Positions 1 to 64,000 of a DNA stretch of 64,000 nucleotides are shown in pieces. The notes below the pieces were generated by a model. The model worked only from the letters and a program-made list of their open reading frames with translations, was not told where the DNA came from and made no database searches. Numbering within the stretch: position 1 is the first letter of the stretch; each line of letters opens with the position of its first letter. Made by a program: the position numbers and the translations under genes. Source of the stretch: a virus; the IMG/VR virus record IMGVR_UViG_3300017780_005043, one strand, 5' to 3'.

Positions 1-1
1 C

Positions 2-220
2 ATAAATACTAACCACAATATGGCTCTTTACACCGAACCAACTACACAAAAAGAGTGGAAAACTTTTATGATTGAAACATTAAGCCAAAAAACAGATATT
101 CCTTATAGATTCTTTTCGCAGTATTATTCTGTAGAAGATGCAAGAGAACATCATAAAAGAGCAATATCAATTATAGAAGTGAAGTTAAACATTGAACCAG
201 TAAACAATCCAAATAAATAA
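2..220 (+). CDS. C-terminal part of paralog-family protein; the ORF is open to the window start
   Basis: No in-frame stop between position 2 and the first ATG at 20. Its C-terminal 60 aa (WKTFMIETLSQKTDIPYRFFSQYYS...EVKLNIEPVN) are near-identical to the C-termini of 849..1358 and 3977..4348. DNA identity to 4190-4340 is about 91%. Confidence 0.5.
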   Translation: MNTNHNMALYTEPTTQKEWKTFMIETLSQKTDIPYRFFSQYYSVEDAREHHKRAISIIEVKLNIEPVNNPNK

Positions 221-841
221 ATGGGAAGTATAAAAGGACAAAAGCATAATCCATACCTTGAAGGTAGATATGCACACATTAACCAGAATGATGTAGTTTT
301 TACGCCTGATTGGTTAGCAAAACAGATTTGCGGAATGTTTGACATTAAAGGCAAAGTATTAGAACCCTGCAAAGGCGAAGGAGCATTTTTAAAATACTTG
401 CCTGAAAATACAGATTGGTGCGAAATTGCAGATGGTAAAAACTACTATGATTATAATGAGAAAGTGGATTGGATTGTAACAAACCCACCATACTCTGATT
501 ACAATAGATTTTTAGAACATTCATTTGCATTGGCAGACAATATTGTATTGCTTGTGCCTGTGGCTAAAATGTTTAAGAGTATGGGAACTTTACAAGCTAT
601 ATTTAATTATGGTGGATTTGCTGAAATACATACAGTTCCTTCAAGTATGGCAGGTTTCCCATTTGGATTTCCAAGTGCAGTATATTACTTGAAACGAGAT
701 TATAAAGGAGAAACTAAAATCAAAATGCTTGAGGGTATTACTTTTGAGGGGAGGAAAAAAGAAAAGAAAAAGATTTCACGCAGAAAACTCTCTTCGGAGA
801 AGGAATATAGTAATATCAATACAGGAAGTAAAAATTATTAA
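221..841 (+). CDS. small N6-adenine/N4-cytosine (amino) DNA methyltransferase, gamma-class motif order
   Basis: Motif I-like VLEPCKGEGAFLKYL sits upstream of catalytic motif IV (TNPPY), as in M.TaqI-like enzymes. At 206 aa there is no obvious target-recognition domain. The C-terminus is Lys-rich. Confidence 0.55.
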   Translation: MGSIKGQKHNPYLEGRYAHINQNDVVFTPDWLAKQICGMFDIKGKVLEPCKGEGAFLKYLPENTDWCEIADGKNYYDYNEKVDWIVTNPPYSDYNRFLEHSFALADNIVLLVPVAKMFKSMGTLQAIFNYGGFAEIHTVPSSMAGFPFGFPSAVYYLKRDYKGETKIKMLEGITFEGRKKEKKKISRRKLSSEKEYSNINTGSKNY

Positions 842-848
842 ATATAGT

Positions 849-1358
849 ATGAAACGAAAAGAAGTTATAGGAAGCGGTAATTCAATGGGGACAACAAAGA
901 TTCTTGTTGCCAATTCAAAAGGAGAAGAAATATTTAAACTAAAAGATGATATAATAACAATTAATATGAGCAACATGGAAAGTAAAAAAGTAACATTGAA
1001 CAACGGAACTGTTTTAGAGGTGGGGAAGAAGTATAAGTGTGATGATTACACTCACGTTGAATTTGTAGAAATAAAAGTTCTAGGCGATAGATTATTAATT
1101 GGAACAAGACAATTAAAAGGTTTTTTAGGCACAAGCGAGGAAGGATTTGTAATTGATTCTAACTGGTTACCTTACACCGCCCCGCAAGAAGAGGTTAAGT
1201 GGAAAACTTTTTTGATTGAGATAGAACAATATCCAGTATCTCAAAGAATTTTTCATCAATTCAAATCTATGGAAGACGCTCAGCATCATTTTGGCGGCTC
1301 AAACGTAAAAATCACTGAAGTCGAGATAGACATAAAACCAGTAAATAGTAACAATTAA
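849..1358 (+). CDS. paralog-family protein (member 2)
   Basis: Start at ATG 849; the 729 start in the ORF track overlaps the MTase gene. It shares the N-terminal KVTLNNGTVLEVGKKY and the C-terminal NWLPYTAPQEEVKWKTF...KPVNS with 3977..4348. Confidence 0.55.
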   Translation: MKRKEVIGSGNSMGTTKILVANSKGEEIFKLKDDIITINMSNMESKKVTLNNGTVLEVGKKYKCDDYTHVEFVEIKVLGDRLLIGTRQLKGFLGTSEEGFVIDSNWLPYTAPQEEVKWKTFLIEIEQYPVSQRIFHQFKSMEDAQHHFGGSNVKITEVEIDIKPVNSNN

Positions 1359-1371
1359 AACAAACAGTAAA

Positions 1372-1668
1372 ATGAAAACACAAATCGGAAAAAAAGTAAT
1401 CGTAAGAGCAAACGGCGCAGGGGTATTCTTTGGAACACTGTCAGCAAAAGAAGGGAATGAAGTTCAATTAACTGACGTAAGAAAATTACACTATTGGGAT
1501 GGCGCTTGTGCTGTTGAACAGTTAGCAGTAGACGGAACAAGTAAACCAACAGAATGCAGATTCACCGTTGTAGTTGAGGAAATAACAATACTAAACGTGC
1601 TTCAAATTCTTCCATGTACAAAAAAAGCGATTGAAAAAATTGAAAATGTAGAGCCATGGAAAAAATAA
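1372..1668 (+). CDS. hypothetical protein
   Basis: 98-aa ORF in the co-directional early block; overlaps the next gene by 13 nt. Confidence 0.4.
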   Translation: MKTQIGKKVIVRANGAGVFFGTLSAKEGNEVQLTDVRKLHYWDGACAVEQLAVDGTSKPTECRFTVVVEEITILNVLQILPCTKKAIEKIENVEPWKK

Positions 1669-2432
1669 AAGAGTTTTTAAAGGTAAATACTGGCTCTGGC
1701 GATGGCTCTGGCGATGGCTCTGGCGATGGCTCTGGCTCTGGCGATGGCTCTGGCGATGGCTCTGGCTCTGGCGATGGCTCTGGCTCTGGCTATGGCTATG
1801 GCTATGGCTCTGGCTCTGGCTATGGCTATGGCGATGGCTCTGGCGATGGCTATGGCTATGGCTATAGCGATGGCTATGGCTATAGCGATGGCTCTGGCGA
1901 TGGCTATGGCGATGGCTCTGGCTATAGCTATGGCTCTGGCTATGGCGATGGCTCTGGCTCTGGCTATGGCCTAAAGACTTTTAATGGACAAAATGTATAT
2001 TCTGTAGATGGCGTACAAACCTTAATAGATTCTGTTAAAGGAAATATAGCGAAAGGCACTATTGTTAATTCAGGCCTTTCTTTAACACCGTGTTACATTG
2101 CTAAAGGAGAGAATATTTTTGCTCATGGTTCAACTATTAAAGAGGCGGTTGATTCATTGCAGAAAAAACTACTCAACAACCTACCAATAGAAAAAAGAGT
2201 TGATAAGTTTAAGGAGAAATTCAATAGCGATAAGAAGAAGTATAAAGCTAAGGATTTTTACGAATGGCACTTCTTTTTAACTGGTAGTTGTGAAATGGGT
2301 AGAAAATCATTTTGTAGCGATAAAGGAATTAATATTGATACGGATAAATTCACCGTTAAACAATTTATTGAACTAACTAAGAATAGTTACGGTAGCGAGG
2401 TTATTAAGTTGTTAGACATACGAGAGAAGTAA
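1656..2432 (+). CDS. Gly-rich low-complexity repeat protein with a globular C-terminal domain
   Basis: N-terminal roughly 95 aa consist of (GSGD)n and (GYGY)n repeats, followed by a roughly 150-aa non-repetitive domain. Confidence 0.5.
   Translation: MEKIKEFLKVNTGSGDGSGDGSGDGSGSGDGSGDGSGSGDGSGSGYGYGYGSGSGYGYGDGSGDGYGYGYSDGYGYSDGSGDGYGDGSGYSYGSGYGDGSGSGYGLKTFNGQNVYSVDGVQTLIDSVKGNIAKGTIVNSGLSLTPCYIAKGENIFAHGSTIKEAVDSLQKKLLNNLPIEKRVDKFKEKFNSDKKKYKAKDFYEWHFFLTGSCEMGRKSFCSDKGINIDTDKFTVKQFIELTKNSYGSEVIKLLDIREK
1697..1970 (+). repeat. tandem 6/12-bp repeat array (GGCTCT GGCGAT / GGCTAT) encoding the GSGD/GYGY repeats
   Basis: Direct reading of the sequence shows about 45 hexamer units. The alternative-frame ORF 1702..1974 (MALAMALA...) is an artefact of this array. 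Confidence 0.8.
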
Positions 2433-2668
2433 AGTATAGCATTGGTGGGGAATAGTTAATTGCAATCACTTACAGGTTCCGTAGTCGGAGTAATAAATCA
2501 AACCTGCAATATAAATACATTTAACATTTCTCACTTTAATTAGACATTGGTTAGTTTAACTTGACAGAACACCCACAATAGAAAGCCGTTTAGCCTTTCG
2601 GGAGATGGATGAAAAGAAATGTAATCCACCAATGTTTTAAAACAAAGTATTAACTAAAAATTGAAAGT

Positions 2669-3046
2669 ATGAACAACGAACAGTTAGACAAAATAGCATG
2701 GGAGGAAGCATGGGGTTATTATGGCTCTATTTCTTGGCAAGTAAACGAAAGAGCAGGTTTTATAAATGGCTTCAAATCAGGCTACAACTATCCAAAGTGG
2801 ATTTCTAAGAAAGATTCTTTACCTAAACACTTGCAGCTGTGTAATTTTTTATTAAACGATGGCAGTATAATTATTGGTAGATGCAGATATTATGAATACG
2901 GTGATAGCGAGTTAACAGATTGCTATGGAGCATCTATAAGTTATGTTGTTAGAACTTATCCTTTATGGGAATTACATAATTTTGATAGAAGTAAATATTT
3001 TGAAGTTACTCATTGGATGCCAATATCACAAACACCCACAAAATAA
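2669..3046 (+). CDS. DUF551-like phage protein
   Basis: The C-terminal EVTHWMPISQTPTK resembles the conserved HWMPLPEPP tail of DUF551 family proteins. Confidence 0.45.
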   Translation: MNNEQLDKIAWEEAWGYYGSISWQVNERAGFINGFKSGYNYPKWISKKDSLPKHLQLCNFLLNDGSIIIGRCRYYEYGDSELTDCYGASISYVVRTYPLWELHNFDRSKYFEVTHWMPISQTPTK

Positions 3047-3070
3047 ACAGTAAACAAAGTAAATTAAACA

Positions 3071-3328
3071 ATGAAAACAAAAGACGAAATTATAAGCATA
3101 ACAGAAGCAACAGTGGCTGCGTATAGCCATAGCCCTGTTTGGTATAAAACGAGTATTGAGAAGTACATGGATGAATGGATAAAAGAAAACAGATTATATG
3201 GATGCTACTCAGGCGGTAAACTTCTTAAAATATATGCTACAAGAAATGATGCAGAAAAAGAGTCTACAAAATGGAGTACTCAATACAAAGTAGAAGTGAA
3301 AGCGATTGAAGTAGGAGATAGAGGATAG
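3071..3328 (+). CDS. hypothetical protein
   Basis: 85-aa ORF, same strand, tightly spaced with its neighbours. Confidence 0.4.
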   Translation: MKTKDEIISITEATVAAYSHSPVWYKTSIEKYMDEWIKENRLYGCYSGGKLLKIYATRNDAEKESTKWSTQYKVEVKAIEVGDRG

Positions 3329-3361
3329 CAATTGATATAAATACAATTAAAAAAATAGGAT

Positions 3362-3601
3362 ATGAAAAACAAAACACACGTAGGATGCTCGCCGCTCACG
3401 GGAGAAATATTCGCAGGAAAACTAATTGCTAATGGCACAATGTGGAGAGCAGGTAAACAGAACGTAACAAACGAGGCTTTAAACGCTGTCGCTTCAAGTA
3501 TTTTAATTACAAATAAAGCGATGCAATTCACATCTGCAATTGATGGAGAAACTTATATTCTTCAAGTGGTTAAAGCAAAAAAGAAAAAAAGTAAATTATG
3601 A
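3362..3601 (+). CDS. hypothetical protein
   Basis: 79-aa ORF; its stop overlaps the next ATG (ATGA). Confidence 0.4.
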   Translation: MKNKTHVGCSPLTGEIFAGKLIANGTMWRAGKQNVTNEALNAVASSILITNKAMQFTSAIDGETYILQVVKAKKKKSKL

Positions 3602-3720
3602 GCAAAGAAAGAGATTACTTTCAAAAGGTAATTAAAGCCAATAAACCGATTTTTATTAGCAAAAAGAAAATAATAAAATATTTGGAGAAACTTAAAGAGA
3701 AACAAACTAAACCCAAGTAA
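3598..3720 (+). CDS. small hypothetical protein (40 aa, Lys-rich)
   Basis: ATGA overlap with the upstream gene and a stop 1 nt before the next ATG; it fills an otherwise empty gap. Hand-translated. Confidence 0.25.
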   Translation: MSKERDYFQKVIKANKPIFISKKKIIKYLEKLKEKQTKPK

Positions 3721-3721
3721 C

Positions 3722-3964
3722 ATGAAGCAGTATATTAAAGATAACTTAACACCTTTAGCTATCGGGGCAATAATAACTTTTTCTTTTTGTAAGATTGAGC
3801 AGTATATTTGGGTACTTAAAGGTGAGAAAGTTGATATAAACGTCTTAAAACGTGCTCAACCAGGTATTTGGTATCAGTTTATTTTAAGTCAAGAGTTAAG
3901 TAAGCTACAAGAAGCTTATTTTACAGCTTTAGGATTCTTTGGAGAAAATATTAATGCACTTTAA
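3722..3964 (+). CDS. hypothetical protein
   Basis: 80-aa ORF with a hydrophobic N-terminal segment. Confidence 0.4.
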   Translation: MKQYIKDNLTPLAIGAIITFSFCKIEQYIWVLKGEKVDINVLKRAQPGIWYQFILSQELSKLQEAYFTALGFFGENINAL

Positions 3965-3976
3965 ACACAAAACAAC

Positions 3977-4348
3977 ATGAAAACAGTAAAACTAAACAAC
4001 GGAACAATTTTAGAGGTGGGGAAGAAGTATAGAGTAGTAAATGATGAATATGAAGAAAGTTGCAACTATGTGTACACATTACTTTGTATTTATGATAAGT
4101 ATTTATGGATGAGAGAAAGCGGTGGGCTTCTAAGCAATAGATTAGTGAATGAAAACTGGCTACCTTACACCGCCCCACAAGAAGAGGTAACGTGGAAAAC
4201 TTTTATGATTGAAACATTGAGCCAAAAAACAGATATTCCTTATAAATTCTTTTCGCAGTATTATTCTATGGAAGATGCAAGAGAGCATCATAAACGAGCA
4301 ATTTCAATACAGGAAGTGAAATTAAACATTGAGCCAGTAAATAGTTAG
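3977..4348 (+). CDS. paralog-family protein (member 3)
   Basis: Shares both N- and C-terminal modules with 849..1358. Its C-terminal 150 nt are about 91% identical to 60-215. Confidence 0.55.
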   Translation: MKTVKLNNGTILEVGKKYRVVNDEYEESCNYVYTLLCIYDKYLWMRESGGLLSNRLVNENWLPYTAPQEEVTWKTFMIETLSQKTDIPYKFFSQYYSMEDAREHHKRAISIQEVKLNIEPVNS

Positions 4349-4457
4349 GTAATGTTCTTTAAGATATAAACGTGACTAAGCCCCACAACACTGTAAAGTC
4401 AGTGAATGGTGCAGTTTTTAAAGAAACGGATTGACGCTATCCACGTTTATTTTACGG

Positions 4458-4511
4458 CATTGGTGGCACAATAAGTCTGCAATAGTGACGGTCACCAATG
4501 CTTTTTTAAAA
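4458..4511 (+). terminator. putative rho-independent terminator / conserved stem-loop
   Basis: Perfect 9-bp stem GCATTGGTG (4458-4466) / CACCAATGC (4493-4501) with a 26-nt loop, followed by TTTTTT. Lies 110 nt after the 3977..4348 stop. Confidence 0.4.
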
Positions 4512-4543
4512 CAGTATTAACCACCGCTAGTCGGTATAAATTG

Positions 4544-4711
4544 ATGAGTATGACCATTAAGCAGCAGATACTTCAATCAAGCTACTACGCACATCTAAAA
4601 GCAGCAGACGAACTATCTAAAGTTCTTCTGACTGATAGAGCGGAGGAGGCATTGAAAGAAGCTAATAAAATAAGTGTTGAACTAAATAAACAACCCCAAA
4701 ATGGAAGATAA
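4544..4711 (+). CDS. small hypothetical protein (55 aa)
   Basis: Hand-translated MSMTIKQQILQSSYYAHLKAADELSKVLL... Co-directional with the block; the 4585..4851 minus ORF in the track is more likely spurious. Confidence 0.3.
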   Translation: MSMTIKQQILQSSYYAHLKAADELSKVLLTDRAEEALKEANKISVELNKQPQNGR

Positions 4712-4728
4712 AATTTTAAAACAATAAT

Positions 4729-4905
4729 ATGAAAACAGCAGAAGAAATAATGAACAAGCATTTTAAAGAATGTTTTGAAACGCATAACGAAAAGGTATCC
4801 GAAAAGTATATACTTTACTTTCACAAGGCAATGAGGGAATACGCTCAACAAGAACGTGAAAAGGCAGTATATGAACTTTTAGGATTAATGCAAAATACAA
4901 AGTAG
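4729..4905 (+). CDS. small hypothetical protein (58 aa)
   Basis: Hand-translated MKTAEEIMNKHFKECFETHNEKVSEKYILYFHKAMREYAQQEREK... Its stop lies 1 nt before the next ATG. Confidence 0.3.
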   Translation: MKTAEEIMNKHFKECFETHNEKVSEKYILYFHKAMREYAQQEREKAVYELLGLMQNTK

Positions 4906-4906
4906 T

Positions 4907-5140
4907 ATGGTAGACACTTACACAATAAAATGCCCTTACTCAATCACTACTAAAAACGAAATTGAAATTATTTCAGATAATATCATGTATTCGGAGGTAG
5001 GGCTAAATGATAAACGAGTTTTTATTGGAGTTCAATGTAGCAACCAAGAAAATGCTGAAATAATAAAAGCTAAGTGTATTCAAGTAGCTGACTTGATTAG
5101 AGAGATTGATAAACTCAATAAACCTGAACCTACCCCCTAA
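4907..5140 (+). CDS. hypothetical protein
   Basis: 77-aa ORF; last gene of the plus-strand block and convergent with the minus block. Confidence 0.4.
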   Translation: MVDTYTIKCPYSITTKNEIEIISDNIMYSEVGLNDKRVFIGVQCSNQENAEIIKAKCIQVADLIREIDKLNKPEPTP

Positions 5141-5744
5141 AAAAAGCCTTTGTCATTTCAGTATTATCCAAAATCATCTTGGAATTATCCGAGTAGCTTT
5201 GATATTGGTAGCATAGGCTAGGTATAGCCATGTACACATTAAACTTCTTTTGAATTACCATAAGCATAGCATCTAAATCACTACCGTACGCTACTTTCTT
5301 ATACTCTTCAAGCATCAACTCATAGAATTTAGGATTAACCATGTAGCAAGTGCCTGAAAGAACGTGCTGGGTAGCTTTAGCTATGTTGTTGCTTACCCTA
5401 TGGTATTTACTTCTCTCTGAAATAGAGTAACCAAGCATGAGTATATCCCAATCTTCGGGAATCTCTGAAAGTATTACTTCTAACTTATCATTGAAAGATT
5501 CTGAAGGTATAATGTCATCCTCTGCTATGATGCACAACTCTTTGTTGGTGGCACTATCTATTGAAATCATTTTAAGAACCTTCCTGTGGCTTTCAAAACA
5601 ACCCCTTGCGCCCCAAGAATCTTCGGGGAATATAGTGCCTTGTACTCTGTTAAGAATTACTTTACCCTCCCAATTCTTAATCATTAGTTCGTTTCTATCT
5701 GTACGGTGGTCAAGATTGATATAGTGTAGGTCTAGTTTTTCCAT
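5130..5744 (-). CDS. glycosyltransferase family 25 (LPS/LOS biosynthesis-type) protein
   Basis: N-terminal HYINLDHRTDR followed by a GCFESH motif, as in Lic2A/LgtB-type GT25 enzymes; about 200 aa. Confidence 0.5.
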   Translation of the reverse strand: MEKLDLHYINLDHRTDRNELMIKNWEGKVILNRVQGTIFPEDSWGARGCFESHRKVLKMISIDSATNKELCIIAEDDIIPSESFNDKLEVILSEIPEDWDILMLGYSISERSKYHRVSNNIAKATQHVLSGTCYMVNPKFYELMLEEYKKVAYGSDLDAMLMVIQKKFNVYMAIPSLCYQYQSYSDNSKMILDNTEMTKAFFRG

Positions 5745-5745
5745 A

Positions 5746-6099
5746 CTAAATATGTATCATTATTACTTTAAATAACTGCTCATCATTAATCAATCTAGCT
5801 TGCGTTTCCTTGTGTCTTTCTAGCCCACTAGGATTTTCGGGAAAAAAGCTCCCCATTATTTTCTGCTGCTTTATATTCAAAGACAAGCACCCTTCCACAA
5901 AATCAACCAACCATTTTCTATTCTCAATTGAAATTACACCTACTGTATCAATCTCACTTTTGATAGCCCTTAAAGTTTTCAATCCAGCTTCAAACTTAAT
6001 TACATCAAAATTATTCAAATCTTTCGCATCTACTCTTTCGATAATAGAGCAAAACTGAATCCTTTCATCAATAAAATTTTTAACTAATTCGTGTACCAT
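5746..6099 (-). CDS. hypothetical protein
   Basis: 117-aa ORF tightly packed in the minus-strand array. Confidence 0.4.
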   Translation of the reverse strand: MVHELVKNFIDERIQFCSIIERVDAKDLNNFDVIKFEAGLKTLRAIKSEIDTVGVISIENRKWLVDFVEGCLSLNIKQQKIMGSFFPENPSGLERHKETQARLINDEQLFKVIMIHI

Positions 6100-6103
6100 A
6101 CTA

Positions 6104-6427
6104 TTATTTCTCCATTTTAATTAGTATTCTGAAAATTCCCTTAAATCCTTTATTAGTCTGAACAATCTGAACAAGCTCGCTACCATTTGAGCATTTCTCA
6201 TTAATCTCGCTACTCATGTTAGTTGTATTGTCAAAATCAACATCAAAGTATCTGTACTCCCACTTAGAATCATCTTCACTCTCCCTAGAAAGTTCTTCAT
6301 CAAGTTGCTCTTGTTCCTTTTTTCTTTTAGCAATTTTTCTGTACTTAACTATACCAACCACAATAGCTGATACCCATACAAGGCAAGTTGTTGTTATTCC
6401 GAATATGTAGTAAAAATTTTGTAACAT
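6104..6427 (-). CDS. hypothetical membrane protein
   Basis: One clear TM segment (IFGITTTCLVWVSAIVVGIV) followed by an acidic tail. Confidence 0.4.
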   Translation of the reverse strand: MLQNFYYIFGITTTCLVWVSAIVVGIVKYRKIAKRKKEQEQLDEELSRESEDDSKWEYRYFDVDFDNTTNMSSEINEKCSNGSELVQIVQTNKGFKGIFRILIKMEK

Positions 6428-6431
6428 ATCT

Positions 6432-6719
6432 TTAATTTTCAGGATTTTTATACATACTCATTTTCTCCTTGTAGGTTAACAATAAATCAGAATGATTAAC
6501 CCACACTTCATTAATTAACTCATCGCTATAATAAGGTCTGCCAACACTATCTAATTTAATTTTATTAACCATAAATCCATCAGATGTTTTGACTTTATAA
6601 CAACAAATATCACGATAAATATCATCACTGAATTTCTCTCCTTTAAGAACTTCTAAAACAATTCCTTTTACAATTTTATTATTGTAAATAATAGTAACTT
6701 CTTCTCCTTCTTTTTTCAT
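6432..6719 (-). CDS. hypothetical protein
   Basis: 95-aa ORF. Confidence 0.4.
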   Translation of the reverse strand: MKKEGEEVTIIYNNKIVKGIVLEVLKGEKFSDDIYRDICCYKVKTSDGFMVNKIKLDSVGRPYYSDELINEVWVNHSDLLLTYKEKMSMYKNPEN

Positions 6720-6726
6720 AATTTTT

Positions 6727-7695
6727 TTATTTTAAATATTGTGTAATTCCTTCTCTCACTGCTGCTTCCTTCGTGAACTGTGGATTGATAGCCTTTAAAA
6801 TACGCATCATATCCATGTTGTTTTGAATCAAATCCCAGTTAATAGAATAAGTTCTAAGATTAGCAGCATTGAACAAAGCATTATCTCTAACCGCATTGTT
6901 CACTACTTGGTATGCACTAACTTTACTTTCTACAAAAGTAGCATCACCGTATAATTCATGTTCCTCTTCAGATGTTAAACTTAGTTCACTAACTTCTTTT
7001 ACCACGAACTCTTCTGCATTACTGCTTTCAACAACTTCTAATGGCTCTACCTCTAAAGTAACATTTTTAGTAATAACCAAGTTCTCATAGCTTTGGTAAA
7101 TGATAGTATTCATACCGAACTTAGCACAATACTCCATAATCTCTGCCTTCACCGCTTCATCCTTATTGTACTCTATACATAGTGCCTTCACGTTACTCAA
7201 ATCTATTTGCTTTAAGATAATCACATCAACCGCTTCTGCATCAATAGTAATAAAGTCAAAAGGCAATTCCTTCCAAGTATTCCTAATCCTTGTTAAAGCA
7301 TCCTCAAAACTCAAACACTCAATACTCTTTTCCGTGAACTCTTCACCTGCTTCCTCCCACTTATCCGTTTCAGTTTCTACTAGCGTAGATAGCAAAGATA
7401 CATCACCATTCTTTAAATGGCTTCCACTCTCGTAAAACTTGTAAGTACCCGTTTGTCCTGCTAAACCGTATTTAAGGCACAATACATTATTATTGTCCTT
7501 ATGCAAGTCGCTCAATCTTCTAAATGCTTCCTCTGAAGGCTCAAATAAAACTGCGTTCCACCCCTCTTCAATTAGTCTTAGAGAGTTAGATAGCGTTCTA
7601 CCGTCATTCTCCCCTATTGATAATAGGTTTCCTTTGAATCCTTTGAAATAATTTGATAGGATAAAATCCTCATCGTTCTGGCTATACTTTTTCAT
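6727..7695 (-). CDS. FkbM-family methyltransferase domain protein with a C-terminal extension
   Basis: LLSIGENDGRT...AVLFEPSEEAFRRL...GLAGQTGTYKFY matches the FkbM (Methyltransf_21) motif pattern. Confidence 0.45.
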   Translation of the reverse strand: MKKYSQNDEDFILSNYFKGFKGNLLSIGENDGRTLSNSLRLIEEGWNAVLFEPSEEAFRRLSDLHKDNNNVLCLKYGLAGQTGTYKFYESGSHLKNGDVSLLSTLVETETDKWEEAGEEFTEKSIECLSFEDALTRIRNTWKELPFDFITIDAEAVDVIILKQIDLSNVKALCIEYNKDEAVKAEIMEYCAKFGMNTIIYQSYENLVITKNVTLEVEPLEVVESSNAEEFVVKEVSELSLTSEEEHELYGDATFVESKVSAYQVVNNAVRDNALFNAANLRTYSINWDLIQNNMDMMRILKAINPQFTKEAAVREGITQYLK

Positions 7696-7696
7696 A

Positions 7697-7945
7697 TCAA
7701 TTATATTTTTCTGTTTTTACTAAAATTGTTACTCCAAACTCATTTTTTTCCAAATCGGCAATTCTGCTCCAAAAATAGATATTATTTCCACCTCTATCAA
7801 AAGTTAAATACTTATACCACGTACCACCTTCAAACCATCTATGTAACTTACTCTTCCACAACAAACCTCCAAAGAAGTAGCTAAGAATATAATCCTTCCG
7901 ATTTACCTTAATTTCCTTTAATCTAAATAAATTTTTAATAAACAT
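7697..7945 (-). CDS. hypothetical protein
   Basis: 82-aa ORF. Confidence 0.35.
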   Translation of the reverse strand: MFIKNLFRLKEIKVNRKDYILSYFFGGLLWKSKLHRWFEGGTWYKYLTFDRGGNNIYFWSRIADLEKNEFGVTILVKTEKYN

Positions 7946-7946
7946 A

Positions 7947-8510
7947 CTATTCGCTTTTAATTAAATATTCAATACTTCCCCATTCGCTATGAAGTAAAGG
8001 ACATGAATCTACTTTCTTTCTCAAAACAACAATAACTTCCCAACCATCCGTAATGTTCCCGTAGATAGCGTGTTCGTACACCTCAATAATATCTAAGTTG
8101 CATAACCTCGCATACTCCACCCAAAACTGCATAGTAAAATAGTGGTAGCAATGAAAAGGAAAACTGCCCGTCTTAGGGTTTTTGTGAATCATTACACCAT
8201 CTGTTGAACAATACATAAAAGTATTACTCAAAAATTGATAAAGATTACTAAGATGTTCACCAGTCCCAAAATCAGTAACAATATCGAATTGACCAATACT
8301 CTTACTTGGGTAGTTTAAGTCAATAGCCAATGCGCCATGCTTACCATTAATATCTACGCTACTATGTTTATACCCAAGTGAAGTATAATAATCCTTTGCT
8401 GAAATATTTTGAACGAACTCTAAGTTCATTATTTGGTCGCCCAACTCTAAAACACTTCCACCTTCAGGTGCGTATTTCAAAAATAATTCGTGTCCGTGTT
8501 GTTCTATCAT
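7947..8510 (-). CDS. hypothetical protein, possibly a class-I SAM-dependent methyltransferase fold
   Basis: Weak motif I-like SVLELGDQ and FDIVTDFGTGEHL resembling MTase motifs II/III. Confidence 0.3.
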   Translation of the reverse strand: MIEQHGHELFLKYAPEGGSVLELGDQIMNLEFVQNISAKDYYTSLGYKHSSVDINGKHGALAIDLNYPSKSIGQFDIVTDFGTGEHLSNLYQFLSNTFMYCSTDGVMIHKNPKTGSFPFHCYHYFTMQFWVEYARLCNLDIIEVYEHAIYGNITDGWEVIVVLRKKVDSCPLLHSEWGSIEYLIKSE

Positions 8511-8512
8511 AA

Positions 8513-9202
8513 TTACATTCCCCTCATAGTCAGTAATACACTTTCAGGCATTTGTTCTTGATAATAAATACTGTAAATAGAAGGGTCGTACATTTTCATA
8601 TCTAACTTATTAAGCAAAATAGAGGCGTTAATTTGGTCTTGGCGGTCATGTAAATAGCGTGGGTCTTGACTTTGGTTAGCATGAAGCCTAGAACCATTCC
8701 ACATATTATCCTTAGCGGACTTAATCCATCTTTCTATAAATTCTCTTGACTTAGGATTATTAATGTTAACTCCCAACATACTAGAGCTACAATCTTGCAT
8801 TAACTCTGCATCATCCCTCGTAATTCCATGATAGTTCAAAACTCTATCACTTCCTGTTTGAGCGCAATTATAACCACTACGCCAAGCGTAATGTCCTTCG
8901 CCTTCGATTAAATCAAAAATTGGCGTAGGATTTTTCAAGCACCACACTGAACTGTCTAGCCATAAGATATTCGTATATCCCATTTTAATAGCCTCTTCAA
9001 AAGCAGCAGCCTTTACGTTGTAAAGACAATTCTTATCGTAGTTATCATTTGCCCATTCATTCCACACAAATATATCTGCCGTACATCCATGATATATCAA
9101 TGATTCTTTTAATCTTCGCCCACCAGCAGGATACCACCCACCAATACCACAATTAATTACACAATGCTTAATGTGTGATTCCATTTTCTTAATTTTTATC
9201 AA
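8513..9202 (-). CDS. hypothetical protein in the glycan-module context
   Basis: 229-aa ORF flanked by GT genes; no firm motif. Confidence 0.35.
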   Translation of the reverse strand: MIKIKKMESHIKHCVINCGIGGWYPAGGRRLKESLIYHGCTADIFVWNEWANDNYDKNCLYNVKAAAFEEAIKMGYTNILWLDSSVWCLKNPTPIFDLIEGEGHYAWRSGYNCAQTGSDRVLNYHGITRDDAELMQDCSSSMLGVNINNPKSREFIERWIKSAKDNMWNGSRLHANQSQDPRYLHDRQDQINASILLNKLDMKMYDPSIYSIYYQEQMPESVLLTMRGM

Positions 9203-9785
9203 ATCCGTATTTAGTGTGATAATCTTCCTCCCTGTATCTATAATAATACATTACATCATTTATAAACTCTTCGTGTACAAGTAGCCCACTATCTTTTAGT
9301 CTTTTTGAAAAATCTGAATCTTCAGAATAGCGAATGTTTTTAAACCCTATCTGTAAGGCAATAGTCCTTCTTATTGGTGACTTATGGTAAATAGTTCTAT
9401 TATGAGTAAATCCATCTTGTCCTTCAGTCCATTTATCGTACCTATTAGAAGTTATTGCTGTTTCTATTTTACCTTGCATATCGCACTCAATTAAGAATCC
9501 AATGCAGTCAGGTTTAGAGCGAGTAGCTTTAAGAATACTTGAAACGTATCTTTCACTTACGAAGTCATCATCATCAATGAATACCACGAACTCACCCGTA
9601 GCTCTTTCAAGTAGCTTTTGTCTTTTAGCACCAATAGACATTTCCTTGTTATCGCACTCAAATAGAATCTCTACAAAACGGGCAACGGTATCATTAATTA
9701 ACCTTTGCTTGTTAACGAAGTCGAATAGCTTGTCGAATTGTTCTTTACGTGAATCTATGGTACAAATGAGAATTGAGAGAATCAT
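9189..9785 (-). CDS. glycosyltransferase family 2-like protein
   Basis: N-terminal ILSILICTIDSR plus a FIDDDD (DxD) motif typical of a GT-A/GT2 catalytic domain. Confidence 0.5.
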   Translation of the reverse strand: MILSILICTIDSRKEQFDKLFDFVNKQRLINDTVARFVEILFECDNKEMSIGAKRQKLLERATGEFVVFIDDDDFVSERYVSSILKATRSKPDCIGFLIECDMQGKIETAITSNRYDKWTEGQDGFTHNRTIYHKSPIRRTIALQIGFKNIRYSEDSDFSKRLKDSGLLVHEEFINDVMYYYRYREEDYHTKYGFDKN

Positions 9786-9832
9786 ACTTTTATTTTGTTG
9801 CTAAGATAAATTATTTTTCAGAAATAGAGCAA

Positions 9833-10051
9833 TTAATACAACATTTTTTTCCAATAGTCTGGCTTACTGCTTTTAGCAATTAGTTCTTCCTTTCGCTCAA
9901 TGATGTACCTACTCACCCTACTGAACATTGTTTTCTTTTCAAATAGCAGCCATAGTAGGTAGTCAGCAGGTAGTTCACTTATACAAGTGCCTTTATGCTT
10001 ACCGAAGTCCATAGGGAAGGGTTGTTGGTTCATGCTATTTTTCATATTCAT
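9833..10051 (-). CDS. DUF3820-like small protein
   Basis: FGKHKGTCISELPADYLLWLL resembles the DUF3820 signature (fGKhkG..l.e.p..Yl.Wl). Confidence 0.4.
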   Translation of the reverse strand: MNMKNSMNQQPFPMDFGKHKGTCISELPADYLLWLLFEKKTMFSRVSRYIIERKEELIAKSSKPDYWKKMLY

Positions 10052-10271
10052 CTCTTTCTTCTTTGGTATCGAAGTATCTCAATCCTAATTCGTTCTCGCA
10101 ATCGTGTAGGTAGCTTGCATGGTCTGTATCTAAAACAAATACTCCATTTTCGTAGGATTCTGCACACACATCACATTTACAACTACCCTTAATCCTAAAA
10201 AGTGTTTTACCTACTCTATCGCTAAACCAATTGTATCTGGTTTGGTGCGCTTCTATTCTGTGGTATGCCAT
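10035..10271 (-). CDS. hypothetical Cys-containing protein
   Basis: 78-aa ORF. Confidence 0.35.
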   Translation of the reverse strand: MAYHRIEAHQTRYNWFSDRVGKTLFRIKGSCKCDVCAESYENGVFVLDTDHASYLHDCENELGLRYFDTKEERDEYEK

Positions 10272-10282
10272 TACTTTTAAAA

Positions 10283-10984
10283 TTAAAACGGTAATCCAAA
10301 ATTAATTGCTTTCCTTTCGTTATAAACTTTTTCGTCATAACTCCAAAGAGCTTCATTTCTTATGTATAGAGCATCATTGGCTCTACCAGCTCCCCATAAA
10401 TAATGCTCGTGAGAGCATATAACAGTATCAAAAAACTTTATTTTACCTAGTATTTGAGCAACTTCGCTATATTCGTTGTCACACCAAAGGCTCTTATACT
10501 GTGGATGATAAATATACCCAAATCTGTCATAGTAAACTCTACCCATGCAACTAATAGTGCTTATTCTTTTTTGATGCCCGTCAAAGTACCATAAATTTCC
10601 ATCAAGGGTACGGTAAGTTTCTCTCATATCACATCTAATTCTTTCATCCCAAGCCATCAACTTAATATCCATGTCGTCACTAATCACGAACACAATATCC
10701 CAATCTTGGAATCTTTCAGGAATCTTATCGAAGTCAGCGTTAACAGCCTCAATCTTAGTTTGTGAATCGCCCCTACATACTTTGATATTACCAATTGGTG
10801 ATATAGCCTCTGCTTTAGCAATAACTTCATCGGTCATTGTTTCATCGTCATTATCGCAACTAATTAGAAAGAAAGTATCGGCTAAGTTCATGCACATAGC
10901 GTGGTATTCATTTAGAACTTTCAAGAATATTTCAGGTCTGCTTCTCGTTGGTAGTTTAGCAAGTATTTTATATTGTTTTTCCAT
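10283..10984 (-). CDS. hypothetical protein, possibly a GT-A-like glycosyltransferase
   Basis: Candidate DxD motifs (CDNDDE, ISDDMD) in the glycan-module context. Confidence 0.3.
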   Translation of the reverse strand: MEKQYKILAKLPTRSRPEIFLKVLNEYHAMCMNLADTFFLISCDNDDETMTDEVIAKAEAISPIGNIKVCRGDSQTKIEAVNADFDKIPERFQDWDIVFVISDDMDIKLMAWDERIRCDMRETYRTLDGNLWYFDGHQKRISTISCMGRVYYDRFGYIYHPQYKSLWCDNEYSEVAQILGKIKFFDTVICSHEHYLWGAGRANDALYIRNEALWSYDEKVYNERKAINFGLPF

Positions 10985-11002
10985 TCTTTTATTTTTGTAA
11001 AG

Positions 11003-11254
11003 TTAATTATTTTTTTTAAGGAATTTCATTTGCTCGATAAATTCCTCCGAAGGGTATTTCAAGTCCGTTGTGAAGAAGTAAGTGTTGTTGAAAGGTATTG
11101 GCTTATCTAAGTATTGGTTTACAATAAAAGACCTTGTTAAATTGAACTCTTGGCGCATTAGTATTGATGCTTGGCTACTAGAAGAGCTAACATGATACAG
11201 CATCTTTTTATCACCGTTAATCTTCCAGATATATATCGTTTCTAAGTTTTTCAT
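11003..11254 (-). CDS. hypothetical protein
   Basis: 83-aa ORF. Confidence 0.35.
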   Translation of the reverse strand: MKNLETIYIWKINGDKKMLYHVSSSSSQASILMRQEFNLTRSFIVNQYLDKPIPFNNTYFFTTDLKYPSEEFIEQMKFLKKNN

Positions 11255-11434
11255 GTTAAAAAAGATTTAAAAATCATAGGTTAAATAAAATTATTATAGA
11301 TATAAAGTGCAATAAAAAAGACAAGGCGTAAAAAGATTCATCTTCTTTATTGGTTGACTTAAAAAGTTTCCTTCCTGCATCCATTACATGAAGTATAAGG
11401 ATGATAAAAATATAAATTTTCATGCTATGCCGTT

Positions 11435-11707
11435 TCAATTGTAAACTTTGTAATTTGCGAATTGCGAATCCAAAAACTCCCTCTTCTCTCTGAACTCCTT
11501 TAGTAGAATGTCGCAAAGTGAATCGTCTAAGTGCTTATCCCTAAATTTGCTAATTAGAGTTAATAATGGCTCTAGTTGCTCATCAGTAATTACAGAGCGA
11601 ATGATAGTTTGTATTCTACTAAAATCTTTATCTCGAAGTTCTTTATCTACTGAATCAATCTCGTTTAAGGTAAAGGATTCTTTTACTCTTTTTCTAAATG
11701 AAATCAT
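11435..11707 (-). CDS. hypothetical protein
   Basis: 90-aa ORF preferred over the overlapping 11274..11516. Confidence 0.35.
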   Translation of the reverse strand: MISFRKRVKESFTLNEIDSVDKELRDKDFSRIQTIIRSVITDEQLEPLLTLISKFRDKHLDDSLCDILLKEFREKREFLDSQFANYKVYN

Positions 11708-11973
11708 TTGTCTTTGCTTAGTTTATTAGTTCCTATGTGGCACACAGCTTTTTTATTTTCAAAAACTTCAACATCAGACAACACTTTTTCACCATCTTTA
11801 AAGAATAAGTGAACTGTAATAGTGTTTAATCCGTTTGTTGGTAGTTCAATATCAATCCACCCTTCTCTAGTCGGCTTTTTATAGCCTATTCTTTCTGTCC
11901 AACCATCACGCTCGAATGGTATATCCGCTTTTTTTAATGCTTCTGCAAGTCTATCTATTAGTTTCATATTCAA
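11704..11973 (-). CDS. hypothetical protein
   Basis: 89-aa ORF; ATGA overlap with the downstream gene. Confidence 0.4.
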   Translation of the reverse strand: MNMKLIDRLAEALKKADIPFERDGWTERIGYKKPTREGWIDIELPTNGLNTITVHLFFKDGEKVLSDVEVFENKKAVCHIGTNKLSKDK

Positions 11974-11978
11974 TATTT

Positions 11979-12287
11979 TTAAAATGAATTTAATCCTGAC
12001 ATAACCTCTTCATGGAAAGAGAATTGGTATTTTTTATCATCCTCATTTTCTACAAAAGAATAACTATCAACCACCTCTATTTGTTTCTTTAGCCTTTCAT
12101 TTAGTCGAATGATACACATTTCGTATATCTCGTCTTGATGAATTGATTTAGTTGTTAATGAGGGAAATGGAGAATAAATGCCATACCTGTTTTCTAAATT
12201 TGATTCTTTTAATCTTTCAAAAGTTTGGATTCCTTCCAAAATTGAAATAGCGTTTTCAAGCACTTTGATTTTTTGTTTTGTTTCCAT
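11979..12287 (-). CDS. hypothetical protein
   Basis: 102-aa ORF; first gene after the upstream operon terminator. Confidence 0.4.
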   Translation of the reverse strand: METKQKIKVLENAISILEGIQTFERLKESNLENRYGIYSPFPSLTTKSIHQDEIYEMCIIRLNERLKKQIEVVDSYSFVENEDDKKYQFSFHEEVMSGLNSF

Positions 12288-12364
12288 AATGGGGTATTTT
12301 ATATTTGGTTATGCTAAGTTAAATAAAAAATTCTTTTCACCAAATTTTTAACAAAATATTTTAC

Positions 12365-12397
12365 AAAAAAAAAGGTAGCGATATTTCTATCACTACC
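12365..12397 (-). terminator. rho-independent terminator of the long structural/lysis operon
   Basis: On the minus strand, stem GGTAGTGATA / TATCGCTACC (9 of 10 bp) with a 4-nt loop, followed by a 9-T run. Confidence 0.7.
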
Positions 12398-12615
12398 TCT
12401 GACCGTTTTGCAACAATCCTGAAAAGAATCCAAATAGTGAGCTTCAATGAGAGGCTATTGGATTAATATGTCGAGAAACACTAAGGCTATGCGCATAGGT
12501 TGCTCCCTTAGTGTGAAAAGCCAAATAGTAGGTTAGTGCATGAACAATAAATTGTCAATTTCTGTCTACCTGTGGCACAATCTCATTGCAGCAACTTCGA
12601 TTGTTTAGATACCTT

Positions 12616-13284
12616 CTACTTTGCAATCAAAAAACCTACTATAATCCCACCAACAACCAATGCACCTTTAAATGGTATTGTGTTATAGAATTTAGGCTTA
12701 GGCTTCAAAGTATGTCCTTCCAATGTTGTTAGCTTAATTGCTTTATTTTTGTTGTCGAATACTACGCTGTACTCCGATGACTTATACCACTTATCTTTCT
12801 TTTCAGCAATGATGAATGAAGCAGTATCGTAAACAGTAAGAGGTGAATGGTAAAAAGTAGAATCTGTAATCTTCACGGAGAAGTTGTAATAAGGGCTATC
12901 TACCTTAAACTCTCTATCGAATGGGTCGCACGGTAGTTTCTCTGTGAATTTAACGAGTATGCTGTCCGTTTGAAATGTAGTTGTGTATTTAATAATAGCA
13001 TCTGGGTTTTTAAGTTTAAGCCTTTCTAGCTGTTCTCTTAAATCGGCTCTACTTGATAGTAGAATATCTCTTTCAGATTTTACCGCTTTGCCGTACTGAA
13101 CTAAATCACCATTCTCATCTTTGTAAAGGCTCACTTCTTTGCTTAATGCTGAAATCTCTTCTGTCTTTTTAAGCAATAAGTTATTCCTAACTTGCTCCGA
13201 AACAAACATGACCAACAATATAAGTAGTAAAACTACAATGCCTACTCTGTAATAAATTACCTCTCTATCTTTTGGCTCTTGCAT
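12616..13284 (-). CDS. membrane protein with N- and C-terminal TM segments and a coiled-coil (lysis-associated, spanin-like?)
   Basis: Predicted TM at residues 15-30 and a C-terminal GALVVGGIIVGFLIAK; heptad-like region. Last gene before the terminator, next to holin-like ORFs. Confidence 0.4.
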   Translation of the reverse strand: MQEPKDREVIYYRVGIVVLLLILLVMFVSEQVRNNLLLKKTEEISALSKEVSLYKDENGDLVQYGKAVKSERDILLSSRADLREQLERLKLKNPDAIIKYTTTFQTDSILVKFTEKLPCDPFDREFKVDSPYYNFSVKITDSTFYHSPLTVYDTASFIIAEKKDKWYKSSEYSVVFDNKNKAIKLTTLEGHTLKPKPKFYNTIPFKGALVVGGIIVGFLIAK

Positions 13285-13459
13285 TTTTCTTTTTTCTATT
13301 TAAAAAATATAAATCTATTTGCTCAAAAACCAATAAAAAAGCTACGAAAATAAATGTGAAAAATATTATCAGCAAATATATTGAAGAAAATATAATAGCG
13401 ACAAAATCATGAATCCAGTCCTTAATCATTTTCATTTTTATTATATTTTTTTGGCTCAA
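13265..13459 (-). CDS. small membrane protein (holin-like)
   Basis: 64 aa with two hydrophobic helices and a basic C-terminus (RKKKNARAKR). Confidence 0.35.
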   Translation of the reverse strand: MSQKNIIKMKMIKDWIHDFVAIIFSSIYLLIIFFTFIFVAFLLVFEQIDLYFLNRKKKNARAKR

Positions 13460-13619
13460 AATAAGGAATAGCTTCGTTGGCTGCTGTTGCGATTGCCATC
13501 AGAATTATAGTTAATATAGGGTAGCCTTCAGCAAATGCTGTTGCACCTGCTGCTACCCCAAAACCGCTTTTAAGCATTTTTAAAATTATTATAACGTACC
13601 TTCTGGTTCTACTGCTCAT
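13422..13619 (-). CDS. small membrane protein
   Basis: 65 aa with Gly/Ala-rich hydrophobic helices. Confidence 0.35.
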   Translation of the reverse strand: MSSRTRRYVIIILKMLKSGFGVAAGATAFAEGYPILTIILMAIATAANEAIPYFEPKKYNKNEND

Positions 13620-13905
13620 CCCTCTTTTGTTTTTTCCTACCTAAGTGATAAGCTATAATTAATGTACCAAAACCAACTATAATTCGCATACCCATACTAA
13701 CTATCAAATCCGCTTTCGTTAAAGTTTCAGCATTTACATCAATAAATAAAATCTCTGCTGTTCTTGAACGAAGTAAACTATATGAATACTTAGGAAAATC
13801 ACCAAAGAATGTAGCCAACACGCCACAGGTTAAAGCAATAATGTTTAGAAACTCCTTGAATGGGTCGAAAAAAATATTCATATTATGGTTAGGTTTAGTG
13901 AGCAT
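13609..13905 (-). CDS. membrane protein (2-3 TM)
   Basis: 98 aa with hydrophobic segments and a basic C-terminus. Confidence 0.4.
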   Translation of the reverse strand: MLTKPNHNMNIFFDPFKEFLNIIALTCGVLATFFGDFPKYSYSLLRSRTAEILFIDVNAETLTKADLIVSMGMRIIVGFGTLIIAYHLGRKKQKRDEQ

Positions 13906-13915
13906 ACTTTTTTGT

Positions 13916-14212
13916 TTATTTTATTTCTTCACTTACAACTTCTTCAACAATATTTAATGTAGGAACACTATTCGATAATTTAAAAGCCTCTAATTCACCG
14001 TTCAACTTTTCAATTTCTTTCATCATTGAATCTAATGAAGATGAAGCAAAACTAGCGCATTGTAAAATATTGCTATCGTACACAATGCCATCACTTGATT
14101 TTTTAGCTTGGTAGTATAAAAATTCTACCGCATCAAATGGCGTTTTAATAGTCATTACTTTAGGTTCGTTCTCTAAAGATTGTTCTTCTTTTTGTACATT
14201 TTCTTTTTGCAT
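13916..14212 (-). CDS. hypothetical protein
   Basis: 98-aa acidic ORF. Confidence 0.4.
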   Translation of the reverse strand: MQKENVQKEEQSLENEPKVMTIKTPFDAVEFLYYQAKKSSDGIVYDSNILQCASFASSSLDSMMKEIEKLNGELEAFKLSNSVPTLNIVEEVVSEEIK

Positions 14213-14252
14213 ATTGTTTTTTTTAAAGTTTGTAATAACAAATGTAATAAAA

Positions 14253-14630
14253 TTAATTTAAAGGCACACCAACAATGCTTATCTTACCTTCAAATTCAGG
14301 TTCGGTATCATAGATATATTGAACTAAAATTTGTGTTGATATATAGATAGCAGAATATATTGGTGAGTTGTTATCCATCAATACTTTAAATGTGTAAATC
14401 TGTGTTCCATCTGCATTGAAGCAAGGAATAGAGCTGAACATACTAGCAGGTAACTCTTTAAATTGAATCAAATCTACGAAGTCATTAATACTCCATTCGA
14501 TGTCATAGTTCACTACACCTGTTAATGAGCCGTAAGGCGTTACTTTTCCTTTAACTAATGTTCCGTTGGGTATTTCTAATCCGCTAGTAGCGGTTAATAC
14601 CATTGTGTTGTCTTTTGTAAATTGTATCAT
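14253..14630 (-). CDS. hypothetical structural protein
   Basis: 125-aa beta-rich composition. Confidence 0.4.
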   Translation of the reverse strand: MIQFTKDNTMVLTATSGLEIPNGTLVKGKVTPYGSLTGVVNYDIEWSINDFVDLIQFKELPASMFSSIPCFNADGTQIYTFKVLMDNNSPIYSAIYISTQILVQYIYDTEPEFEGKISIVGVPLN

Positions 14631-14700
14631 AATTTAATTGTTTACTTAATATTTAATCGTTTATTTTTTTTTAAAGTTAATTATTTTTTATAAGTTGTTC

Positions 14701-15345
14701 TTAAAAAAACATTAATAATCCTTGCGTATTTACTATTTCTGCAACTTCTTTTACTTCGGTCAACATTATAATATTAGTTGCTGTACTACCGACTTTACAG
14801 GTTTTACTTCCTGATGTCAAACTTGGTGACACCGCACCCCAAGTAAAATTGTTAATATTATCGTTCCACTCAAGCGTTCTTCTTGTGCCTTGTGGAATTT
14901 CTATATAAGCTGTCGTGTTATTACCCCCTATTGCAGCACCAATTATCATTGAATTAGCAGATATAGTAACCGAAGTAGTAATAGGATTAGCAGCCGTACC
15001 ATTGTAAGCAGTATTACCAACTCCAGCACAACCAAGAAATGATACTACAAATGTAGAAACACCATTAAAGTTAGCCCCAGCCATTGTAACTAAGACTGTA
15101 TTAACCCCAGTTAGAGGCGCAGCTAATCTCCAAACAGTCCAATCAGTTGAGTAACCCGTAGATTGCCTTTGTACTAAAGTCATTCCAACACTATTGTAAG
15201 TGACAGATGAAACCGTAGTAGCAGGACAAGCAATAACAACAAATAAATAACCGTCAGCACCACCATTTTGGTTATGACTAAAAGAATAGGTACTTGCTGA
15301 AGGTACTCTCCTGTCCGATGTTGTATTTCCTTTAGTTAATGCCAT
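14701..15345 (-). CDS. Gly/Thr/Ser-rich virion protein (spike/fibre-associated)
   Basis: Composition typical of fibre/spike proteins; adjacent to the 904-aa fibre gene. Confidence 0.45.
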   Translation of the reverse strand: MALTKGNTTSDRRVPSASTYSFSHNQNGGADGYLFVVIACPATTVSSVTYNSVGMTLVQRQSTGYSTDWTVWRLAAPLTGVNTVLVTMAGANFNGVSTFVVSFLGCAGVGNTAYNGTAANPITTSVTISANSMIIGAAIGGNNTTAYIEIPQGTRRTLEWNDNINNFTWGAVSPSLTSGSKTCKVGSTATNIIMLTEVKEVAEIVNTQGLLMFF

Positions 15346-15626
15346 TATATGTAAGGAGTAATATCAGTTATTTCTGTCAATTCATCAACATTTGTAGAGA
15401 TAGTAGTATATCCATAAAACACAGGAATAGTATTAAAATATTCTGCTATTGTTTTTACGTTGGTTTCTAAATCTATTTTGTTATTGCCTACCCAAGTGCA
15501 ATAGTTTGCATAGCCGACATTTACTTGATTGGCTTGATTCACATCAATTAAATAACCTAATGAAGTTTCAAGTAGTTCACCATTAAACAGTTCAAATTTG
15601 CTTACTATGTATTTATATTCTTCCAT
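15345..15626 (-). CDS. hypothetical protein
   Basis: 93-aa ORF; ATGA overlap with the upstream gene. Confidence 0.4.
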   Translation of the reverse strand: MEEYKYIVSKFELFNGELLETSLGYLIDVNQANQVNVGYANYCTWVGNNKIDLETNVKTIAEYFNTIPVFYGYTTISTNVDELTEITDITPYI

Positions 15627-15629
15627 ATA

Positions 15630-18344
15630 CTATACTGAACCTATACATCTCCATTTACTTGTTGCACTATTGTATTGAAAACCTACGGTTAAAGGTAAAG
15701 TTGTTGAACCATTTGATGTAGCTGGTACAGCAACACTACTATTTTCTGTGTTAACCCATGTTATTGTTTGGGCAGAACCACTAAAATCATATATACGAAC
15801 TTGCACTAAATCAGCATCTAACGCTGATGTTGTTGACATTGTAATAGTCATTGTAGCAGCACTGCTATTTGTGAAATTATTAATTCTATTTGCTCGTGTA
15901 ACCGTTCCAGCGTTGGCTGCTACCGTAATAGTGGCAGGTGTATTTGTTATTTGTGGGGCATTTATAACGCCTACAACTTCTAACATAACTCCCGATGTAG
16001 CCGAAGTGTTTTTTCCTATCGCTAAATTATTAAGTATGTAAGAGCCATTTGCTCCTGCTAAATACAACTGATTAACTCCTGCACTATTCATTAATTCAAA
16101 AGTGCCTACATTTCCCTGATTTCTCAAGTACATTGTGTAATTACCTAAAGAATTTTTAGACGTGTATGCGAAATTATCTCCTACGGCTACTGCCTCAAAA
16201 TTTATCGTACTATTTAGATTTAAAATAGCAGTTCCGCCACTTGGAACAGATGCAGAAACTTGACCACCTGAATTTATCTGAAAAATTTGTCGATTTAACG
16301 AATCGTAAATAAGAGAAGCATAAGTACTTCCTGCTGCTAAATATTGCAGCATCGCAAAACTTGTCCTTCCGTATGGGTCAAATCTTATGCCAGTTGCCCC
16401 ATTAACGCCTAATTGTACAACTCCATCATCTCGCAAAGATAAAGTATTTACCGATGAACTATTTTGAAATAATGCCGTTGTTGTTGCTGATGTTGAGCCG
16501 CTGCCCATTACATCAAAGAAAGGTGTTGCTGCCCTATATCTTGCCCCTCCTAAAACTATTCCTTGTGCAAACCACGTAGCTTCATATGGTCTATTCCCTG
16601 ATATAATATTAGTTACGCTTCCATCTGATTTATGAACAGTAAGATAGCCGTTTGTAGAATTGTCTGTCGCTATTTGTACTTGAGGTGTACCGTTATAATA
16701 ATGTCCATATCCAACTTGCCATAAGGAAGTAGAAGGTGAATTGGTGGTTATTCTTGCACCATTTCCACTTAAACCAAATCTAATATCTATATTTGCATTA
16801 TTTGTTTGGTTATACCATTCTATAACTCCACGTGCATCAACATTCTGCAATACATTTGCACCACTAAACATTCTAAACGCATAATATTGACTACCTGAAA
16901 CATTGTCTAAATGTATTCCTACTGCTACTTTATTGGTTGAATCACCAAAATTTATATTTGTAGACTCACCACCGTAAGTTCCATCAAAAGTAGAAGTTAA
17001 AAAACCTACTTTTCCCCTACCATCAAAATAAAAGCCTTTTTTACCAGCACTATTTAAGAATTGCAAATTTTGTGTTGCGGTTGTGCCACTTTTAAGTGTG
17101 AATGTTCTTGCATCGTCTGTTGAGGTTAAGTTAGAATTACCTAAATTGTTTACTGTTAAAGTAGCCCAAGAAGGTAAACCAGCAGCAACCGTTAACACTT
17201 GTCCCGAAGTACCGATGCCTAACCTTGTCATTAAGCCACCAGAATTTCTATACCACGTATCGCCCGTTGCATCCGAAGCATCTATATTGAAGTTAATAGA
17301 TACGGGATTACCTGAATTACCAAACACAATAGACTTATCGCCAAATAATGATAATATTGAAATGTCGCTTGAATTTCTAAACTTTAGAAAGTTTGACGAT
17401 GTAGTGCCATTTAATTTAAAGTACCTTGCGTTGTCCGTAGAGGTTAAATCGGAATTACCTAAATTTACAATATCAGTAGTAAGTGCAATAGTACCACTAG
17501 CATTAGGTACAGTAAGAGTTCTACTTGCTGTGTTACCAGTCATATCTAAGTAGAAGGCATAAGCATTACTATCTACAACCCATCCTAATTCTCCCGTAGC
17601 ACCTGAAAATAATTTACTATTGTTAGCTGCGCCCGTAGGAATAGTAGATTGGTAACGTAAATGAAAGTGACCTGCGCCTGCCGTTCCATCTACTTTTAAA
17701 CTTTGCGCTGTTACTTCAAACGCTCCAACATCCCAATTAGCGGTTAGAGGCACAGTACCATCAGCCTTTAGATACCCAGCGAACGATATTGCGTTCCAAG
17801 TGCCATCGGCTTTTAGGTATTTATTTGCAGCAGCATCGCCAGCAGCAGGAGCAGGTACTAATCCTTTCAACCCTCCACTACCGCTATCACCCACCATAGG
17901 GTCTATAAGAACTGTAACTTGTGCATTAGTTAAACTACCTAAAACGGTAGATGCGGAAAAGTAAGCCAATTGACCTGCCACCCCACTACCAAAAACACCT
18001 GTTGAACCACCGTTATCTGTATTTACTAAATATTCTGTTTTAGATACAATAACTATTTCAGAAGAAACATTATTTCTATTCAATAGGAATGATGTACCTG
18101 AATTAACAATGTTACCAACGGCACTAATAGTGATTGGATTTGTTCCTGCTACACCACCCGTATCATTAACGGTGAATTTTTTAGGATAAAAATCTAAACC
18201 TTGATTTACTATATTCGGCAATACAATTTCAGTAGCCCCTAAATTAGAATTTACATTAATTACATCATCTGCTGCGGACACATTATAAGTTTGTCCACCG
18301 TTGACATAAACTACATTTTTAGGGCTACTTACTAAATTACTCAT
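15630..18344 (-). CDS. large fibre/spike (receptor-binding) protein
   Basis: 904 aa, extremely Gly/Ser/Thr/Asn-rich. It carries an internal repeat pair (NLGNSDLTSTDNARYFKLNG / NLGNSNLTSTDDARTFTLKSG) and a C-terminal beta-rich domain. Confidence 0.55.
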   Translation of the reverse strand: MSNLVSSPKNVVYVNGGQTYNVSAADDVINVNSNLGATEIVLPNIVNQGLDFYPKKFTVNDTGGVAGTNPITISAVGNIVNSGTSFLLNRNNVSSEIVIVSKTEYLVNTDNGGSTGVFGSGVAGQLAYFSASTVLGSLTNAQVTVLIDPMVGDSGSGGLKGLVPAPAAGDAAANKYLKADGTWNAISFAGYLKADGTVPLTANWDVGAFEVTAQSLKVDGTAGAGHFHLRYQSTIPTGAANNSKLFSGATGELGWVVDSNAYAFYLDMTGNTASRTLTVPNASGTIALTTDIVNLGNSDLTSTDNARYFKLNGTTSSNFLKFRNSSDISILSLFGDKSIVFGNSGNPVSINFNIDASDATGDTWYRNSGGLMTRLGIGTSGQVLTVAAGLPSWATLTVNNLGNSNLTSTDDARTFTLKSGTTATQNLQFLNSAGKKGFYFDGRGKVGFLTSTFDGTYGGESTNINFGDSTNKVAVGIHLDNVSGSQYYAFRMFSGANVLQNVDARGVIEWYNQTNNANIDIRFGLSGNGARITTNSPSTSLWQVGYGHYYNGTPQVQIATDNSTNGYLTVHKSDGSVTNIISGNRPYEATWFAQGIVLGGARYRAATPFFDVMGSGSTSATTTALFQNSSSVNTLSLRDDGVVQLGVNGATGIRFDPYGRTSFAMLQYLAAGSTYASLIYDSLNRQIFQINSGGQVSASVPSGGTAILNLNSTINFEAVAVGDNFAYTSKNSLGNYTMYLRNQGNVGTFELMNSAGVNQLYLAGANGSYILNNLAIGKNTSATSGVMLEVVGVINAPQITNTPATITVAANAGTVTRANRINNFTNSSAATMTITMSTTSALDADLVQVRIYDFSGSAQTITWVNTENSSVAVPATSNGSTTLPLTVGFQYNSATSKWRCIGSV

Positions 18345-18600
18345 CTCCTAATATTTCTTTTAATGTTATCTCTCGTATTTTTTTCTTCCTTCCTTCATTG
18401 TCTTTTTTATAAACCAAACAAGTAAAAGAATATTTAATCTCATTTCCTTTTTCGTCTTTCTGTGGCTCTGAAGCATCTATTAAAATTGATATTTGTTTCG
18501 CATCACAATTTAACGAATCAGCTAAATCTTCAATGGTATTTTTTAAAGTATCATTTACTTTTTCTTCCGCATTGAACATACTACCTAAAATTTTAAACAT
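18337..18600 (-). CDS. hypothetical protein
   Basis: 87-aa ORF. Confidence 0.35.
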   Translation of the reverse strand: MFKILGSMFNAEEKVNDTLKNTIEDLADSLNCDAKQISILIDASEPQKDEKGNEIKYSFTCLVYKKDNEGRKKKIREITLKEILGDE

Positions 18601-18668
18601 ACTATTATTTTTTATTGATTAATATAGCACTAAAGTAAAGTTAATACCTTGTTTTTGCAAACAAAAAA

Positions 18669-19169
18669 CTAACTTTTCATGTACTGCACTAATTCTTTGA
18701 AAGTAAATTCATAAACATAAGGTATCGTTATAGGTATTAAGTATAACTTAACCTTGAACTTCATTTCAATTTTAATCTTACTTTGCTCTGGACTTAAAAG
18801 AATATCAGCCCAATTCATTTTTAAAACTTTAAGAACCGTAGAAGGGTTAAATTTTATATTTACTCCCAACACCGAACTTGACTTAGGCTCAATAGCATTA
18901 GTTGAATAGTTCACCGCATCAGATACAAATTGGTTATTAATAAACACTTTATACTCTTGCTCTGTAATATCGAATTTTAGCTTAGATGGGTTATTGAACA
19001 TCAAGAAAACATCTAACACCACTTCGTTCAATGAAACTTTCTTTACCTTCATGTTTTTGAAGCCTAAAGTGTATTCCATTAATTTCTTGTATTGCATATA
19101 TATAAAAGCACCCGTTAAAGTAACGAGCGCAATTGAACCTGCAACAATATGTTTCTTTTGAATCTTCAT
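18669..19169 (-). CDS. N-terminally membrane-anchored protein
   Basis: TM at residues 8-24; the following domain is faintly LEA_2-like. Confidence 0.4.
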   Translation of the reverse strand: MKIQKKHIVAGSIALVTLTGAFIYMQYKKLMEYTLGFKNMKVKKVSLNEVVLDVFLMFNNPSKLKFDITEQEYKVFINNQFVSDAVNYSTNAIEPKSSSVLGVNIKFNPSTVLKVLKMNWADILLSPEQSKIKIEMKFKVKLYLIPITIPYVYEFTFKELVQYMKS

Positions 19170-19642
19170 TATTTACGTTTCTTCATTTTGTAAACTACTA
19201 ATCCAACACCTACTACTAAGGCAACAATACCTACTGCAATACCGATTTTAACTCCCTTACTCATTGGTTTTTTACTTCCTTTGGTTGGAGCAGGCGTAGC
19301 TAATGCTTTTGCCATTGCAATATCACCCTTAGCCCCTTCCTTAGCCATTGTTGTTTTAGCTTTTTGTTCTTCTAATTTCGCTTGTGCCTTTAAAATTCTT
19401 GCTTCATCTTTTGATTTTCTTTTAGAATTTTTTCTTGCTCTTCTAGCACGACGAGCATCACCAATAGCATTAGAGAACTCACTTTCTAAATCTTCACCAT
19501 CAATGTTAGATAAAAAATCATCTTCAGGCGAAAACTCATCATAGTTAGCACCTATGTTTTGGTTTCCTTCCGTAGCTACATAGTTCACTAATCCACTTGC
19601 TGAACTTTGAAACTCTATGGGCTTTTGTGTTATTACTTTCAT
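19169..19642 (-). CDS. tail-anchored membrane protein, MKVIT family
   Basis: Starts MKVITQKPIEF, has a basic/Ala-rich middle and a C-terminal TM IGIAVGIVALVVGVGLVVY followed by KMKKRK. Confidence 0.45.
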   Translation of the reverse strand: MKVITQKPIEFQSSASGLVNYVATEGNQNIGANYDEFSPEDDFLSNIDGEDLESEFSNAIGDARRARRARKNSKRKSKDEARILKAQAKLEEQKAKTTMAKEGAKGDIAMAKALATPAPTKGSKKPMSKGVKIGIAVGIVALVVGVGLVVYKMKKRK

Positions 19643-19724
19643 AATCTTAATTTTTATTTATTTTTCTTAATTGCCGTATATAATACCCACGAAGCAACAG
19701 TTAAACTAGCGAGTAACACTATTG

Positions 19725-20291
19725 TCAACAAGGGTTTTTTTTTACTTCGTCGGTAGCTTTTTTTGCTACCGTTACAACATCTTCAAATTTATCAGATATA
19801 CTATCCTTTAAACTTCTATAGACATCCGTAACTACTTTTGCGTAATTGGGGTCTGTTGCATATCCTGCTTTTTTAAGTGCAGCAGCTTGCTCTTCTACTG
19901 TTTTAGCATTAAAAACCCCTGCATCTCTGTATCTTTTATTATTAAGCAAAAAGTTTACATAATCCTTCATGCTGTCTTTTACAGAATCATATTTTCTAAA
20001 ATCATCTTTCACAAAGGTATCTTTCCCTCCATAAACCTCTCTCGTTTTTATATTGTATCTTGCGCCATTCCATCCTTTATCGGCTTTTATACCAAAAAAA
20101 TTGTTTGCTTCCTGCGCTAATCTACTACCACCAACCTTCCATTCTTTATTAGTGTTGTAATTACCAGAACTTTCAAGCACGGCTTGTGAAAATAATGTGC
20201 CTGCAAAAATGCCAGTTCCTTTAGTAATTGTATTTACATAAGGACTAAATACTTCCACAAACTCTTTTCTTGTATATGTTTTTGCTGCCAT
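19725..20291 (-). CDS. glucosaminidase (GH73, mannosyl-glycoprotein endo-beta-N-acetylglucosaminidase) peptidoglycan hydrolase
   Basis: LFSQAVLESSGNYN...SRLAQEANNFFGIK...Y...F..Y matches the glucosaminidase (PF01832) catalytic region. Confidence 0.7.
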   Translation of the reverse strand: MAAKTYTRKEFVEVFSPYVNTITKGTGIFAGTLFSQAVLESSGNYNTNKEWKVGGSRLAQEANNFFGIKADKGWNGARYNIKTREVYGGKDTFVKDDFRKYDSVKDSMKDYVNFLLNNKRYRDAGVFNAKTVEEQAAALKKAGYATDPNYAKVVTDVYRSLKDSISDKFEDVVTVAKKATDEVKKNPC

Positions 20292-20299
20292 AGTTAAAT

Positions 20300-20965
20300 T
20301 TATTTTACGTTCACATAGTAATCCTTAACCCAAGCATCAGAGAAATTCTTACTTATATCGTATGGAGCAGCGTTATTTCTAGTAACCATTGTAGGCATAT
20401 TTAATCTTACTTTATACCATCCGTCAACATAATCAATAACTTGACCTAGTTTAACTTTAGGATATTGTAGAAACCCTATAATATTGTTGTCAATTTCTTT
20501 TGCAGAACTTCTTAATTTCAAAAACTTAACGTCTTGGGTAGTAGCCACTCTACCAATAGCTTCTTTGCCTTTGTAAAGAGGAACATAAACAGAACCTCCT
20601 TTAGTATAAGTTTTACCTTTATAATTAAAAGTTGTTGCGTTTGAAGTGTTAGCCTTCCAAAGAGCAATTTTAAATCCATCATCAAAACTCAACATAGGCG
20701 AATTTTCTCCCTTTGCAGTCCTAATCCAAATGTTAGCCATATCTAGTTCACTAGCACCTTTCGCTTTTGCAACTTCAACGGCAGCATTTGCTTTAGCCTC
20801 TTCAGCTAATTTTTGACCTTCACTTTTAGCAGCATCTAAATCGGCTTGTATCTTAGCATCTTTTTCAAGTTTCTTTTTCTTCATATATGTATAAAGAAAA
20901 TATCCACCTACGCCTAAAATTACAAGTGAGCTAACAACTATCAATGCTTTTTTATTACTCTTCAT
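20300..20965 (-). CDS. N-terminally membrane-anchored protein
   Basis: TM at residues 8-26, an Ala/Lys-rich coiled region and a beta-rich C-terminal domain (DGWYKV). Confidence 0.4.
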   Translation of the reverse strand: MKSNKKALIVVSSLVILGVGGYFLYTYMKKKKLEKDAKIQADLDAAKSEGQKLAEEAKANAAVEVAKAKGASELDMANIWIRTAKGENSPMLSFDDGFKIALWKANTSNATTFNYKGKTYTKGGSVYVPLYKGKEAIGRVATTQDVKFLKLRSSAKEIDNNIIGFLQYPKVKLGQVIDYVDGWYKVRLNMPTMVTRNNAAPYDISKNFSDAWVKDYYVNVK

Positions 20966-21090
20966 ATTGAGAACTTATAATATTTTAAAAAAAATGCAAA
21001 TAACTTCATGCTTCAAAAAAGAAAACGACTTATCGCAGTTACTTCTCCACACGCTTTACTTCCCCGATTTGCAGAGGTAGTTAGTGTACA

Positions 21091-21309
21091 CTACTTCTTA
21101 ACAGTGGTTGCCGTAACAGCACCTTTTTTTGCTTTGTAAGCAGCCTGTGCCAAAGCACCTGCAAGACCACCAGCAATAGTAGCTCCGATAAGAACAAACT
21201 TGTTACCACCTTTGTAGAATTTTTTTGTAGCCATGTATGCTACGCCTGCACCTGCAACTAATCCTAGTGGATTTGCAGTGATTTTTGAAACTTGTTTTTT
21301 GATGTCCAT
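21091..21309 (-). CDS. small Gly/Ala-rich membrane protein
   Basis: 72 aa with two hydrophobic helices. Confidence 0.4.
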   Translation of the reverse strand: MDIKKQVSKITANPLGLVAGAGVAYMATKKFYKGGNKFVLIGATIAGGLAGALAQAAYKAKKGAVTATTVKK

Positions 21310-21350
21310 GATGTTAAAATTTAACGGTTAATAAATAGTCTTTAATATTT

Positions 21351-21914
21351 TTATAAACTAGCTCCTTTTGTACTCAAATAATCTGAAAGTGCATTTGCCC
21401 ACGTATCACCTCCGTAATACGTTTTATTAAATGAACCTACTTTAAATGAAGTGGGTGTTATAAGCCTAGTATCTAATTGTTCTTTTAATAGTTCTGGTAA
21501 ACTGTATTTAGTTTTAGAAAGTCCTAAACTGAAAGCATCGGAAATATCTCTTTGTCCAAACGACTTAACTAATTGCGCCCAATCTAATTTATTTCTCACC
21601 GCAGTAGCCACCGAATGAGCAACTCTATATTCACTTAAAGGGGTTTCTGCTCCCTCCAATAAATTAGCGACTTGGTTTGAAACACTAGCGTAATAAGAAG
21701 GAGGAAAACTTAATTTTAAGCCTTCTTTTTCATATTGTTTTATTTCATCAGTAACAGCATCAGTAACAGCCTTGATAGGCTTGTCCTCTTTTACATCCTT
21801 AGATTTTTTGTATATTACATATACAAGACCTCCAATAGCGGCAACAACCGAAACAGCTAAAACTCCTTTAGCCCAACTTGGTAATCCTGTATAGTATGTA
21901 GATGCCTTCCCCAT
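21351..21914 (-). CDS. N-terminally membrane-anchored protein
   Basis: TM at residues 13-33. Confidence 0.4.
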   Translation of the reverse strand: MGKASTYYTGLPSWAKGVLAVSVVAAIGGLVYVIYKKSKDVKEDKPIKAVTDAVTDEIKQYEKEGLKLSFPPSYYASVSNQVANLLEGAETPLSEYRVAHSVATAVRNKLDWAQLVKSFGQRDISDAFSLGLSKTKYSLPELLKEQLDTRLITPTSFKVGSFNKTYYGGDTWANALSDYLSTKGASL

Positions 21915-22022
21915 ATAATAAAAATATGGGGTAAAAATACAAAAAATGAAAATAAGGTTTGTTTATTTATCGTCTATGAACTTTTATAGATTTTAGCCTC
22001 TTTGGACAAATAAATTTATTGA

Positions 22023-22433
22023 TTAATTTACACCAACAGTAGTGTTTTCAATAATTTTTTTAAGAACATGAAACGAAGATAATAAACCTGCTCTATCGTC
22101 TAACAATAAATTATAATATAACCTTCCACTTTTAGGGGTAAAATATGGATTATTTTTGTTTATAGAATCAAATGGAATTTCTTTTTTATCCAAATACTCT
22201 GAAGCTAATTGCTCTGAATGTTCATCACTAATACAGATAAGGTACATTCCTCTACTTTTGCACTCTCTCAATAAATCAATAATCTCACTAAAGTCATACC
22301 CTTTTTTATGAATATCATAAATTGTATTATCGAAATTAAAGGCGATAATTAGCCTACGATTATACATTTTGTATTCACTAAATAGTCTTTCATAGCATAC
22401 ATCATCATTTAGGTATGGATGATTATAGTTCAT
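22023..22433 (-). CDS. hypothetical protein
   Basis: 136-aa ORF; a weak HAD-like DxD (FDNTIYD) is not convincing. Confidence 0.35.
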   Translation of the reverse strand: MNYNHPYLNDDVCYERLFSEYKMYNRRLIIAFNFDNTIYDIHKKGYDFSEIIDLLRECKSRGMYLICISDEHSEQLASEYLDKKEIPFDSINKNNPYFTPKSGRLYYNLLLDDRAGLLSSFHVLKKIIENTTVGVN

Positions 22434-23239
22434 TATACCATAAATCTTTCTATCCGTAATTGCTCACAGTAGATAGTTCCCGAAAAAACACCAGTATCTT
22501 TTGCTTGTGCCGATATGTTAAATGGCGAAGAAAAATCAAATGAAGTTAGCCTAGAGTAGAAGTAGTATGAAGAACCCCCTTGCGTTGAGTAATTTGTTCC
22601 GAATAGATAAAATGTCATAGATACAAATGCCGTAGTGTTAGAAGTCCTAGTAAATTCAACATCTAATAAACAACTAGAAACACCCATAGTAAGCGTAGCG
22701 TTTACTATCGAGTTGTCGTATGCAGGTTGACCGTCAATAAATATCATTGGATATACATCAGGTGCGCTTGAAGATGACTGTTTATCAATGATGGTTCTAA
22801 TATTTAACTTATCACCGTTTTGCACTAAAGTATTAGCAGGGACAGTAAATGATTTATTTGAGAATGTTTGGTAACTAGCCGTTGTTGTAAAGCTATCTTC
22901 CGTTGTATTATTAAACAAAACAATGTTTCCTTTTATAAAATTGGTATCATTATTATTATCTAACAATAAAAATCTGTTTGATGAACTATACATTAAAATA
23001 TACCAACCGCTATCAAGAATTTGCCCTATTGCTAAAGGCGCACCAGTGTTTGTTGTTATTGTTACTGCACCCAATCCATTTAAGTTTAATGTGGGGGTAG
23101 CTGTTGTATTGGTTATTGGCGCACGAACTAAATACAATCCATTATTTACATAAGATGGAATATTTATAGGCAAAGTACCTACAAAATTATCACCGCTATT
23201 AGTTAAAGTGCAAGCACCTTGTATTATGTTATAGTCCAT
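22433..23239 (-). CDS. Thr/Ser/Asn-rich virion protein
   Basis: Composition typical of fibre/vertex proteins; ATGA overlap with the downstream gene. Confidence 0.45.
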   Translation of the reverse strand: MDYNIIQGACTLTNSGDNFVGTLPINIPSYVNNGLYLVRAPITNTTATPTLNLNGLGAVTITTNTGAPLAIGQILDSGWYILMYSSSNRFLLLDNNNDTNFIKGNIVLFNNTTEDSFTTTASYQTFSNKSFTVPANTLVQNGDKLNIRTIIDKQSSSSAPDVYPMIFIDGQPAYDNSIVNATLTMGVSSCLLDVEFTRTSNTTAFVSMTFYLFGTNYSTQGGSSYYFYSRLTSFDFSSPFNISAQAKDTGVFSGTIYCEQLRIERFMV

Positions 23240-23242
23240 GCC

Positions 23243-24604
23243 TTAAATAGTTACTCCATTATTAAATTTCACATTAGAATCAATCAATATGTTTCCTACA
23301 TTCATGCTGCTTAAAGGATTAGTTAAACTGTAATTTCTATTAGAATAAGCACCATAAGAATATACTTTTATAGCACCTCTATCGCTAACTGAATAGTAAT
23401 CATTGATACATCCTCTGGTAGATGAATACGCTGCATTTGAGTAAATTATAGTATTAATAAGTGTCAAATCACAATAGCCCCTAGAGTTTGAAGTCCCTGA
23501 AGATTGATTAGGACATTCAATAGCAGCTCTCGCTGTTGACCAACTACCCACTTCGCAATTAACTAAAGTTATTTTACAATAAGAAGTTTGTAAATTAGTT
23601 CCCAATTCACCATTATAAATTTCAATAACACTATTGGCACTACCGCTTTGTAGCGTAAATATTTTAGCATTTCTTATCTCCAAAACAGGAGGCTGACTAA
23701 AGGTATTGTTGGTAGCTAAATTAATACATTGCCTAAGCGTATCGCTTGGAATATTCATAGCTATCGTATTAGCTATAACGAGAACATTACTTGTCCGCAT
23801 TAAGATAGCTTCGTAAAGTTCACCGTACAAAGTATTGCAATTAAGCACTAAATATAAATTATCACCTCTGGTTTCTAAGGATGCTGTATTAGCAAAAGAA
23901 TTATATATTATAGCACTTCCATAAATCACACAGTTAGGCACTCCATTAGTTGTAGCAGTATATGAAATTTGCGGAGCGTAAATTGTTGGCGTTCCTGCAA
24001 TTCCGCTTATAACACTATTCCCTAAATCATAGTCTATAAAGTCATCAATGTATATTGATTCTTGATAGTAGCCACTCTCAACAACTATCCTTACTCTCGC
24101 ATCTTGTGTTCGTGAAGTGAAATAAGCTAAAGCAGCAGTTCTAGCAGCACCAATAGTTAAAAACGGCTTATCAAACCTTTGTACTAAGCCTGTGGAATCA
24201 CTTCCGTTTTTCATTACATAAACCGTGTTGTAAACCACTACCTCTGTTAAAGAGTTTATACTTGCTTTTTGAGCATCGGCTGTAATGTACGAACTATTTG
24301 ATGAAACAGATATAACTACTCTATCTCCTGAAGTTGATATAACCTTTGTTGCAGCGTTATCAATAGTTTGCCCTGTGCCTGCGTTGATAGTAATATTGTT
24401 TGTAGCAGCGTTATTACCGCTATCTACAATGTATATCTTATATTGAGTACTCCAATAATCATCAGGTATTGTAAGTAAATTAATTATAACAGCACCTACA
24501 CTAGTATCACAATTTAAAACAACATCGTTTTCCTTAACGGTGATTGTTCCCGTTACGGTTCGGTGATTGTTTTGATATTTCATTGATGGTAATGTAGTTG
24601 CCAT
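23243..24604 (-). CDS. spike-like protein with probable beta-helix repeats
   Basis: 453 aa, Thr/Ser/Asn/Gly-rich, with recurring short [ILV]xNxx[ILV] segments. Confidence 0.4.
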   Translation of the reverse strand: MATTLPSMKYQNNHRTVTGTITVKENDVVLNCDTSVGAVIINLLTIPDDYWSTQYKIYIVDSGNNAATNNITINAGTGQTIDNAATKVISTSGDRVVISVSSNSSYITADAQKASINSLTEVVVYNTVYVMKNGSDSTGLVQRFDKPFLTIGAARTAALAYFTSRTQDARVRIVVESGYYQESIYIDDFIDYDLGNSVISGIAGTPTIYAPQISYTATTNGVPNCVIYGSAIIYNSFANTASLETRGDNLYLVLNCNTLYGELYEAILMRTSNVLVIANTIAMNIPSDTLRQCINLATNNTFSQPPVLEIRNAKIFTLQSGSANSVIEIYNGELGTNLQTSYCKITLVNCEVGSWSTARAAIECPNQSSGTSNSRGYCDLTLINTIIYSNAAYSSTRGCINDYYSVSDRGAIKVYSYGAYSNRNYSLTNPLSSMNVGNILIDSNVKFNNGVTI

Positions 24605-24614
24605 TTATTAAATC

Positions 24615-25781
24615 TTATAGTAATACTTTGCTTTTGTCTGCCTCTTCGTAAAAGAATTTCTTTAATACGACTTGCTCGTAGTAAAATGCTAAAGAGGCAC
24701 TGTTACCAGCAAGAACGGTATATCTTATAGCGTGCATACCATCGGGAATAAATGGAGCGTTTAACTGTTCAAATAAATTAAAGCAAACTTGATTAGATTG
24801 AGTTTGATATATATCTAACATCAATTGTGGCTGAACGGGGTCTATTTTCAATTCACCCGTAATAGCCTTGTTTCTAAAAAATAACGCTTCACTTAATTGC
24901 CTGCTAATAGTAGCACCATTAAATTGAAATTGTGCATTTACGATATGCGTAGGGTTAGCCAATATATAAGCCAAAACCTCTGAATATGCAACTTGCGAAC
25001 CACTAACAGAAACTTTGTCATCTAAGTTCAATGAATTACTATATAGGTAGTTCAATGGGTCTGTTGGATTGAATAGTTCTAATGTGAAATCAACCTCACT
25101 ATCTGTATTATCTATAAGCAAAACAAGCTCCTTCAATCTTTTTCCTTTATGCCAACAAATGCTTTTAACTGAATCAGCAGCACGTTCTTTAGATAGCATA
25201 AACTTATCTACGCCCTCTATGATTATTTCTTTGTCCGTAGGAATTATTATTCTCTTCGTTTTACCTTGTCCATTAATTCTAGCGGAATAATCTACGGGAA
25301 CATCAATAGAATCCCTCATATTTCTTCTTCTATTGTTACGAGAAGAATTTACGTGTTGTTTTGTATGTATTTTTTTATGACCTCTCTTAGCGAACTTTTG
25401 AGCATCGGTAAGCATCGGTTTTCTACCCTCTATAATAACCTTCCTATCGTTAGGAATTATTACTTTGTGCTTATCCTTTTTTACTCTTTTAGTTACTTTT
25501 TTAAGAGAAGATTTGAAATCACCTCTAAACTCCGAAAAGTCTATATCGTTCACTAAATCTTGGAAACTATATTCACTGGCATTATCTGCCTCATCTTCAT
25601 CTAATCCATTGAAGTCATTATAATCGTAATTCAAGTCAACAAAATCAATGTTACCGTCTGCATTACTTCTAAATTCTTCTTTAGGTTCTATAAATGGTTT
25701 TGTGCCTTCGTTGCCTGTGATATAATCACGCAGCTCTTGCATCGCTTCCCCCTCCGATAATATGTTTCTTTTTTTTGCCAT
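24615..25781 (-). CDS. virion protein with an internal repeat
   Basis: Repeats HKVIIPNDRKVIIEGRKPML and KRIIIPTDKEIIIEGVDKFML, followed by a beta-rich C-terminal half of about 200 aa. Confidence 0.4.
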   Translation of the reverse strand: MAKKRNILSEGEAMQELRDYITGNEGTKPFIEPKEEFRSNADGNIDFVDLNYDYNDFNGLDEDEADNASEYSFQDLVNDIDFSEFRGDFKSSLKKVTKRVKKDKHKVIIPNDRKVIIEGRKPMLTDAQKFAKRGHKKIHTKQHVNSSRNNRRRNMRDSIDVPVDYSARINGQGKTKRIIIPTDKEIIIEGVDKFMLSKERAADSVKSICWHKGKRLKELVLLIDNTDSEVDFTLELFNPTDPLNYLYSNSLNLDDKVSVSGSQVAYSEVLAYILANPTHIVNAQFQFNGATISRQLSEALFFRNKAITGELKIDPVQPQLMLDIYQTQSNQVCFNLFEQLNAPFIPDGMHAIRYTVLAGNSASLAFYYEQVVLKKFFYEEADKSKVLL

Positions 25782-25816
25782 AATGCTAGAAACAAAGATA
25801 ATAAAAAAAACGAAAA

Positions 25817-26614
25817 TTACTTTAAGATTTGTGCAAATTGTCCTTGCTCAAATCTATAAATATAATCTCTAATTTTTCTCATTCTCATTATGTTTTGGTC
25901 GCTTTGTGTTTTTAAAAAAACTTGTGCATAAACATAGATAGCATCAATCTTAGAGAATCCATTACCTAAATAGTAATACAATGAATTGATGTCAGCCCCA
26001 AACTCATCGCTGATATTCAGTTTTATTTTTGGGTTTTTATATTTGTGTGAATACTCATGCAATAAGATACATAGCCTTGCAGGAATAGTATAAGTATTAA
26101 AGTGTTTAGCACTAACATCTATCCTCCCTGTTTTGTGACCAATACGAGAAGGCGTGTTCAATACAGAACCACTCGTTACATCTCTAATTATAGGTACATA
26201 GTTAATAGTGAATCTTCCACAATCTGATTTATAAACATTTCCTTGTGCTGTTGGTTGATTTTTAGCAAATCCAGAAGTTTGACAAAAGTTTAAAGCAAAC
26301 TGTAAAAAGCATAAAGTTTCTTCATCTTGCCAAATATTGTACATTTTGAGAGGTGATTCAGCAAACTTAATGTCATAATAATCTTGACTAGGAGAGTTAA
26401 GATTATAAGTCTTTACAATCACGGCTTTTGGAGAAACAGGAAAAGATAAAAAAATATCTTTGTTCCCAACAACTTCTACCACCCTATCGCAGTATTTGCT
26501 ATTAGGCTTATCCGATTCCTCCGCTATAATCCTAATCTTTTGCTTACCATCGCATTTGATGTTAGCACTAAGGCAAGTTTTATTGTTGTTTGATTCCCAA
26601 AAAAAACTTTTCAT
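25817..26614 (-). CDS. hypothetical protein with an HExxH motif (putative zinc metallopeptidase)
   Basis: LLHEYSHKY motif; the metallopeptidase call rests only on HExxH. Confidence 0.3.
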   Translation of the reverse strand: MKSFFWESNNNKTCLSANIKCDGKQKIRIIAEESDKPNSKYCDRVVEVVGNKDIFLSFPVSPKAVIVKTYNLNSPSQDYYDIKFAESPLKMYNIWQDEETLCFLQFALNFCQTSGFAKNQPTAQGNVYKSDCGRFTINYVPIIRDVTSGSVLNTPSRIGHKTGRIDVSAKHFNTYTIPARLCILLHEYSHKYKNPKIKLNISDEFGADINSLYYYLGNGFSKIDAIYVYAQVFLKTQSDQNIMRMRKIRDYIYRFEQGQFAQILK

Positions 26615-27015
26615 TATTTTCTTTTTGTTACTTTATAAATCACAAATCCCAATACGGCAGCTATACCTACACCAATAGCTACTTTCACCCCCGTACTCAT
26701 AGGCTTATTTTCTGCTACGGTTACGGTAGTAGTTGTATTGTCAGCAGCTAATCCGCTAGGCGTTGGTTTTTTAACACCGTATTTATCAGCAAGTATTTGT
26801 TGACCAATATTTAAAGCACCACTATCTTTTAAAAAAGTACCGAACTTCAAAGCGTTTTCTTTAGCCTTTGTCCAATCAATTTTTCTCTTAGTTGTATCTT
26901 GTTTTTGTGATGCTAAAACTTGTTTAGCCGTGCTATCTGGACCTTCTGTATTATAATAGTAATCTCCATTAGCACTTGAATAAATAACATCTCTATTTGT
27001 TGTAATTACTTTCAT
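26614..27015 (-). CDS. tail-anchored membrane protein, MKVITTNR family
   Basis: Likely true start at internal ATG 27015 (MKVITTNRDVIYSSA). C-terminal TM VKVAIGVGIAAVLGFVIY followed by KVTKRK. Confidence 0.45.
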   Translation of the reverse strand: MKVITTNRDVIYSSANGDYYYNTEGPDSTAKQVLASQKQDTTKRKIDWTKAKENALKFGTFLKDSGALNIGQQILADKYGVKKPTPSGLAADNTTTTVTVAENKPMSTGVKVAIGVGIAAVLGFVIYKVTKRK

Positions 27016-27019
27016 AATT

Positions 27020-27565
27020 TTATTTTTTACGTTTTGAAATTGCAATTATTATTGCCCCTAATGCTATTAATCCGCCACCAATTAAAGCTATCTTAATCAT
27101 CTTTTTCTTTTTAGCAGCCTTCGCATCTTCAGGAGGTTTAGTAGCACTAACGGGAGGATTAGTTTCATCTTTAGTTAAAAGTCCTGTCATAGTATCTAAC
27201 ATACCTCCGATACCTTTGTTTTTAGGCTCATCTTTTTTAGGAAAAGGATTTTTAATTTTAGGAGGAGGGTTGCTCTTAGGAGCTGCTTTCATTCTATCCT
27301 CTAACATTTTTTCAAACTCTTCTCCAAACTTTTTGTAAGCATTAGTAGTTTTCTCGTCTTTCGCCCCGTCAGTCCTTAATCCACCAGCACCAAAAACACC
27401 TTTTTCTAAAACTACGTTTCTATCCAACTTATTCACGTTGTACCATCTTTGAAACATTGCTCTTTTTTCTTCAGCACTAAAATTTGATGTCAATTCTCCA
27501 TCAGCACCCGAACAACCGCAAGCGTTTGAATAAATGATTTCTCTATTTGTTGTAATTACTTTCAT
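27020..27565 (-). CDS. tail-anchored membrane protein, MKVITTNR family
   Basis: Starts MKVITTNREIIYSNA. C-terminal TM IKIALIGGGLIALGAIIIAI followed by SKRKK. Its first 26 nt are identical to those of the 27015 start. Confidence 0.45.
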   Translation of the reverse strand: MKVITTNREIIYSNACGCSGADGELTSNFSAEEKRAMFQRWYNVNKLDRNVVLEKGVFGAGGLRTDGAKDEKTTNAYKKFGEEFEKMLEDRMKAAPKSNPPPKIKNPFPKKDEPKNKGIGGMLDTMTGLLTKDETNPPVSATKPPEDAKAAKKKKMIKIALIGGGLIALGAIIIAISKRKK

Positions 27566-27580
27566 AGTTTTAAATTTTAA

Positions 27581-28066
27581 TTATTTTTTCACTTTAGCAC
27601 CTTTGAATCTGTACATTGCGTAGAAAGCTAAAGCAGCACCTACACCTGCACCAATTAATTTGTTTTTATGGCTTGGCGTTTTTAACCACCCTTTTTTCTC
27701 GGCAAAATAAACACCTAAAGCACCGATAACACCGCCCACTAAAATAGCATCCATGTATCTTACTTTGTTGTTTTTTACATCTACACTAATTGGAGCGAGA
27801 GTCTTTTGCTCTACCGAACCACCACTAGCATTAGAGTTTAGTTCAGTCAACTTAACCTCTTTCAAATATTCAGCAGGCACAACAATAGCTGCACCTTCAG
27901 GATTTTTCAATAAAAGGAAAGCAGGTCTGCCGTTTGCGCTTTTTAAAACACCTTTAAGAACTTCGCCTTTTTTAATTCTTTTTGTTTTTTGAATAATAGG
28001 ATTTACCGCCCTTCCTGTACTAAGTACATAAGGCACACTAAAATCACAAGTAGCTACATATTGCAT
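27581..28066 (-). CDS. membrane protein with two C-terminal TM segments
   Basis: ILVGGVIGALGVYFA and LIGAGVGAALAFYAMY. Confidence 0.4.
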   Translation of the reverse strand: MQYVATCDFSVPYVLSTGRAVNPIIQKTKRIKKGEVLKGVLKSANGRPAFLLLKNPEGAAIVVPAEYLKEVKLTELNSNASGGSVEQKTLAPISVDVKNNKVRYMDAILVGGVIGALGVYFAEKKGWLKTPSHKNKLIGAGVGAALAFYAMYRFKGAKVKK

Positions 28067-28193
28067 AGTAGATTATTTATTAATAGTTACTTTTTTTTGT
28101 TTATTTCTAATTTTTTTGTATTCCATGAAAGCATATACACCGATACCTATAACGGCAGTGTAAATCAATATCTTTTTAAATTTGTCATCCATA

Positions 28194-28871
28194 TTACTTT
28201 CTCTTTTTTAAATAAATTACTAATCCTATTGTGCCAAGTAATAAAACAACCCCACCACCAATAAGCAAAGCAGTTCTAATATTTTTAGACTTTTGCTCTT
28301 TGCCCTTTGTCTTATTTTCTAAAGCAGCTTGCTTACTCGCTTGAATACCTTGTATCAATTGGTTACGTGCATCTCTTTGCTTATCAAAAGCCATTTGAGT
28401 ACCGTACTTTCTTTGCATCTTTAAGTCTTGCGAACCTTTTGTAATTGTACCAGCCGCTTGCCCTAATTGACCAACAGCCGTTGCAATAGCACTAACGGGG
28501 TCGCCTCCTGCATTTGAATAACCGCAAAAATAAGAACTCATTACCTTATGACAAGCCTTAACACCTACATCGCTTACCCCTTCAGTTCCATCAGCATTTA
28601 GAACTAAGTTTTTGTGATTTACAAATAAAGAAGCACCTAAGAGAAGTTCATCATTTTCGCTTGCATTTTTAACAAACTCATTTACTAACTCAATATCGCC
28701 TGCATCTTCATCTACTTCAACTTCTGCATTAGTTAAAACAGTGATAAAACCTTCTTTGTCGCTACCTATGGCTTTTCCAAGTTCTAGCATAACAACTTCA
28801 TTAGCTCTATTGGCATCTTTCGATTTAATAGAATCTATAAGGTTCGTATAAAAATCTTCATCTGTTTCCAT
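28194..28871 (-). CDS. tail-anchored membrane protein
   Basis: Acidic N-terminal domain; C-terminal TM TALLIGGGVVLLLGTIGLVIY followed by LKKRK. Confidence 0.4.
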   Translation of the reverse strand: METDEDFYTNLIDSIKSKDANRANEVVMLELGKAIGSDKEGFITVLTNAEVEVDEDAGDIELVNEFVKNASENDELLLGASLFVNHKNLVLNADGTEGVSDVGVKACHKVMSSYFCGYSNAGGDPVSAIATAVGQLGQAAGTITKGSQDLKMQRKYGTQMAFDKQRDARNQLIQGIQASKQAALENKTKGKEQKSKNIRTALLIGGGVVLLLGTIGLVIYLKKRK

Positions 28872-29050
28872 TACACTTGTTTTTTAAGTTTTGCTAACTC
28901 TAAAGTTTTTATTTCTTTATCTAACTTAACTACGTCAGCGTTCATCCTTCTCCATTTCTTGTTATCCAAGTAAACGATTACAGCCGTAACAGCAGATATA
29001 ACACCTACTATTACAGCTATTTTCTTTATTTCGCTTTCTGTAATTTTCAT
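28871..29050 (-). CDS. small membrane protein (59 aa)
   Basis: Hand-translated MKITESEIKKIAVIVGVISAVTAVIVYLDNKKW... TAATG overlaps at both ends (translational coupling). Confidence 0.3.
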   Translation of the reverse strand: MKITESEIKKIAVIVGVISAVTAVIVYLDNKKWRRMNADVVKLDKEIKTLELAKLKKQV

Positions 29051-30381
29051 TACTTAATCAATTTATATTTTTTAATTAAATAGATAGCAGCAACACCAGC
29101 AGCAATACCAACAACTACTTTAAGAGCCATGTTACCGCCTTTACCATCACCACTAGCGTTTGAGTAGTTTACATCAATAACTTTTGTTTCAGGCGCACCA
29201 AAATCATTTGTAGAATCTAAAGCAATCATTCCTGTTTTTTCGGTTAAACCTACTTCACCATCATTCATGTTTAAATCACTAACATTAACAGTACCATCAG
29301 CAGAAGAAGTACTAGCAGGAACAACAATTCTATTTTTAGAAATTAAAGCAGACAAGCTACCTTGAACTGGCGTAACCATTTTTTTAAGTCTTTTGTAAGC
29401 CATCCTTGTCTTATATGCCTTTTTTCTAGCAGCATTTACCATTCTCCCTCTGTTTTCTCCATTAGCACCGCTAAAAGCATACTCATCTAAACCGCTATTG
29501 ATATTTTGCATTGATTGGTTATGCTTACCAATTTCTCTCATCATTTGAAGTCTTTTCATTTGACCTGTTCCATTAGTAACACGCATACCATCAATTGCTC
29601 TTCTCAATTTCTCGATTTGATGTCTATGCCATTCAACACGCATAGCAGCAGCATTAACACGAGGGTCTATTGAAGCATCACCAGAAGCCTCTCCATTGAA
29701 AGAACTGTCATCGCCTGCCTCATTACCGATGTATTCATCTTGTTCATTAGAAGAATCTTCATCATAATTTCCTTCTTCACCACCTTCATCTTCAACTAAA
29801 GAATCATCTTCATTGTTATATCTATCACCACCTTCCTCTGTGTATGAATTACCACCTTCATCTTGTGTTTCATCGGAGTAGTTCCCTTGTGGAAGTTGAC
29901 CAGCATTGCTTTCTTGTGCGTAGCCTTGCTCTTCAGTAGAATTTTCTTCTTCTGACGATTCAGGCTCTTTGTAAGAATCAGAAAGTTGTTTTCTTTCAAA
30001 TCTACCTGTGGCTCTCAACCCTCTTCTTTCTTGACGAGCAGCAGTTCTTGAAGTTTTTCTACCTTGTCTGCTTTCAGAGCGTAAAGATTTTCTTTCTTGA
30101 CGGGCAACGGTTCTATTCGTTCTTCTCCCTTGTCTATCCATCTGTCTTTCGCCTTTTGCTTCACCCTTAGCTTTACGCAAATCACGTTTCATTTGAACAC
30201 GCTCCATTTTTCTAGCGTATCTTCTTTTACGTCTATCGCCTCTCGCTTCAGAGTACTCACCAAAAGCCTCATCAAATGAAACAGAAACTACACCTTGATT
30301 GGGAGCAAGTTTAACTACGGTTGCTTCCGCATCACCGTACATATCTTCTTGTTGCTCTGTATTTATTACTCTAAAGTCCAT
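29050..30381 (-). CDS. tail-anchored protein with Arg-rich tandem repeats and an acidic region
   Basis: Starts MDFRVINTEQ (MKVITTNRE-like). Carries GR[KR]T[NS]RT[VA]ARQER[KR][SG]LR repeats about twice, then a D/E/G-rich segment and a C-terminal TM VVVGIAAGVAAIYLI. Confidence 0.45.
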   Translation of the reverse strand: MDFRVINTEQQEDMYGDAEATVVKLAPNQGVVSVSFDEAFGEYSEARGDRRKRRYARKMERVQMKRDLRKAKGEAKGERQMDRQGRRTNRTVARQERKSLRSESRQGRKTSRTAARQERRGLRATGRFERKQLSDSYKEPESSEEENSTEEQGYAQESNAGQLPQGNYSDETQDEGGNSYTEEGGDRYNNEDDSLVEDEGGEEGNYDEDSSNEQDEYIGNEAGDDSSFNGEASGDASIDPRVNAAAMRVEWHRHQIEKLRRAIDGMRVTNGTGQMKRLQMMREIGKHNQSMQNINSGLDEYAFSGANGENRGRMVNAARKKAYKTRMAYKRLKKMVTPVQGSLSALISKNRIVVPASTSSADGTVNVSDLNMNDGEVGLTEKTGMIALDSTNDFGAPETKVIDVNYSNASGDGKGGNMALKVVVGIAAGVAAIYLIKKYKLIK

Positions 30382-30386
30382 AGTAA

Positions 30387-30848
30387 TTATTTTTTAGTGA
30401 TTGATACACCTTTGTTTTTTTCGATAAGTCTGCCTGCGATATATCCTAAAACACCACCAACAGCAACAGCTAAAAGTTGTTTTTTAGTTTCGTATTTTTT
30501 CTTACGAGCAAACATAAAACCACCTAAAGCACCAACAGCAGTTGTACTCGCAATGATTAAAGTCATTTTTTGTTCATTTGGCATTTTTACCACAGTTGCT
30601 GCGCCATCAGCATTTAATGTTACTTCTACGTTTTCCATAGGTTTTACTTTATTGATGAATATTAATTGTCCTTCTTTTGTTCTAAATAGTTTGTAATTGA
30701 AATCTTCTTTACCTCTTTTACCCTTCACTAAAAAAGGATTACCATCTATTATAGTTCCTTTGGCAATCACCTCTTTGCTATCTGTAAAATTTTTATGTTC
30801 CTTGTTAGGAAGTTTTACAATTGCATCTTCAATTACTTCGCACTTCAT
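30387..30848 (-). CDS. membrane protein with two C-terminal TM segments
   Basis: LIIASTTAVGALGGFMFA and LLAVAVGGVLGYIAG. Confidence 0.4.
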   Translation of the reverse strand: MKCEVIEDAIVKLPNKEHKNFTDSKEVIAKGTIIDGNPFLVKGKRGKEDFNYKLFRTKEGQLIFINKVKPMENVEVTLNADGAATVVKMPNEQKMTLIIASTTAVGALGGFMFARKKKYETKKQLLAVAVGGVLGYIAGRLIEKNKGVSITKK

Positions 30849-30856
30849 ACTATTAT

Positions 30857-31414
30857 TTATTTTTGTTGTTTACTTATTACAATCATTCCTAAGGCAATCA
30901 ATCCAACAACACCAATAACACCTACGACCACTATATTAGGATTTAATACATTTAAACTTGATACTTCATTACCTGAAGCATTATATGATTTTTCGGCACA
31001 CTCAACGCATTTATCATCTCCATTGCAGTTTGACTTAGCCTCTTTTTCTATCTCTTTAATTTGCTCATTACTAATAGGAAGTGCTTTCACTTCATTGTTA
31101 GGAGCAATAACCTCTGTTTTAACAGGAGTAAAATATTTTAATATAAAATCCTTATGTGGATGTATATTTGCAAATTCTTTTTCTAATTCTACCTTATCAG
31201 TAGTAGTAGAATATAATTGAGCAAGTTTTAATTGTAAATCTTTTGAATCTCTTGCATCAGTGCCTAAACGATTCTTGATAATATCTCTTGCTTGGTCAGT
31301 AGAGCCATTAGCTAAGGCACTCAATAGTGTAGCACCTTGTCTTTGTTTCTCTGAATATTTCTTTTTGTTTTTAGCCATTGCAATTGATTTTTTAAAAAAA
31401 AAGGGGGGAAGCAT
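30857..31414 (-). CDS. tail-anchored membrane protein
   Basis: C-terminal TM IVVVGVIGVVGLIALGMIVI followed by SKQQK; Cys pair CNGDDKCVEC. Confidence 0.4.
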   Translation of the reverse strand: MLPPFFFKKSIAMAKNKKKYSEKQRQGATLLSALANGSTDQARDIIKNRLGTDARDSKDLQLKLAQLYSTTTDKVELEKEFANIHPHKDFILKYFTPVKTEVIAPNNEVKALPISNEQIKEIEKEAKSNCNGDDKCVECAEKSYNASGNEVSSLNVLNPNIVVVGVIGVVGLIALGMIVISKQQK

Positions 31415-31451
31415 TAGCCTCGCCCCCTTTAATATGGATTACCTATTATTA

Positions 31452-32183
31452 CTACTTAGCAACACCACTTACCGCTTGGGTAGTTTGGATGATTACAGGA
31501 GCAGCATTTTTACCAGACAATCTAGGAGCTTTAGCATTGTTCAATGCTTTACCACCGTTCAATTCCGCTTTAGCAGAAACGATTTGTACTGGGAACACAG
31601 AAATCACCAAAGTAGCACTTGCAATCAAAGTGAAAGCTAAGTAAGTGTTACCATCAATTGTGATGATTTTGTTAATATCCAAAATATCAGATTGGAATTG
31701 GTAAGCATCTTTCATGATAGAAAGGTTCAACGGAGTTGAATATTGTTTACCGTTCGCATCTACGTGGAAGATACTAACTGTTTGTGTTAATTGGCTAGAA
31801 GTAGAAGATTGGAATCTTAACTTACCAATTTTAAAAGGTTTGTTGTTAGACTGTGCTAATAAAGCAGCGTAAGTACTACCTTGTAAGTTGGTAATAGTTA
31901 CAGAAGCGTTGTTACCATAGTTAGTAGAACCCCAAAAACTGTTATAACCAAACATATAAGCGGTAACGTTAGACGTTAAAGCGTTAGCGAATTGGATAAC
32001 ATAAGGGTCAGACACTGGTACGTTTGCACTACCAGAAGCGTAAGACATATCATCACCATCAGCGAATGACATATCATCACCATCAAAGTAAGATTCGCCA
32101 TCCATTGAATCATAAGAATCAAATCCTGACATTCTTTCTGTACTATTGATAGCAGAGAAAAGTTCTTTTTCTTTTGCGTTCAT
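31452..32183 (-). CDS. candidate capsid protein (beta-rich, about 190-aa core after an acidic disordered N-terminus)
   Basis: Position (P-loop ATPase, 3 genes, this gene, membrane genes) and beta-strand-like composition. Too small for an HK97 fold; could be a jelly-roll. Inference only. Confidence 0.3.
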   Translation of the reverse strand: MNAKEKELFSAINSTERMSGFDSYDSMDGESYFDGDDMSFADGDDMSYASGSANVPVSDPYVIQFANALTSNVTAYMFGYNSFWGSTNYGNNASVTITNLQGSTYAALLAQSNNKPFKIGKLRFQSSTSSQLTQTVSIFHVDANGKQYSTPLNLSIMKDAYQFQSDILDINKIITIDGNTYLAFTLIASATLVISVFPVQIVSAKAELNGGKALNNAKAPRLSGKNAAPVIIQTTQAVSGVAK

Positions 32184-32328
32184 AAAAATTGAATTTTTTT
32201 GTTATTAATTAGTTAATTGTAGTTAATGTAGCACAAGTGCTTTTCTATTTTCAAAGCGAACTATTATGTAATAGCAGCAAATACTTTTAAGGAATTATAA
32301 CCTATCCCTTTTTATATATATCGTGATA

Positions 32329-32442
32329 CTAAACTTTAGCCTTTGGCGCAAGTCTAGGAGCAACGAATTTTTGGTGAACAGCTAAAGCAACCATTACAGT
32401 TACAAGCACGATACCAGCTAATTTCAAGTCTTCCTTTTTCAT
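32329..32442 (-). CDS. small membrane protein (37 aa)
   Basis: Hand-translated MKKEDLKLAGIVLVTVMVALAVHQKFVAPRLAPKAKV. Confidence 0.3.
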   Translation of the reverse strand: MKKEDLKLAGIVLVTVMVALAVHQKFVAPRLAPKAKV

Positions 32443-32596
32443 TTCATTAAATTTATATTAAACAATAAATTGATTGAAGCGAAAATATGTAATTAAAATA
32501 AGGGTGAATTTTTATTAAAATCTAAATACCATTAGATTTTACAAGGTATTCAATACTATACGCTATTATAGAAATAGCATTTTTAGATTTTAAATT

Positions 32597-33406
32597 TTAG
32601 TACAAAAGAGGAATGTGGAAGTTTCTTTTTGCAAACATATCTTCTAAGCCTAATTCTAATTGAATAAGAGGTTTATATGTGTCATTAAAGATAGTTGTTT
32701 TAGTTAAGTCTGGTAGGTAGTAGTTATGAAGCCCCATGTAGTTAGCACGTAGGCAATACTGTTTAATAGCTGAATGAGAAAGGAATCTATTTTCATCAAA
32801 TGCACCGACTATATGAAATACATCTTTAGAAAAGAAACAAGTTTGATTAATAACAGAATCTTTTGGTAGTAAAACAACTTCAAATCTTTCGCTTGTTTCA
32901 TCTTGTAGTACCGAAAATGAAGTGTTATTGTATTCCATACTTATATCAGATATTCCAACTATACCGCTATGGTGAATAGTGGCGTACTTATTAAGTAGAT
33001 GAATTGAGAAATTGTGTGGTAGGTAATCGTAAGGGCTAACTATGCAAATGTAATCACCTTTAGCTGCCTTGCATAAAATATTGTAGTACTTAGCATAGTC
33101 ATTACTATTTTCTTTTAAATCAAATGAATTGTAGGTAATAACCTCGAATGGTATGTTTTGGTAATCTGCTTTTTTCTCACCTTTAACCACTAACAACTCT
33201 TTTAGTTTCTCGTTGTCCGATTCATCCCAAGCATAGGTATTCGTTATAGCAAGTAATTCATAGTTAATGATAGTGTTTTCTTGAATGGTAGAAACAAGCC
33301 TATTTACAATATCGAAAATATTATCTCTGAAACTTATTGTTTCAGACGGCTCAATGATAAAAGTAATATCTATTTTTGTTGCTCCTTGTTCAATAATATT
33401 CTGCAT
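32597..33406 (-). CDS. hypothetical protein
   Basis: 269-aa ORF. Confidence 0.4.
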   Translation of the reverse strand: MQNIIEQGATKIDITFIIEPSETISFRDNIFDIVNRLVSTIQENTIINYELLAITNTYAWDESDNEKLKELLVVKGEKKADYQNIPFEVITYNSFDLKENSNDYAKYYNILCKAAKGDYICIVSPYDYLPHNFSIHLLNKYATIHHSGIVGISDISMEYNNTSFSVLQDETSERFEVVLLPKDSVINQTCFFSKDVFHIVGAFDENRFLSHSAIKQYCLRANYMGLHNYYLPDLTKTTIFNDTYKPLIQLELGLEDMFAKRNFHIPLLY

Positions 33407-33621
33407 TTTCGTTCTATTTCAATATCTTTTTTTAATCTATTTACTTTGCTTATTGTAGTATTCACTTTATCTACAATTTCATGCGATTCAATTTCATTGT
33501 TGATAGAAGTCAATTCATCATCACTACTTTTGGTGCTAAGTATAAATAATTTTCTTTTAAGCAAAAGAAGGTAAGCATTTTTTCTGCCTACCTCCTTTAT
33601 CATCAATTCCATTTCCCTCAT
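33370..33621 (-). CDS. hypothetical coiled-coil protein
   Basis: 83 aa. Confidence 0.35.
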   Translation of the reverse strand: MREMELMIKEVGRKNAYLLLLKRKLFILSTKSSDDELTSINNEIESHEIVDKVNTTISKVNRLKKDIEIERKCRILLNKEQQK

Positions 33622-34112
33622 TATTTAACAACTTCCAATTGTTTTTCGTCTTTTTTCTCTTCCTGTGGATATAGCAATGCTTTTAGTTTAAGGTAAAACG
33701 ATATTTTTTTATCGTAGTCCGCAGCCATCTCATCGAAATCAACGGTGCTAAAAACCTCGTCAATCTCTTTTGAGTATTTTCTTTTATCTGTTGCCTCACT
33801 TACTAAACCTTGATATTTATTGTCCATCTCTTCAGTAGTTAACTGGCAGCTAAGGTAGAATCCTTCGTATTGTTGTTTAGCTTGGATTAACCCCGTGTGA
33901 ATCTTAGCAAGTTCATCATCTGTTTTCAAAATTAGAATTTTGCTCTCGTTCAACTCATAACCAATTTGACTATTCATTTTTGCTGTTAGCAATTCCTTTC
34001 TGTTATTTAGCAAACGAACCATTTTCTCTCTCGTTTCAATTGCTTTTTTCTTTGCAGCCAAAAATGGATATTTTGACAAATCTAATTCTGCTTTTTTTGT
34101 TTCGATACTCAT
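33621..34112 (-). CDS. hypothetical alpha-helical protein (scaffold-like?)
   Basis: 163 aa, helical and charged. Confidence 0.35.
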   Translation of the reverse strand: MSIETKKAELDLSKYPFLAAKKKAIETREKMVRLLNNRKELLTAKMNSQIGYELNESKILILKTDDELAKIHTGLIQAKQQYEGFYLSCQLTTEEMDNKYQGLVSEATDKRKYSKEIDEVFSTVDFDEMAADYDKKISFYLKLKALLYPQEEKKDEKQLEVVK

Positions 34113-34127
34113 ACTATTTATTTTTAA

Positions 34128-34982
34128 TTAATTCCCGTTCCCGTAATACATTTCTACTAAATGATAAACTTTCGCTTTCATTGCTTCATCTTCTTTCATT
34201 GCATTTTCTTTTTGAAACTGCTTTACAATTTTATTGTTACCTTTCAAATACTTAAAACACGCTTCGGCAAATTCCTTTTTAGAAAACTTTCCTTTCACCT
34301 TGTTGTCCGCTTTCATTACATGAACATAAAACCTTTTGTCGCCACCAAAATATTTAGCATTAACCAAAATCTGTGCAATCTTAAAAAGTTCTAAGTGACC
34401 GCCCAACTTACCCTTAACATCATATACATCATCCGATTGATAGTGCATACGAACCCAACGGCAATTAGCAATCATTCTAGGCTCTACGGCTCTCAATGAT
34501 TGGTAGCTTACAATAACATCGCAAGCACGATGGCGAAGATTTACTAAGCCCCCTACAATCTCTCGTAAGTGCGTTACGTTAAGAACGTAGGTATTAATAT
34601 CATCTATGATTAGAACCACATCCCTGCACACCTTAATCAAGTACTCCAATGTTTCAAGTTTCTTATCCATTGATAAACTTTTCGCATCAATCCTCCTACA
34701 CTCAACCAAAGGACTTAAACACCATGACTGAACATCATCTAAAGCAATCTTCCTAGAGGTGAATCCCTTCATACCCATCTTATCGAACTCGGTATCTGTG
34801 TACTCACCGTTCGTGTCCATAACTATAACCTTAGAACCTTTTGTACCTAAAGCCATATCACCTTTCACCATATCGAATATTAGCATTTTGGTTTTCCAAG
34901 ATTTACCTACACCTTGTGAACCTACTGCTACTGACATACCAGCTTCCCTTTCGGGTATTTCTCTTTTTTTTCCTTCTGCCAT
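34128..34982 (-). CDS. small P-loop NTPase (candidate genome-packaging ATPase of the FtsK/HerA-A32 type, or ParA-like)
   Basis: Walker A GSQGVGKS at residues 20-27; hhhhD segment VIVMDTNGE; Walker B-like DVVLIIDD; 284 aa. First gene of the long virion operon. Confidence 0.45.
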   Translation of the reverse strand: MAEGKKREIPEREAGMSVAVGSQGVGKSWKTKMLIFDMVKGDMALGTKGSKVIVMDTNGEYTDTEFDKMGMKGFTSRKIALDDVQSWCLSPLVECRRIDAKSLSMDKKLETLEYLIKVCRDVVLIIDDINTYVLNVTHLREIVGGLVNLRHRACDVIVSYQSLRAVEPRMIANCRWVRMHYQSDDVYDVKGKLGGHLELFKIAQILVNAKYFGGDKRFYVHVMKADNKVKGKFSKKEFAEACFKYLKGNNKIVKQFQKENAMKEDEAMKAKVYHLVEMYYGNGN

Positions 34983-34984
34983 AA

Positions 34985-36235
34985 TTATTGTTGACTATCT
35001 AAAATTGATAAACCTTTCTCCACAAAGTTAGAATTTCCACCGTCACCATCAAAGAAATCTTCATCGTTCATCTGTGTTACTCCAGAAGATTGTGTTGAAG
35101 TGCCTTGTACGGGAGGTGCATTATCAGCAAATGTTTCGTGTGGTGCTGTATAATCTTTAGATGTTGCATATTGGTCTTGCGTTCCGCTTTGATTCATAGC
35201 TTTCAATTGATTTAACACTGAACTTGTTTGTGCTTTGTGTGCCATCAACTGTAATCCTTTATCTAAAACAAAAGTTTGAATAGAAACAAGAATTAAATTC
35301 TGCATAGCCGTAGGGGCAATACCTTTTTCTAAAAGTACTTCAGCTAGGGCATCACCCAACTCTTCCTGTGCTTCTTTATCAATCTTCGCTAGTTGCTCCG
35401 CTTGAACACACATATTTTGAAAGAAGGTTTTAACCGTAGCTTTTTGGTCGCCTTCCAAAGTAAGTAGAATGTTTAGGTTTACTTCACCTGACATTTCATA
35501 CTCTGCCAACTTACCATCATTAATATCCTTCGTGGCGTACCAGATAAAGCCTCTTTCAGCTAAGGTGCAAACAGCCTTCACAATAGTTTTAGCCATTCTC
35601 GTAGTCTGCTTTCTTTTTTTAGCTCCATCCATATCCTTGAACGAAGGGTTAAAAGGCTCTTCCTTTCTCTTAGCTTGTCCTTTATCATCTGTGGTGAATG
35701 GTGAACCGCTATCAATAGGTTTCTTAATCTCAAACGCTTGCTCTGCACTTGTTGGCTCTTCAAAACTTGTTCTACCCTCTTCTGAACCATCTTTAATAGC
35801 ATTTTCGACATAGCCATCATCTAATACATAGTCACGCTTAATTCTATTCCCCGTTTTCAAGGGGTCTGCCTCATAAGAATCTGCAATCTCGTCATCAAAC
35901 TCATCAATAAAATTCATTTGTCCGCTTGAATCGGCTTTCACATTTATACTTTCGCTATCCTTCTTAGCATTGATAGTATTTGAATCACTATCCACCTCAA
36001 TAGTTTCTGAATTATTATCTTTTTTAGGATTTACATATTCCTCTGTAATAATAGCATCGTCTGTGCAATACTCGTTATGAAGCAATCTCAATTCCTCTCT
36101 ACTCGATGCTGGCACAAATGTATTAGCAAAAGAAGGGTTTTGTTGCATCTTCTTTTCAACTGCTGCTCTTAGTGAATCAGCCATCTTTTTGTCTTTGTAG
36201 TTCAAAGCACCTTTTATCCCCTTATACACTTCCAT
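34985..36235 (-). CDS. hypothetical protein
   Basis: 416 aa with an acidic middle and a helical C-terminal domain. Confidence 0.4.
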   Translation of the reverse strand: MEVYKGIKGALNYKDKKMADSLRAAVEKKMQQNPSFANTFVPASSREELRLLHNEYCTDDAIITEEYVNPKKDNNSETIEVDSDSNTINAKKDSESINVKADSSGQMNFIDEFDDEIADSYEADPLKTGNRIKRDYVLDDGYVENAIKDGSEEGRTSFEEPTSAEQAFEIKKPIDSGSPFTTDDKGQAKRKEEPFNPSFKDMDGAKKRKQTTRMAKTIVKAVCTLAERGFIWYATKDINDGKLAEYEMSGEVNLNILLTLEGDQKATVKTFFQNMCVQAEQLAKIDKEAQEELGDALAEVLLEKGIAPTAMQNLILVSIQTFVLDKGLQLMAHKAQTSSVLNQLKAMNQSGTQDQYATSKDYTAPHETFADNAPPVQGTSTQSSGVTQMNDEDFFDGDGGNSNFVEKGLSILDSQQ

Positions 36236-36238
36236 AGT

Positions 36239-36691
36239 CTAATCCTGTTTTTTGTTTTGTAATTCAGCTATTTTATTTTCTACTTTGCATTTAATCTTTT
36301 CGTACTTCTCTAAAAACTCTCTCTCTGTTTTAATCTTCGTATCAATTCTCTTTAATCTACCAATAGCCCTATAAACCGCCATGTGGTCGCTATAAAAGAA
36401 TATTCGTTTACTAATAAAACTTAGTTTCAAGTTCAATATGTTATAGAGTAAGCACCACGCAATCCTTCTAGCTTCCGCTTGTTCACCCCTACCAGTACCC
36501 CTTATTAAAGTATTTCTCGATATTCGGTATTCATCACAAATGCACTGAAAAATATATTCAATAATATCGTCTTGCTTATAATCTGCGTATAAGATATTGC
36601 TTATACTTTTATTCATAGCATCAACACCAAGAATCTTAACCCCCTTCTGTATGTTCTCGAATAACTGTTCAATTTTCTTCGTTTCGCTCAT
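36239..36691 (-). CDS. DnaA C-terminal domain-like HTH protein
   Basis: RGTGRGEQAEARRIAWCLLYNILNLKLSFISKRIFFYSDHMAVYRAIGRLKR resembles DnaA domain IV (R..AR.iAMYL...t..S...IG..f..DHTTV..A..ki). Confidence 0.45.
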   Translation of the reverse strand: MSETKKIEQLFENIQKGVKILGVDAMNKSISNILYADYKQDDIIEYIFQCICDEYRISRNTLIRGTGRGEQAEARRIAWCLLYNILNLKLSFISKRIFFYSDHMAVYRAIGRLKRIDTKIKTEREFLEKYEKIKCKVENKIAELQNKKQD

Positions 36692-36801
36692 GCTTTTATT
36701 TTAGTATTCAAGGCATCTAAAGTAAATAAAAACGCATAGTCAATAAAATATATAAGGCATTAGTTTTTAACATTATATTAGCAAATTGTAAAAACAACAA
36801 C

Positions 36802-37098
36802 ATGAACAACATCATAGCGCACGATAAGCAAAAGAATTACAATAACGTCAAGGGAGAGATAGTTGAGATTAACAACAATGCTGAAAATCGTTATTGGTCA
36901 GTTACTTTAAGTCTAGGTCACGATAAAATAAGAAAACTCAATCTGTGCAATAAAGCAGAAAGAGTTCAGCAAGTACTAGAGAGTATCAATGCTAAGGTAG
37001 GCGATAGAGTTACCGCACTATTTTTTGTGAGTTCTTCATTTAAGAATGAAAAATATTATACCACAGCTAATTTATTAGGGCTAGAGAGGGAGTTTTAG
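36802..37098 (+). CDS. hypothetical protein (lone plus-strand gene, divergent from 36239..36691)
   Basis: 98-aa ORF. Confidence 0.4.
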   Translation: MNNIIAHDKQKNYNNVKGEIVEINNNAENRYWSVTLSLGHDKIRKLNLCNKAERVQQVLESINAKVGDRVTALFFVSSSFKNEKYYTTANLLGLEREF

Positions 37099-37331
37099 AG
37101 ATTGTATTTTTCTTTGATTTTTTTTAGATTTTCTATGTTGCCTTCAATGGAATCAGTTTCAATTTCTTTCATGTGGGTACAGCAAAAATAAATTTCGGAT
37201 AAGTACATATAATAAACAACATCTTTTAATGAAGAATCGCCATTAATCTTTTCGCACAAGAAACAGATGTGTTTAGGTGAAGAGGATGAGAACGGAATAC
37301 ACCACCTACGTATAGTTATTAAATCACTCAT
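37095..37331 (-). CDS. hypothetical Cys-rich protein
   Basis: 78 aa. Confidence 0.35.
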   Translation of the reverse strand: MSDLITIRRWCIPFSSSSPKHICFLCEKINGDSSLKDVVYYMYLSEIYFCCTHMKEIETDSIEGNIENLKKIKEKYNL

Positions 37332-37615
37332 ATCAATCTGTGTTTTGTTTTATTGTATTCAGCTTCTTCAATGGTTTGAATACATACACTTAGTCCGTAT
37401 TCTCTATCATCCATAACTTTCTCTTTACCATCTTCAAATCCATAAAATTTACAAACTTCCATTGGAATTCTCACCGCATCATTAATGTTTGGTTTCCATA
37501 TTTCTCCACCAAAAGCATTTTTATAGCTTAAATAATTCACAATACTTTCTACGCAATTTTTTCCTCCATAAACGGAGTATGTTTGCTTTATTACAACGTA
37601 TTTTTCCTTTTCCAT
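37328..37615 (-). CDS. hypothetical protein
   Basis: 95 aa; ATGA overlap. Confidence 0.4.
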   Translation of the reverse strand: MEKEKYVVIKQTYSVYGGKNCVESIVNYLSYKNAFGGEIWKPNINDAVRIPMEVCKFYGFEDGKEKVMDDREYGLSVCIQTIEEAEYNKTKHRLI

Positions 37616-37884
37616 TATTTCAACCTAAATTTTAACGACTCTATTTTTTTCTTCATTTCTTTCAATTCTAGTTTCGCAGCATCCTCGTAATTTTTGCAAC
37701 ACATATCTAAAATACGCCTTAAATCATACTCACTAATTATAATTGGATTAGAATACATATTTAAAATAATATGTGAAGTATCTCTATTAGGGTGCTTTGA
37801 TATGTAAGTGAAATCAGTAGCTTCCTTTGATTCAGATAAGCCGTAAAATTTATCACCAAATTTTATTGTTTCTATATGTATCAT
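37615..37884 (-). CDS. hypothetical protein
   Basis: 89 aa. Confidence 0.4.
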   Translation of the reverse strand: MIHIETIKFGDKFYGLSESKEATDFTYISKHPNRDTSHIILNMYSNPIIISEYDLRRILDMCCKNYEDAAKLELKEMKKKIESLKFRLK

Positions 37885-37887
37885 ATT

Positions 37888-38121
37888 TTAAAATTTAATT
37901 GCTTTTAATTGTTTAACTAATTCATCTCTTGTTTCTCTATTTAGAATCATAGCCTTTGATGTTTGGCAAAAAATTCTTTTATCACCAATTCCTATTGAAT
38001 CCATGAAGTGAAAAAACAACCAATCTTCTTCAATCGAAATTCCACCTTCAGTGCAATTGGCATCAGTACAGCAGCATTTAATATCCCTGCTATCTATTCC
38101 TTTGTATTTGCTATCCATCAC
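37888..38121 (-). CDS. hypothetical Cys-rich protein
   Basis: 77 aa with CCCTDANC. Confidence 0.35.
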   Translation of the reverse strand: MMDSKYKGIDSRDIKCCCTDANCTEGGISIEEDWLFFHFMDSIGIGDKRIFCQTSKAMILNRETRDELVKQLKAIKF

Positions 38122-49000: not shown

Positions 49001-51027
49001 CTAATTTGCTTCTTAGCCCATATCCACATATTGCTTGTCCACTCTGTATAAGGAATGTCCTTCATCTTCATTATCCATCGTGCGCTCTCTCTACCGCTAT
49101 CAATACCCTCTGCTTTTGCTTCACTTGCACTTAAACCAGCTTCTTTGCCTTCTTTTGAATTATAGAAACTTTCTAGTTCACCCTTACTCATGTTAACAAG
49201 TGACTTCCATTTAGCGTGGGTCTGCTTATCTAACTCTTTCCCCTCTTTAGTTTTATAAAATGCTTTTTGTTCGGCTTTAGTCATGTTGTTTATTGCACTT
49301 GGAGTGATGCTGCCTCCGCTAGAAAATTCATTCTTTATATTATCGCAAACAATATTATATCTATCAACAACAATAATATTTTCACCTGTCATTCTACTTA
49401 AATCATTAGATTCAATCCTTTTTGCTTTTCTAAAAAATTCATCTACAACTATTCTACAAATGCTTTTTTCACAGTCAATAATTTCTTGTAATTTATTAAT
49501 TAAATCCAAGTTTAAAGTATCAGTTACTTTTAGATTTTTTTGACCTCCTGAATTGTAAGCGCATAAATAGAAACTTTTTACTTTCGGTACTTTTGTTCCG
49601 AAGTCAGCATAAATAGATATATTTTTAAAATAGTGAAAATAGCCATTGTTTTTTATAGCCTCTGAATTTTTTATGAATGATATGCAATTATCTTCAATGC
49701 TTCCACCTTTAGCCATCTTGCCAACTGACTTCCATTTGTTTTTAATGTTGTCTTCATTATCAATTGAACCACCTTTATCAAATACGTTGGGTTTTATAGT
49801 AGTGTAATAAGTGCCACTTTCTTTATGATACCACTTCTCAATAGAATTAGAATAAGTCCTTTCTACTGTAAGTAGCTTTTTACCATTATTAGAAATTCTT
49901 TCAGATAGTATCTTATCAGCGTATGGTGGATTTATTCTTAATTGACTTTCAGGTATTTCAATAGTAACTTTCTTAATCTCCACAGCATCTTCCTTTCTAT
50001 ACTTGTTATTCTTGTCATACTGCCACTGTAATTGCATTAAAATTGAAAAAGCAGATTTTTCCCAACTTTCTTTTGTATCGGTAATGCCTACATGGATTTC
50101 GTTATACATCCTATCAAAATTAGATACTGAATGGTCTGAAATTCTAATTTTAACGCCATCACCCATAGGAAACCCACCTTCATCTACTTTATTATGAGCG
50201 TATAAATAATTACTCTCTCCAAAGTCAGTTCGGCTTCTTGCTCCTCTTCGTATAAAAAAACCATTATCTTCTAAGTATTCTGCTATAAAATCAGTTTCTT
50301 CATTAATTGTTTTGTCTGAAATTGTAGAACCTTTAAAGTCATCACTACCACCTTTAGCCATTTTTAGTGAAATAACTTTGTGAAAATCATTATTATCATC
50401 ATTTATTGCATATCCGTTTTCGTGTAGCCAAAATTTAAACAACTGAACATCGTTATAATTCACATCCCTATTATCTTTTGTGAAAATAACTTTATTTGAA
50501 ACATATCCAAAAATACAATCATTTGAATTTTTCTGCGCTATAAAATCTAAATATTTAAGCACTCTTTTTCCTACTCCCTTTAACCTATAATCTTTTCGTA
50601 CATATATTCTTTTAAGGTATAATGGTTTTTTACATTGTAGCCCATATTCTTTTGCGTGTTTTTCTGTTGACTTCTCGTATTCTATTTCAACAATTCCTTT
50701 GCTAATTAATGATTCAATGTCTGAAAAGTCATCACTACCAACTCTACCCCCGTTCTTCATGTTAACCTCACTTGGTGCATAGATAGGATTACCCCCTGCC
50801 CTTGTATTAATCAAATTAAGTATTTGAGCATTAGTTCCCGTTAATGTTTTAACCGTTTTGTCTTTTAATGCACTTTTCTTTACAACGGCTTCGCCTGCTT
50901 CTAATTCAATTGGCTTATTGCTATCATCAATTATAATGGCTTTAGTTCCATTTTCAGCATGAGATTTACCACCAACTAAACCTCCTTTTAAACCCTTATT
51001 AGTATGTATTTTTCTTTTAATTTTCAT
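46036..51027 (-). CDS. giant polyvalent protein with a GNAT acetyltransferase-like domain and an HExxH zincin metallopeptidase-like domain
   Basis: 1663 aa. GNAT motif A RLKGVGKRVLKYLDFIAQKN at residues 150-170; zincin SILAHEVAHWID with downstream Glu residues; at least 10 hydrophobic-x-[DEK]-GG-[SNV]-[IV] motifs. Confidence 0.55.
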   Translation of the reverse strand: MKIKRKIHTNKGLKGGLVGGKSHAENGTKAIIIDDSNKPIELEAGEAVVKKSALKDKTVKTLTGTNAQILNLINTRAGGNPIYAPSEVNMKNGGRVGSDDFSDIESLISKGIVEIEYEKSTEKHAKEYGLQCKKPLYLKRIYVRKDYRLKGVGKRVLKYLDFIAQKNSNDCIFGYVSNKVIFTKDNRDVNYNDVQLFKFWLHENGYAINDDNNDFHKVISLKMAKGGSDDFKGSTISDKTINEETDFIAEYLEDNGFFIRRGARSRTDFGESNYLYAHNKVDEGGFPMGDGVKIRISDHSVSNFDRMYNEIHVGITDTKESWEKSAFSILMQLQWQYDKNNKYRKEDAVEIKKVTIEIPESQLRINPPYADKILSERISNNGKKLLTVERTYSNSIEKWYHKESGTYYTTIKPNVFDKGGSIDNEDNIKNKWKSVGKMAKGGSIEDNCISFIKNSEAIKNNGYFHYFKNISIYADFGTKVPKVKSFYLCAYNSGGQKNLKVTDTLNLDLINKLQEIIDCEKSICRIVVDEFFRKAKRIESNDLSRMTGENIIVVDRYNIVCDNIKNEFSSGGSITPSAINNMTKAEQKAFYKTKEGKELDKQTHAKWKSLVNMSKGELESFYNSKEGKEAGLSASEAKAEGIDSGRESARWIMKMKDIPYTEWTSNMWIWAKKQISFVSRMKGMRGDLYDDKGNKTRKHLALLIWGHNPKKMAEGGVIPQQGTLFTKDKKNKLDYKKVGNDYVFKVYDVESNPVENYTRHQCKKRNNNEATMDYNQFINYLYSEHYIDDKKMAEGGVTGDVFSIKDPEQFKQLITLYNKFSEKFDVDNYFVDDSSVVFLRKVKFTDAELKGMAQYIADLSKNQNFSIISDKKPEISNGYFKFFLKERVRYKDGGNVGNDFDYNEDMSNESLMFEEGGNIPSETKTPEQMAKEFLNNLSQDAIEELKSKLKEALSELVVREKNALDVINAEIADLEAKKESLKEDRSDYALRKRSDYYMEIKKRQKALIHQTNRYYSVKNGGSLSTFTDKKGLEHESIPDFTSIGSEDISFDEENILTQTPPQYIPIINEEEFRIKGYLFDAIRYSSDIYLLAVNGYRETISKGWEDTKEHPSDAEQGYVLVTLDQLILINDYYYTKAKATERKKAEETNKRTEESYDRIPRERRENHYAMRYFYEGMPVSVKKKVSKDAWEALTLEQKEAIYKPIKVVQGKRLVSKLEDDRMWASFHNMYERFLNPEAKIKTEKGVKYGHPEVFSYWYAFRDMMKWKLKDIKFQRQFLSDMRKTALETSFGMSNTNELLYDNMGILIKRQNGSNIKPIEIEQIRKGWINVNNVYGGLVSLAKEDAMKISHTGTTLVFASKAAGVYIPTMKTIAVSAKYGDAMFESILAHEVAHWIDNKIGEQKRLRWATDNYEDTAGIIASTFRNKMNKKSDSDYINATKECFARALEQHFSISIFGENATVFPDPLHPDLSMTYFQSENYVNKDVYESAMKPLIDKFFEENKDFFKYGIETNEADANVSKEVAPIITPMEVKTEVVMTEEERLRKEFDDLAKADTMTDAQKATIERMADNLAESLKLKKLKLTNKAMKMFANSPAQLEIRKEIDEISSKIAELEEKADESMSKENLLASLEGAKVAVEFLEGQKKQDMIDYIGGLEILIEIA

Positions 51028-51829
51028 AACTAAAAATATAACCTTTATGTTGACTGCAATCGCCTTTTAAAACGGAATTTATAGATTTTCTATCTAACCC
51101 CAAAACTCTAGCCATTTCTCTTTTTGATAAAAAATTTGATTTTTCACCAGTAGATAAATTTATTGATGTAATTTTTTTGCCTCTTTTAGCAATTAAATTA
51201 ATCTTTATCTCTTTTTTCCTTTTTTCTGAAATATATGACTTTCTTTTGAAATTATTTATTTCAAAATCATTAAATTTAAACTTATTCTTTTTAAGAATTT
51301 TAGTTATAGTTCCTCTATTAACATTGAATTCTTTAGCTATTTCTATCGCTGACAAATTGTTTTTTCTCATTCTTATTACCTCTTCTATTTTAACAGAATC
51401 AAATATAGTATTCAACTCTAAAGCTCTCTTGGTAGCCTTAATAAGTGGTTCTTTATTGTTTAAAACATAATACGAATGAATCATATTTTCAGAATGTGTA
51501 ACCCACTCTAAATTAATAAGATTATTATCTGTCTTAATTCCGTTTATATGATTTACTTCAGGCTTATTTTCCTTATTTTCTAAAAATGTAATTGCTACTA
51601 ATTTATGAACAAACCAATTTTTTTCTTTACCGTATATTCTAAGTTTTACTGTGTTGTATCCAAATACACTTAGTGTTTTTTTCATTATTCTTTCACTCTT
51701 AATAGTTCCATTTCTAGGGATACTTTTAACATTTCCTAAATTAGAACACATATAGCATCCATCAGAAAAAGGAATATATTTCCAAACCTCTTCTTTCTTT
51801 CCGTCTGTTGTTGCTTTGATTTTTGCCAT
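51017..51829 (-). CDS. HNH homing endonuclease (NUMOD4 / HNH_3 with a C-terminal NUMOD-like DNA-binding region)
   Basis: FSDGCYMCSNLGNVKS, GYNTVKL, VHKLVAITFLENKENKPEVNHINGIKTDNNLINLEWVTHSEN, C-terminal IEIAKEF..RGTITKI.. Confidence 0.75.
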   Translation of the reverse strand: MAKIKATTDGKKEEVWKYIPFSDGCYMCSNLGNVKSIPRNGTIKSERIMKKTLSVFGYNTVKLRIYGKEKNWFVHKLVAITFLENKENKPEVNHINGIKTDNNLINLEWVTHSENMIHSYYVLNNKEPLIKATKRALELNTIFDSVKIEEVIRMRKNNLSAIEIAKEFNVNRGTITKILKKNKFKFNDFEINNFKRKSYISEKRKKEIKINLIAKRGKKITSINLSTGEKSNFLSKREMARVLGLDRKSINSVLKGDCSQHKGYIFSYEN

Positions 51830-51981
51830 ATTAAAACACTAAAAAAGCGAATTTACAAAATATTTTGGATATTGAAAAATATTTGTTAAGGGCTATTGTA
51901 GAAAGAAATAATAGATAGTCAATGCTGCAAAAATAATCAATGCTGCTATTAGTTCATTGAATTGATGTTTCTCTAAGTCGT

Positions 51982-52734
51982 TCATATTTTCGTATCGCTT
52001 TTTCTTCTAAGATAATAATTGAACTCTGCTATTTCATTTCCGTACTTCTTTAGAGTTTCTAGCTCCCCAATTTCTTCGATATGGTTAGCTGCATCAATAG
52101 CCTCTCCTAATGTTTTGAATTTAGGCTCTCCAATGTAATTGAATTGGTAATAGCAAGTCAAAACAAAAGAACCGTCTTTTTCACGTATCGTAAAGTTTGG
52201 AGCTTGCGCCCACTCTCCACTACCTTTAGCTACCCATTTTATCTCTTTGTAAAATGTATCTTCTATTTTTCTAAATTCTAGTTTTTCTTTTATCACTTTA
52301 TGGAAATAATTATTATCCATGTTCACAGCATATCCTTTACTATGTAGCCAAAATTTAGTAAATGTTACATCATCCACGCAAACACCCCTATTTTCTTTAG
52401 TAAATTCAATTTCTTCAGAGATTTCTCCAAAAATAGCATCATATCCATTTTTTTTAGCAATAGAATCTACATATTTCAAAACTTTACTGCCCAATCCTTT
52501 CAATCTAAAATCCTCTTTAATAAATATAGTTTCTAAAAATAAAGGATTTTTCCCTCTACACTCGTATTTGGTTGCTTCTTCCGAAGTCGATTCTTTATAC
52601 CCTATCAAAATATTCCCTTCTCGGACGTGATTTTCAATATATTGCAATTCAAGATTCATTAAAACATCATCCATTGGCTTTTTATCGGACTTATTCATAC
52701 TATTTATTAATTTGATTTTTATCAATATTTTCAA
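51982..52734 (-). CDS. GNAT-family acetyltransferase-like protein (standalone paralog of the 1663-aa protein N-domain)
   Basis: RLKGLGSKVLKYVDSIAKKNGYDAIFGE...FTKFWLHSKGYAVNMDNNYFHKVI aligns with residues 150-215 of 46036..51027. Confidence 0.5.
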   Translation of the reverse strand: MKILIKIKLINSMNKSDKKPMDDVLMNLELQYIENHVREGNILIGYKESTSEEATKYECRGKNPLFLETIFIKEDFRLKGLGSKVLKYVDSIAKKNGYDAIFGEISEEIEFTKENRGVCVDDVTFTKFWLHSKGYAVNMDNNYFHKVIKEKLEFRKIEDTFYKEIKWVAKGSGEWAQAPNFTIREKDGSFVLTCYYQFNYIGEPKFKTLGEAIDAANHIEEIGELETLKKYGNEIAEFNYYLRRKSDTKI

Positions 52735-52960
52735 TAATCTCCCAATCAGTTTCTCCGCTAAATCTACATGGGCTTAACATATCTAAGACATCGTACTCAT
52801 ATTCTCTAAGTAAGTCATTAGAATAAACCATTGTCAATGGATTTATATTTATGGCTATAAATAAATTTTGTCCATTTACAGTTTGATGCAAATTTATAAT
52901 ATCACCCTTTTGTAATTGTTTTCCGTTCTTATCTTTAAATATGAGCTTCATATAACGCAC
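52700..52960 (-). CDS. hypothetical protein
   Basis: 86 aa. Confidence 0.35.
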   Translation of the reverse strand: MRYMKLIFKDKNGKQLQKGDIINLHQTVNGQNLFIAININPLTMVYSNDLLREYEYDVLDMLSPCRFSGETDWEIIENIDKNQINK

Positions 52961-53126
52961 AAGATTTAAGATTACATTTTATTTTCAATAACCCGTTTTC
53001 CGTTCTATTACTCTTTCTAACTCCACAGTACTGTATTATCTTTGAACCACATTCCCAACGCTGCCTATGTTTGCAACTATTGCAAGTTAAGAAAGACTTA
53101 TTTTCTTCTATTTCAAATAGTAGCAT
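52935..53126 (-). CDS. small Zn-finger protein
   Basis: CNSC...C...C...C pattern. Confidence 0.35.
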   Translation of the reverse strand: MLLFEIEENKSFLTCNSCKHRQRWECGSKIIQYCGVRKSNRTENGLLKIKCNLKSCALYEAHI

Positions 53127-53547
53127 GGCTTAAAAATATATCGTATCTAATTTTTGTTAAATCGGGTATTGCGACAAATATTTTCCAATTTATATTATCA
53201 ATATCTCCTAATTCTAACGGCACTGAATAATCCAAAACACCTTGTTGATATTGTGATTTAGGAATTGAAATGTAATCTGAATGAGTTTTGGTTTTGTTTT
53301 TTGTTTGAAAAGTTATAACAACGAGGGATTTAAGCCATTTGTTATTATCAGAATAAATTCTTATTTTTCTTACACAAGCCCCATGAAGCACATCAGGATT
53401 ATCAATGTCTAAACAAAATAATTTATCTGCATAAGTGTTATTCGTTAGAGTAGAACTCGTTTTAAATATCAGCCCTGTCATTATCAGAAATTTTAATATT
53501 GTGTTTTTCAAAGAATCTATCAGCATATCCAGTAGAAGGTATTCCAT
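53113..53547 (-). CDS. hypothetical protein
   Basis: 144 aa. Confidence 0.35.
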   Translation of the reverse strand: MEYLLLDMLIDSLKNTILKFLIMTGLIFKTSSTLTNNTYADKLFCLDIDNPDVLHGACVRKIRIYSDNNKWLKSLVVITFQTKNKTKTHSDYISIPKSQYQQGVLDYSVPLELGDIDNINWKIFVAIPDLTKIRYDIFLSHATI

Positions 53548-53821
53548 TTATTTCATCCACTTTAGCGTGGTATCCATAGCTTAATGCTTGATACATATCT
53601 TGAACAGTGAACATATTTGTTTTAAAGAAAAATTTAATTACACACATCTTACTACACAAATGAATTTGAGTTTTCCCACAGTGTATGATTTTTCTATCAT
53701 AGTGTTCATTGTATATCTCTCCTTCTATTGTAATCCATGCCGAAGGTATTCTAGCATCATTCTGCCCTTTTATATGTGAAGAAGTTTCTTCCCCACAACA
53801 ATTGCACTTAAATTTAATCAT
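53462..53821 (-). CDS. Zn-ribbon protein
   Basis: CNCC...C...C...C. Confidence 0.35.
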   Translation of the reverse strand: MIKFKCNCCGEETSSHIKGQNDARIPSAWITIEGEIYNEHYDRKIIHCGKTQIHLCSKMCVIKFFFKTNMFTVQDMYQALSYGYHAKVDEINGIPSTGYADRFFEKHNIKISDNDRADI

Positions 53822-53845
53822 ACTGTTATTTTAATTTGGTTTTTT

Positions 53846-54052
53846 CTAATTCAATAAATACTTCGGTGTTTTGTCGCTGTTAGCAAGTACTATCAACTTA
53901 CCTCTTGGTGATTTAACTACGTGAATCTCATTCAATTCCATCAAGTCCTTTACATCATCTTCCTTCTTATAGAAAATATCGCTGAACTCCACCATTACTA
54001 TTGCGTTTCTCTCTAAAGATTGCAGTTGATTAATAAGCTCTGCCACTGTCAT
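53846..54052 (-). CDS. hypothetical protein
   Basis: 68 aa. Confidence 0.35.
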   Translation of the reverse strand: MTVAELINQLQSLERNAIVMVEFSDIFYKKEDDVKDLMELNEIHVVKSPRGKLIVLANSDKTPKYLLN

Positions 54053-54953
54053 TACGCTGTATTTTAAAGTTTCTCAATTTAGTGTTGTGAAGGTATTGAA
54101 TATTATTCTGTTTTACACAAACATTTACTTTAAAAATTAATCCCAATCCTGTAAAATAATTTTCAACCTGCTCTCTCTTATTTGGTAAAACGCTTATCCC
54201 ATCGGTGTTAAACTCCAAAACGCTGCTCCCCAACTGCTCAACAATTCCACTTATAACGGTGTAAAGTTCATGGCGTATGTTCATAAAAATCTGTTCATCA
54301 CGTTTAGATAGCACTTCCTTTCTCTCTGTGTAAACTCCATCGACAATATCGTAAGTTGTCTTTTCTCTCCTTCTACCTAAGAAGGATATGCAAAGCCTCT
54401 TTGCGTGTTTGTGTGTATCTAATGGCATATACCTATTGAATAGCTTCGTGGATATGTACCCAAGCCTATGCGCTATTTGCCAATAAGCACTTGAAAGGTC
54501 TATGTTGTAGAACTTATCTCCTTCTACCATAGCATCGTAAGTCATGTTGTACTTCTGTGATACTCTACCGTTGTAAGGTACTTTCAAGTCTAACAATATA
54601 GGATTCTTTTTCAGTTGGCTATTAAGACTTCTTTTAAAACCACTAATAAAAGCCACGAACTCTCTCGCTGGTAATCCCGTTTCAATTCCTTCTCCCGACC
54701 TTTCTGTATAAGCATAGTTGCCATTAACTAAAATGAATTTACGGCTACCGAACTTCTCTACTGCGAAGGGCTTCTTTTGAACCTTCTTGTTTTCGATAAT
54801 ACCTTTGAATGTCGTTGGCTCGCATGGTACTGCTCTGCTGTCTAAAAGAAAATCTTCCATGCTATTGATTGTTTTGTTTAGACAAAATTTCCGATAATTC
54901 TCTAAGTTTTTCAGCGTGTTCAGGTTTGAATATAAACGCATCCCATTGCCCAT
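54030..54953 (-). CDS. hypothetical protein
   Basis: 307 aa; no firm motif (see rejected list for the polymerase-like motifs). Confidence 0.4.
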   Translation of the reverse strand: MGNGMRLYSNLNTLKNLENYRKFCLNKTINSMEDFLLDSRAVPCEPTTFKGIIENKKVQKKPFAVEKFGSRKFILVNGNYAYTERSGEGIETGLPAREFVAFISGFKRSLNSQLKKNPILLDLKVPYNGRVSQKYNMTYDAMVEGDKFYNIDLSSAYWQIAHRLGYISTKLFNRYMPLDTHKHAKRLCISFLGRRREKTTYDIVDGVYTERKEVLSKRDEQIFMNIRHELYTVISGIVEQLGSSVLEFNTDGISVLPNKREQVENYFTGLGLIFKVNVCVKQNNIQYLHNTKLRNFKIQRNDSGRAY

Positions 54954-55134
54954 ACCTGCACTTGTACCCGAAAATGTATCTAATTCCGTGCTTCAATCTT
55001 TTCCAAAAACCGCATTTAACTAAATGAATAGAGCAATAAGAAATACTATCTTCTTCATCATGCTCAATGATTATTTGATGTTCACGGCTATCGCAATCGC
55101 AAATTAATACAAATGGTAATTCTTTCTTTTCCAT
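54862..55134 (-). CDS. hypothetical Cys/His-rich protein
   Basis: 90 aa. Confidence 0.35.
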   Translation of the reverse strand: MEKKELPFVLICDCDSREHQIIIEHDEEDSISYCSIHLVKCGFWKRLKHGIRYIFGYKCRYGQWDAFIFKPEHAEKLRELSEILSKQNNQ

Positions 55135-55139
55135 GCTAT

Positions 55140-55985
55140 TTATTTTATCAATTTTATGAAATCTGCTTTAGTAATCAACCCCTCTCTCAAAAGTTGAGCG
55201 TACTCCTTCACCTGCTCTGCTTTGGATTGTTCAATACTAGCTTTCAACCTCAATTCCTCTACACTATCACTACTTCCTTTTTTACCCTTTGCTTCCTTCT
55301 TCTTTTTCTCCTTATTTTTCTTTTTATTTCCTCTCTCAACAGGAAGGACTTGCGCTTCACCCTTATCAAAATCACTTTCACCATCGGGAGCAAAGCCATA
55401 CATATCTTCTATTGGCGTTCCCATTCCATCACACACGATAATCTTCGCTATCCATCTACCGTTCGCATCTTGTTCGGGAGGCAAGGTAGTAACACACATA
55501 TTTTCTCCTGCCCAATCACTGCTGTTATACTCTTCAGGGTCTTGTGATACAAATTCATTACAGTAATCTACGTAAGGCTTAAAGTATGTTGAGTAGTCGG
55601 CATAGTCCCCTCCCTTTAGTGTTGGTACTGAATAGTCAAATATATCTGAAACAAAGGTAACATTACTAGCGCAGTCGCTAATCATCTGTGAGTATTGCGA
55701 TAAGTCATAGAACGGCTTAATCTCAAACATCGTAGGAACAATGAAAGGTATCTTAACTCCCTCCTTTGGTTTCCTTGTTGGTGTTGTGGTCTTTAGGTAC
55801 TTGTTAATCCCTTTTATGGTAATCAACTCATTCCTATCTCTGAAAATCTTTAGTAGTTCACTTGCTTTAGCCCTTGCTAACTTCCTATTTGGGTACTGCT
55901 TCTTCTTTCTTGCTACTATATCTGTAATAAAGCCAATACCTTTCGTAGATACCGATGCCTTAACTTTATTTACTTTTTTCGCCAT
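55140..55985 (-). CDS. hypothetical protein with a Lys-rich segment
   Basis: 281 aa. Confidence 0.4.
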   Translation of the reverse strand: MAKKVNKVKASVSTKGIGFITDIVARKKKQYPNRKLARAKASELLKIFRDRNELITIKGINKYLKTTTPTRKPKEGVKIPFIVPTMFEIKPFYDLSQYSQMISDCASNVTFVSDIFDYSVPTLKGGDYADYSTYFKPYVDYCNEFVSQDPEEYNSSDWAGENMCVTTLPPEQDANGRWIAKIIVCDGMGTPIEDMYGFAPDGESDFDKGEAQVLPVERGNKKKNKEKKKKEAKGKKGSSDSVEELRLKASIEQSKAEQVKEYAQLLREGLITKADFIKLIK

Positions 55986-56077
55986 TTAAAAAATCCCAAC
56001 GGTTTTACAATAAAACAAATCCTGCTTCAGATATTGTTGCGCTGTACAAGTAAAGAACGACTGAACCGTTGGGATTT
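55986..56077 (-). promoter_or_regulatory. long-loop stem-loop plus T-run immediately upstream of the 55985 start codon (terminator/attenuator-like)
   Basis: Perfect 13-bp inverted repeat AATCCCAACGGTT (55992-56004) / AACCGTTGGGATT (56065-56077) with a 60-nt loop containing nested palindromes. On the minus strand it is followed by TTTTTT and then directly by the ATG. Confidence 0.4.
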
Positions 56078-56187
56078 ATATTTTTCATCTGAATTTCTTT
56101 TAAGAAGTGGTATTGGCGAAGGTAGTAAAATTTTTCTAATTTGGAATAGAAACTTTAAAAAAGTTCGCTATTGATGCGTAGTGAACC

Positions 56188-57048
56188 TTAAATTAAAATT
56201 ATACCCTCACTTTTTTCAATAATATCAAAGAATTGGTCGAGGTTTTCCAATTCATAGCACTCTTTTAACACTTCAAACTCATTATAATCACACCAAAAAT
56301 TATTATCCTTACTCCACTTAATCAAGTCCAACGCCATTCTATACTTCTTTCTACCGTAATCTACCTTCTCGTCATCTAGTTGATACATTGATGTTTGATA
56401 TGGTGCTGCCTTCTCAATAGCTACAAACACATAATGCTCTCTACCTAGCATATCTAAGTAGTATGGCACACTAATATCGTAGCCCCAACTGTAAATGCTT
56501 TTAGTAAACTCTTTCTTACCACTGTCTAAGCAAGTTTTAAGGTCGCCAATAGTGCTTTTATTCTCTGGCAGTATATCGGGGCGAATACGCATCATCAATC
56601 CCGTCTTTTCGTCTTGCTTGTAACAAGATACCTCTCTGAAGGAATCACGCATTAACTCAACCAATGGTTTTTTCACCCTTGCGCTATCAGCCATCTTTAT
56701 AATCATTGCTGCTTCATCATCAAATACCAATTGTTTACCCGTACTCTTAGCTAAGTTTTCATACGCTGCATACTGCGCTTGTCCTTTTGCCGTTCGTTGG
56801 TCGCACTTAGGAACTATCATGTAATGGTCTTGGAAAAGATTCGGCTCTAAAACTAATTCGTGGAACGCACTACCTACTGCTAAATGCCTTCTATCTTTTT
56901 CATCATCTTTCCCTTCTCCACCATACTTATTATTAAAATAATACTTAGGGCTTTTAAGGAAGTTCTTGATGTCGGAAGCAGAAATGTAGTCTTTCTTTCC
57001 TAGATACTCTTCAAAACTATCTTTTACATATTCAACTTGGTTTGTCAT
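56188..57048 (-). CDS. PD-(D/E)xK exonuclease (YqaJ/RecB-like recombination nuclease)
   Basis: GSAFHELVLE ... RIRPDIL ... IGDLKT ... Y..Q motif order typical of the PDDEXK_1 phage exonuclease family. Confidence 0.6.
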   Translation of the reverse strand: MTNQVEYVKDSFEEYLGKKDYISASDIKNFLKSPKYYFNNKYGGEGKDDEKDRRHLAVGSAFHELVLEPNLFQDHYMIVPKCDQRTAKGQAQYAAYENLAKSTGKQLVFDDEAAMIIKMADSARVKKPLVELMRDSFREVSCYKQDEKTGLMMRIRPDILPENKSTIGDLKTCLDSGKKEFTKSIYSWGYDISVPYYLDMLGREHYVFVAIEKAAPYQTSMYQLDDEKVDYGRKKYRMALDLIKWSKDNNFWCDYNEFEVLKECYELENLDQFFDIIEKSEGIILI

Positions 57049-57055
57049 GGGGTAA

Positions 57056-57289
57056 TTATTTTTGTATTTTTTTCCAATGCGTTATTGTAGTGTTGTAATC
57101 AACTCCCTTCACATAATTTATTGACATAGATATTTTCCCGTTAATTTCTCTATAAATAGCTGTTGTAACTATTTTTTGAGTAGGTTCAGATTCAGGCGCA
57201 CCAGCAGTTGCAGGAAGGTGCATAACTTGAACTCTTTCATTTAATGGAGGGTGTTGTTTAGAGAATCTAACCCATCTTTCTTTTTTCAT
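57056..57289 (-). CDS. hypothetical protein
   Basis: 77 aa. Confidence 0.35.
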   Translation of the reverse strand: MKKERWVRFSKQHPPLNERVQVMHLPATAGAPESEPTQKIVTTAIYREINGKISMSINYVKGVDYNTTITHWKKIQK

Positions 57290-57483
57290 TACCTTCTTTT
57301 TTTAATATTCAAACTTTTACAGTCAGGGCAGCTTAGAATTGATTCATTTGAGTTAAATAATTCAGCGCAGTCATTACATTCATAGTCAAAATCATACTCA
57401 CTCATAAAATTGTTATTAGTAAGAGCTTCTATTACAGATATGGATAATGGATGTATGCCTTTTTCGTGTTTATTATTGCCCAT
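57289..57483 (-). CDS. small Zn-ribbon protein
   Basis: CNDC...CPDC. Confidence 0.35.
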   Translation of the reverse strand: MGNNKHEKGIHPLSISVIEALTNNNFMSEYDFDYECNDCAELFNSNESILSCPDCKSLNIKKRR

Positions 57484-57485
57484 TC

Positions 57486-57866
57486 TTACTTTATTCTGTT
57501 TAGTGCTTGTATCAATGCTTCGTCAAAATCTGAACCTGCATAATCACCATCAATATGATAAACCCAACGAGTAGGCGTTACCCTATCATTGTACCATATT
57601 CTTGAAACATGGATATTGTGTTTCTCTTCTAGCCAATCAATCAATTGCTGTGGAGTAGGGGCAAACGTGACGCATTCTTTAACTACATCAGGAAAATCAA
57701 GAACCCAAGTTCTACCTTCTATAAACTCGTAATGGTATATACCTAATGTATTTCGCTCTATGATACTAGCTCTTTCTCTTTTAAAATAAAAACCTAAGCA
57801 TCTAGTATTAAAATTTTTGCTTTTTGCTAATTTAGCAACATCTATATTCACAAACAATTTTTCCAT
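57486..57866 (-). CDS. hypothetical protein
   Basis: ATG start at 57866 preferred over the TTG-type 57884 start in the ORF track. Confidence 0.4.
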   Translation of the reverse strand: MEKLFVNIDVAKLAKSKNFNTRCLGFYFKRERASIIERNTLGIYHYEFIEGRTWVLDFPDVVKECVTFAPTPQQLIDWLEEKHNIHVSRIWYNDRVTPTRWVYHIDGDYAGSDFDEALIQALNRIK

Positions 57867-57867
57867 A

Positions 57868-58029
57868 TTAAAAAAGTTCTTCAATTAAATCTATCAAAGG
57901 CTTGTCGCTATGTCCTGCTAAGTATTGAAGGAAAACAAATTGAATGTTCAATACATTCGGTTCTATTCCTTTCTTTGTCAATAGCTGAAGGATTGCCTGT
58001 TTAATCGTATCTGTTGTTTCGTTTTCCAT
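57868..58029 (-). CDS. small hypothetical protein (53 aa)
   Basis: Hand-translated MENETTDTIKQAILQLLTKKGIEPNVLNIQFVFLQYLAGHSDKPLIDLIEELF. Confidence 0.3.
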   Translation of the reverse strand: MENETTDTIKQAILQLLTKKGIEPNVLNIQFVFLQYLAGHSDKPLIDLIEELF

Positions 58030-58076
58030 TTATTTTTTAAATCCCCTGCAAAGGTTAGATTGCAGGGGTTTAACTA

Positions 58077-58847
58077 TTACTGTACAGGTTTAAATAAAAC
58101 AGGTGCATTACCGTATAAAGGTGTTTTACCATCCCATTTTTCTACAAATTGCTGCTGAACGAGTAAAGGTGTTAATGAGCGCATCTTTAGCTCATATGCT
58201 TCTTTCTGCGCTCTCGCTACTATAATAGTTCTTTGAGCCTCAATGCTATCTCTTACAAGTTTGTTTCTGCTTTCCATAGCCTGCTGAACCGCCTTGTTTT
58301 TATCATTGATAGCATTTACAATAGTAGACGGGTATTTCAAACCGCTGGTCAACTGCTCTAAGTGAAACCCTTCTAACTCCAATGCTTTAGATAGTGATTT
58401 TTGAACATCGTTTTCAAATTGCTCACGATTACTAACTATTTCATCAGTAGTGTACTTATTCATCTGAAGCCTAAAAGCATCTTTCACATAGTTAAACAAT
58501 GTGGTTTGAGCCACTTCCTCTAAATCTTTTCTGTATTTCTTGAATATAGAAGGTGAATGTCCTGCTATTACAGCAAAAGATAAAGTTGGGTCAACGGTGA
58601 AAGAACTTCCGTCTTTAGCGTTTACATCAAATGCGTTGTAATCTAAAGTTTGAACAAAAGTAGGTATTTCATAAACATCTTCAGTCCACGGGTTGTACCA
58701 AACTCTACCTGTAACCAAGTTAACATCCTGAACTCCTTTATCAGTTCCGTACTGTTTAACTAAGATTCCTTCATGACCTGCATCTACTCTTGTACATGAT
58801 GCTAATGTAGCGATAAAAATAATCGCAATTAATAATTGATTTTTCAT
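58077..58847 (-). CDS. SPFH/Band-7 (prohibitin/stomatin-like) domain lipoprotein
   Basis: Signal peptide plus lipobox LASC, SPFH-like beta-rich region and a long Ala/Gln-rich helix (QQAMESRNKLVRDSIEAQRTIIVARAQKEAYELKMRS). Confidence 0.5.
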   Translation of the reverse strand: MKNQLLIAIIFIATLASCTRVDAGHEGILVKQYGTDKGVQDVNLVTGRVWYNPWTEDVYEIPTFVQTLDYNAFDVNAKDGSSFTVDPTLSFAVIAGHSPSIFKKYRKDLEEVAQTTLFNYVKDAFRLQMNKYTTDEIVSNREQFENDVQKSLSKALELEGFHLEQLTSGLKYPSTIVNAINDKNKAVQQAMESRNKLVRDSIEAQRTIIVARAQKEAYELKMRSLTPLLVQQQFVEKWDGKTPLYGNAPVLFKPVQ

Positions 58848-58863
58848 ACTGTTATTTTAAATT

Positions 58864-59112
58864 TTATTTAATTAATTTTTTGGCTAAATACGCTCCTAAA
58901 AATATATTTCCTCCTATCAATACACTAAGCAATGCAATACCTGCTAAAAAAGCAACATCACTCGGTTGATTAATAAGTTCTGTCATTTGATTGAAAAGAA
59001 TCATCTCAATAACAATTAATATTGGTAGTGCTGTAATGATTGATATTAAAATTATCTTTTTAGTTTTCATCAGATTCAAAATTATTTGAAGGAAGTTCTT
59101 CTTCACCAACAA
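58864..59112 (-). CDS. small membrane protein (2 TM)
   Basis: 82 aa. Confidence 0.4.
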   Translation of the reverse strand: MLVKKNFLQIILNLMKTKKIILISIITALPILIVIEMILFNQMTELINQPSDVAFLAGIALLSVLIGGNIFLGAYLAKKLIK

Positions 59113-59605
59113 AAGTAGAAATTTTCTCTTCTCTTGCTTTATCTTCTAAATTATTTTGCTCTTCATTTTCTTTTTCAGAACTATTCAATTCCAAGTTCTC
59201 GAAAACATCATCTAAAGCCACTTTAGCAACTGCAACAACCTCTGAATTTACAACACTACCGCTAAAACGGTCTTTAATCTTCTTCATTGTTTCTTCAATG
59301 TCGTTCGCTTGAACCAAGAAAATTTCTTTTCCTTTCTTCTCCTTACCACTATCAGTATCAGCAAATACCGTTTGGATAGTTACTTTGTAGTAGAAGTCTT
59401 TCGTTTCATCAATAACAGTATCGTTTACATTTGAACGGCTAATTGATTCCATCTTATACTCATCAATGAACCCTTTTAGCTTTTCTGCTAATTGTGTTTC
59501 TGCTTCAATGAATCCTGTATCTTTTACTAGGAATTGTCCTTTGATTGATTGGATAGTACCATTAGGCAATTGCGTAAGGTAACTAATTTTGATTTGGAAG
59601 TACAT
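59060..59605 (-). CDS. hypothetical protein
   Basis: 181 aa with an acidic C-terminus. Confidence 0.4.
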   Translation of the reverse strand: MYFQIKISYLTQLPNGTIQSIKGQFLVKDTGFIEAETQLAEKLKGFIDEYKMESISRSNVNDTVIDETKDFYYKVTIQTVFADTDSGKEKKGKEIFLVQANDIEETMKKIKDRFSGSVVNSEVVAVAKVALDDVFENLELNSSEKENEEQNNLEDKAREEKISTFVGEEELPSNNFESDEN

Positions 59606-59607
59606 GA

Positions 59608-59817
59608 TTATACTGTTTCTTTTATTTTTAATCTTTTTACTAATTTTTCTACCGACAAAGAGTTTGAAGAGTGAAAGTAGCCATCATAGACTACTTTCAC
59701 ATTTTCTTTGGTTACAGGTAGGTTTTCGCTTGCTAAACAAGCCTTGATTTTTTGTTCTAAAAAATCTCCTAGAGTAGCCATACTATTTTTTCGCTTTAGC
59801 AGTTTTAACTTTAGCAA
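59608..59817 (-). CDS. hypothetical protein
   Basis: 69 aa; start possibly at the internal MATLGDF. Confidence 0.35.
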   Translation of the reverse strand: MLKLKLLKRKNSMATLGDFLEQKIKACLASENLPVTKENVKVVYDGYFHSSNSLSVEKLVKRLKIKETV

Positions 59818-60133
59818 CTACTTTTTTTGCAGCTACTTTCTTAGTTGCTTTTTTAGCAACCACTTTAGCTACTTTTTTAGCTTTTGCTTTAGGTGCTTCT
59901 ACTGAAACTGAAATAATTTTAGGAGCTACATTTTTACCTGAAATGTACGGAGCTTTTAACGCTGGTTTTGCAACCTCTTTAGCTTTAGCAGAAACTTTCT
60001 TAGTCACTTCTTCCGCAACTTTAACCGCTTTTTTGCTTGCTTTAACTGTTTTAGCAACTACTTTTTTTGTTGCTTTCTTTACTACTTTAGTAGCTTTCTT
60101 TGCCGATTTAACGGCTTTTTTCACTGTTACCAT
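59783..60133 (-). CDS. histone H1-like Lys/Ala/Val-rich basic protein
   Basis: 116 aa consisting almost entirely of K/A/V/T. Its first 30 codons are about 90% identical in DNA to the 5' end of DGR target gene 63351..63866. Confidence 0.5.
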   Translation of the reverse strand: MVTVKKAVKSAKKATKVVKKATKKVVAKTVKASKKAVKVAEEVTKKVSAKAKEVAKPALKAPYISGKNVAPKIISVSVEAPKAKAKKVAKVVAKKATKKVAAKKVVAKVKTAKAKK

Positions 60134-60163
60134 TTTGATTTATTATGATTGATTAATTGATTA

Positions 60164-60463
60164 CTAAAATTTTAATTCGTGTATTTGGTCTTTTATTTCT
60201 CTAAGTTTCATTACATCTTCGTAGCGTTCTTCTTTGATTGCATTGTGCATTTGAACTTCTATTGGCTCTCCTACCTTCTGCATAGTTATAAAGTATGTTT
60301 TAGCCCCAAATAATCTGTATTTCCTTTCAGCGTATTTATTTATTAAAACAAATCCTAGCTTTAAATAGTGGTTATACAGAATGTTTATTTGTTCAAATTT
60401 TACCGATTCAATAGTTACTATTAAATCTTTGTATTGGTTGAAAGGAAACATATTCATATTCAT
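60164..60463 (-). CDS. hypothetical protein
   Basis: 99 aa; ATGA overlap. Confidence 0.4.
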   Translation of the reverse strand: MNMNMFPFNQYKDLIVTIESVKFEQINILYNHYLKLGFVLINKYAERKYRLFGAKTYFITMQKVGEPIEVQMHNAIKEERYEDVMKLREIKDQIHELKF

Positions 60464-61659
60464 TATTTCAGATTTTTTGTATTATCATGAATGTAAGCAA
60501 CAACCTTATTTATTAAGGTTCTTGAGTTGTCAATGATTTTCTGTGAATCGGCTCTTTTCAATGTTGGGAATTTTATTTCCATTAATTCTTTGGCAAACAT
60601 AAGCATTTTTTGTTTATCAGTTGCAAGATTTTCTTTATTTTTTTCTTGTTCCTGCAATTTTATTTTTTCTTCCTCTGCTTTTTTCGCTGCATTTTCAGCA
60701 TCTTGTTTCGCTTTTAACTCTGCTTGTACCTTATCTCTTTCCGCTTGTAATGCTTCATTCTTTTTCTTTTCTTCGTCAAGTGCTTTTTGTGCTGCTGCTT
60801 TTATTCTGTTTGCTTCAGCTAAGGCTTCTACCTTCATCAATTCCTTTCTTTTTTCTTGCTCATTGAAAATCACTTTCTTATCCTGAAACAACTGCTCGAA
60901 ATCATCATCACTTAATAACACTATATCTGTGTCGTGAATATAATTAACTGTTCTTAGCAGCATATTTCTTTCATTCCTTACTAACTGTACTGCTTTTTCT
61001 TTCTCTTCTCTCTCCTTAGCCTCCGCTTTCAATCTCTCAATCTCTACTCTTTGTCTTTCCTTCTCTTCTGCTTCTAACTTAGCCTTAGCCTCTGCTTCTT
61101 CTTTAGCTTTTTGTTCAGCTAATATCTTGGCTTCGTGTGCTTGCTTCAAAGTTCCGTATAGTGAATCGAATGATTCTTGCGAAAGTTCACCTAAGTTGAA
61201 TAATTCCGCATCATTGCTGTATTGGCTCACTAATCTTACTCTCTCTCCTTTCAATGCTTCACGCTCTTTCTTTTCTTGAATCTCGGCAAACTTCTCTTGC
61301 TGCTCTAAGTGTTCTTCTAGTGGTATTATTTTACCTTCAATGAAGTTGTATATGCCCTGCACCGCTTTGTTGTATCGGTTAGAATCTTCTTTTAATGCTT
61401 TGCGCACTTTATCGGCTTCTACCCTTACTGCTCTCAATGCTAAACGTGCTTCCCTAGCATCACGCATCTTTGCTTTTTCCGTAGCATCCACCACTACTAA
61501 TCCTTCTGCTTTTTTCTTCCATTGTTCCATATCAGCAATGAATGGTTCAAACTTCTCTTTTATTAGTTGGCTTGTAGAAGAGTTAATCTCTAATCCTGTT
61601 TCTGTAATGATTGTTACCAAGTTGCTTGGTGTTAAATCTATTTTTGTTTCTGTGTTCAT
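60463..61659 (-). CDS. coiled-coil Glu/Lys/Ala-rich protein
   Basis: 398 aa with long EAKAKLEAEEKERQR-type heptads. Confidence 0.4.
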   Translation of the reverse strand: MNTETKIDLTPSNLVTIITETGLEINSSTSQLIKEKFEPFIADMEQWKKKAEGLVVVDATEKAKMRDAREARLALRAVRVEADKVRKALKEDSNRYNKAVQGIYNFIEGKIIPLEEHLEQQEKFAEIQEKKEREALKGERVRLVSQYSNDAELFNLGELSQESFDSLYGTLKQAHEAKILAEQKAKEEAEAKAKLEAEEKERQRVEIERLKAEAKEREEKEKAVQLVRNERNMLLRTVNYIHDTDIVLLSDDDFEQLFQDKKVIFNEQEKRKELMKVEALAEANRIKAAAQKALDEEKKKNEALQAERDKVQAELKAKQDAENAAKKAEEEKIKLQEQEKNKENLATDKQKMLMFAKELMEIKFPTLKRADSQKIIDNSRTLINKVVAYIHDNTKNLK

Positions 61660-61886
61660 GCTTTTATTTTTTCTAAATGGTTTTTCAAATCTACTATTCT
61701 ACTTATTGCATCGTTATACATCTTTTGGCTATCACAGGTCAAAATCAAATCTCTATGTGAATCGCAAAACTTTTTAATGTCGGTTATCTTTGCTTCGGTC
61801 TTGAATTGAATTTCTCCTTCAATAGTTCTGCAACGTTCAATGTACGCTAAGATATTAACTTCTTTGCCGTGTCGCTTAATTTCCAT
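61656..61886 (-). CDS. hypothetical protein
   Basis: 76 aa. Confidence 0.35.
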   Translation of the reverse strand: MEIKRHGKEVNILAYIERCRTIEGEIQFKTEAKITDIKKFCDSHRDLILTCDSQKMYNDAISRIVDLKNHLEKIKA

Positions 61887-61888
61887 AT

Positions 61889-62224
61889 CTAAGAAAATTC
61901 AAAATGTTCGTTTTCTTTTATTATCACCGTTGAAAAAGGAAATCCTTCTTTCGGCACTTTCTCAATAGTTTCTATCAAAATCTTAGAGCCACTAAAAAGG
62001 ATGAACTTTATTCCATTCATTGAGATTTGAAGATACAAACACTTAGGATGCTTTTCTTTGAATTTAGAATCTGCCACTTTATAATCATGAACTACAATGC
62101 TTCTATTCAAAACTTTATCCATCTTGATTTTATCTCCTGAAAATCCACTCGATTCTATCTTTATGCCAAAATCACTAAACTTTTTCATGAAGCAATTTTC
62201 TTTCAAGGTTAATACAGTTGGCAT
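61889..62224 (-). CDS. hypothetical protein downstream of the RT (not Avd-like; start likely the internal MKKFSDF)
   Basis: Beta-rich; overlaps the RT 3' end by 50 nt unless the later start is used. Confidence 0.35.
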   Translation of the reverse strand: MPTVLTLKENCFMKKFSDFGIKIESSGFSGDKIKMDKVLNRSIVVHDYKVADSKFKEKHPKCLYLQISMNGIKFILFSGSKILIETIEKVPKEGFPFSTVIIKENEHFEFS

Positions 62225-63134
62225 GAGAAGTCCAACCCCTGTAAGAGGCTATTGATTGCTTATTTTTATTTTTAGCTAACATCTTTGCGAAATTTTTCTT
62301 AATTCCTTTTCTCAATAGAGTATGCGTATGATAAAACTTGTATCCTACAAAATCAATACCTCTTACTTGTACTGGGAATATTTGGTAATTATTCTTAATA
62401 CTTAATTTTAAGCGAAGTTCTAAATATTCTTTCACTTCACCAAACAATTTATGTAAAAATTCTTTGTTTGATGAAAGTATTACAATGTCATCGGCATATC
62501 TGAAATAGTATTTAACTCCTTTTTGTTCCTTCATCCAATGGTCGAAATACGATAGATAAAAGTTAGCAAGGTACTGTGAAAGGTAGTTCCCAATAGGAAG
62601 TCCTTCGGCTGAATCTATAATCTCATCAAATAGCCAAAGCAAATCTTTATCCTTAAACTTTTTTCTAATCAAGCATTTTAAAACATTGTGGTCAATAGAA
62701 GGATAGAACTTTGTAATATCAAACTTTAAGCAGTATTTAGTATTCTCAACATCCTTCAAAGATATTTTCACATTGTTGGCTGCATCGTGAATACCTCTAT
62801 TTTTGATACAACTGTACGTATCTCTTACGAAGTTAGATACAAATATTGGTTCAAGAACATTCATTATTGCGTGATGAGTAATTCTATCGGGATAATAAGG
62901 CAGTCTGAAAACTAATCTCTCTTTTGGCTCAAAAACTTTAAATGTAGTGTAAGGTGAAGTTTTGTATTTCTTATCAACCAAGAATTTATGAAGATTTAAA
63001 ATATTTTCCTCTCTATTCTTATCGTGTTGGATAATTCCATACTGTTTCTTCTTTCCTTTTCTTGCTTTTTTATCAGCAAGAATTAAGTTTTCTATACTAC
63101 AAATCCTTTCGTATAAGTTTCCTATTCGTTTCAT
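62175..63134 (-). CDS. diversity-generating retroelement (DGR) reverse transcriptase
   Basis: RT motifs 1-7. DGR-specific GLPIGNYLSQYLANFYL (I-G-x-x-x-S-Q in place of the QGxxxSP of group II introns and retrons) and the YADD catalytic box (YFRYADDIVIL). Adjacent TR/VR pair with adenine-only differences. Confidence 0.85.
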   Translation of the reverse strand: MKRIGNLYERICSIENLILADKKARKGKKKQYGIIQHDKNREENILNLHKFLVDKKYKTSPYTTFKVFEPKERLVFRLPYYPDRITHHAIMNVLEPIFVSNFVRDTYSCIKNRGIHDAANNVKISLKDVENTKYCLKFDITKFYPSIDHNVLKCLIRKKFKDKDLLWLFDEIIDSAEGLPIGNYLSQYLANFYLSYFDHWMKEQKGVKYYFRYADDIVILSSNKEFLHKLFGEVKEYLELRLKLSIKNNYQIFPVQVRGIDFVGYKFYHTHTLLRKGIKKNFAKMLAKNKNKQSIASYRGWTSHANCINLERKLLHEKV

Positions 63135-63227
63135 TTTGCTTTATTTTTTGTCTTTTTCGGTTGCCCTACCAAAGCCAATCAATTAATGTTTATTTTTTGC
63201 CAAGAGGCAAGGTTTGCACTACCTACT

Positions 63228-63306
63228 ATTTAAAGCATAGGTGAGAGCTGACATTCGTATTCGTATTCCAATTGTCGTAATTCGAGTTAGAAAAACCGAA
63301 GCCTGA
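63228..63306 (-). repeat. DGR template repeat (TR), 79 bp
   Basis: Identical to VR1 at 67 of 79 positions; all 12 mismatches sit at plus-strand T, i.e. coding-strand A. The coding strand carries AAT/AAC-rich codons (AATTACGACAATTGGAATACGAATACGAAT). Confidence 0.85.
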
Positions 63307-63350
63307 ATCGAAAGAAAACAGAACTCGGCAGCGCACAACCTTTCGCTCAA

Positions 63351-63866
63351 TTAGAGCACCCACTCCTTGTAAAGAGAAGCGATTTTTTCACTATTTATTG
63401 CATGAAGGACTAACTCTATTGATTTAAAGCAAAGGCGAGAGCCGACATCCGTATCCGCACCCCAATCGACGTAAGTCGAGTTAGAAAAACCGAAGCCCGA
63501 AGAGTTAATCTCAAACCAAGCAAAATATTTATATTCATTGTAATTATCCCAATTAGGAGTCCAACCTTCATTTAGTGCTTTAGCTATAATAATTAGCTTG
63601 TAATAAGCTACTATTGATTTTTGGTGTTCTTCAGGTAGTGCATCTACCAATGGAAGTTTTTTAGAGTTTATTTTCAACACTTTACAAGCATCTTCAAAGG
63701 ATTTTACTCTTTCTATAATAGGAAGAATTTTAACCTCTTTTTTATCAGCAACTTTCATCGCTTTCTTAGTTACTTTAGCTGTTTTAGCAACTACTTTTTT
63801 TGTTGCTTTTGTTGCTACTTTAGTAGATTTCTTTACCGATTTAACGGCTTTTTTCTTTGTTTTCAT
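63351..63866 (-). CDS. DGR target protein 1 (H1-like Lys-rich N-terminus; C-terminal VR-containing domain)
   Basis: VR encodes SSGFGFSNSTYVDWGADTDVGSRLCFKS about 25 aa from the C-terminus. The TR template would encode SGFGFSNSNYDNWNTNTNVSSHLCFK. Confidence 0.7.
   Translation of the reverse strand: MKTKKKAVKSVKKSTKVATKATKKVVAKTAKVTKKAMKVADKKEVKILPIIERVKSFEDACKVLKINSKKLPLVDALPEEHQKSIVAYYKLIIIAKALNEGWTPNWDNYNEYKYFAWFEINSSGFGFSNSTYVDWGADTDVGSRLCFKSIELVLHAINSEKIASLYKEWVL
63423..63501 (-). repeat. DGR variable repeat 1 (VR1)
   Basis: See TR. 12 of 23 template adenines are substituted; 0 of 56 non-A positions are changed. Confidence 0.85.
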
Positions 63867-63903
63867 TTTATTACATTTTAAAATTGTTTGTTTTCTCTAT
63901 TTT

Positions 63904-64000
63904 TTACTTGTCGGAAAACAAGTCATTATATTCTTTTCTGAATTGCTCTCCTGCATAAATTGATAATTCTTTTGATTTAAAGCAAAGGCGAGAGCCGACA
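63904..64000 (-). CDS. DGR target protein 2, C-terminal fragment (gene continues beyond the window end)
   Basis: Reading the minus strand from VR2 gives ...FKSKELSIYAGEQFRKEYNDLFSDK, then stop at 63904-63906. The FKS junction is identical to target 1. Confidence 0.5.
   Translation of the reverse strand, partial: VGSRLCFKSKELSIYAGEQFRKEYNDLFSDK
63976..64000 (-). repeat. DGR variable repeat 2 (VR2), 3' end only
   Basis: TTTAAAGCAAAGGCGAGAGCCGACA is identical to the VR1 3' end and differs from TR at the same 3 adenine positions. Confidence 0.7.

Follow-up and report, generated by a model that had tools for sequence, protein, structure and literature searches.

Diversity-generating retroelements (DGRs) use reverse transcription to rewrite a short part of a target gene wherever the template has adenines. 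The DGR of Bordetella phage BPP-1 is the prototype of its kind and is arranged as mtd-avd-TR-brt. Its one target, a tail-fiber gene, carries a variable repeat (VR) in its 3′ part, and a non-coding template repeat (TR) adjoins the reverse transcriptase (RT) gene. Substitutions are confined to adenines, and the 3′ ends of VR and TR differ from each other (IMH versus IMH*). Encoded next to the RT is the accessory protein Avd, a small, basic helical bundle with a pI of 9.5. Because avd is present in 74% of DGRs, it is a typical component of these elements but not a strictly defining one.

Four classes of DGR accessory genes have been described, namely Avd, HRDC, MSL, and CH1 (PMC5758913). The DGRs of architecture A, lineage 3 lack Avd altogether (Wu et al. 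2018, PMC5758913), and the RT of crAssphage LMMB has been assigned to this lineage (PMC7290462). Cassettes that combine the absence of Avd with multiple targets are likewise on record (PMC5758913). A structured RNA may also lie between TR and RT. In BPP-1 this RNA is represented by the Rfam motif RT-10, according to Weinberg et al. 2017 (PMC5737381), who tied no other RT motif to a DGR and went no further than speculation on the rest.

The locus described here lies on the minus strand at the end of a stretch of 64,000 nt from an uncultured phage (IMG/VR record IMGVR_UViG_3300017780_005043), which we call the window. Its main features are as follows.

61889..62188, minus strand: ORF of 99 aa, basic (pI 9.2), candidate accessory factor, with a 14-nt overlap at the RT stop codon
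62175..63134, minus strand: reverse transcriptase of 319 aa, DGR type by similarity (Pfam RVT_1, phrog_1423, PDB 8ub7)
63135..63227, minus strand: TR-RT spacer of 93 nt, structured RNA (Rfam RF03020, RT-17, match at 63132-63214)
63228..63307, minus strand: TR of 80 nt, non-coding, with 23 adenines, 16 of them in an AAY-rich central block; delimited by gap-free self-alignment
63351..63866, minus strand: target gene 1, 171 aa, in which a Lys-rich N-terminus (about residues 1-45) is followed by the variable-protein domain of 125 aa (residues 46-171)
63422..63501, minus strand: VR1, codons 123-149 of target 1, with 12 of 12 TR mismatches at TR adenines
63975..64000, minus strand: final 26 nt of VR2 as read on the coding strand, within target gene 2; identical to 63422-63447 and cut by the window end

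The order of target(s), TR, and RT, with no known accessory domain, is that of the Bacteroidota phages with lineage 3, architecture A1 DGRs, such as crAssphage LMMB and the crAss-like phage cr60_1. Neither Avd (PF05635) nor HRDC nor MutS was found when the ORFs of the cassette and 70 small ORFs of the window were searched, and the contig's precomputed Pfam table lists none of them either, which agrees with both architecture A, lineage 3 (PMC5758913) and crAssphage LMMB (PMC7290462). Like BPP-1, the locus has a non-coding TR adjoining the RT and a VR in the 3′ part of the target gene. Unlike BPP-1, it has three small tandem targets rather than one tail-fiber gene, and the 99-aa basic ORF is coupled to the RT where BPP-1 has Avd. 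Since Avd is missing, the BPP-1 mechanism cannot be transferred to this system step by step.

Megablast of 61000-64000 against GenBank phages returned no match, and the phage is one without a close sequenced relative. For the ten largest ORFs, PHROG annotation yielded little, and no tRNA genes were detected in the window. A sigma-70 promoter and terminator scan of 61600-64000, which does not cover Bacteroidota promoters, returned no more sites than shuffled sequence.

One line of evidence for a DGR is the relationship between the repeats. Aligned without gaps at an offset of 194, TR and VR1 share 80 nt and differ at 12 positions, all of which are T on the plus strand and hence A on the coding (minus) strand (nine T>C, two T>A, and one T>G). 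Thus 12 of the 23 TR adenines are altered in VR1, compared with none of the 57 other positions, and the chance that 12 random mismatches would all land on the 23 adenines is 2.2e-8. The TR sits in an intergenic stretch of 216 nt, 93 nt upstream of the RT start. If translated, it would read S-G-F-G-F-S-N-S-N-Y-D-N-W-N-T-N-T-N-V-S-S-H-L-C-F-K, while the VR1 peptide ends in N-S-T-Y-V-D-W-G-A-D-T-D-V-G-S-R-L-C-F-K. A sequence-only reading of the window had already proposed adenine-specific flow from TR to VR, and its substitution tally, its 93-nt gap between TR and RT, and both of its peptides were reproduced. It had correctly paired the repeats and seen no change at a non-A position, but its intervals imply an offset of 195, which scrambles the alignment and reflects a one-base slip in one of the two, and it counted 79 bp and 56 non-A positions where there are 80 and 57.

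The same pattern extends past the window. A contig that is 99.95% identical to it (L002) carries three tandem paralogous targets of 171-202 aa, of which the proximal one alone lies wholly within the window, and full-length VR2 and VR3 are present in both L001 and L002. In contig L002, all 15 TR mismatches of VR2 fall at adenines, as do 15 in VR3, which also differs at one boundary base. Across VR1 to VR3, then, 42 of 42 TR/VR mismatches within the repeat are at adenines. The three VRs also differ among themselves solely at TR adenines, and the TR is unchanged across L001-L005. The earlier description of the element as a complete DGR is therefore right about the DGR but not about its completeness, because two more target genes are found beyond base 64000 (target gene 2, of 198 aa, is cut by the window end), the RT-coupled ORF had not been listed, and there is no Avd.

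The 16 central adenines of the TR are distributed over six AAY codons, TAC, GAC, and two ACG codons, and with this layout variants never make a stop codon. The diversity that these adenines allow amounts to about 4e9 DNA variants, or about 3e9 peptide variants, per target.

The RT itself matches Pfam RVT_1 (E 1e-17) and phrog_1423 (404.6 bits). Its best PDB match is 8ub7, an entry titled “Reverse transcriptase” that we take to be the BPP-1 DGR RT, with an E-value of 2.6e-48 and 168 bits over residues 2-307. The homology to the prototype is thus full length and includes the IGxxxSQ region. Both motifs named in the sequence-only reading were recovered from the translation, where residues 178-194 read GLPIGNYLSQYLANFYL:

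62574-62594, minus strand: IGNYLSQ motif of the RT
62487-62498, minus strand: YADD box of the RT, residues 213-216

Among annotated proteins, the closest RTs are those of crAss-like phages, including LMMB, at 52-60% identity, a likeness that may point indirectly to lineage 3 for this RT.

Between TR and RT lies a spacer that scores 46.3 bits against the full RT-17 model (positions 1-95; gathering score 40.4, E 5.8e-08). BPP-1 likewise has a structured RNA at this location, although of the RT-10 type. Alignment of 48 spacers of the family predicts 13 consensus pairs, 12 of which show compensatory changes, and the spacer of the window makes all 13. The predicted pairings are these.

63206-63209 with 63198-63201, minus strand: spacer P1 hairpin
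63171-63178 with 63148-63155, minus strand: spacer P2
63165-63166 with 63159-63160, minus strand: spacer P3

RT-17 is found between TR and RT, at or above its gathering score, in the window and in three relatives (L078, L081, and L085). It falls just under that score in a Chryseobacterium koreense contig and in cr60_1, whose RT-17-like spacer reaches 37.2 bits. The 13 closer relatives that were scanned (RT 59-72% identical) are also below the gathering score, yet they share the covarying structure.

As in BPP-1, the 3′ ends of TR and VR are not the same.

63235..63252, minus strand: IMH*-like 3′ end of the TR, GTCAGCTCTCACCTATGC, the TR form in about 35 relatives’ loci
63429..63446, minus strand: IMH-like 3′ end of VR1, GTCGGCTCTCGCCTTTGC, which codes for V-G-S-R-L-C, an invariant run of residues

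About 35 relatives’ loci are listed with the TR form GTCAGnTCnCACCTATGC or a close variant of it, and the VR form is shared by VR1-3 of this phage and some 40 loci of relatives. The same distinction is seen in cr60_1, where, as here, this end has GTCAG in the TR and GTCGG in the VR, and the VRs of crAss-like phages share the ending V-G-(S/T)-R-L. Three of the 12 differences between TR and VR1 (63249, 63242, and 63238) map to this end. They are A>G, A>G, and A>T, are identical in all three VRs, and recur in about 40 relatives’ loci. Neighboring synonymous sites co-vary between TR and VR, and residues G142, S143, R144, and L145 are invariant across the target protein family. One might view these three changes as selected outcomes of mutagenesis, but this is judged less likely because one of them is synonymous (CTA>CTT) and is nevertheless recurrent across the family. 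They look more like a discriminator between IMH and IMH* than like products of stochastic mutagenesis. The earlier view of all 12 differences as a mutagenic footprint consequently holds for the adenine pattern but probably not for these three positions. A GC-rich hairpin was not noted in the sequence after VR1. The reading frame continues for more than 20 codons beyond each VR, so that, unlike in BPP-1, the cis elements lie inside coding sequence.

No Pfam or PDB fold match was obtained for the 125-aa domain of the proteins that carry these repeats, which has two conserved cysteines (C61 and C146), and similarity to C-type lectins was not detectable, which again distinguishes the system from BPP-1. 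To our knowledge, all solved DGR variable proteins show their variable region on a C-type-lectin fold. The crAss-like phages have one target, a tail protein of about 413-486 aa with an Mtd/sulfatase-like annotation and the class CLec3, whereas the targets here are built on an unrelated 125-aa core. An hhalign comparison of the target family with the cr60_1 tail-protein target was not significant except over 14 residues where the VR ends (E 0.078). The Lys-rich N-terminus of target 1 was also compared with a Lys-rich ORF at 59783-60133, and the BLASTP match was not significant after composition correction (E 4.1). The diversified domain may be a ligand-binding module displayed on varied N-terminal carriers, which would comprise a Lys-rich tail, a hydrophobic helix, and a small domain read as beta-rich.

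A further component of the cassette is the 99-aa ORF, whose true start is Met13 of a mechanical 111-aa ORF (61889-62224). It matches phrog_19665, a family of unknown function, but has no match in Pfam, the PDB, or PADLOC, even when a profile of its family is compared with the PDB and Pfam. The protein resembles Avd in being small, basic (family mean pI 8.6), and encoded next to the RT. It differs in that the pattern of its sequence suggests a beta-rich fold rather than a helical bundle, and it shows no Pfam match to PF05635, HRDC, or MutS. CH1 proteins are larger (160-169 aa) and acidic (pI 4.7), and the ORF fits none of the four described accessory classes. Its position is also unlike that of known accessory genes, which are located upstream of the TR rather than downstream of the RT and overlapping it.

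To place this gene in a wider context, we draw on 80 IMG/VR relatives whose RTs are 56-74% identical to that of the window. A homolog of the ORF lies directly after the RT or overlaps it in 68 of the 80, and it overlaps the RT stop codon by 4-17 nt in the majority of the loci and genome contigs that were examined. In-frame fusions to the RT occur in L065/L066, L072, P0279, and P0327 and in the fragments P0247 and P0390, with RT segments that are 51-71% identical to the window RT. The RT-ORF layout also recurs in Emticicia sp. and in the C. koreense contig, from a prophage of a cultured bacterium (GCA_001045435.1), in which the sole phage-type Pfam matches are Mu F and Mu portal. Throughout, the ORF goes with the RT and not with the target family, and is present even where the target family differs. 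On the basis of this genomic linkage, we infer that its product may be the partner subunit of the RT in this lineage, taking the place of Avd.

It is quite possible, although we doubt it, that the 99-aa ORF is instead a phage gene that hitch-hikes with the RT, that it takes no part in retrohoming, and that RT and RNA suffice. DGRs with neither Avd nor any other accessory gene are common (75 of 372; PMC5758913), and no nucleic-acid-binding domain is detectable in the protein. The ORF is missing from nine relatives in which the sequence after the RT leaves space for it (L067, L070, L071, L075, L076, L078, and L080-L082), and it is also missing from cr60_1; these nine and the crAss-like relatives keep their TR/VR signatures; the ORF is thus not universally required in the wider clade. 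In crAss-like phages it is a holin gene that follows the RT. Against this stands the overlap with the RT stop codon, which is kept in backbones that have no other flanking gene in common with the window, such as the Chryseobacterium contig that carries Mu F and Mu portal, the ERF/methylase region of Emticicia, and this 67-kb phage. The fusions in several distinct sequences and the persistence of the ORF after the RT under a different target family also speak against a mere passenger.

A second alternative is that the element is a fossil, in which the TR/VR footprint records past homing by a copy that no longer diversifies. Four assemblies (the window, L001, L002, and L004) share one VR1 sequence and two (L001 and L002) one VR2 sequence, and assemblies that share this exact RT show no VR polymorphism. 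The source metagenomes are JGI 3300022407, 3300027892, and 3300004096, ENA ERZ27247906, and SRR10520208. The assemblies of this phage are 99.95-100% identical to the window, however, so they may sample one clone, and a consensus assembly hides minor variants. Also speaking against dormancy are an intact RT ORF that retains YADD and the DGR motif, a TR, spacer structure, and IMH-like ends that are all at the family consensus, and three VRs that differ from each other solely at TR adenines.

The DGR signature is shared by the relatives. A TR/VR pair with at least 80% of its mismatches at TR adenines is present in 73 of the 80; in these a TR precedes the RT by about 100 nt, the VRs upstream number one to three, and most have the layout seen here. 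Two loci, L010 and L011, are 99.3% identical over 3 kb and have 20 differences, nine of which are in VR2, all at TR adenines; the other 11 cluster about 1.3 kb downstream of the TR. Similarly, the Chryseobacterium loci L088 and L089 share a TR but have different VRs. Such turnover points to recent DGR activity in sister lineages and weighs against dormancy of the present copy, which we regard as unlikely. The description of this DGR as active, made when only the window had been read, holds with respect to the footprint of past homing; the current activity that it implied for this copy is not seen in the four identical VR1 sequences, and turnover is observed in sister lineages only.

A different identity for the RT can be set aside. 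The NCBIfam ranking is led by a group II RT/maturase (TIGR04416, 119.3 bits against a curated cut-off of 300), followed by Drt3a and a retron RT (retron_St85_RT, 63.5 against 235), with a score of 79 against 200 also below cut-off. PADLOC DRT models match weakly, and a homologous RT is labeled “retron-type” in one GenBank record. That the RT belongs to one of these other prokaryotic classes (retron, group II, or DRT/UG), with repeats produced by paralog duplication and biased drift, is effectively refuted by scores so far short of every NCBIfam cut-off, by PDB matches to other classes that reach at most 73 bits (group II intron RT, 2.5e-19; retron-type RT, 2.7e-18) compared with 168 for 8ub7, by an Rfam scan of 61500-64000 (E up to 1) that returned RT-17, RT-18, and RT-14 only and no intron or retron RNA family, and by the inability of paralog drift to confine all 42 differences to a single base in a copy that does not code. 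The RT is closest to the DGR type, as the sequence-only reading had maintained.

Taken together, the adenine-only mismatches, the 8ub7-like RT, and the TR/VR pairs of the relatives bear out the central claim of that reading. We consider the locus, with a probability of roughly 0.9, to be a phage-borne DGR of the Avd-less target(s)-TR-RT architecture of Bacteroidota phages. The minus-strand cassette comprises three tandem targets, the 80-nt TR, the 93-nt RT-17 spacer, the RT, and the 99-aa ORF, which is probably coupled translationally to the RT. By analogy with BPP-1, the RT would bind the TR-spacer RNA via the spacer, cDNA synthesis would start near the TR 3′ end with misincorporation opposite template adenines, and one target would have its homologous VR replaced by the cDNA. 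The homing site would be the GC-richer, VR-specific end (GTCGGCTCTCGCC...). The TR version (GTCAGCTCTCACC...) would not be recognized, and we propose that the TR stays invariant for this reason.

A more specific and tentative view is that the family carries out Avd-independent mutagenic retrohoming, in which the RT would act with a previously undescribed 99-aa basic partner, sometimes fused to it, and with a spacer of the RT-17 type. The variation would be displayed on a small, mostly helical scaffold that is not recognizably a C-type lectin and whose two to three copies stand in tandem amid phage genes of the non-structural kind (early or DNA-metabolism). In that case the variable proteins would possibly act elsewhere than at the tail tip.

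As a DGR the element is ordinary and its kind is well known, given that tens of thousands of DGRs have been catalogued, mostly from similar metagenomes (PMC8144416). Its value is as a clean and compact example of an abundant DGR lineage of Bacteroidota phages, one that includes a small, RT-locked gene that has gone unstudied. With the recurrently RT-fused 99-aa protein as a concrete candidate, Avd-less retrohoming becomes testable. The same is true of the role of the orphan Rfam motif RT-17, which in this locus is the spacer between TR and RT, and of the question whether folds other than the C-type lectin can support the display of massive variation. With parts as small as an RT of 319 aa, a candidate partner of 99 aa, some 175 nt of RNA, and a target domain of 125 aa, the system would lend itself to reconstitution.

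Region 61500-64000 was read directly and its ORFs were listed, and a repeat finder reported one direct repeat, an 80-nt pair at 63228-63307 and 63422-63501 with a spacing of 194 and 85% identity. At this spacing, the template repeat (TR) and the first variable repeat (VR1) carry 12 mismatches, each of which is T on the plus strand and hence A on the coding (minus) strand. The substitutions from TR to VR1, as read on the plus strand, comprise nine T>C, two T>A, and one T>G. The TR contains 23 coding-strand adenines and 57 other bases, and the probability that all 12 mismatches fall on adenines by chance is 2.2e-8.

The sequence-only reading had located this repeat pair, but its intervals, one of them off by one base, implied a spacing of 195, which scrambles the alignment. 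Its claim that mismatches are restricted to adenines was borne out at 12 of 12 positions in the corrected register. Likewise, its translations of TR and VR1 agree with the sequence, and the reverse transcriptase (RT) motifs that it named, GLPIGNYLSQYLANFYL and YADD, are present. That reading correctly identified an authentic diversity-generating retroelement (DGR), whose additional features are as follows.

63132-63214, minus strand: TR-RT spacer RNA, match to Rfam RF03020 (RT-17)
62175-63134, minus strand: RT
61889-62188, minus strand: basic ORF of 99 aa (ORF99), starting at Met13 of a mechanical 111-aa ORF and overlapping the RT stop codon by 14 nt
333-941 and 955-1551 of public contig L002, past the window end: two distal target paralogs with different N-terminal modules and one variable domain

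The element had also been described as complete, which was an overstatement because the cassette continues past the window end. An exact copy of the 3' end of VR1, next to a different flank, occupies the final 26 bases of the window (63975-64000) and is where a second VR ends. The window's exact RT is encoded by five public contigs, which match the window at 99.95-100% identity. One of these, L002, reaches 1454 nt past base 64000 and carries three tandem target genes (171, 198, and 202 aa) with one VR apiece. The three VRs differ from the TR at 12, 15, and 15 positions, all of them adenines, and VR3 has one further difference, at a boundary base. Thus, 42 of 42 pooled within-repeat differences sit on TR adenines.

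All three target proteins have a common C-terminal domain of 125 aa and differ in their N-termini. The N-terminus is a Lys-rich tail in target 1, a hydrophobic, transmembrane-like helix in the 198-aa protein, and in the 202-aa protein a small domain that we read as beta-rich. The first 45 residues of target 1 (63732-63866, minus strand) resemble the beginning of a 116-aa ORF 3 kb downstream (59783-60133, minus strand), in which nearly every residue is Lys, Ala, or Val and which has a histone-H1-like composition. By composition-corrected BLASTP, this similarity was not significant (E 4.1).

Not every difference between TR and VR appears to be stochastic. Three differences at the repeat end (A>G, A>G, and A>T) recur throughout the family and are present in all three VRs of the window's phage. 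Among the listed loci of relatives, the VR end GTCGGnTCnCGCCTTTGC occurs in about 40 and the TR end GTCAGnTCnCACCTATGC or a near variant in about 35. The third difference is synonymous (Leu CTA>CTT), and synonymous sites adjoining the three positions covary between TR and VR. We read these differences as the distinction between IMH (at the VR end) and IMH* (at the TR end), as described for DGRs (PMC5758913), which would be unusual here only in that all discriminating positions are TR adenines. Because three of the 12 VR1 differences would represent this distinction, they would not be random outcomes. A fourth, at 63304, is common to all three VRs. Stochastic variation lies in a central block with 16 adenines (six AAY codons, TAC, GAC, and two ACG), which could yield about 4e9 variants at the DNA level and 3e9 at the peptide level but never a stop codon.

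Several comparisons place the RT among DGR enzymes. Its only Pfam match is RVT_1, and its PHROGs match is phrog_1423 (404.6 bits). By far the best PDB match is 8ub7 (E 2.6e-48), a record deposited as 'Reverse transcriptase' that we take to be the BPP-1 DGR RT; the alignment covers residues 2-307 and includes the IGxxxSQ region. A group II intron RT (2.5e-19) and a retron-type RT (2.7e-18) match more weakly. Scores against the NCBIfam models for group II, Drt3a, retron, and Drt2 are all far under the cut-offs, and PADLOC DRT models likewise match only weakly. The nearest annotated phage RTs (52-60% identity) are from crAss-like phages, including crAssphage LMMB, whose DGR has the order target-VR-TR-RT without avd and was placed in lineage 3 of Wu et al. 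(PMC7290462).

An IMG/VR scan yielded 80 relatives with RT identities of 56-74%, and each locus was compared with itself. In 73 of these, a TR lies ~100 nt upstream of the RT, together with one to three upstream VRs in which at least 80%, and usually 100%, of mismatches fall at TR adenines. No repeat pair was found in the other seven, several of which have little sequence upstream of the RT. In the crAss-like phage cr60_1, the annotated DGR target (a tail protein; 2503-3744 of its locus, L087) has an in-frame stop codon under table 11, consistent with stop-codon reassignment in that phage.

The description of the element as active went too far for the window's phage, in which no VR variation was seen (four assemblies share one VR1 sequence, and two share one VR2 sequence). 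Because these assemblies are essentially clonal and consensus assembly hides minor alleles, such identity is weak evidence either way. VR turnover is visible in relatives. A 3-kb comparison of loci L010 and L011 gives 99.3% identity and 20 differences, nine of which fall inside 29 nt of VR2, each at a TR adenine. The other 11 cluster ~1.3 kb downstream of the TR. Similarly, the Chryseobacterium loci L088 and L089 differ in their VRs despite 99% overall identity and an identical TR.

The 93-nt spacer between TR and RT covers the whole RF03020 model at 46.3 bits (gathering score 40.4). RT-17 also occurs between TR and RT in three relatives (L078, L081, and L085) and falls just under threshold in Chryseobacterium koreense (39.7 bits) and cr60_1 (37.2 bits). 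Alignment of 48 family spacers gave a consensus of 13 pairs, 12 with compensatory changes, and the window spacer is able to form all 13. In this consensus, a short hairpin after the TR is followed by an A-rich linker and then a stem, which encloses a conserved UGGUA whose GUA is invariant, a variable hairpin, and a conserved GAA motif. RT-10 is the only motif that Weinberg et al. linked to a DGR (that of BPP-1), and they speculated on a DGR role for other RT motifs (PMC5737381). We infer that RT-17 does serve a DGR in the window cassette. Between L010 (2336-2415) and the near-identical L014, clustered substitutions and an 8-nt indel lie in the spacer just past the TR, apparently around its variable hairpin.

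Avd, HRDC, and MutS-like domains were not found in the cassette ORFs, in the precomputed Pfam table for 10 kb downstream, or in 70 small ORFs across the whole window. This absence fits architecture A of Wu et al., which comprises 75 of 372 DGRs (PMC5758913). Several observations tie ORF99 to the cassette. A homolog follows the RT in 68 of the 80 relatives. None of the 80 has a homolog of any other flanking gene of the window. In-frame fusions of RT and ORF99 occur in L065/L066 and L072, and further fusions are found among protein homologs (P0279, 411 aa; P0327, 420 aa; fragments P0247 and P0390). The catalytic box of the L065 and L072 fusions is YCDD, not YADD. Two small genes, an RT, and an overlapping 98-aa gene are also present in an Emticicia genome and in a C. 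koreense contig, the latter with Mu F and Mu portal as its only phage-type Pfam hits.

ORF99 tracks the RT rather than the target family: the fusion loci carry a different target and L078-L082 carry the window's target family without ORF99. Its family (532 representatives at the 50% identity level) is basic, with a mean pI of 8.6, and no Pfam or PDB relative was found. ORF99 is not a match for Avd, HRDC, MSL, or CH1 in length, charge, or domain. On grounds of linkage and fusion only, it is a candidate for a new DGR accessory subunit.

The target family includes 286 homologs, mostly ~125 aa, from Bacteroidota, Ignavibacteria, and metagenomes, and a Pfam domain was found in none. Conservation breaks exactly at the VR and is kept elsewhere. 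Many 162-aa homologs (P0017-P0052) have near-identical N-termini (MRTLQIKQDSLLVAFRNAGKEGK...) yet form separate 90%-identity clusters. This pattern suggests numerous VR variants of a single protein within sequencing-run assemblies. An AlphaFold2 model of target residues 46-171, confident overall (pLDDT 87.6, pTM 0.81) but not in the VR loop (pLDDT ~55), predicts a mainly helical domain with the VR on a long loop. Roux et al. (PMC8144416) report that VR regions with an annotation are systematically C-type-lectin folds and expect unannotated ones to be new lectin variants. Two cysteines are nearly invariant in the family; in target 1 they are C61, in the FEDAC helix, and C146, in the VGSRLC end of the VR. 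They may be joined by a disulfide, and such a bond would hint at a protein exposed on the virion or outside the cytoplasm.

Genes downstream from the cassette (56188-59605, minus strand) are not tail genes but encode DUF3799, Band_7/SPFH, and DUF4494 domains. The cassettes of Chryseobacterium and Emticicia likewise lie among early or DNA-metabolism genes, unusual surroundings for a phage DGR. Annotation of the phage backbone (1-58000) is very sparse, and seven of the 10 largest ORFs, including those for 987- and 904-aa proteins, lack a PHROG match. No tRNA genes were found in the window, and megablast of 61000-64000 gave no DNA-level match among GenBank phages.

This is a known kind of element, one of the Avd-less target-TR-RT cassettes that Bacteroidota phages carry. 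This lineage is abundant in public metagenomes, and therefore the discovery itself is not surprising. Three points are worth following: the target scaffold, which is without an assigned fold, the RT-coupled 99-aa protein, and RT-17 as a DGR spacer RNA, through which an orphan Rfam motif gains a DGR context.

Follow-up and report, generated by a model that had tools for sequence, protein, structure and literature searches.

The window analysed here, a 64,000-nucleotide stretch of phage DNA, breaks off inside a short sequence that repeats part of a nearby gene. This raises two questions: whether the fragment at the edge is the VR of a second DGR target, and why the two copies share three bases that differ from the template repeat (TR). 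In DGRs generally, a mutagenic cDNA derived from the TR replaces the VR. The initial annotation, which proposed a second target with its own VR, offered three explanations for the shared bases, namely fixed differences between the IMH of the VRs and the IMH* of the TR, a recent duplication of the VR region of target 1, and chance. We found that the window end carries a phage DGR serving three target genes, and that target 2 is a genuine hypervariable gene.

All parts of this element lie on the minus strand, in the order target 3, target 2, target 1, TR, spacer RNA and reverse transcriptase (RT). The DGR RT (319 aa; 62175..63134) was recognised by Pfam RVT_1 (E=1e-17), by the reverse transcriptase family PHROG 1423 (E=2e-120) and by the motifs IGNYLSQ (DGR-type [ILV]GxxxSQ) and YADD, and it is 53-60% identical to the RTs of crAss-like phage DGRs. 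A 111-aa ORF at 61889-62224 (minus strand) overlaps the 3' end of the RT gene; it shows no Pfam match, belongs to PHROG 19665 of unknown function (E=3e-7) and is followed by a DUF6965 protein at 61656-61886. A 217-nt intergenic region separates the RT from target gene 1 (63351..63866), an ORF with a PHROG 11581 match that encodes a 171-aa protein with a Lys-rich N-terminus and a variable C-terminal domain. The TR (63228..63307) is an 80-nt direct repeat with VR1, which was located at 63422..63501 in target 1 by comparison with the TR, and an 18-mer search placed the IMH* (GTCAGCTCTCACCTATGC on the coding strand) at 63235-63252 and the IMH of VR1 (GTCGGCTCTCGCCTTTGC) at 63429-63446. Two short ORFs over the TR (43 and 45 aa; 63219-63363, minus strand) represent the untranslated template in frame (SGFGFSNSNYDNWNTNTNVSSHLCFK) and are not genes.

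At the window edge, a repeat search and direct comparison paired 63952-64000 with 63399-63447. Within this pair a block of 29 nt is exact (63972-64000 = 63419-63447, TTGATTTAAAGCAAAGGCGAGAGCCGACA on the plus strand), 4 nt longer than the 25-nt identity of VR1 and VR2 first reported, which holds. The edge fragment is in frame, 63904-63999 on the minus strand being translated as VGSRLCFKSKELSIYAGEQFRKEYNDLFSDK and ending at the stop codon 63904-63906. Repeat and translation agree in placing a second VR 3' end at 63976-64000 (the visible 3' part of VR2, minus strand, also picked up by the 18-mer search) within a second minus-strand ORF, the 3' end of target gene 2 (63904..64000; defined by translation, with the remainder taken from contig L001), and the translations likewise reproduced the stop at 63904 and the C-terminus quoted for target 1. 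The IMH of VR2 lies at 63982-63999 (minus strand; 18-mer search). The three shared differences were seen by direct comparison as well: the TR has T on the plus strand at 63238, 63242 and 63249, where VR1 (at 63432, 63436 and 63443) and VR2 (at 63985, 63989 and 63996) both have A, C and C, corresponding on the coding strand to changes of A to T, A to G and A to G. A search for the degenerate 18-mer GTCNGCTCTCNCCTNTGC with at most two mismatches returned three matches in the 64 kb (TR, VR1 and VR2), compared with 0.04 expected from shuffles. Given this excess, and the position of the block in frame and at the homologous place of a paralogous gene, the probability that the identity over 25-29 nt is a chance match is negligible.

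Contigs continuing the element were retrieved by exact-protein look-ups with the RT and target 1. Contig L001 (JGI Ga0181351_1000058) equals window positions 52175-64000 at 100% over 11,826 nt and runs 623 nt beyond the window end; the first 588 nt of L001 are overlapped at 100% by L020 (Ga0181346_1000748), which reaches a further 13.7 kb beyond, and L002 (ENA), from a slightly different strain, spans the entire cassette. Target gene 2 is complete in L001 as an intact minus-strand ORF of 198 aa (L001:124-720, window-equivalent 63904-64500) and contains the complete VR2 (L001:570-648, window-equivalent 63976-64054; L002:1401-1479). The extension thereby bore out a second target with its own VR and added a third: target gene 3, of 202 aa (window-equivalent 64514-65122; L020:13235-13843, L002:333-941), lies directly upstream of target 2 and carries VR3 (L002:782-860). 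In all three targets, each an intact ORF, the VR ends 24-32 codons ahead of the stop. Further IMH copies were found neither elsewhere in the window nor in L020, a megablast of window positions 61500-64000 against the phage collection gave no match, and scans of IMG/VR with exact and degenerate patterns returned nothing.

Several of these contigs break inside VRs (L001 in VR3, L020 and L004 in VR2, L003 in VR1). Because the complete target 2 protein is recorded on one contig only (29,870 nt), the 67-kb source contig of the window probably also ends inside target 2, in VR2. Five independent assemblies breaking in VRs would be consistent with repeat-induced tangles or with VR heterogeneity within the population.

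The extension past 64000 allowed the full VRs to be aligned. The TR and VR1 differ by 12 mismatches in about 80 nt, all 12 at TR adenines (coding strand), while VR2 shows 15 mismatches to the TR, 15 of 15 at adenines. VR3 also has 15 mismatches in each of two strains, 14 of them (L020) or all 15 at adenines, and the sole non-adenine change is a T-to-G substitution (TTT to GTT) in VR3 of L020. Between VR1 and VR2 there are 10 differences, every one at a TR adenine, and the two are thus not identical throughout as in a plain gene duplication. As the mismatches of VR2 all fall at TR adenines, target 2 has been diversified independently rather than copied from target 1. Comparison of L020 with L002 revealed 15 differences over 1,419 nt, of which 14 lie in VR3 and 13 of these at TR adenines; diversification is, to judge from these two strains, ongoing at least at VR3. 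Neither VR1 nor VR2 varied among the few contigs covering them, and in the protein collection target 1 occurs as a single variant, targets 2 and 3 as two each. VR2 and VR3 of L002 differ at only five sites and share the changes AAC to CGC, AAT to CGT and AAT to GAT. This sharing exceeds what independent randomisation would lead one to expect, and VR-to-VR conversion, a shared cDNA or convergent selection are possible causes.

These data also bear on the proposal that target 2 is a recent duplicate of the VR region of target 1 and simply inherited the shared bases. The identical 29-nt block and the homologous C-terminal domains of the two proteins agree with it, but the proteins are only 34% identical in amino acid sequence, the alignable DNA, confined to the surroundings of VR1 and VR2, is gapped and about 79% identical, and the VR cores carry the ten adenine-site differences described above. 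Moreover, the same three bases are common to about 130 VRs in 61 unrelated loci (see below). A recent duplication is therefore very unlikely, and targets 1 and 2 are, by their divergence, evidently old paralogues.

The remaining explanation, fixed IMH versus IMH* differences, was examined across related loci. A metagenome scan whose pattern accepted any base at each TR adenine gave 31 loci of clearly different DGRs. All of the approximately 55 VR matches have G, G and T at the three sites, and the TRs of these loci, located separately, end in GTCAGCTCTCACCTATGC like the TR of the window. To avoid the circularity of the scan pattern, a genome set of 79 loci was collected via an unrelated peptide motif, N[END]GWxP[ND]W, which is unbiased for the VR end; VRs were located by translation and TRs by ungapped search, and this set was then pooled with the scan loci. 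After pooling, a TR was available for 61 loci, and 129 VRs stood in good register.

In the pooled set, VR bases facing core adenines of the TR are near-random (for example A28 C34 G35 T32), and sites at which the TR has any other base are copied faithfully (typically 129/0). The three shared sites follow neither pattern. At the first base of the Gly codon, the TR has A in 57 of 61 loci and the VR has G in 120 of 120 cases where it faces A; at the second base of the Arg codon, the TR again has A in 57/61 and the VR G in 118/118. The third base of the Leu codon, which is synonymous, is A45, G8 or T8 in the TR, and VRs facing A have T in 90 of 92 cases, C in 2/92 and never A. Whereas A is retained at core sites in 20-60% of cases, it is retained at site 1 or 2 in no VR, and the similarity between TR and VR drops immediately past the Leu-codon site. 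The IMH block draws on a far narrower range of codons than the ALNEGW motif does within these genes. In the IMH, Leu is encoded by CTT in 90 of 93 copies, compared with six Leu codons in that motif; GTC encodes Val in 70/71 and TGC encodes Cys in 85/87, and GGA is never used for Gly. Two mutational sources of the fixed A-to-G changes were considered and rejected. A sequence-context bias of the RT does not account for them, because core adenines in CA context have mixed outcomes in the VRs (A30 C17 G68 T41), nor does methyl-cytosine deamination (CpG to CpA) in the TR, as by inspection many CpGs persist in the TR core. Overall, the comparison indicates that the three shared sites are fixed, family-wide IMH/IMH* differences and not products of ongoing mutagenesis, as the first of the three explanations had it; they recur in about 60 independent related loci. 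This reading agrees with published work in which IMH and IMH* are described, for nearly all DGRs, as imperfect repeats located after the A-to-N zone (Wu et al. 2018, PMC5758913), and with the start of BPP-1 cDNA synthesis within IMH* (PMC12875486).

The 5' arm, too, has fixed sites with A in the TR and G in the VR, some of them silent. Silent codon changes from TR to VR are TCA to TCG (50/52), GCA to GCG (6/7) and CCA to CCG (6/6), and the others are AGG to GGG (34/34), AGT to GGT (24/26) and CAG to CGG (19/21). TC[A/G] makes up most of the fixed arm sites, and in nearly all loci the two A/G sites of the 3' arm are of this kind. Between these two fixed sites lie the third bases of the Gly and Ser codons (+2 and +5), which are silent and differ among loci (C/T/G and T/C/G, respectively).

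A further reading has to be weighed here, namely that all three sites are randomised at every homing and that only recipients restoring Gly (GGC) and Arg (CGC) survive, so that purifying selection on the protein, and not a code in the IMH, keeps the bases constant. Gly and Arg at the fixed-site codons are indeed invariant in the protein family (G142 and R144, together with S143 and L145, in 68 and 98 family members), and the silent +2 and +5 bases match between the TR and its own VRs in 129 of 129 cases each, as expected of a segment copied from the TR. Protein selection, however, does not explain why the synonymous third site is T in 90/92 VRs and never A, or why silent sites of the 5' arm change from TCA to TCG, GCA to GCG and CCA to CCG almost without exception. 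Nor does it sit well with the lack of A at sites 1 and 2 in every VR as against its frequent retention in the core, or with an A at both sites in the TRs of 57 of 61 loci: since a G in the TR would spare most homing events from waste, the A of the TR itself appears to be selected. We therefore consider this explanation improbable as a whole, although selection at the protein level could contribute to sites 1 and 2.

For the arm pattern as a whole, three simple causes were tried and set aside. Protein selection alone leaves the silent sites unaccounted for, raw mutagenesis the absence of retained A, and a simple lack of homology the covariation of neighbouring bases. Dual selection, by which A would be kept in the donor and G in the recipients, appears to be the most economical reading.

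Taken together, the locus is a DGR with three separately diversified VRs, in which the bases shared by VR1 and VR2 are very probably fixed IMH versus IMH* differences that would distinguish donor from recipient. By analogy with DGRs generally, the TR and spacer would be transcribed, and the RT would copy the TR into cDNA, misincorporating opposite adenines; in all three paralogous target genes, the homologous VR at the 3' end would then give way to this cDNA. Each VR consists of a hypervariable core between invariant arms, and the 25-29 nt at 63972-64000 represent the IMH of VR2, which forms its 3' arm. The identity of the VR2 arm to the VR1 arm follows from this segment being held constant in every recipient. 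The fixed differences between IMH (VR: GTCgGCTCTCgCCTt) and IMH* (TR: GTCaGCTCTCaCCTa) would separate recipient from donor, and the zone of random substitution would stop just upstream of them. We infer from the comparative data that these differences bear on the directionality of homing and on the boundary of cDNA transfer. The covariation of TR and VR at +2 and +5 suggests that information crosses the segment, or that there is a pairing constraint, and is awkward for a simple boundary beyond which nothing is transferred.

The features surrounding the repeats agree with a DGR. The spacer between the TR and the RT start (63132..63214, minus strand) matches Rfam RT-17 (RF03020) with 46.3 bits (gathering score 40.4; E=1.6e-7), the match ending at the RT start codon; it also matches RT-18 and RT-14 more weakly and below threshold. 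The same architecture, a hairpin plus A-run and a three-way structure, occurs with compensatory changes in 53 related spacers, of which RNAalifold recovered only the first hairpin and the outer helix. By eye, many related loci have a GCATA-like segment just ahead of the first spacer hairpin, with which the end of the TR (CTATGC) could apparently pair. The initial annotation had also suggested looking for a GC-rich IMH plus a hairpin at the VR 3' ends. The IMH is GC-rich, but downstream of it there is no GC-rich inverted repeat, and DNA folds of the three VR 3' flanks gave z values of +0.75 to -0.41. A GC-rich hairpin or cruciform downstream of the IMH occurs in only 34% of DGRs (PMC5758913) and is thus not required for DGR membership. 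Likewise, no Avd-like Pfam match was found in 16 neighbouring ORFs, which is expected for lineage 3, whose DGRs lack avd (PMC5758913). A DGR-type RT, adenine-specific TR/VR mismatches, VRs at the 3' ends of genes, non-identical IMH and IMH*, and natural diversification are all present.

By its architecture, spacer, VR end and crAss-like RT relatives, the element would fit the Avd-less lineage 3/CLec3 type. It shares with this type (Wu et al. 2018, NAR 46:11, PMC5758913) the order target-TR-RT, with no avd found, as well as hosts among Bacteroidota and relatives, and its VR end, ...GSRLC, matches SRLC/A, the IMH-region residues of lineage 3/CLec3 (PMC7290462). The closest annotated relatives of the RT belong to crAss-like phage DGRs, and one such RT, that of crAssphage LMMB, has been placed in lineage 3 (PMC7290462). 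In crAssphage cr60_1, TR and VR likewise form TTCaGGC/TTCgGGC and GTCaG/GTCgG pairs, and the spacer hairpin recurs; the RT of this crAss-like phage is 59% identical, and its target is of a different tail-protein type. In contrast to lineage 3 and crAss-like DGRs, the targets described here are small (171-202 aa), belong to PHROG 11581 and are not tail-fibre- or sulfatase-like, and three of them stand in tandem amid early or recombination-type genes.

BPP-1 (mtd-VR/avd/TR/brt) resembles the present element in its adenine-specific TR-to-VR differences, in the structured spacer RNA between TR and RT, and in that the VR ends in a GC-rich IMH and the TR in an IMH* that is not identical to it. The two differ in that no Avd and no GC-rich inverted repeat past the IMH were found here, and that three targets are served instead of one. 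The GC14 element of BPP-1 is the same in both repeats, and the IMH/IMH* differences of that phage come after it. The IMH/IMH* differences of the present element, unlike those of BPP-1, are all A in the TR and G or T in the VR and lie inside the GC-rich element.

One TR and one RT serve tandem VR-bearing paralogues with differing mutation patterns here, as in other multi-target DGRs. The initial annotation regarded such elements as a minority, which is true of DGRs overall (about 15%, Stenotrophomonas having as many as eight targets in tandem; Wu et al. 2018, PMC5758913) but not of this clade. Among the 80 best-scoring related genome loci, a selection that may introduce ascertainment bias, all 46 with a detectable TR have two to four VRs, and by this count two or more targets are apparently the rule in the clade.

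The conserved A/G differences in the arms lead to a more specific idea, which we put forward tentatively. In Avd-less lineage-3 DGRs, a TC[A/G] code in the arms, with A in the TR and G in the VR, may tell donor from recipient, being immune to mutagenesis while its silent neighbours co-evolve. If this were true, the arms would serve for annealing or recognition, matching the TR and yet not being overwritten by it. A possible reason for the choice of A and G would be that a cDNA T opposite the G of the VR still wobble-pairs; alternatively, motifs containing TCG could mark a repeat as recipient.

The target proteins themselves have no Pfam family match and fall into PHROG 11581, of unknown function (target 1, E=1e-25). 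Their family comprises 286 homologues, mostly of 120-160 aa and including a Chryseobacterium protein of 123 aa, in which G-S-R-L is invariant, and the hosts of related loci are nearly all Bacteroidota and relatives (Ignavibacteria, Chlorobi). Two AF2 models of the targets are confident except in the VR loop (target 1, pLDDT 81), and BFVD returned matches only to uncharacterised phage proteins; no C-type lectin fold was detectable in the targets, whose variable domain may be a reduced form of this fold or a new scaffold. N-terminally the three targets differ, with a Lys-rich region, a hydrophobic anchor and a small extra domain; by inspection, the hydrophobic stretch of target 2 resembles a membrane anchor. 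The Lys-rich N-terminus of target 1 (63735-63866, about 40 codons) is about 90% identical in DNA to 60002-60133, the N-terminus of a 116-aa Lys-rich ORF at 59783-60133 on the same (minus) strand. The comparison was made by DNA alignment, BLASTP being uninformative owing to composition correction, and the match looks like a recent duplication of a module or its fusion onto a DGR target. Elsewhere in the window, the eight largest ORFs, in 15630-51027, all lie on the minus strand and encode 388-1663 aa; six of them lack any PHROG match, and the other two match only PHROG families of unknown function. The lineage of this phage appears to have been poorly sampled.

For the annotation of this phage, these results mean a DGR with three live targets instead of one, a true VR in the sequence at the window edge, and shared bases that are a structural feature of the element, not noise. 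They also draw attention to a small target family that is widespread in Bacteroidota phages and prophages and has no known function or recognisable fold. The find itself is a normal part of a three-target DGR of known lineage, and it is the family-wide A/G differences in the arms that merit follow-up. The approximately 130 VRs provide a clean natural experiment on the point at which mutagenic homing ends in DGRs without Avd, the same VRs having random bases at core adenines and a near-invariant non-A base, mostly G, at a few arm adenines, silent ones included. The step at which the cDNA of DGRs is integrated, and directed to the VR instead of the TR, is still unsolved (PMC12875486), and a conserved difference between donor and recipient that can be swapped by mutagenesis would offer a direct handle on this VR-targeting step.
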